IMG/VR virus record: IMGVR_UViG_3300025872_000287
Coordinates: 1-24,881 of that record
Direction: 5' to 3' (one strand)
DNA length: 24,881 bases
Source: a virus
Taxonomy: Duplodnaviria > Caudoviricetes
Made by a program: the position numbers and the translations under genes. Shown in pieces: positions 1-24,881 of this stretch; within the stretch, counting starts at the first letter, position 1; each line of letters starts with the position of its first letter. Below the pieces are notes generated by a model. It made no database searches, was not told where the DNA came from, and worked only from the letters and a program-made list of their open reading frames with translations.

Positions 1-32
1 ACCAATGACGCGGAATTCAATAAATCGCTCAT
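1..32 (-). CDS. 5' fragment of a fibre/lectin-like virion protein (runs off the left edge; probably the N-terminus of the gene at the right edge)
   Basis: ATG at 32, 1 nt after the stop of 34..189, translating MSDLLNSASLV. Only 11 codons are visible, so identity with the right-edge gene is inferred from gene order and family recollection. Confidence 0.55.
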   Translation of the reverse strand, partial: MSDLLNSASL

Positions 33-33
33 T

Positions 34-189
34 TTATAGATTATTCAATTTGTTCAACATACATGAAACACCTTCATAATACCCGCCATCGGCGGTGATT
101 CGTGATTTGTACGCAACAACGATGGGCCAACCTTGCCCCAAATATTGTGCGCTTCGAATGCCAATTCCTAATGCGCTGATTCCAATCAT
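34..189 (-). CDS. 51-aa putative virion adaptor peptide (not in ORF track)
   Basis: MIGISALGIGIRSAQYLGQGWPIVVAYKSRITADGGYYEGVSCMLNKLNNL*. It fills the gap between neighbours with 1-nt spacers on both sides, and its C-terminal half matches residues 37-61 of the 837-aa tail protein. Confidence 0.8.
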   Translation of the reverse strand: MIGISALGIGIRSAQYLGQGWPIVVAYKSRITADGGYYEGVSCMLNKLNNL

Positions 190-190
190 T

Positions 191-469
191 TTAATATGCT
201 ATTACGCTGCCGGTGCTAATTACAAAACCGGTGATTTTGCTGCCTTTGCCGGCGGGCAAATATGCGCCTTGTTGGAAAGTAATTCCGGACATGCCACGAG
301 CCGACAAAACATTTGTGGATGTTCCGTTTTCTTGGGTAACTGTGAACGATGTGAACACCGTGTCGGCCTGAACAACCAACGCGTCAAAACTTACGGATGT
401 AACCGTCCCCGATCCGAAATATTTAAATCCATCGTAACCGGCAACGATGTCAATTGATGCTTCTGCCAT
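191..469 (-). CDS. 92-aa beta-rich virion protein, possible head-spike base
   Basis: Start reassigned to ATG 469 (MAEASIDIVAG) because the longer ORF start overlaps a promoter-like region. G/S/T/V-rich beta-strand pattern; size and position resemble RcGTA spike base Rcc01079 (inference). Confidence 0.6.
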   Translation of the reverse strand: MAEASIDIVAGYDGFKYFGSGTVTSVSFDALVVQADTVFTSFTVTQENGTSTNVLSARGMSGITFQQGAYLPAGKGSKITGFVISTGSVIAY

Positions 470-476
470 AATGCTT

Positions 477-513
477 CGAAAATAACATCGTGACAATAAA
501 CATTTGCAACATT
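477..513 (-). promoter_or_regulatory. Putative late promoter: AATGTTGCAAATGT box, N15, TATTTTCG
   Basis: 14-bp box at 500-513 and a -7-like octamer at 484-477. The same architecture and spacing occur at 11385-11421. Confidence 0.6.
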
Positions 514-3026
514 TATTGAACAATCAGCCACCATTGCGTTCCATCGCTGATAACTGTGCATGTTTCAAAATTTGTATTCAAAACCTTTGTTGGGTTGCCA
601 TCAATATCAAACCCGCCGCCGGTGATGACAACCGAATGTGATGATGCAATTTTTTTGAAATAATATTTTTTACCTTTTGATATTGTCGGATCAGGTAAAT
701 CAACCGTAACCGTTCCGCCGGATGAATCGCACAAAATTAATTCATAACCATTGGTGATGGTGTGTGTCCCGGCCGTGTATGTGATGGGCGCATTGTGTTC
801 CTGAATCCGCCAATTAACCAATTCCGTTGAATCGTCATAACTCAACATCACCTCCCAACGGGTGTTCAATGTTGGCTGCGATGCGGGCGCGCCTTCGGCA
901 TCATTGACCAAATGTTCCAAAACTTGTTGCGGAACATTGGAAATCGCTGAATTCAAATTTGTCACCGCTGATTCAACATAATTCAAACGATTATTCAGAT
1001 TCCCGGTTTGTGATTGCTCGACTTTTAAACCTTCGCCGGATGATGTTGTCAAGGTATAAACTGGTGAAACACCAATCCATTCGCCATCCCATTGTTCCGA
1101 ACGGCAATTGTATTTGACCCCGTTCAAAACCCATGAATAATTGTCAAAATATAATGATTTGATTGCAGTCAATGACCCGGAATCAATCCATGTTCCACGA
1201 ACCACCGGAACAAAATTGGCGTAAATCGATGCCATTTGTAACCCCAACATTTTGGTGATTGTTCCGTGTGTAATTGAATCCCAACCGCCATACCAATCCG
1301 ATGCCAAAACATCGGTTGTGCCGTTAAACACCAACCAATTACCAATTCCGTATTTCAGGGAATCCGTATAATATGGCGATTCAATTGTGATGGGTGTTGA
1401 ATTCGCCAAATTGGCTGTGGATGCGGTGATGACCTCCGTGATGTCAAAAATATAATCCGCATTTTGATATGGTGACGCATCTGCAAATGAAACCTGAATT
1501 GAACCCCAAAAATCCTTCAACGCTGAATTGCCGTTTTTCCATTTGCCACCGCCCGAATAGGAAAGAATAACACCATGAACAAACATGTTGACTTCCAATC
1601 GGGTGTAACCGACCGGCGCGGTTGTCACCGACAATTCAAATTCCGATGTGATCCAACCGCCTTTGATGTCTTTGGTTGGCATGCGATACAATTGATTTCC
1701 CGAATTCCCCGATGCGGACCAATATCCATTCGCGTCCAAATAAACATAAGAGCCACCCGAATTCCGCAACCTGATATTGTAGTAAACATCGGTTGAATCT
1801 TCGACATACAAAACCCCACCCAATGTGTCGGATCGTTTGAATGATTTTGCCATAAAACGAATGCGCATCGGTGCGGCATCCGGTGATGTTCCGGTTGGAA
1901 TATCCGTGGCAATCAACGACAATGTTGATGATGATGTATTTGGGTAACTGCGCAACGCTTTTGCCACATTTTGACGATGCGTGTTTATTGTCACCGATTG
2001 TGCAGCTGGTTGATAGTACAATGATGGTTTTGCCATCCACAATGGCCGAACATCGTTGCCAATTGTTTGACGGTGTGAATATGTTGTCGTCCCGATATAT
2101 TGCCCGGTATACGAATATTGACGCAAATTGATTGATGTCGTGTTATTATACGCGTTGAATGGGATCACATAATACGCGCCATTTTCATGAGTGAATCGCG
2201 CCCCAAACATCAACAACACATTTTCCAACGCTTGTTTTGCTGAAATATAATTTGGTTCAATTTGCCATCCAACCGTGTCAATAACTTTGACATCCGTAAA
2301 CGGATCAAAATTTTCCAAAAATGTATATTCAAAAAGTTTATACATGTCGAACCCTAATCGGGCCGCATTATCTTCGTTTAACAATGTGCCATCATACAAA
2401 TATTGTTGTGGCGTTCCATTGACAACCCAATAATCCGACAAATCCAATGTGTCCAAACAACGGCGAAACAACTGGTTGATTGTGATGTATTCATCCGAAA
2501 ACCATGATGATTGTACTTTGTACCCATCCATCAATTCAAGGCCATCCACAGCCACCAAATCAATGATTGGTTTGCTTTGTATGGATTCGCGCAATCGCGT
2601 CATTTGGTCGGCCAATACGCGGCCAACATGAATCAATGAATCATTGCGATAAATCAACATCGCCCATGCGGTTTCGGCTTCGGTTTGAATGCCGACAAAA
2701 TCATCCAATGTATTTTGATCCGGCATCACCCATTGGGCAATTGCCCGTGATGGCCTGATAAAATTGGAATAAACTGAATCTGATTCGCCTTGCCTTTCAA
2801 TACTGATTCCATCACCGGCCAATGTTAATTCAACCGATGAATTCAATGCTTCTAATTTGTCAAAACAACATGTTTGGCCTTCAATATATCCGCCGGCTGA
2901 TTGAACCCGTGCATTGTATAAACGCGCAACAATTTCCGGTGTTGTTCCTGATGGTGAATCCCATAATTCAACCCGGTATTCAACATTTGTAATTGATAAA
3001 AACGAACCTTTGTAAATCCTTGCCAT
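513..3026 (-). CDS. Tail tip / baseplate hub protein (837 aa)
   Basis: Directly follows the tape measure gene (TAATG overlap). Beta-rich, with a short coiled coil (LNNRLNYVESAVTNLNSAI) and a C-terminal ...TVISDGTQW domain typical of tail appendage proteins. Confidence 0.75.
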   Translation of the reverse strand: MARIYKGSFLSITNVEYRVELWDSPSGTTPEIVARLYNARVQSAGGYIEGQTCCFDKLEALNSSVELTLAGDGISIERQGESDSVYSNFIRPSRAIAQWVMPDQNTLDDFVGIQTEAETAWAMLIYRNDSLIHVGRVLADQMTRLRESIQSKPIIDLVAVDGLELMDGYKVQSSWFSDEYITINQLFRRCLDTLDLSDYWVVNGTPQQYLYDGTLLNEDNAARLGFDMYKLFEYTFLENFDPFTDVKVIDTVGWQIEPNYISAKQALENVLLMFGARFTHENGAYYVIPFNAYNNTTSINLRQYSYTGQYIGTTTYSHRQTIGNDVRPLWMAKPSLYYQPAAQSVTINTHRQNVAKALRSYPNTSSSTLSLIATDIPTGTSPDAAPMRIRFMAKSFKRSDTLGGVLYVEDSTDVYYNIRLRNSGGSYVYLDANGYWSASGNSGNQLYRMPTKDIKGGWITSEFELSVTTAPVGYTRLEVNMFVHGVILSYSGGGKWKNGNSALKDFWGSIQVSFADASPYQNADYIFDITEVITASTANLANSTPITIESPYYTDSLKYGIGNWLVFNGTTDVLASDWYGGWDSITHGTITKMLGLQMASIYANFVPVVRGTWIDSGSLTAIKSLYFDNYSWVLNGVKYNCRSEQWDGEWIGVSPVYTLTTSSGEGLKVEQSQTGNLNNRLNYVESAVTNLNSAISNVPQQVLEHLVNDAEGAPASQPTLNTRWEVMLSYDDSTELVNWRIQEHNAPITYTAGTHTITNGYELILCDSSGGTVTVDLPDPTISKGKKYYFKKIASSHSVVITGGGFDIDGNPTKVLNTNFETCTVISDGTQWWLIVQ

Positions 3027-4864
3027 TATCCGCGCCGTGAATCTTTATTGTATCTTTCCAAAACGATGGCCAAATCGCGTCCGCTGATGTGCGTTTGCGC
3101 AACATAACCGGATGATTGTTCGGGCTTCATCAATGTTTTTAATTTGTCCAAAGGTGCAATGACCTCCGGGTTGCTGCGCGCGCCGGGATATTCACCCATC
3201 AAACCCAATGTTGGTCCGCTTACAATACCACCATCGGCAAACGCGGTCACGCTTGGGCCTTGTTTCATTTGGTTTGCCACCGCCGTACCCAATGCAACCA
3301 TCGCAATACCGGCTGCAACCGCAACTTGTGGTTGGATAAATGCGGTTTGAAATTTTTGAACGCTGATTCCATACGCAATCAACATTTTACCGACTGTTTT
3401 GACAAAATTGCCCAATTGGCCAACAACTGATTGAACAAACCCCTCAATGCCATTGCCTTGACCGGACAATTGATTTCCCAACGCTTCGCCCAATGATATT
3501 GCAATATCTTCACCCAATCGTTCAACCGCCATTGCCATGTCGGTCATCAATTTGTCGAAATCCTGAACAATTTGCGACCGGCTTTTGGGATCAATTTGAA
3601 CTTGAACCAAAACGGGCGCAACGGCCGTCCCGCCAATCAGATTTGCACCGGTTAATTGTTTTAAATCTTCGGCCGCTTTCTTTTTTGCTTTTTCACCACC
3701 TTCAAAACGCTTTTTGTCCAACCACTCAATCAAATCGGCCTCAACTTTTTTGACTTCTTCTGCGCTTTTTTTAATTTCAGCCAATGCAGTTTTTCGCCTT
3801 TGGCTTTGTTTTTTTGCCGCTTCGGAATCCAATTTGGCTTGTTTGTCGGTCGCTTCTTTGTTTATCGCTTCAATGTTTTTTTGATACGATTTTTCAAGGT
3901 ATTCAAGTTCGGTCAACTTTGCCGTTGCGGCTTGAATCTTTGTTTTGATTGCGGCCCTATCTTCTTCGCCTTCTGCGCGTGTCAAATCATCAAACAACAA
4001 TCGCATGTTGTCGTTGTATTTTTTGCGCATTCTTTGCGTTTCTTCTAAACGGCGTTTATTCGTTTCCAATTCCGTTTCGCCCAATTCTTGAATCTTTGTG
4101 GCAAAATCACGGATTTGTTTGTTGTATTCGGATTGTTGTTTTTGCGCCTCCTTGACTTTTTCATTCACCCCATCCAAACCATCCGAAAACGCATAAATGG
4201 CGGCAACGGCTGCGCCAATGGCAACCGTGGCAATAACAAATGGATTGGCCAAAAACTTTGTTAACCCACCAAATTGGGATTGCAAATCTTTGACTTGCAT
4301 GACGGCCGCGCTGAAATTCAATGCCGCGTTCAAACCCATCAATGTGTTGCGCAACGCTTTGTTGTCGTCTGCGACAATTGCGATAATTGAACTAACTGAT
4401 GAAAATGATGTGGCCAACCCATTCAATGCGGCGCGTGTTCCACCCAATGTTTGATTCGTAATTCCCAATTGTTGGGTGAATCCTTGTTTTTTTGCAGTCA
4501 ATTCAGAAACGGCGATTGACTGGTCTTTGATTGCCGCTTTGGTTTGTTCGATTTCCTGACGAACTCGCTTTTGACCCTGAACATCCATTTTCGACATGGT
4601 GTCACGCTTTTGGCGCAACTTTTCCAATTCCATCATGAATTCACGGGTGATTTGTTTTTGTTCGTCAATTTCGGCCGTGACGGCTGCAATCTTTTGGCGC
4701 AATTGGCCCGACCCCAATGATTGTTCAATGGCTTGACCGGCTTTGTTTGCGCTTTGCTGCATTTTGGCCGATGACTTTTCCATCGTATCGGCCGCGGCCT
4801 TCACATCTCTATTGAATAGATCCGTGACCGCATTTAAAACAATATTAATCGCACTTAATGCCAT
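3026..4864 (-). CDS. Tape measure protein (612 aa)
   Basis: Long Ala/Gln/Lys-rich helical protein with hydrophobic stretches and a C-terminal FADGGIVSGPTLGLMGE..GA..NPEVIAPL signature; located in the tail module. Confidence 0.92.
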   Translation of the reverse strand: MALSAINIVLNAVTDLFNRDVKAAADTMEKSSAKMQQSANKAGQAIEQSLGSGQLRQKIAAVTAEIDEQKQITREFMMELEKLRQKRDTMSKMDVQGQKRVRQEIEQTKAAIKDQSIAVSELTAKKQGFTQQLGITNQTLGGTRAALNGLATSFSSVSSIIAIVADDNKALRNTLMGLNAALNFSAAVMQVKDLQSQFGGLTKFLANPFVIATVAIGAAVAAIYAFSDGLDGVNEKVKEAQKQQSEYNKQIRDFATKIQELGETELETNKRRLEETQRMRKKYNDNMRLLFDDLTRAEGEEDRAAIKTKIQAATAKLTELEYLEKSYQKNIEAINKEATDKQAKLDSEAAKKQSQRRKTALAEIKKSAEEVKKVEADLIEWLDKKRFEGGEKAKKKAAEDLKQLTGANLIGGTAVAPVLVQVQIDPKSRSQIVQDFDKLMTDMAMAVERLGEDIAISLGEALGNQLSGQGNGIEGFVQSVVGQLGNFVKTVGKMLIAYGISVQKFQTAFIQPQVAVAAGIAMVALGTAVANQMKQGPSVTAFADGGIVSGPTLGLMGEYPGARSNPEVIAPLDKLKTLMKPEQSSGYVAQTHISGRDLAIVLERYNKDSRRG

Positions 4865-5265
4865 CAGCGGTTGTAACTTATTGAATAATCTTGAATAATT
4901 TGATAGACGCCGTATTCTTCGGAATTGTCATCGGTCAAATGGGATTCGCTCATGTATTCGATTTCCCATGTATACACCCCGTTGAATGTCCCCGGTGTTG
5001 TCACCTCCAATGCCGTGCGCGTCAAATCTGCAATTTGAACACATTGCGTGTATGTTGTCGCATATATGTTAACTTCAACATTCGCCCAATCCGTTTTTGA
5101 ATGACCGGATTTGGATGGATGCGGTGTCACCGCTGTGACGCGAATTGTGATGCCCGGATATGGAACACCTTGCACAATGCGCAATGGGTTTATGTTCGTG
5201 CCAACAACGGCCGTCAATGCGGAATTGTTGGATAAAACATTGTAAATGGCGTTTATTGCTTTCAT
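4864..5265 (-). CDS. Tail terminator/completion protein (DUF3168 / SPP1 gp17-like)
   Basis: 133 aa; AIYNVLSNNSALTAVVGTNINP..YP.ITI and EVNIYA..Y...IADL..AL patterns typical of the family. Confidence 0.75.
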   Translation of the reverse strand: MKAINAIYNVLSNNSALTAVVGTNINPLRIVQGVPYPGITIRVTAVTPHPSKSGHSKTDWANVEVNIYATTYTQCVQIADLTRTALEVTTPGTFNGVYTWEIEYMSESHLTDDNSEEYGVYQIIQDYSISYNR

Positions 5266-5609
5266 GCTTCGGCGGGCGGTGTCAACTTCGCAAATATATC
5301 CGCATAGCGCGTAACCTTTGCAACAATATCGTCATGGTTTGATTTTTCCCACGGGAATTTCATCAACTTTTGTGGGCTGATTGGTTTTTTCAAATGTGGT
5401 GAAATCATGGTTGCCGCCATCCACCGGGACAATTCCCATTGATTGCGATATTGTTGTTCTTGGGCATTTCTCATCCCAAACAAGCGTAAACGAAAATATT
5501 TTGGATGGCAATCATCAAACGATGCGTCATCCATTCCCATTTCGCCAAATGCGATTTCGCGTAATCGGTCAAATGTTAGGGATTCAGATTTGGCCGAATC
5601 TACTTTCCC
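5262..5609 (-). CDS. Tail assembly chaperone GT extension (-1 frame; fusion product about 228 aa)
   Basis: The frame is open from the slippery site (GKVDSAKSESLTFDRLREIAFGEMGMDD...) and in frame with ORF 5262..5540; contains the WE..RW...P.KLMKFPWE motif. Confidence 0.85.
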   Translation of the reverse strand, partial: GKVDSAKSESLTFDRLREIAFGEMGMDDASFDDCHPKYFRLRLFGMRNAQEQQYRNQWELSRWMAATMISPHLKKPISPQKLMKFPWEKSNHDDIVAKVTRYADIFAKLTPPAEA

Positions 5610-5947
5610 ACCGTTTCCGATGTGCCTTGACGGGGTTTAAAAAATTCTTCGACCGCTTTGGTAAATTGCAAAATTACGGGTTCGATTTCGCTAAATGATT
5701 CAATAGCATCTGCAAAATCATCAATGTCCACAAATGGAAATTTTTGACCTTGCTTTTTGCAACCGGATTGAATCCCAAAATATGCGCATGCTCGCGCAAA
5801 TTTCAATGAATGTGCAATGTTGTTGGCCGTCATGTTTTCGCCCAACTGCGTGAAATCTTCCAAATTAAATTCGGCCATTATGTTTTCAATGGCGCGCATG
5901 TTAAAAAAAAGGGGGTGTTGAACACCCCCGATTGTAATCGTGTTCAT
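5600..5947 (-). CDS. Tail assembly chaperone G (115 aa)
   Basis: Start reassigned to ATG 5947 (MNTITIGGVQHPLFFNMRA); follows the tail tube gene and ends at the slippery site. Confidence 0.85.
   Translation of the reverse strand: MNTITIGGVQHPLFFNMRAIENIMAEFNLEDFTQLGENMTANNIAHSLKFARACAYFGIQSGCKKQGQKFPFVDIDDFADAIESFSEIEPVILQFTKAVEEFFKPRQGTSETVGK
5603..5609 (-). other. Programmed -1 ribosomal frameshift site G-GGA-AAG
   Basis: GTG GGA AAG TAG ends the chaperone ORF. The heptamer is identical to the lambda G/GT site and the -1 frame stays open for 113 more residues. Confidence 0.9.
5903..5929 (-). terminator. Intrinsic terminator embedded in the chaperone coding sequence
   Basis: Minus strand GGGGGTGT-TCA-ACACCCCC followed by T8: a perfect 8-bp stem about 47 nt downstream of the tail tube stop. 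Confidence 0.75.
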
Positions 5948-5951
5948 GTCG

Positions 5952-5959
5952 CGAATATA
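5952..5959 (-). promoter_or_regulatory. Putative -7 element TATATTCG, 4 nt before the chaperone ATG
   Basis: One mismatch from the Bacteroidota TAnnTTTG consensus; the same variant precedes the portal and 92-aa genes. No upstream box is visible here. Confidence 0.45.
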
Positions 5960-5975
5960 CGCAACAAATTCAAAA

Positions 5976-6407
5976 TTAAATTGTTCCAACGGTCAATGCG
6001 CCCGTCCCCTGAATTGATGCAGTGAATGTCGCAACATCGTTTTGTGGGGCGGTCAAATTTAATTCGTTGAAAAATGCTGATCCGCTCAATTTCAAATCGC
6101 CGCTAACATTGGATGTCATCACGATTGTCACGGATGTGCCGGCCAACAAATCGGTGATGATTTCTTTCCAGCTGATGCCCGCGCCAACGCTTGCATCTTC
6201 TTCGAACATACCTTCAACACTCATGGTGTACCCGTATTCGCCCGCGATGTATTCTTTCGCACCGGCTGAATCCTTGTTAGTGGTTTCAATCATGTCTTTG
6301 GTGATTGAAAAATCGTTTGATGTCGCGTTTGCGATTTTGGTCAATGTGCCGCTGATGTCTTTGTAAATTGCAATCAGCGTTCCGTTGGTGATTCCTGTGC
6401 TTGGCAT
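5976..6407 (-). CDS. Major tail (tube) protein, TP901-1-like
   Basis: 143 aa; IETTNKDSAGAKEYIAG...SVEG and SGSAF....L.AP.NDVATFTASIQGTGAL motifs; A-rich leader. Confidence 0.9.
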   Translation of the reverse strand: MPSTGITNGTLIAIYKDISGTLTKIANATSNDFSITKDMIETTNKDSAGAKEYIAGEYGYTMSVEGMFEEDASVGAGISWKEIITDLLAGTSVTIVMTSNVSGDLKLSGSAFFNELNLTAPQNDVATFTASIQGTGALTVGTI

Positions 6408-6429
6408 AATATTATTTTTTTATTTTTTT

Positions 6430-6909
6430 TTATTTGGTTTGAAGGCCCGCGCGTTTGGCTTTGTCTGCCAAATGCGTTGTGACCAATTTGTTCATTGCCT
6501 GAATATATAAATTTTTGCCCGATTCAAATGCGGGTCGCATGAATGGTTTTGCCGGGCCGATGTTCTTTCCATATTTTGCGCCTGATGCGCTTGTTTTCTT
6601 TTTCCGGCTTGGTGTACGGTCGGCCGTTCCTTCTTCGATTAAATGGGCATGAAATCCCTTGTAAGGACCATAAACACGCGCGCCAATCAAACGGAATGCG
6701 CGACCCTTGCCACGGTTGTCGCGTTCAATAAATCCAATTGAATTGCGCAAATTGCCGGTTTTGACATTGATTTTCGCTTTTGCCAATGTTATAAATATGC
6801 GCCCGGCTTGCTCGATAAATTGACCCATAATGGGCGAATCAATTTGCAAATTGCGGAATTCATCAATTGCCAATTTGTTTTTCTGAAAATATGCCGTCGT
6901 TTTTGTCAT
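6430..6909 (-). CDS. HK97 gp10-like tail completion protein
   Basis: KTGNLRNSI, HAHLIEEGT and PAKPFMRPAF motifs. Confidence 0.88.
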   Translation of the reverse strand: MTKTTAYFQKNKLAIDEFRNLQIDSPIMGQFIEQAGRIFITLAKAKINVKTGNLRNSIGFIERDNRGKGRAFRLIGARVYGPYKGFHAHLIEEGTADRTPSRKKKTSASGAKYGKNIGPAKPFMRPAFESGKNLYIQAMNKLVTTHLADKAKRAGLQTK

Positions 6910-7226
6910 TGCACTAATTCAGTTTGAAGGCGTAAATACATGCGGCGTTCCAAATCCGCAATATTGATGATGTTGTAATATTTGGATTCCCAAAGAATGC
7001 GCATTTTGGTTGTGATGCCTGAATCGTATCGCATTGAAAATGTCACGGTTTGTTTTGCTTCGCGGCGGTCCGAATCAACCGATTCCGAACCCGATTCGCT
7101 TTCCTGAATCCTTGCCCATGGGGTTGAATAGGTCGACCATGATTGCAACTTTTCACCGGTGTTTGAATCGGTGGTTGTTGTAAATTGTTGAACTGTGACC
7201 AATTCATCCATCAATCCGGGGTTCAT
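6906..7226 (-). CDS. Head closure protein (SPP1 gp16-like)
   Basis: MNPGLMDELVT..Q, WARI and F.MRY..GITTKMRI.W..KYYNI motifs. Confidence 0.9.
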   Translation of the reverse strand: MNPGLMDELVTVQQFTTTTDSNTGEKLQSWSTYSTPWARIQESESGSESVDSDRREAKQTVTFSMRYDSGITTKMRILWESKYYNIINIADLERRMYLRLQTELVQ

Positions 7227-7882
7227 GATATAACGCTAATTTTGTAAGGGTCTAACAAATACTGAAAACCAAATTGAATCGGGTTGTTTTGAACACCAAC
7301 GGTGATGGCCATCCGGTTGTCATAATATTGACCAACCAACAACAATGCCGCATGTTTAATTGATGCCGGAAACAATGTGTCGGGGTTTACGCTTGTTGCG
7401 CTTGCCAGTTCAAAACCTTCGGTGATTTCAACAATGTATTTGATGACATCATCGGTCACGCTTGTTGGCGCGTTTTCAATAAATATGTTTCGTGAAAACA
7501 ACCCCATTGGATTTGGCGCGGTGATCCAATCAGCGGAATCAAATGCGGTGATGGCTTGGGAATCGTTTACATAAGAAACGGAATTCACCGCCAAAACGCG
7601 TGAATTAATGCGCAAATAATTACCGGACGGGATGTTTAACCCGTTCACGGGGTTAATCAGGGCCGGTTGACCGGTAAATCCATCAAAACCATATTTGGCC
7701 GTTCCTTTTCTTACCGTATAACCAATATATTGACCGCACGCATCCAATGCCATTGCAATCAATCCACCGATGTATGTGTCATCGGATGATGATGTCACGC
7801 GCAAATGCGTCTTTGCATCAGCGACCGAAATATAATCGGTTGCGGCGTGTGAAAATGCGGTGTAATTGCGTGCAACAAACAT
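7223..7882 (-). CDS. Head-tail connector/adaptor (gp6-like, long form)
   Basis: ISVADAKTHLRV....DDTYI..LI and PASIKHAALLLVGQYYDNR...LLDPY motifs. Confidence 0.9.
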   Translation of the reverse strand: MFVARNYTAFSHAATDYISVADAKTHLRVTSSSDDTYIGGLIAMALDACGQYIGYTVRKGTAKYGFDGFTGQPALINPVNGLNIPSGNYLRINSRVLAVNSVSYVNDSQAITAFDSADWITAPNPMGLFSRNIFIENAPTSVTDDVIKYIVEITEGFELASATSVNPDTLFPASIKHAALLLVGQYYDNRMAITVGVQNNPIQFGFQYLLDPYKISVIS

Positions 7883-7884
7883 GG

Positions 7885-8085
7885 TTATTCCGCATCCAAT
7901 GCGGTTTCAGGGTTAACGGGTTTTTTCTTTGCTTTGGGCTTTTCAACTACTTCTTCAATAACCAGTTCAACCGCCTCGGCCTCCAACAATAATTCCGCTT
8001 GTTTGGATTCCATTTCAACGATTTCGCCAATATTGTACGACAAATTAAATTTGCCCGATGGGTTAATCAAAAATTTCACTTTCAT
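7885..8085 (-). CDS. 66-aa conserved-position hypothetical protein after the capsid gene
   Basis: MKVKF...Y..GEIVEM....AELL...A pattern with a charged tail, as commonly found between capsid and connector genes. Confidence 0.75.
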   Translation of the reverse strand: MKVKFLINPSGKFNLSYNIGEIVEMESKQAELLLEAEAVELVIEEVVEKPKAKKKPVNPETALDAE

Positions 8086-8088
8086 GGC

Positions 8089-8154
8089 CGGTGGGCCAAA
8101 CAGTCAAGTTGACCCACCGTGTGCGAACTTTAATGCCCCCGCACGGGCAATTAA
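8089..8154 (-). ncRNA. Putative cis-acting structured RNA (H-type pseudoknot plus 11-bp hairpin)
   Basis: TGCCC/GGGCA stem; loop GTGCGG complementary to downstream TCGCAC; then CGGTGGGTCAA/TTGGCCCACCG. No U-tract. Confidence 0.55.
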
Positions 8155-9468
8155 TTATGCAACGATGTCTTTGCAAACAGCGAATGCGGTTGGTTGCAAC
8201 AAATTGCAATCCAAATAAGCGTTCAACACAACATTGGTCAAACCGGCGGTTGCGCCGCTGTATGGGTCAACAGTCAATTCCATTCCACCCCATGAAGCGA
8301 TGGCCATTTTGCTGAAATCACCAAAAATCATGGCCGACAATGTAGATGAACTACCTTTTGACAAGTTTGAAGGAACAAGTGTTGATGTAGCAACGGGGTA
8401 ACCGTTCAAATCAAAACCGCCCGCGGGCCAAATGAAATTGCCTTCAACACCTGATGATTGACGGGGAATTGTTTGCAATGCTGCCTTCACCTTTGGGTTT
8501 GTCAAATATGCAACACCTTCACCGTTTGCGTTTTCAACCGCTTTCATCAAATTAACAACATCAGCCCAAACCGGTGCAATACCGTTGGCGTTTGTTGCGT
8601 TTGATGTTGCGCCGCCGGCAAAAGTTACATTGACATTGGCGTTGGCAATGATGCCGGTTGGTTCGTTTGAACCACCACCTTTGATGGCGGCTGTTTCCAA
8701 TGATTGAGCCATTGCGTTCAACAACCAGTTGCGAACATATGTGTCAATGCTGTTTGATGATTGCAACATCAACTGATTTGAAACCTGAATGTAGGCGGCC
8801 AAACGCTTGGGGCTGAATGTTACTTTGCTGAATGCGGGTGACTTTTCGGTCGCGCTGCCGTTTTCAGTATTCCAACCGGCTGATGGCACAGTTGACGCGG
8901 TTGGCATGTCCAAATTTCCAACCAATCCTGACAATTGCTGAACGCCCAATCCGCGCAATACGGTTTTTGGCAATAACACATCGATGATTGATCCAACATT
9001 GGTTTGAACATTGACGCCACCTTCTGAACCAGCTGAACCTCCGGTCACGCTCATGTCGCGTTTGAAAACCTCTGATGGCACTTTCATTGAATGCGCGCTA
9101 ACGCTTACGCCTGAACGCTGAAATTCAGCGGCGGCCATTTGGTTGAATTCGGCTTCAACACCATCGCGGCGACCGGTGATGGCCATTTCCATTGCGCGTT
9201 TGAAAGAATAATTTTCTTTCATTGCTTCTTTTTCCTTTTCTTCGCTGCGGCTTGCGCTGTGTCCGGCGGCTTGCGCTGCAAGGTTTTGCAATTTTTCCAA
9301 AGTTTCAACCTCGGCCTTAATTGCACCCAAACGGGCTTCAATTTCGGTCAAACGGTTGTTTTCGCTTTCGGCCATTGAACGGGCTTCCTTTTCAATGGTG
9401 GTTTGCAACGCTGACAATTCGCCAAGCAAACGGCCGCGTTCTTCTTTTAATGCTTTAATTTTATTCAT
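8155..9468 (-). CDS. Major capsid protein, HK97 family, with N-terminal coiled-coil delta domain
   Basis: 437 aa; coiled-coil N-terminus, then GG..V, W..E, F..VTFSPKRL..YIQVS.QL, IFGDFS and P.AF motifs. Confidence 0.96.
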   Translation of the reverse strand: MNKIKALKEERGRLLGELSALQTTIEKEARSMAESENNRLTEIEARLGAIKAEVETLEKLQNLAAQAAGHSASRSEEKEKEAMKENYSFKRAMEMAITGRRDGVEAEFNQMAAAEFQRSGVSVSAHSMKVPSEVFKRDMSVTGGSAGSEGGVNVQTNVGSIIDVLLPKTVLRGLGVQQLSGLVGNLDMPTASTVPSAGWNTENGSATEKSPAFSKVTFSPKRLAAYIQVSNQLMLQSSNSIDTYVRNWLLNAMAQSLETAAIKGGGSNEPTGIIANANVNVTFAGGATSNATNANGIAPVWADVVNLMKAVENANGEGVAYLTNPKVKAALQTIPRQSSGVEGNFIWPAGGFDLNGYPVATSTLVPSNLSKGSSSTLSAMIFGDFSKMAIASWGGMELTVDPYSGATAGLTNVVLNAYLDCNLLQPTAFAVCKDIVA

Positions 9469-9483
9469 GATTTTTTGTTTGTT

Positions 9484-10095
9484 TTAAAGGTTTTTGTATC
9501 TCAACAATGCAACTTTCAAAATGTCCGCATCAATTTGTGATTGTTCCGCGGCTTGGATTTGCAATTCTTCATCACGCATTTTGATAATTGAACGCGCATC
9601 GGCTTCGGTGTCTGAATATGCGGGATAAGTAACCGGCGAAACATCAAACAATTCATCAATTATTTTGATTGTGCGTTTGCCCATTGTTCCATATTTGGTT
9701 GAATCCGCCCATGATTGTTCTTTGATGGTAAACGCAAATGATGATTGTGTGATGTCACCGCGCATGATTGAACGAACAACCGACATGTGGGTCGGGTTTT
9801 CGTAATCGGGAATCCATGTATATTCCAAATTGCCATCAGCATTGACAAACACTTTGCATGTTTCGGCCTTTGTACGACCTAAAATCAAATCCGATTCGTG
9901 GTTAAACAAACAGCGGATGTCGTATTCGCGTGATAATGCGTAATCAAACGCACCGCGTTCAATTACTTCTTCGAAATACCCTAAATCGGTCACGCTGTTA
10001 ACAACGGCGGCAATGCCTCCAATTTCTTTGGGCATGCCATCGCCGATGGCGCGTGCGTGAACTGATCCGGTGATGGTTCTGCGTTCTTGTTTCAT
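9484..10095 (-). CDS. Prohead protease, HK97 family
   Basis: FEEVIERGAF, LFNH, LGRT, RGDITQSSFAF and DVSPVTYPAY motifs. Confidence 0.96.
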   Translation of the reverse strand: MKQERRTITGSVHARAIGDGMPKEIGGIAAVVNSVTDLGYFEEVIERGAFDYALSREYDIRCLFNHESDLILGRTKAETCKVFVNADGNLEYTWIPDYENPTHMSVVRSIMRGDITQSSFAFTIKEQSWADSTKYGTMGKRTIKIIDELFDVSPVTYPAYSDTEADARSIIKMRDEELQIQAAEQSQIDADILKVALLRYKNL

Positions 10096-10096
10096 T

Positions 10097-11380
10097 TTAA
10101 ATTACTTCGGTATTATTTACCCCATCGGGGTTGTTGTTTTTGTCTGCGCTTGCCATCAATTGTTCAATTTTTGCATCCATGTATGCGTCAATTTTTGACG
10201 ATGGCATCAAATTGGTTTCAATCAAATATTCATCACCACCATCAAATCCGTTTGCATCTTCGAATTCGCGTGCCTCATTGCGTGACAACCAACCACCGCG
10301 GATGCCTTTGTTGTAAAAATCCGCGCGGTCATTTGCTGATGCACGCAACAATGAGTTGAAATTAAATTTGAAATAATGGGTCATTTTGTCAACTTCGGTC
10401 AACAATTTGCGCGCCATTTCTTGTTCCATATTGATTGCATAGGCCATCAATGTTCGCATGTAAAAATCCTGATATTCTTGTTCAACACTCGATTTGATGC
10501 CATCTTTTGCGCCAATCATGGATGCCGGAACACCAAAGATTCGGGCAATTTCTTCGGCATCGAATTTGCGAACTTCTAAATATTGCGCTTCTTCGGGTGT
10601 CAATGACAATTTTTCCATTTTGATTCCGTTTGGCAAAACCGCCGAACGGGCCGCGCCATCAATCACATCGTCCAAACCTTTTTTCAGCGGTCCGGCTTGT
10701 TCGGGTTTGATTTGTGAATCTGATGTCAAAAGGAATTTTAAAACGCCGTTTTTAAACACGCCGGCATTGCCTGAAATTGCAGCCAAATCAATTCCCAATG
10801 TTTCCGCATGCAACACGATTGGTGAAACACCAACCAACGGATTGTCCAAACATTGCCCTTTGAAATGCAACATGTCGGTTGCGGGGATGGTGTTTGGGAA
10901 TCCTTTTGCCGTGCAATGATAAAACAGTTGGCCATCTTGCATCACCGGTGTGATATAATCAGGACAAATCGGATGTAACGCGATGGCCAAATATCGTGCA
11001 TCGCGGTTAATGAATGCATAAGCATTGCCCCGCAACGCCAAATCCGATGCCATGTATTTAACAAAATCAAATTTGGTTTGGTATGGGTTTGGCTCGTTCA
11101 ATACCGGTGTGGTATAATGAACCATTTTTGTTTCACGCGTTTTGCCATCATCATAATACAATTTGAGTGACAACCCCGCGATTCCATCTGCAATCACGCG
11201 AACACATGCGTGAACGCTTGCAATTGACAATGCGGTGCGTGGGTTTACGGCTTGCCCCGATTTGGTTTGATACCCAAATACGGAATTCAAGGAATTGACC
11301 AACCATTCCGTTGGGTATGCCAACGATGACCGTTTTTCAACGCCTTTGCCTTGAAACAATCTTTTCATGCTAAACTGCAT
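10097..11380 (-). CDS. Portal protein, HK97 family
   Basis: VHACVRVIA..IA.L, EPNPYQT, GNAY, GVSPI, IARIFGVP and NEAR..E motifs. Confidence 0.96.
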   Translation of the reverse strand: MQFSMKRLFQGKGVEKRSSLAYPTEWLVNSLNSVFGYQTKSGQAVNPRTALSIASVHACVRVIADGIAGLSLKLYYDDGKTRETKMVHYTTPVLNEPNPYQTKFDFVKYMASDLALRGNAYAFINRDARYLAIALHPICPDYITPVMQDGQLFYHCTAKGFPNTIPATDMLHFKGQCLDNPLVGVSPIVLHAETLGIDLAAISGNAGVFKNGVLKFLLTSDSQIKPEQAGPLKKGLDDVIDGAARSAVLPNGIKMEKLSLTPEEAQYLEVRKFDAEEIARIFGVPASMIGAKDGIKSSVEQEYQDFYMRTLMAYAINMEQEMARKLLTEVDKMTHYFKFNFNSLLRASANDRADFYNKGIRGGWLSRNEAREFEDANGFDGGDEYLIETNLMPSSKIDAYMDAKIEQLMASADKNNNPDGVNNTEVI

Positions 11381-11384
11381 AGGG

Positions 11385-11421
11385 CGAATTTATTATTTTG
11401 TGAATTAACATTTGCAACATT
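11385..11421 (-). promoter_or_regulatory. Putative late promoter: AATGTTGCAAATGT box, N15, TAAATTCG
   Basis: Box at 11408-11421; octamer at 11392-11385, 4 nt before the portal ATG at 11380. Confidence 0.6.
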
Positions 11422-11617
11422 ATCTATTTGTTTTCAGCCAACGCGACAACATTGACCGAAAAACGGTGTACGAACTAAATCGCGGCCGGTCAAAAATGGC
11501 CTTGTGTCTTTCTTCGATTGCTTCATAACAATCTTTGTATGACTTAAAATTTGGTAACTCACGATAGTATTCATTCATGAATTCGTCAATGTAGGTCAAC
11601 CATGCATCGGATTTCAT
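11420..11617 (-). CDS. 65-aa helical hypothetical protein between terL and portal
   Basis: Fills the gap between the two genes; aromatic-rich with a basic C-terminal helix. Confidence 0.75.
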   Translation of the reverse strand: MKSDAWLTYIDEFMNEYYRELPNFKSYKDCYEAIEERHKAIFDRPRFSSYTVFRSMLSRWLKTNR

Positions 11618-11631
11618 TGTCGTTCAATTTT

Positions 11632-13272
11632 TTACAAAGTTACAAACCAAAAATCGGAATTGTTTTCTTTTGATGCGGATTGCATTGCCGTTCCTAATGC
11701 CATGACAATGGAAACGGGGCCATCCACTTTGTCACCTGATTTGCCTTTGTCAATTTTAATGTTGCCGGCCGGATCGGTGCGCAACAAAATATTTGACATC
11801 ATCCATCGCGTGACCGGATTCCCGGCATGACGCAATTTCCCATCCTTAACCAATCTTTCCAATTCCTTTGTTGGCGTTGACATGCTTACAAAACCTTGAC
11901 CAAATGGAAACATGGTCAACCCTTCGTTTTGCAATTCAATTACCAGCTGCGAAGCGTTAAAACGGTCAAATGCTACATCCTTAATGTCGAATTTTGTGGC
12001 AAGTTCACAAATTTTGGCTTTTATGAACCCGTAATCCGTGACATTCCCATCGGTTGCAATAATGTGACCTTTGGCCACCCATTCGCGAATCGCTTGCCCG
12101 GCTGCGTCATTTCTTTTTTTGACCGATTCTTCGGGTAAAAAATACCATGTTCGCACCGCGTGATTGTGCGGAAAATACAAAGTGAATGCGCAAAAATCAC
12201 CAGTTGATGCCAAATCCAATCCACCAAAACATTGTTCACCTTCTAATTCGTCATCGCCATCGCATTGTTTCCAAATGTTGTCTGAAATCCATGTTTGTTC
12301 CGTGTCGGTCCATACATTCAACAACTTTGTTTTGAACTCAACTTCTTTCGATGTGTATTCTTTGGCTTCGGTCAACGCTTGCTGCAATTTGCGCGGGTAA
12401 ACTGAAACGCCCCAATTGGGATTCGCTTTTGCCCATACTTTTTCATCCATCCAATCATCGCCATCATCCAATGTGTAAATCACCGAAAACAATGCATCGT
12501 CTTTGATTGCGCCGTTTAACACATTGACGCAATAGCCCCGGTGGCGATAACACGCCGATTCGCGGTTGAACCCGGCCGTTGTGATGGTGAACAACAATGG
12601 TTGACGGCGTGCGCCCATACTGTTGAAAATTACATTGTACAATTCATCATTTGGATGCGCGTGGTATTCATCAATCACGGCCATGTGCGTGTTCAATCCA
12701 TCTTGTTTGTTTGGATTCCACTCTAATGGTTTATACAAATTTTGTTCGTGGATGATTCTGCGGTTGTTAACTGAATTATTGACAACAACTGCATCCTTCA
12801 ACCATTCCGTGTTTTGCGCCATCCTTACGGATTCGCCAAATACCATCATGGCTTGGTCCAATTTTGTCGCCGCTGAATAAATCTGCGCGCCGGCTTCATC
12901 ATCAGCAATCAGGCCATAAAGCATCACGGCCGATGAAAATGTCGATTTGCCGTTTTTGCGCGGAACTTCAACATAGGCGCGCGAAAATCTACGCGAACCA
13001 TCCGGATTCAAAAATCCAAAAAGATTCCAAATGATGAACGCTTGCCATCCTTCCAACAAAAATTTGCGTCCGGCATGCTCGCCGGTGGTGTGTTCCAATT
13101 CTTCAATAAAATTAATGGCATGTTGCGCAAATGCCGCGTTAAATTGAAAACGCGATAAATCATCAATATATCGTTGACATGCGTGTTTCACCAATTCACA
13201 TGCGTGAATTTTGCCATCAATCACATTCAACGCATATTGATGCGCCTTTGTGTTTTCAATTCCGGTTTTCAA
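11632..13272 (-). CDS. terL: Terminase large subunit (Terminase_1 type)
   Basis: Walker A VPRKNGKS, Walker B AVIDEYH, ITTAG coupling motif, nuclease GLDLAS..D and KVDG. TTG start is uncertain. Confidence 0.96.
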   Translation of the reverse strand: MKTGIENTKAHQYALNVIDGKIHACELVKHACQRYIDDLSRFQFNAAFAQHAINFIEELEHTTGEHAGRKFLLEGWQAFIIWNLFGFLNPDGSRRFSRAYVEVPRKNGKSTFSSAVMLYGLIADDEAGAQIYSAATKLDQAMMVFGESVRMAQNTEWLKDAVVVNNSVNNRRIIHEQNLYKPLEWNPNKQDGLNTHMAVIDEYHAHPNDELYNVIFNSMGARRQPLLFTITTAGFNRESACYRHRGYCVNVLNGAIKDDALFSVIYTLDDGDDWMDEKVWAKANPNWGVSVYPRKLQQALTEAKEYTSKEVEFKTKLLNVWTDTEQTWISDNIWKQCDGDDELEGEQCFGGLDLASTGDFCAFTLYFPHNHAVRTWYFLPEESVKKRNDAAGQAIREWVAKGHIIATDGNVTDYGFIKAKICELATKFDIKDVAFDRFNASQLVIELQNEGLTMFPFGQGFVSMSTPTKELERLVKDGKLRHAGNPVTRWMMSNILLRTDPAGNIKIDKGKSGDKVDGPVSIVMALGTAMQSASKENNSDFWFVTL

Positions 13273-13492
13273 GGAATTTCAAATTGTCTTTGGCAATTGA
13301 TTCGTTGCGATAAACAAACGGCAATTCGAACTGATCCATATCAATGAACGAACCATCGCGGTGAATTGGTTTATATCCTTCGCCATCGTGGCGTTCAATT
13401 TGCCAACAATTCCCATTCCCAACAATTCGGAATTTTGGAACAACCAGTTGTTGCTCGATTTCAAATGCGGGTTTGTGTTTTATCTTTTTCAT
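13256..13492 (-). CDS. 78-aa hypothetical protein between terS and terL
   Basis: Start reassigned to ATG 13492 (MKKIKHK), which overlaps the terS stop as ATGA. Confidence 0.7.
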   Translation of the reverse strand: MKKIKHKPAFEIEQQLVVPKFRIVGNGNCWQIERHDGEGYKPIHRDGSFIDMDQFELPFVYRNESIAKDNLKFLENRN

Positions 13493-13956
13493 GCTGATTT
13501 TGATTTGAGTAATTCTAATTTTGAAACCGGCTTTTGATTTGTGTTTGGAATTCGGGCGCGCGCTGATGGGGTCACGCCAATCAATTGCCCTAATTGCATC
13601 GCTTGTTTCACGCAATTTTGTTTTGTTGTAAACCACGGGTTGACCTTTGGGCCTTGCTGCGTTTCAATGACCATGCCTTGTTCCTCGCATTTTTCAACGG
13701 CAACATAATAATTGGCCACGGCTTCGGAATACATCGCGATGATTCCCAAATCCACGCCAACCAACATGTTGATTTTTTTCAGTTCAAAACACATTTCGTC
13801 AAAAATCTTTTTGGCGCGTGGCGTTTTCAATTCAATTTCCGGGGTTGGTTCTTCTTTGGTTGTTGTCATGGTCATTTCATTTTCAAGAATTCGGCACTTT
13901 TGCGCCGTTCCTTTTAATTTTTTGACTTCGGTTGGCACTTTGGGTCGTCCTCTCAT
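13489..13956 (-). CDS. terS: Terminase small subunit, P27 family
   Basis: MRGRPKVPTEVKKLKGT, NPW and GVTPSARARI motifs. Confidence 0.93.
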   Translation of the reverse strand: MRGRPKVPTEVKKLKGTAQKCRILENEMTMTTTKEEPTPEIELKTPRAKKIFDEMCFELKKINMLVGVDLGIIAMYSEAVANYYVAVEKCEEQGMVIETQQGPKVNPWFTTKQNCVKQAMQLGQLIGVTPSARARIPNTNQKPVSKLELLKSKSA

Positions 13957-13999
13957 TTTTGTTGTCTTAAATCGCCTTAAAATCGTTTTAATTCTAATT

Positions 14000-14130
14000 T
14001 TGCACGGGTGTTCCTTTGAATGACACAGCGGTTAACCGTGGGTCGCTGTGGGGAAAAACACCCCCTACCGGGTCGACTTCGGGCCACCAATGCATGTTTT
14101 CGTGTGCGTCCATGTGCGTGTGTGCGAATC
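14000..14130. other. Putative cos/packaging region
   Basis: Non-coding, GC-rich gap between HNH and terS. Inverted repeat CACAGCG (14024-14030)/CGCTGTG (14044-14050), palindrome CGGTTAACCG and three TGTGCG copies. The position matches cos in HK97-like phages. Confidence 0.55.
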
Positions 14131-14141
14131 TCATTGTAGAA

Positions 14142-14432
14142 TTAAAATTGTTTTGATTCCTTGCCTGACTTCTTTGCGTGGCATGAATTACACAGCGGTT
14201 GCAAGTTGTCGACATCGTTGAACGATCCGCCCAATCGAACGGGATTGATGTGGTCAACCATTTGCGCAACAATGATGATTCCATTGTCACGACATTGCCG
14301 ACACAAAGGTTCGTCACGCAATACCGATTGACGCAACGCGCGCCATGCGGTTGTGTGATACCGTGGTTCACGATGACGATGCGCCGTGTGAACTTCTTTG
14401 TTCTGAATCTTCTTTGATGGGAATGTCGGCAT
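14142..14432 (-). CDS. HNH endonuclease (HK97 gp74-like terminase cofactor)
   Basis: W..LR..VL.DEPLCRQC, VDHI.P...GG and NLQPLCNSCH..K motifs; adjacent to terS. Confidence 0.93.
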   Translation of the reverse strand: MPTFPSKKIQNKEVHTAHRHREPRYHTTAWRALRQSVLRDEPLCRQCRDNGIIIVAQMVDHINPVRLGGSFNDVDNLQPLCNSCHAKKSGKESKQF

Positions 14433-14436
14433 GTTG

Positions 14437-14465
14437 CAAAGTTATATTAAAATTTCATCAAACAA
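14437..14465 (-). promoter_or_regulatory. Bacteroidota-type promoter TTG-N18-TAACTTTG, 4 nt before the HNH ATG
   Basis: Perfect TAnnTTTG at 14444-14437 in an AT-rich intergenic gap. Confidence 0.65.
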
Positions 14466-15362
14466 TTACAACATCTCATTGTCAACGCGTTCAATGGCTT
14501 TGAATATCTCCAACGCAACTTGTGGAACGATGGCATTGCCGTAACCTTTTATTGATTCTTGTCTCCAATTAGAAAAGGTAATGTTGTCCAATTGTCTGGG
14601 AATCCCATCATTTCCCCCACAAATCGGGGATTGAGTTGGGAATTTTTCCCATCGGTGTTCATTGTTGCCCAACTGCCCAAATCGTTCCGTTCCCCTCTCC
14701 CTCTTTTTTCCAATGCCTCCTTGCTTCCGCTTCCATTTTTGTCGCTGCATGTTGGTGTTGGTAGTAACCCCAGAATTGCAAAGTGTTCCAAATACATCGC
14801 CCTCGTTTCCCCTCCATATATCTCCTTGCGCTTCATCGTTTGTTCCTCGGTCACTTCGCGTGGGCTTGCATTTGGTGTTGGCAGCAACGAACCAAATTCG
14901 TTCGCGTTTGTGTGGCGCGTTGACACCGCACGCAGGTATAACAACGGGCGCGACTTGATACCCAAGATTCTCCAACTCAGCGCACACCTCGTCGAATACC
15001 AATCCCCCATTCCAATTAGTGAGTCCGCGAACATTTTCGCCCACCACGAAACGCGGGGCAATCTCGCGTATTGCTCGCAACATCTCCGGCCAAAGGTGGC
15101 GTTCGTCTTCTTTTCCGAGCCGTTTGCCGGCTGATGAATATGGTTGGCATGGGAATCCCCCAGTGAGAATGTCAATTGTGTTTGCATATTTTGTAAAATC
15201 TGATTTTGTTATGTCGTTAAATGATTCGGCCTTTGGCCAATAATGTTTCAATACTTTTTGCCCAAATGTATTCCATTCACAATGGAAAACATTTTCCCAT
15301 CCCATCCATTCCGCGGCTAAATCAAACCCGCCAATTCCTGAAAACAACGATCCGTGTTTCAT
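14466..15362 (-). CDS. C5 cytosine DNA methyltransferase, alpha chain (motifs I-VIII and X)
   Basis: FSGIGG (I), GFPCQ (IV), ENV (VI), RERIW (VIII) and GNAIV (X). No recognisable motif IX in this frame. Confidence 0.93.
   Translation of the reverse strand: MKHGSLFSGIGGFDLAAEWMGWENVFHCEWNTFGQKVLKHYWPKAESFNDITKSDFTKYANTIDILTGGFPCQPYSSAGKRLGKEDERHLWPEMLRAIREIAPRFVVGENVRGLTNWNGGLVFDEVCAELENLGYQVAPVVIPACGVNAPHKRERIWFVAANTKCKPTRSDRGTNDEAQGDIWRGNEGDVFGTLCNSGVTTNTNMQRQKWKRKQGGIGKKRERGTERFGQLGNNEHRWEKFPTQSPICGGNDGIPRQLDNITFSNWRQESIKGYGNAIVPQVALEIFKAIERVDNEML
14549..15187 (-). CDS. C5 methyltransferase beta chain nested in the +1 frame (putative TRD plus motif IX)
   Basis: 212 open codons inside alpha; two LLPTP modules; LNPRFVGEMMGFPDNWT resembles motif IX. 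The layout is as in M.EcoHK31I. Start codon uncertain. Confidence 0.78.
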   Translation of the reverse strand: MQTQLTFSLGDSHANHIHQPANGSEKKTNATFGRRCCEQYARLPRVSWWAKMFADSLIGMGDWYSTRCALSWRILGIKSRPLLYLRAVSTRHTNANEFGSLLPTPNASPREVTEEQTMKRKEIYGGETRAMYLEHFAILGLLPTPTCSDKNGSGSKEALEKRGRGERNDLGSWATMNTDGKNSQLNPRFVGEMMGFPDNWTTLPFLIGDKNQ

Positions 15363-16597
15363 GAAACGACTTCGGTGTACTTTGTCAACTTGCCATCGAA
15401 GGTCGCATCAATCACCCCTGATTCCCCGTGCCTATTCTTTGCGATGATTAGTTCGGCATTCTCAATTGGCGGTTGTTCTTTGTCATAATAGGCCGGACGG
15501 AATGGAAACAACACAACATCCGCATCCTGTTCGATTGCACCTGATTCACGCAAATCAGACAACAACGGGCGTTTGTCGGCGCGTTCCTCCGGTTTACGGG
15601 ACAACTGCGCCAATATCATCACGGTGCATTTCAATTCCTTTGCCATCAACTTCAACCCGCGTGAAATCTCTGCGATTTCTTGTTCGCGCGAATGGCTTTT
15701 GTTTACGCGAATCAATTGTATATAATCGATGATGACAAGGTCCAACCCGTGTTTCGCTTTGTGCAATTTACATTTGCCGCGGATCATCTGCAATGATGTG
15801 TCGGGGTCATCATCAATGTGGAATGTCATCGGTGGTGTATTCAGGAATTGTTGAACATTGTCAATTTCTTCTTTGTACAATGAATGATTGCGAATGCGTC
15901 CATTTGGTATTTCACCAATGAGTGATACATAGCGTTTGGCCAATTGTTCGTTTGACATCTCCAATGATAGGAACAATGCGCGGCCATTACGCAACGCGAA
16001 ATCATGGGCAAATGTCAATGCAATTGCCGTCTTTCCCATGCCGGGACGACCGGCCACAACAATCATGTCACCGGCGTTGTAACCTCCAATCGCTTTGTCA
16101 AGTTTGCGCCACCCTGATGGTTTTCCGGTCAACTGGTTGCCGCGCGACATTGCATCGACAATGTTGGTCATGACATCTTTTGAAACGGCGTTGATGTCTT
16201 TCGGCTCATGGCCAATGTCAATTTGTGCTTCATCAATAATTGATTGCAATTGCGACTTTGCTTCAATCAACCCACCGTCAAAATTCAAACCAATGACCCG
16301 GTTTTTGATATTGTTTAAAACAAAATTGTATTGTAGTTCGATGACCTGATTTTTGATTGATGGCAATCCCGAACATGCGGCCGATAATTGCGCGGCCAAT
16401 ATTGTTTCCGCTCGATCCAAATATTTCCGAATGGTGAACGGGTTGACGGTTTCGCCTGATTCATAGACAATGCGCATCGCTTTAACTATTTTGCCCAATG
16501 ATTTATTTGTAAACCATTTTGATTGAATCTTTGGCAAATGATGATGCAATTCAGAATAAAACGCTAATTGACTGATGATATATTCTTCGTTCGTCAT
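15359..16597 (-). CDS. dnaB: DnaB-like replicative helicase
   Basis: GRPGMGKT, SLEM, IIDYIQL, LAQLSR, LSDLRESGAIEQDAD and KNRHG motifs. Confidence 0.96.
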   Translation of the reverse strand: MTNEEYIISQLAFYSELHHHLPKIQSKWFTNKSLGKIVKAMRIVYESGETVNPFTIRKYLDRAETILAAQLSAACSGLPSIKNQVIELQYNFVLNNIKNRVIGLNFDGGLIEAKSQLQSIIDEAQIDIGHEPKDINAVSKDVMTNIVDAMSRGNQLTGKPSGWRKLDKAIGGYNAGDMIVVAGRPGMGKTAIALTFAHDFALRNGRALFLSLEMSNEQLAKRYVSLIGEIPNGRIRNHSLYKEEIDNVQQFLNTPPMTFHIDDDPDTSLQMIRGKCKLHKAKHGLDLVIIDYIQLIRVNKSHSREQEIAEISRGLKLMAKELKCTVMILAQLSRKPEERADKRPLLSDLRESGAIEQDADVVLFPFRPAYYDKEQPPIENAELIIAKNRHGESGVIDATFDGKLTKYTEVVS

Positions 16598-16926
16598 TGT
16601 TGTTTGTAGTATTGTGCGATTGCCAATGCGTGTGTGTAATTTTCGGATTCAAATTTCAATTCCTGATTGACATACACGCGCCATTTGTCGATGTTGTTAA
16701 CATTGCCCATGACAATTCGGACATGGTTTGTTTGTTCACGGATCGCATATTCAACTGTAATCGATTCGGCTTTTTCCCCCAATGTTGTTTCCCGAAATGC
16801 TTTTTTCATTGTTTTGACCCAATTTGCAGCTGGTGAACCAATTTCCGCAATGAATGTTTGCACCGGATAAGAATTGAATTGACGGTCGGTGTGTTCGATT
16901 TCAATTGTGATAATGAATGTTTTCAT
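16594..16926 (-). CDS. 110-aa hypothetical protein
   Basis: ATGA overlaps with both neighbours. Confidence 0.75.
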   Translation of the reverse strand: MKTFIITIEIEHTDRQFNSYPVQTFIAEIGSPAANWVKTMKKAFRETTLGEKAESITVEYAIREQTNHVRIVMGNVNNIDKWRVYVNQELKFESENYTHALAIAQYYKQQ

Positions 16927-17180
16927 TGTTTTTGTTTGATTTCGTGTTTAACAACATCCCAATAAACAAACACGCCATGCGGTGTTTTTATTTGGAAATT
17001 TAATTCATTGTCGCGCATTTCTGCGATTAACTCATTGACATGAATCAACGCGCATTCAATCGCATCGCTTTTGTTTAATGAAAAAATCACATCACATTCA
17101 CCCGTCACCAATTCAACTGATTCTGAATTGACAAAAAGGAATTTATTGATTAACTGGTCGGCTTTTTGTTGGGGTGTCAT
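16923..17180 (-). CDS. 85-aa MTP..KA family hypothetical protein (paralog 2)
   Basis: Start reassigned to 17180 (MTPQQKADQLINKF); paralogous to 17177..17389. Confidence 0.8.
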   Translation of the reverse strand: MTPQQKADQLINKFLFVNSESVELVTGECDVIFSLNKSDAIECALIHVNELIAEMRDNELNFQIKTPHGVFVYWDVVKHEIKQKQ

Positions 17181-17389
17181 AATTGTTTGATTTCGTGTTT
17201 TACATTTTTCCAATATGTATACACCGACATTGGAACATTTGATTGAAAATCAAATTCGTTACATTGAATTTCTTTTACTATCTCATCAACTGCAATTAAT
17301 GCGTGTTGGATTCCTTCATTGCGTTGTTGTAAGCCAACCAAAGTAAATTTGTCAATTAGGTCTTTGGCTTTTTCTTTCGGTGTCATCAT
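17177..17389 (-). CDS. 70-aa MTPKEKA family hypothetical protein (paralog 1)
   Basis: MTPKEKAKDLIDKF...ALIAVDEI...YW..VKHEIKQ pattern. Confidence 0.8.
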   Translation of the reverse strand: MMTPKEKAKDLIDKFTLVGLQQRNEGIQHALIAVDEIVKEIQCNEFDFQSNVPMSVYTYWKNVKHEIKQL

Positions 17390-17399
17390 TGTTGTTTTT

Positions 17400-17519
17400 T
17401 TATTGCTCGTTGAATTGTTTGATAAATAGTGAACATTCGTACCATGTCCCGATGAATAAATGGTTGCCGTTGAATACCACCACGGCGGTGTTTTGGTTAA
17501 TTTCTTCGATCCACATCAT
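17400..17519 (-). CDS. 39-aa hypothetical protein (not in ORF track)
   Basis: MMWIEEINQNTAVVVFNGNHLFIGTWYECSLFIKQFNEQ*; TAATG overlap with the initiator stop and fills the gap. Confidence 0.65.
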   Translation of the reverse strand: MMWIEEINQNTAVVVFNGNHLFIGTWYECSLFIKQFNEQ

Positions 17520-18097
17520 TAGTCAAATTTTAAGGGTTTATAAAAAGATTCTTGTTTAGGTTGTTTATCATTGTTTTGTTGTTTCCATGTTCTTACGGCC
17601 GCTTTCCAATCCTTCATCGGATTTTTGCCGACTTTCCATCCATTTGATTCGTAGTAATCAACAAATCGTTGTGACATGTCATTCATGTTTAATTCGGCCA
17701 TGTATTGACGCACATCATCAACCGGCGGTTTGCTGAACCTTTTTGGCTTTTTTGCTTTTTGTTCCAATACTATATTTATATCATTATCATTATCATTATC
17801 ATTATCGGCATTTTTTGCATCGTTTGGCATGCGTTCGCATGCGTTCGCATCCCATCGCATGCGTGCGCTTAATGAATTGCGTTCACGGATTTTTTCGTAT
17901 CGCACCAAATCGCGTTTCAATTGTTGTTTGATTGGCTCGAATGCAATTTTGGTGATGACATTATCGGTGTCGGGATTCAGGTCGTTCACATAATACAAAA
18001 CATGTTTGAATAGGTGTCCGGCTTGCTCATCCGTTAATTGTTCGATTGTGTGTATAATATCGCAATACAACACAAATGATTTTTTATCCTTTGCCAT
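17519..18097 (-). CDS. Replication initiator (DUF6291-like N-terminus; lambda O-like role)
   Basis: KKSFVLY.D....EQLTDEQAG.LFK N-terminus, repetitive linker, and C-terminal F.KP...FVDYYESNGWKVGKNPMKDWKAAVRTW; upstream of dnaB. Confidence 0.85.
   Translation of the reverse strand: MAKDKKSFVLYCDIIHTIEQLTDEQAGHLFKHVLYYVNDLNPDTDNVITKIAFEPIKQQLKRDLVRYEKIRERNSLSARMRWDANACERMPNDAKNADNDNDNDNDINIVLEQKAKKPKRFSKPPVDDVRQYMAELNMNDMSQRFVDYYESNGWKVGKNPMKDWKAAVRTWKQQNNDKQPKQESFYKPLKFD
17761..17868. repeat. Putative replication origin: 10-bp GCAT-phased iterons plus (ATCATT)4 AT-rich tract
   Basis: GCATCGTTTG, GCATGCGTTC x2, GCATCCCATC and GCATGCGTGC start at 17817/27/37/47/57; ATCATT tandem repeat at 17780-17806. 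Confidence 0.7.
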
Positions 18098-18542
18098 CTA
18101 ATTGTTTTAAATCTAATGCAACATATTGTTTGCCATCATGCCATTTTGCGATTGTCAATCCGGTCATCATTTCCCGTATTTGGCGCATGGTTCGTTTGAT
18201 TGGCTTGCCCGGTTCAAACATAAAAACAATGAACAAATCAGCATTCAAACCAAAAAGGAATTCAAATGCGCTGTAATTAATAACATCGTCAATTTTCATC
18301 TTATTTGTTCCTTTAATATGGAAATACATCATGCGTTGTTTTTTGGCGTTGAAATATACAAAATCAGGCAATGACCGGATCAACCGATGAATGTTCCAAA
18401 ACCCATTGATGTTCATTTCTTTTTCGTTAAACCCAACCCTTTGAACTGGCATTCCAACCGATTCCATGTAATCAACAAACCACATTTCCGACATGTTTGC
18501 GACTGTTTGGCGTTCTTTGTATGTGTTACTCGCTTTCTCCAT
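18084..18542 (-). CDS. PD-(D/E)xK-like nuclease-fold protein
   Basis: E.WF..Y helix, RSLPDFV and YFHIKG (His where Glu is expected). Confidence 0.55.
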   Translation of the reverse strand: MEKASNTYKERQTVANMSEMWFVDYMESVGMPVQRVGFNEKEMNINGFWNIHRLIRSLPDFVYFNAKKQRMMYFHIKGTNKMKIDDVINYSAFEFLFGLNADLFIVFMFEPGKPIKRTMRQIREMMTGLTIAKWHDGKQYVALDLKQLDGKG

Positions 18543-19035
18543 CGCTTTCCAATTTTAAAATTTCCAACGCTTTTTTGTACAGCTGGCGCGCATGTCGGTC
18601 GGTCTTTTTCCATGATTCAAATGTGTTCACGGCGTGAATGATTGACGAATGGTCGCGCCCCAATTTGTTTCCGATTTGCTCAAATGTAAAATGATAATGA
18701 CGGCGCAAAATAAATGAATACATGTGCCGAATCATTATGACATCACCTTCGCGCAATCGACCCATTATTTTTCCCGGTGTCATTGATCCGACTTCACAAA
18801 GACATTGCAACACCTGATTCATCAAATCCAACCGGCTAACGGCGTTTTCATGTTGAATGTCCAATGTTGTTTTAAATTTTACTTTGGGATAAATAATTTC
18901 ATTTTTTAATGTAGCGATTTCGCGTTCGTACTGGTCACGCATTCGAATGATGTCTAATGACAACCGCGCGTTTTTGCTGCGTTCTTTGACAAATTCACGA
19001 AAATAATCTTTTGATTGCGTTGTGGCTTGTTTCAT
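18526..19035 (-). CDS. DnaA domain-IV (C-terminal HTH) DNA-binding protein with coiled-coil N-terminus
   Basis: R...V...RHM..FILR......EQIG..LGRDHSSIIHA matches the DnaA domain IV signature; no AAA+ domain. Confidence 0.85.
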   Translation of the reverse strand: MKQATTQSKDYFREFVKERSKNARLSLDIIRMRDQYEREIATLKNEIIYPKVKFKTTLDIQHENAVSRLDLMNQVLQCLCEVGSMTPGKIMGRLREGDVIMIRHMYSFILRRHYHFTFEQIGNKLGRDHSSIIHAVNTFESWKKTDRHARQLYKKALEILKLESDGESE

Positions 19036-19189
19036 TGCTTAAAATTGTGTTTTTACCGTCTTTGTGTACCTTGACCAAAATTTTCGTTTCGGCGTCCTTA
19101 ATTACGCTTAAAATGGCTTTTAATTGTGTGTTTGTGATTGTTGGTTCATCGCCAATTGCGATTTCAACCATTTCCGTGATTCTTTGCAT
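18995..19189 (-). CDS. 64-aa hypothetical protein
   Basis: Lies in the operon and overlaps both neighbours; start uncertain. Confidence 0.55.
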   Translation of the reverse strand: MQRITEMVEIAIGDEPTITNTQLKAILSVIKDAETKILVKVHKDGKNTILSNETSHNAIKRLFS

Positions 19190-19268
19190 CTTGTTTCCCT
19201 AATTTATACCCGATGACATACGCCACCAAAATGTGCAATTGTATTAATAAAATGATTTTCCAACTCAT
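19164..19268 (-). CDS. 34-aa single-pass membrane peptide (not in ORF track)
   Basis: MSWKIILLIQLHILVAYVIGYKLGKQDAKNHGNG*; ATGA overlap with the upstream gene. Confidence 0.6.
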   Translation of the reverse strand: MSWKIILLIQLHILVAYVIGYKLGKQDAKNHGNG

Positions 19269-19447
19269 GATTCATGCGACCAAATAAACTTTTCTTTGCA
19301 TCTTTTGTGGGCAAAACTGAAACCGGCATTGTAGGCCATTTGGTTTTCAATCTTTTCTTTCATCAACCAATATTCCTTTTCTGAATCCCTGAATTTTACT
19401 TTTTCAAATGCCTCCATGAATTCAATCAACTGGGCCATTGGTGTCAT
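19265..19447 (-). CDS. 60-aa hypothetical protein
   Basis: Likely start MTPMAQLIE, 4 nt after the upstream stop; contains an EK..NQ.AYNAG pattern. Confidence 0.65.
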   Translation of the reverse strand: MTPMAQLIEFMEAFEKVKFRDSEKEYWLMKEKIENQMAYNAGFSFAHKRCKEKFIWSHES

Positions 19448-19451
19448 GACT

Positions 19452-19838
19452 TTATTTTCCATCCAATACATGTTTTGTTAAAAAATACGCAACTTGATTG
19501 TCAATCCATCCGGCATTTTGCGCCCGCTTAATCCATTGCGCTTTTTTCTTTTCTTCGATGTCGCGTTTATGCGCCATGATTCCATCAATATTGGAATGCG
19601 CCGCCCATTGTGAAAATACGCGCCCCCCAATTTCAATTTCACCACATTTGCGGATCAAACCATCTGATTCAAGTGATGACAAAACCGATGTCACGGTTGG
19701 ATGCAATCCGAAATTGTCAATCAATGTTTTTGTGGAAACGCAATTCCATTTTTGGATTGCCACAAAGATTTTGGCGCGGTTGGTTTCAACTTTGCCTTCG
19801 TTTATTTGGCGCATGAACGCCATTATTTTTGCGCTCAT
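19452..19838 (-). CDS. 128-aa putative winged-helix DNA-binding protein
   Basis: KIFVAI...STKTL..NFGL.PTVTSVLSSLESDGLIRKCG pattern resembles a winged HTH. Confidence 0.6.
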   Translation of the reverse strand: MSAKIMAFMRQINEGKVETNRAKIFVAIQKWNCVSTKTLIDNFGLHPTVTSVLSSLESDGLIRKCGEIEIGGRVFSQWAAHSNIDGIMAHKRDIEEKKKAQWIKRAQNAGWIDNQVAYFLTKHVLDGK

Positions 19839-20155
19839 TTGCCGGCCTCCTTTTTCTTTGTGCGTTGCTTTTGTTTTGCAATGCGGGCTTTTTCACGGAT
19901 GGCGGCATCACGAATCATCGAATCTTCGTATTTGCGTTGAACATCCTGATACAAATTTGAAAATGTGTGCAATTTGTCGGTCAATCCGGCAATCTGCGAT
20001 TTCTGCGCCATCAAATTTGATTCATTGTCAAAAATGACTTTGTTTTGTTTCCAAACGCTTTTTTCAAGGCCGCGAACTTGCGCGCGACTGGCATTGTACA
20101 TCAACCACAAAATGAATGCGGTGACGCAACTGATGGTTAAAAAAATGTAAATCAT
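19835..20155 (-). CDS. 106-aa membrane-anchored coiled-coil protein
   Basis: Start reassigned to MIYIFLTISCVTAFILWLMY (transmembrane segment), followed by a coiled coil and a basic tail. Confidence 0.7.
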   Translation of the reverse strand: MIYIFLTISCVTAFILWLMYNASRAQVRGLEKSVWKQNKVIFDNESNLMAQKSQIAGLTDKLHTFSNLYQDVQRKYEDSMIRDAAIREKARIAKQKQRTKKKEAGK

Positions 20156-20165
20156 TATCGTTGTT

Positions 20166-20372
20166 TTATTTGTTTTTGCCTTTGTACATTCTGCGTTGAA
20201 CCAACATTTGCGTGAATTCATTGAATTCCGGGATGTATTCATCGCGTTCAAATTGATAGGGTTTGGCCTCCGGCATTTCGTTGAATCGCTTTGAATTCAA
20301 TTTGATGCAATGCGCGCCATACATCACCGCAATGGTAATGGGCGTTAAAATGATAAGGTAGATTAAATCCAT
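20166..20372 (-). CDS. 68-aa membrane-anchored early protein
   Basis: Start reassigned to MDLIYLIILTPITIAVMYGA after an A-rich leader; first gene of the leftward operon. Confidence 0.7.
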   Translation of the reverse strand: MDLIYLIILTPITIAVMYGAHCIKLNSKRFNEMPEAKPYQFERDEYIPEFNEFTQMLVQRRMYKGKNK

Positions 20373-20395
20373 GTCGTTTTTCTTAATTGTTGATG

Positions 20396-20440
20396 CAATG
20401 TTAAAACACATTTTGCAAACAAAAAAACATTTGTGACATT
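20396..20440 (-). promoter_or_regulatory. Putative leftward early promoter (TAACATTG) with variant box at 20427-20440
   Basis: One-mismatch -7 octamer at 20403-20396; ACATTTGTGACATT matches the 14-bp box at 12 of 14 positions. Confidence 0.4.
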
Positions 20441-20466
20441 TTTTTAAAAAATTTTCGTATTGAACG

Positions 20467-20498
20467 AAAAAAGGGGCAACCATCGGCGGCCGCCCCTT
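20467..20498 (-). terminator. Intrinsic terminator on the minus strand
   Basis: AAGGGGCGGCC-GCCGAT-GGTTGCCCCTT followed by TTTT (six T in a row in total). Confidence 0.75.
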
Positions 20499-20558
20499 AA
20501 ATCAACAATGATGAAACAACGATAAGTTTGGATGAATCTGCGCAAATATCGCGCATCC

Positions 20559-20590
20559 TTTGTTGACATTTGCAACATTGTGTATATTTG
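20559..20590 (+). promoter_or_regulatory. Consensus Bacteroidota promoter TTTG-N20-TATATTTG with the 14-bp box in its spacer
   Basis: -33 TTTG at 20559-20562, -7 at 20583-20590, box ACATTTGCAACATT at 20566-20579, ATG at 20598. Confidence 0.8.
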
Positions 20591-20597
20591 CTGAACA

Positions 20598-21176
20598 ATG
20601 GAAAACAACGAATTAACAATCATCAACAGCAACACAACTGGTGAATCCGGTCAAGTGTTTGCCCCGGCGCAATTTGAACACGCCCAAAGAATCGCCAAAT
20701 TATTGTCATCATCCGACCTTGTCCCAAATCAGTACAAAGGAAACATTGCCAACACGATGGTGGCATTGGAAATGGCGCATCGGATGAACGCATCGCCTTT
20801 GATGGTCATGCAAAATTTGCACATTATTCACGGACGACCATCATGGGGTTCATCATTTATCATCGCCTCATTAAATTCATGCGGGCGATTTGGAACGCTG
20901 CGGTTTGAATCAACACCGACATCGTGCAAGGCGGTCACAATGGATAAACAATCAGGCGCAATTTTGGAAGGCCCAACGGTGACGATGGAAATGGCAAAGT
21001 TGGAAGGATGGTTGGATAAACCCGGATCAAAATGGAAAACAATGCCCGAATTGATGTTGAAATATCGGGCGGCGGCTTTTTTTGGTCGTTTATACGCCCC
21101 CGAAATCATGATGGGGTTATATTCGGCCGATGAAGTGGTCGACATTGCAGCAAACAACGCGAAAATGGGTAAATAA
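20598..21176 (+). CDS. RecT/Red-beta-like single-strand annealing protein (short form)
   Basis: SDLVP..Y.G...N..VA, PLMVMQNL..IHGRPSW and GSKWKTMPELML.YRA...FGR.YAPE..MGLY..DE motifs. Confidence 0.82.
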   Translation: MENNELTIINSNTTGESGQVFAPAQFEHAQRIAKLLSSSDLVPNQYKGNIANTMVALEMAHRMNASPLMVMQNLHIIHGRPSWGSSFIIASLNSCGRFGTLRFESTPTSCKAVTMDKQSGAILEGPTVTMEMAKLEGWLDKPGSKWKTMPELMLKYRAAAFFGRLYAPEIMMGLYSADEVVDIAANNAKMGK

Positions 21177-21178
21177 CC

Positions 21179-21739
21179 CTATTTTAACGCGAAATCGTTT
21201 GAAGTAATCAAAGTATATGTGAAGCGGTTGCCATGCAAGGCGGCCGCTTTTTTTGCTAACAACATAAACTGGTTGAAATCGGCTGTGCGTTTAAACACCT
21301 GACAACCTTCGGACCAATTGTTGACTTGAACGGAATCAACACCGGCTTTGTGAATGTTTATGCCAAACACGCCCGTTTGCGTTGCGTTCTCATTATACAC
21401 GCCATCTTTGATGTCATCACGGAATACAGTCACCGGGCCACATTGTTTCAACGCTTCATATTTGCCCTGATGCAATCCAATGTGATGTGAACCGCGATAT
21501 TGTCCGGGCTTCATTCGGGCCGTCCCCGCGCCATTGTCGGTGGTGATTGCCCATTCTTTGATGAACCAATTGTCCTTTTCTTTGTAGGCAACAACGATTT
21601 TGTCATCAAATGCGTTTGTGACCTTTTGCCCGGTTGCTGAATTTCGAACACCAATGATGTTCAAATTGAAATCCCCATTTTCAAAAAATGCATAACCTTT
21701 GGCGGCCATTGTGCGTTTCAAATCTGCAATTGTAATCAT
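21179..21739 (-). CDS. Putative endolysin with L,D-transpeptidase-like (YkuD) His/Cys motif
   Basis: GINIHKAG...NWSEGCQV; last gene of a cluster of membrane-protein genes; no other lysin candidate in the window. Confidence 0.65.
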   Translation of the reverse strand: MITIADLKRTMAAKGYAFFENGDFNLNIIGVRNSATGQKVTNAFDDKIVVAYKEKDNWFIKEWAITTDNGAGTARMKPGQYRGSHHIGLHQGKYEALKQCGPVTVFRDDIKDGVYNENATQTGVFGINIHKAGVDSVQVNNWSEGCQVFKRTADFNQFMLLAKKAAALHGNRFTYTLITSNDFALK

Positions 21740-22041
21740 AACAATACAAAGATAATTAAACCAACGCCCAATGCAATTGTCACTTTGCGCAGCTGGTAAA
21801 ATCGTTCGTCACGCTTTTTGATTTCATCCAACAATTTGTTTGTGATCCGTTCTTGTTGTGCGATGACCTCGGAATCAATTTTGCGATATTCCCGGCACAA
21901 CGCCAATTGTTCGCGCGCCTCCGCGCCTTTTAATAAATATAAATTATTTTCCGCAACTGTCAAGGAATCGATGCATTGCGATGATGCGGCGTGTGGCTGC
22001 GCAACTTGTATCGCCATGATAAGCCACAAAAAGTGTTTCAT
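21736..22041 (-). CDS. 101-aa secreted protein with C-terminal TM segment (spanin-like partner)
   Basis: Start reassigned to MKHFLWLIMA (signal-like); coiled coil; C-terminal VTIALGVGLIIFVLL. Confidence 0.6.
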   Translation of the reverse strand: MKHFLWLIMAIQVAQPHAASSQCIDSLTVAENNLYLLKGAEAREQLALCREYRKIDSEVIAQQERITNKLLDEIKKRDERFYQLRKVTIALGVGLIIFVLL

Positions 22042-22246
22042 ATTTGCTTTGAATAAGTATTTGCGTGTCATGTAATGTTTGGTATTTCTTTTTGATGATT
22101 TCCAATGTGTCGAATTCTTTTTGAACAACCCTGATGGCCGGGCCATGAACAACATTGGTTTGTTTTGGAACTGCAAATTGAAGGTATGCAAAACCACCAA
22201 CAAATAACAACACCAACAACAAAATGGTCAAATCAACTTTCCGCAT
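21944..22246 (-). CDS. 100-aa N-terminal TM protein (i-spanin-like)
   Basis: Start MRKVDLTILLLVLLFVGGFAYL; overlaps the next gene by 98 nt in another frame. Confidence 0.6.
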   Translation of the reverse strand: MRKVDLTILLLVLLFVGGFAYLQFAVPKQTNVVHGPAIRVVQKEFDTLEIIKKKYQTLHDTQILIQSKYETLFVAYHGDTSCAATRRIIAMHRFLDSCGK

Positions 22247-22469
22247 CGTTTTTGGTGTTTGCAAATTTGTCGATGGATGTGAATCCCAAACAACAAATCA
22301 CAATCCATTCAACCGCTTCAACCAATTCTTTGGATGGCGCGATGTCTTGGGGTGACAACGAATTGTGGGCCATTGTCCCAAACAAAATGAATGATCCGAC
22401 AATTCCAACAAATCGTTTGGAACTGAATTCGCCTTTGTCGCCCTGAAATATTTGAAAAATCTTTTTCAT
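22233..22469 (-). CDS. Putative holin (2 TM, 78 aa)
   Basis: SSKRF followed by two hydrophobic segments and a charged tail; in the lysis cluster. Confidence 0.6.
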   Translation of the reverse strand: MKKIFQIFQGDKGEFSSKRFVGIVGSFILFGTMAHNSLSPQDIAPSKELVEAVEWIVICCLGFTSIDKFANTKNDAES

Positions 22470-22585
22470 CTGCCTTGACCGCGATATTTTTTTGCGGGTT
22501 TATTATTCTTTGAGTGAACACCTTTGTTTTTGCGCTTTGGCTTTGGTTGCCAACTCACGCCGGATGATGTTTTTGCCTTTGCCAT
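22466..22585 (-). CDS. 39-aa basic YRGQG-motif peptide (not in ORF track)
   Basis: MAKAKTSSGVSWQPKPKRKNKGVHSKNNKPAKKYRGQGR*; TAATG and ATGA overlaps with both neighbours. Confidence 0.8.
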   Translation of the reverse strand: MAKAKTSSGVSWQPKPKRKNKGVHSKNNKPAKKYRGQGR

Positions 22586-22935
22586 TATTTTAAGCCGTTT
22601 AATTTTAACATGTTGTTGATTGATGCGGTGTCCATGCCAACCAATCCGGTGTCAACGCCCATGAACAACATCGTTGATGTCATCGCCTCGATTTTTGTTT
22701 CAGCGGTTGCAACGGCTTCTTTCAATTCGGCCTTTTCGGCAACTTTGTTTTCAACCAATTGTTCGCCTTGCTTCTTTGCAGCGGAAACAACATTGGATGC
22801 CATTTTCATGTTGTTTTCAACGCGCTTCAACATTTGTTCGATTTCGTCCACATTGGGCGTGTTTACAGCCCCGACCGGGTAAATCATTTCTAATGTCAAA
22901 ATGATGGCAACAAAGGCCGTTAAAATCGTTTTCAT
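22585..22935 (-). CDS. 116-aa signal/TM-anchored coiled-coil protein
   Basis: Hydrophobic N-terminus followed by heptad repeats; coupled overlaps with neighbours. Confidence 0.7.
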   Translation of the reverse strand: MKTILTAFVAIILTLEMIYPVGAVNTPNVDEIEQMLKRVENNMKMASNVVSAAKKQGEQLVENKVAEKAELKEAVATAETKIEAMTSTMLFMGVDTGLVGMDTASINNMLKLNGLK

Positions 22936-23216
22936 AACTTTTTAACGGTGTTAATGATGCGCAATTCTGTAATTGCTGCGCTCAATGCTGAATCCGATTT
23001 TTTCAACGCCAAAGACATCCGGTCAACTTTCAAATCTAATTGGTCGATTTTTTGGTTGGCCTTTTCTATTTGTTCGGTGTACGAACTTTTGACATCGTAG
23101 TATAAATATGAAACGGCCGCCAACATGCAAAATGCCACCGCGGCCACCGGGTTTTTCTTGAACTGGTCAAACGAAACGGGCAATGCGTTTGCGTTAACTT
23201 GCTTTTTTACTGTCAT
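22932..23216 (-). CDS. 94-aa TM plus coiled-coil protein
   Basis: NPVAAVAFCMLAAVSYLYY transmembrane segment followed by a coiled coil. Confidence 0.7.
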   Translation of the reverse strand: MTVKKQVNANALPVSFDQFKKNPVAAVAFCMLAAVSYLYYDVKSSYTEQIEKANQKIDQLDLKVDRMSLALKKSDSALSAAITELRIINTVKKL

Positions 23217-23395
23217 TTGATGCGATTGATTTTTTTACTGTAATAAACCACCGCCAACAAACCCGAAATAAGACCAACAATGCCCACCACAAAGGTAAGG
23301 ATTGGCTGATAAGTTTGCGTGAAGGTGATAATTGCTGAACTGCCTGAAATGGCCGTGGCAATCGCCGCCGTGGTGTCATTATTAAATTTGTTCAT
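23213..23395 (-). CDS. 60-aa membrane protein (holin/antiholin-like)
   Basis: One or two hydrophobic helices and a basic C-terminus. Confidence 0.65.
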   Translation of the reverse strand: MNKFNNDTTAAIATAISGSSAIITFTQTYQPILTFVVGIVGLISGLLAVVYYSKKINRIK

Positions 23396-23759
23396 TTGGT
23401 GTTGGGATTACGCAAAAAGGTGAATCGGGGAATTTCTCACAATACCCTTTTAAATAAAGTGAATCATCCCCACTAAAAGTATGAATCCCCATTGGGTCTG
23501 GCCATACCTCATACGGAGTAAACTCCACGGGAACCTCTGAATAGAAAAGAATGTCAACCGCCCACTTGTCCGACTGCTTAACGCATACGGGTTTGTCATC
23601 AACTTGCCCCCACTCCAAACAAATAAATCCAATTTCAACAACTGCGCAATCTTTCCAACTTGTCACGGTTTCCCCGCTTGGCGTGGTTGTGGTTTGTTGT
23701 ATGTCTTTTTGAAGTGTTGCCCATTCGGTAGGGGTGAACTCGAATTTAGAAAATTTCAT
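23382..23759 (-). CDS. 125-aa fibre-associated hypothetical protein
   Basis: Directly downstream of the fibre gene; F.KFEF...W, VVEIG, WAVDIL and P.P.GIHTFSG patterns. Confidence 0.7.
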   Translation of the reverse strand: MKFSKFEFTPTEWATLQKDIQQTTTTPSGETVTSWKDCAVVEIGFICLEWGQVDDKPVCVKQSDKWAVDILFYSEVPVEFTPYEVWPDPMGIHTFSGDDSLYLKGYCEKFPDSPFCVIPTPNEQI

Positions 23760-23760
23760 T

Positions 23761-24881
23761 TTATAAGGTTGTTAATGCGATGCATTCTGCATCTGTTAAT
23801 GATGTTTTGAAATTAACTATTTGTTTAATTTGGAAATCTAAGTATGGAGTACCCGCCTCTGAACCTAAATAAACTGCAGTCAAAGAAAGTGGAACGCTTC
23901 CGCTTGTATCTGAACCTATTAAAACCCCGTTTTGAAATAATCTAAAATCATTGTTTTTGTAAGTTACTGCAATTTTTCTATTTTGCCCATAGGTGTACGA
24001 ACTGCCAATGATTACTGCTTGGGTTACACCGCCAGAACTTGCAACTAACAAAGGCGCGCCCGTACTTCCGATTTCAATTTGAACCCTATTTGCGTTTGTC
24101 GTGTCGCTTAATTGAAAAGGTACTGTCGATGCTGCGCCAAGTTGTGCGCCTTCAAAAAACAATGTTCCCTCCGTCTGCCCTATCAAACTACTTATCCCCG
24201 TCTTAAAACAAGCATCCGCAACCCTTGTGGCACTTGCTGATGTGGTTGGGATGTAGGATGTGACATAACTTGACGCTTCACACTGAAATCCCCAAACATA
24301 AACTTGTTTATTGCTTCCCGTGTAGGTTTCGCTTCCCGTGTCATCGGCTAAACCAATACGGAAGTTTGGCGAACCACTTGCCGCCATTGTGCGAGTATAA
24401 ACAATTCTATACCATCCGTTTCCAACACTTGTAATTGATGCCGTGACATCGCCCGTTGAACCTAAAATTGTACCATTTTGAATGTCGTAATCAACATATT
24501 GTGATGTAGAACCATTGTAAATGTTTACCGTCATATATTGACGGCTTATGTATTTGGCATAAAACGAAATTGTATACGCCGTACTATTTGCAAAGGTTAT
24601 ACCTTGATAAATCCAATGTTGTGTACTTGATGCCGTGCCATCATCCAAAAGGTCTGCATTTTGTGTGCCGTCTGGGCTTATGCCTTGATTTGCGGTAATT
24701 GTCAAATTGTTAGAAGCCCACGCACCATTGTCTACTTGTTCAGAATAAAGCAAAATATTCGTTGATTGTTTCTCCAACAACAAACTCGGACACCCGCCCC
24801 CGCCATTTTGGTAGGTTAGGCGTGGTACATTTAAGCGGTCGGTAGTGGGGAAATAGGGTTTTGCGGTTGAGCCGATGTTTA
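23761..24881 (-). CDS. Fibre/receptor-binding protein with carbohydrate-binding and LamG/ConA-like domains (5' end beyond the window)
   Basis: The frame is open to the right edge (NIGSTAKPYFPTTDRLNVPRLTYQNGGGGCPSLLLEK...); NILLYSE, GNGWYRI, TSYIPTT..SATRVAD and KIAVTY......FQNG...LTDAECIALT motifs. Confidence 0.78.
   Translation of the reverse strand, partial: NIGSTAKPYFPTTDRLNVPRLTYQNGGGGCPSLLLEKQSTNILLYSEQVDNGAWASNNLTITANQGISPDGTQNADLLDDGTASSTQHWIYQGITFANSTAYTISFYAKYISRQYMTVNIYNGSTSQYVDYDIQNGTILGSTGDVTASITSVGNGWYRIVYTRTMAASGSPNFRIGLADDTGSETYTGSNKQVYVWGFQCEASSYVTSYIPTTSASATRVADACFKTGISSLIGQTEGTLFFEGAQLGAASTVPFQLSDTTNANRVQIEIGSTGAPLLVASSGGVTQAVIIGSSYTYGQNRKIAVTYKNNDFRLFQNGVLIGSDTSGSVPLSLTAVYLGSEAGTPYLDFQIKQIVNFKTSLTDAECIALTTL

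Follow-up and report, generated by a model that had tools for sequence, protein, structure and literature searches.

Receptor-binding proteins are usually thought to have a single attachment site, which is set by their own N-terminal anchor. The stretch of DNA analyzed here (the window, 24,881 bases) raises the question of how a lectin fiber that is encoded without such an anchor is held on the virion and whether it is held in more than one place. An initial annotation had proposed that a 51-amino-acid (aa) protein encoded between a small spike base and the fiber is a two-ended adaptor, that its C-terminal motif completes the N-terminal domain of the fiber in trans, and that a second copy of the motif in a tail-tip protein lets the same lectin dock on the tail. 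We consider it probable that the window encodes an RcGTA-type split spike in which a released 25- to 28-residue helix-strand-helix tag binds a free lectin fiber in trans. The fiber would then dock wherever the tag is displayed, namely, on the adaptor, held in a base pentamer at the capsid vertices, and in a loop of an 837-aa protein that is likely the tail tip.

Family searches of its open reading frames (ORFs) identified the record as a minus-strand HK97-type siphophage with genes for terminase, portal, protease, capsid, neck, tail tube, and a tape-measure-like protein. Since DnaB helicase, methylase, and HNH genes lie beside this full structural module, the contig, in contrast to RcGTA, is not a gene transfer agent. 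Most of the sequencing runs that hold at least 0.9 of the stretch are freshwater metagenomes; in an RNA run (X15), the stretch was covered in pieces only and no transcript was seen, and none of the reads of a second run (X21) fell on it. Given that the sole cultured matches to the fiber N-terminal domain are Nonlabens phages, the host is likely a member of the Bacteroidota. A scan of GTDB with alignment A4 gave one 10-residue match, and a prophage host was therefore not found. The features on which the argument draws are the following.

1..32, minus strand: first 10 codons of the free (anchorless) head-spike fiber; the contig end cuts the gene, and the full-length fibers of relatives (534 to 605 aa) have the same start
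34..189, minus strand: candidate two-ended adaptor, 51 aa
37..111, minus strand: docking tag, adaptor copy (aa 27 to 51), Y/F-x-x-R-V-x-x-D-G-G-x-x-E-x-x-x-C
154..189, minus strand: aliphatic-Gly "plug" (aa 1 to 12), likely bound by the spike base
191..469, minus strand: 92-aa jellyroll protein (as modeled), likely the capsid-vertex spike base
499..511, minus strand: 13-nucleotide (nt) cis element TGTTGYAAWTGTT, with further copies at 11407..11419 (portal) and 14461..14473 (HNH)
513..3026, minus strand: 837-aa protein (P0003), likely the tail tip or hub by position
2835..2930, minus strand: 32-codon in-frame insertion with the second tag (aa 37 to 61, 2844..2918)
23761..24879, minus strand: C-terminal 372 aa of the same fiber, with a GTA spike-fiber domain (NF048003, E = 1.5e-46) and LamG (Laminin_G_3)

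The candidate adaptor, its putative base, and the probable tail protein

The 51-aa ORF has the length, start, and end that had been reported for it, and it is separated by 1 nt from the base gene on one side and by 1 nt from the fiber ATG (at 32) on the other. The ungapped match of the adaptor C terminus to the 837-aa protein was likewise reproduced, with 11 identities over 25 residues. Plain BLASTP comparison of the two proteins missed this match, which has a BLOSUM62 score of 62, with the next-best real match at 35. None of 2,000 shuffled queries scored as high against the 837-aa protein (the best reached 54), nor did any of 200 against the six-frame window. With a tag profile built from 194 instances, the window yielded these two copies and no others (E = 1.7e-13 and 1e-5; the next match had an E value of 0.35).

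The adaptor is conserved, as a relative is encoded in 168 stretches, and it is under purifying selection as judged from an uncorrected pN/pS proportion of 0.31 over 46 distinct 51-codon homologs. The same uncorrected proportions are 0.20 for the tag (aa 24 to 51) and 0.76 for the plug, which is the least constrained part of the adaptor. Within the plug, G8 and G10 are invariant and L7 and I9 are kept in at least 90% (alignment A2). Pfam, PHROGs, and NCBIfam gave no match for P0001, P0002, or P0003, cultured phages gave no tblastn match to P0001, P0090, or the L171 protein, and PDB sequence searches with the base, adaptor, and tail-protein alignments returned nothing significant.

A spike-base-like fold had been expected for the 92-aa protein, and its AF2 model (pLDDT, 87.6) is an all-beta sandwich whose best fold matches are jellyrolls or cupins. 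An 84-aa chain of the RcGTA capsid entry (6tb9), which from the contents of that entry would be Rcc01079, ranked second among 48,161 against the model, with a modest score that was tied with cupins, including the CENP-C cupin (Z = 5.4, rmsd 4.5, 75 aligned, 12% identity); an 87-aa Carin1 capsid chain (8cjz_h) followed with a Z of 4.7. The modeled fold therefore fits a spike base. Since a Foldseek search of the PDB gave no match at E ≤ 0.001 and the base alignment matched no PDB sequence, specific homology to the RcGTA base would rest on the fold, the gene order, and the plug taken together. Searches of BFVD at E ≤ 0.001 and of the ESM Atlas returned only uncharacterized phage proteins and unnamed viral clusters, respectively.

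According to the accessible text of PMC7296036, the RcGTA base is a pentameric jellyroll that grips residues 2 to 10 of the fiber Rcc01080, a peptide of repeated leucines or isoleucines separated by glycines, which the plug of the adaptor resembles. The window shares with the RcGTA head spike (Rcc01079 and Rcc01080; PDB 6TB9), as described in the accessible text of PMC7296036 and PMC10218006, a small jellyroll gene upstream of the fiber, an aliphatic-Gly N-terminal peptide, and a homologous fiber domain. In contrast to RcGTA, the plug here is on a separate 51-aa protein, and it is on the fiber in fused relatives only (see below). The fiber here also has an extra PSGYK/LamG docking domain, and a tag links plug and fiber and recurs in other virion proteins.

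The tag could bind the fiber while the base and plug act otherwise, or while the adaptor serves as an assembly chaperone, with the fiber being mainly a tail appendage. Such a reading would be consistent with the modest fold match of the base and with the many adaptors that have WG-repeat or other N termini. However, an (L/I)G(L/I)G N terminus comes after the base gene in split, fused, and third-class loci alike, the RcGTA fiber binds its base via such a peptide (accessible text of PMC7296036), and the fiber is a clear Rcc01080 homolog, so that we regard a spike lacking a head anchor as quite improbable and favor adaptor docking at the capsid vertices.

The base, adaptor, and fiber genes had been credited with a promoter-like element of their own, and this claim held in part. 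The 13-mer TGTTGYAAWTGTT does precede the base gene, but it also precedes the portal and HNH genes, in each case 26 to 29 nt before the ATG on the coding strand, so it is a phage-wide element rather than one private to the three genes. Consensus scans were at chance, with 4 sigma-70 sites found versus 2.5 ± 1.5 expected and no exact match to TAnnTTTG upstream. Given that the pattern was derived from its three sites, a shuffle count would be circular, and the constant spacing is the evidence that points to TGTTGYAAWTGTT as a likely late promoter or regulator site. In a sister clade, a second upstream type, TTTGTTAAC...TTGTAAATTG, is found in place of TGTTGYAAWTGTT.

The 837-aa protein, for which no family or PDB match was found, is encoded directly after the tape-measure-like gene (phrog_1538, E = 0.001), and from this position it is likely the tail tip or hub. 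Its tag lies within an insertion that appears as a 96-nt indel relative to the close homologs in L048, L041, and L037.

The fiber gene and its split and fused arrangements

The 372-aa frame at the right end of the window is 47 to 68% identical to the fibers of relatives, from residue ~182 to 225 to their ends. Since this frame matches the C-terminal part of the fibers whose start lies at the left end, we infer that the genome is circularly permuted and that ~180 to 220 fiber codons are missing between the contig ends; an end repeat was not found on the record. The window fiber matches NF048003, the GTA head-spike fiber family, far above the cutoff, as does the fiber of L001, and the fiber profile matched Rcc01080 of RcGTA (6tb9_F3) with an E value of 1.1e-42. 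By these profile comparisons, the fiber is an Rcc01080 homolog. Its fold matches are CBM- and LamG-like only.

Several further observations concern the fiber gene. Its middle domains are hypervariable (29 to 75% identity within alignment A7), with conserved N- and C-terminal parts (L001 to L146), and the base and adaptor are nearly identical in close relatives, in contrast to the variable fiber middle, which suggests module exchange. Fiber frames end at the same WGAQxE motif in L021 (6440-7492), L027, L126, and L135 and also in L061, L065, L078, and L034; in the first four, a 174-aa HNH-homing-endonuclease-like protein comes next, possibly reflecting an intron or endonuclease insertion in the fiber gene. 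A 125-aa gene without a Pfam match follows the fiber in the window (23382-23759, minus strand) and may encode a fiber chaperone or partner; similar proteins come after the fibers in most related loci and in the cultured phage P12024L (gp11).

Three arrangements come after the base gene in relatives: a 48- to 52-aa adaptor with a free fiber, a fused protein, and a different fiber that starts with GLGLG. The fused form reads plug-tag-LLxxASLLLIPSGYK and was found in L035, L037, L038, L042, and L044 and in many representatives, and the 51-mer is collinear with its first ~50 aa. The initial annotation had suggested that the motif is fused directly in front of LL.SASL-type fibers in related phages; we found it both fused directly before such (LLxxASL) fibers and encoded beside them. 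An AF2 model of the fused form (pLDDT, 85.9) has residues 1 to 14 (the plug) disordered, followed by a helix (14 to 31), a short strand, and another helix. The fused relatives (the five loci above and P0072 to P0074) and the DPDAQAF-type head fibers (L041 and L048) have the same base gene in the same position as the window, with the tag present in cis in the fused form. In both, however, the spike fiber is one polypeptide and the tail proteins are without the insertion. Fibers of the third class (L041, 6281-6973; L043; L048; L059) combine the GLGLG start with a different helical N-domain downstream of the same base gene, and they have a weak RVxxxGG similarity to the tag (hhalign probability, 20%; E = 0.0012).

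Of the 128 junction instances, 34 have the fiber frame starting immediately after the adaptor frame, without a spacer and in phase with it, as would be expected if stop readthrough or frameshifting joined the 51-aa frame and the fiber into a single product. However, the spacers of -4, 0, 1, 2, 3, and 4 nt cover all three frames, the length of the A run varies in an independent run, and many free fibers are far from any adaptor. Joining by readthrough is thus refuted as a general rule, and we give it hardly any credence relative to two proteins that meet in trans.

The form of the spike covaries with the insertion in the tail protein. Among 65 dereplicated loci (duplicates, loci without a complete 837-aa-type gene, and loci with a cut downstream gene having been removed), 55 combined a split spike with the tail insert, 6 had a fused spike and no insert, 3 had another fiber and no insert, and a single locus (L108) was split without an insert. 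On a quick, unfinished tree, the rows without an insert occupy at least three distinct positions, not counting L108. These loci recombine, in that L122 groups with the insertless L037, L041, and L043.

A motif-blind sample of 120 PSGYK fibers, which was not dereplicated and in which 40 loci span at most 650 bases, contained 117 free and 3 fused fibers. A separate tag gene was found nearby in the fetched DNA for 95 of the 117 free fibers and for none of the 3 fused ones. When 13 of the 22 tagless loci were searched as whole records, 7 had tags, including all 3 of the records that are at least 90% complete; the six whole records that were still tagless are 15 to 46% complete. Fused-fiber records (6/6, one of them complete) were without any tag beyond that of the fiber itself. 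A free fiber was encoded in 11 of the 14 records with tagged tail proteins and in 8/8 of those with at least 90% completeness.

The predicted complex of tag and fiber

We folded the tag of the window's tail protein (36 aa) with the complete free fiber of L013, a relative with a base gene identical to that of the window and an adaptor at 96% identity. Tail-protein rows (26) and adaptor rows (18) were combined in the partner alignment, and the folding alignments left out the short fibers of the window clade (351 to 416 aa) as early-stopping. The complex had an ipSAE of 0.91 in 3/3 runs, versus 0.03 for the best of three controls, with at least 95% of the contacts common to the runs. In calibration, 116 of 157 solved pairs and 2 of 215 mismatched pairs attained the ipSAE mark, figures that apply only roughly to the alignments used. 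These models support, for the tail copy, the interface between fiber and motif that had been proposed. Since tag and fiber are halves of one natural domain, the score speaks to their compatibility rather than to their use in the virion.

The pLDDT of the tag was 90 with the fiber and 28 with an unrelated protein, the latter suggesting that the tag folds on binding. In the predicted interface, G19 to G23 of the tag (GGYIEG) face S15 to Y17 of the fiber (SGY), and Y10, R13, and V14 of the tag face Y23 and Q25 of the fiber; that is, the GGxxEG of the tag is predicted to pair with the PSGY of the fiber. These residues are conserved columns on both the tag and the fiber sides, and PDB sequence matches begin at fiber profile position 76 or later, past the predicted interface.

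The split spike that we favor would assemble as follows. Base subunits would pentamerize on the capsid vertices and grip the plug of the adaptor, by analogy with RcGTA, and the tag of the adaptor would capture one fiber by completing its N-terminal domain, as in the predicted complex. The tag looped out of the 837-aa protein, the tail location of which we infer from gene position, would capture more fibers, so that a single lectin would be displayed at both ends of the particle and would mediate reversible attachment to glycans. It is likely that one lectin is hung on both the head and the tail. Sequence comparison establishes the split and fused forms, the homology of the fiber to Rcc01080, the in-frame insertion in the tail protein, the protein-level conservation of the tag, and the finding that extra tags occur together with free fibers.

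Distribution of the tag and relation to known systems

A search of 1.84 billion representatives with the tag profile gave 188 matches at E ≤ 0.001. The 150 matches listed included one-, two-, and three-copy proteins (41 to 134 aa), fused fibers, and long proteins with internal copies, besides a few spurious repeat proteins. Multitag adaptors typically precede free fibers (60 loci obtained with a two-copy DNA pattern). Tags were also found in a head-closure protein (phrog_25), at the C terminus of a tail-fiber-like protein, and in several large tail-region proteins, and in phrog_31097, a family of unknown function, the profile includes the tag at approximately positions 25 to 50. We estimate that ~770 stored IMG/VR stretches match one strict fiber pattern. 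Judged from these sequences, the tag is a portable module that occurs in virion proteins of several kinds and also in multicopy adaptors, which goes beyond the single tail copy noted originally.

Selfish DNA can insert in frame, as exemplified by Rickettsia palindromic elements, and the repeated in-frame insertion of the motif at unrelated sites is what such a mobile element would produce. However, third codon positions were the least conserved in 190 tag DNA instances (0.47 versus 0.65 and 0.71), 40 sampled instances had no consistent hairpin (mean fold z, -0.48; one at -3.6), and the presence of the tag tracks the state of the fiber. A selfish origin is thereby largely refuted and has a very slight probability; the codon data indicate that the tag is conserved at the protein level.

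Plain gene fission, in which the 51-mer serves to reconstitute the head spike in trans while the other copies are tolerated duplications that bind the fiber rarely or never, would account for the collinearity of the 51-mer with the N terminus of fused fibers, for L108 (split without a tail insert), and for a tail-protein insertion that is less constrained than the adaptor tag (pN/pS of 0.40 versus 0.20). On the other hand, R, G, E, and C are kept in the tag copies with all synonymous codons used, and copies occur in unrelated proteins and at several positions (~26 to 29, 48, 71, 77, and 93) within one family of 130- to 165-aa proteins. Extra copies are also absent from the six fused-fiber records described above, and the two tags of P12024L are only in other proteins. 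We therefore regard gene fission with idle copies as unlikely and retain the reading in which each displayed tag can dock a fiber.

P12024L (L336, NC_018272.1) is a cultured Nonlabens phage that was found through the fiber N-domain search only. Like the window, it combines a free fiber having the same N-domain (gp10) with two tagged proteins (gp05 and gp09); the three genes, at 3031-3408, 5953-6552, and 6549-8147, are all annotated as hypothetical. Neither a 51-aa adaptor nor a base homolog was detected in P12024L.

These distributions incline us, with somewhat less assurance than for the spike itself, toward a broader reading in which a fold-completing tag of ~28 residues serves aquatic Bacteroidota phages as a general virion plug-in code. 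The tag would have been split off from the head fiber and then inserted repeatedly in head-closure, tail-fiber-like, tail-tip, and other proteins and, in one to three copies, in vertex adaptors, so that one swappable lectin would decorate the whole particle with a valency set by the number of tags. Such a code would be a phage counterpart of dockerin-cohesin pairing and a natural case of split-protein display.

In the cohesin-dockerin system of cellulosomes, a short repeated scaffold module brings in a carbohydrate-active partner, with a valency that depends on the number of copies. The likeness is one of logic only. The peptide here is predicted to complete the fold of its partner and would do so on a virion, and Pfam gave no dockerin or cohesin match for P0001, P0002, P0003, P0069, or P0090. 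The CBA120 tailspike proteins (TSPs) and K1-5 gp37 hold receptor-binding proteins on folded docking domains that are confined to the tail. Both those systems and the present one use dedicated docking modules, but here one short tag occurs in head, neck, and tail proteins. In the accessible literature that was searched, neither a split head spike nor the tag was described.

If the tag works as predicted, abundant aquatic phages uncouple the anchor from the lectin, exchange of one hypervariable fiber gene would simultaneously alter glycan recognition at both the head and the tail, and an insertion of ~90 nt would be enough to create a new binding site. Many micro-genes of 45 to 135 aa, as well as structural-protein inserts that had been unexplained, would also gain a role. 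The tag could be exploited in protein display as part of a short, naturally occurring tag-catcher pair, and its action is testable in cultured P12024L.

A rule of one tag per fiber gene did not hold when counted: there were 23 one-tag/one-fiber, 11 two-tag/one-fiber, and 6 two-tag/two-fiber cases. Of 17 two-tag adaptors, only 6 accompany two fiber genes, and these 6 belong to a single lineage (L149, L150, L174, L182, L185, and L202), in which the two-tag adaptor is followed by two different free fibers and a branched spike is a candidate arrangement. In many tag adaptors, Trp-Gly-rich repeats take the place of the plug at the N terminus (L324 to L334, L157, L164, and L203; P0129 and P0173). 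No base homolog was detected beside these adaptors, and the repeats are possibly a second capsid-anchoring peptide. Finally, the tag occurs at the C terminus of small proteins rich in Cys (CxC...RKCC or similar) in L162 (3-341), L166 (3546-3848), L176 (3001-3291), and L201 (130-375), and in the first three of these loci such proteins are encoded just upstream of the base gene.
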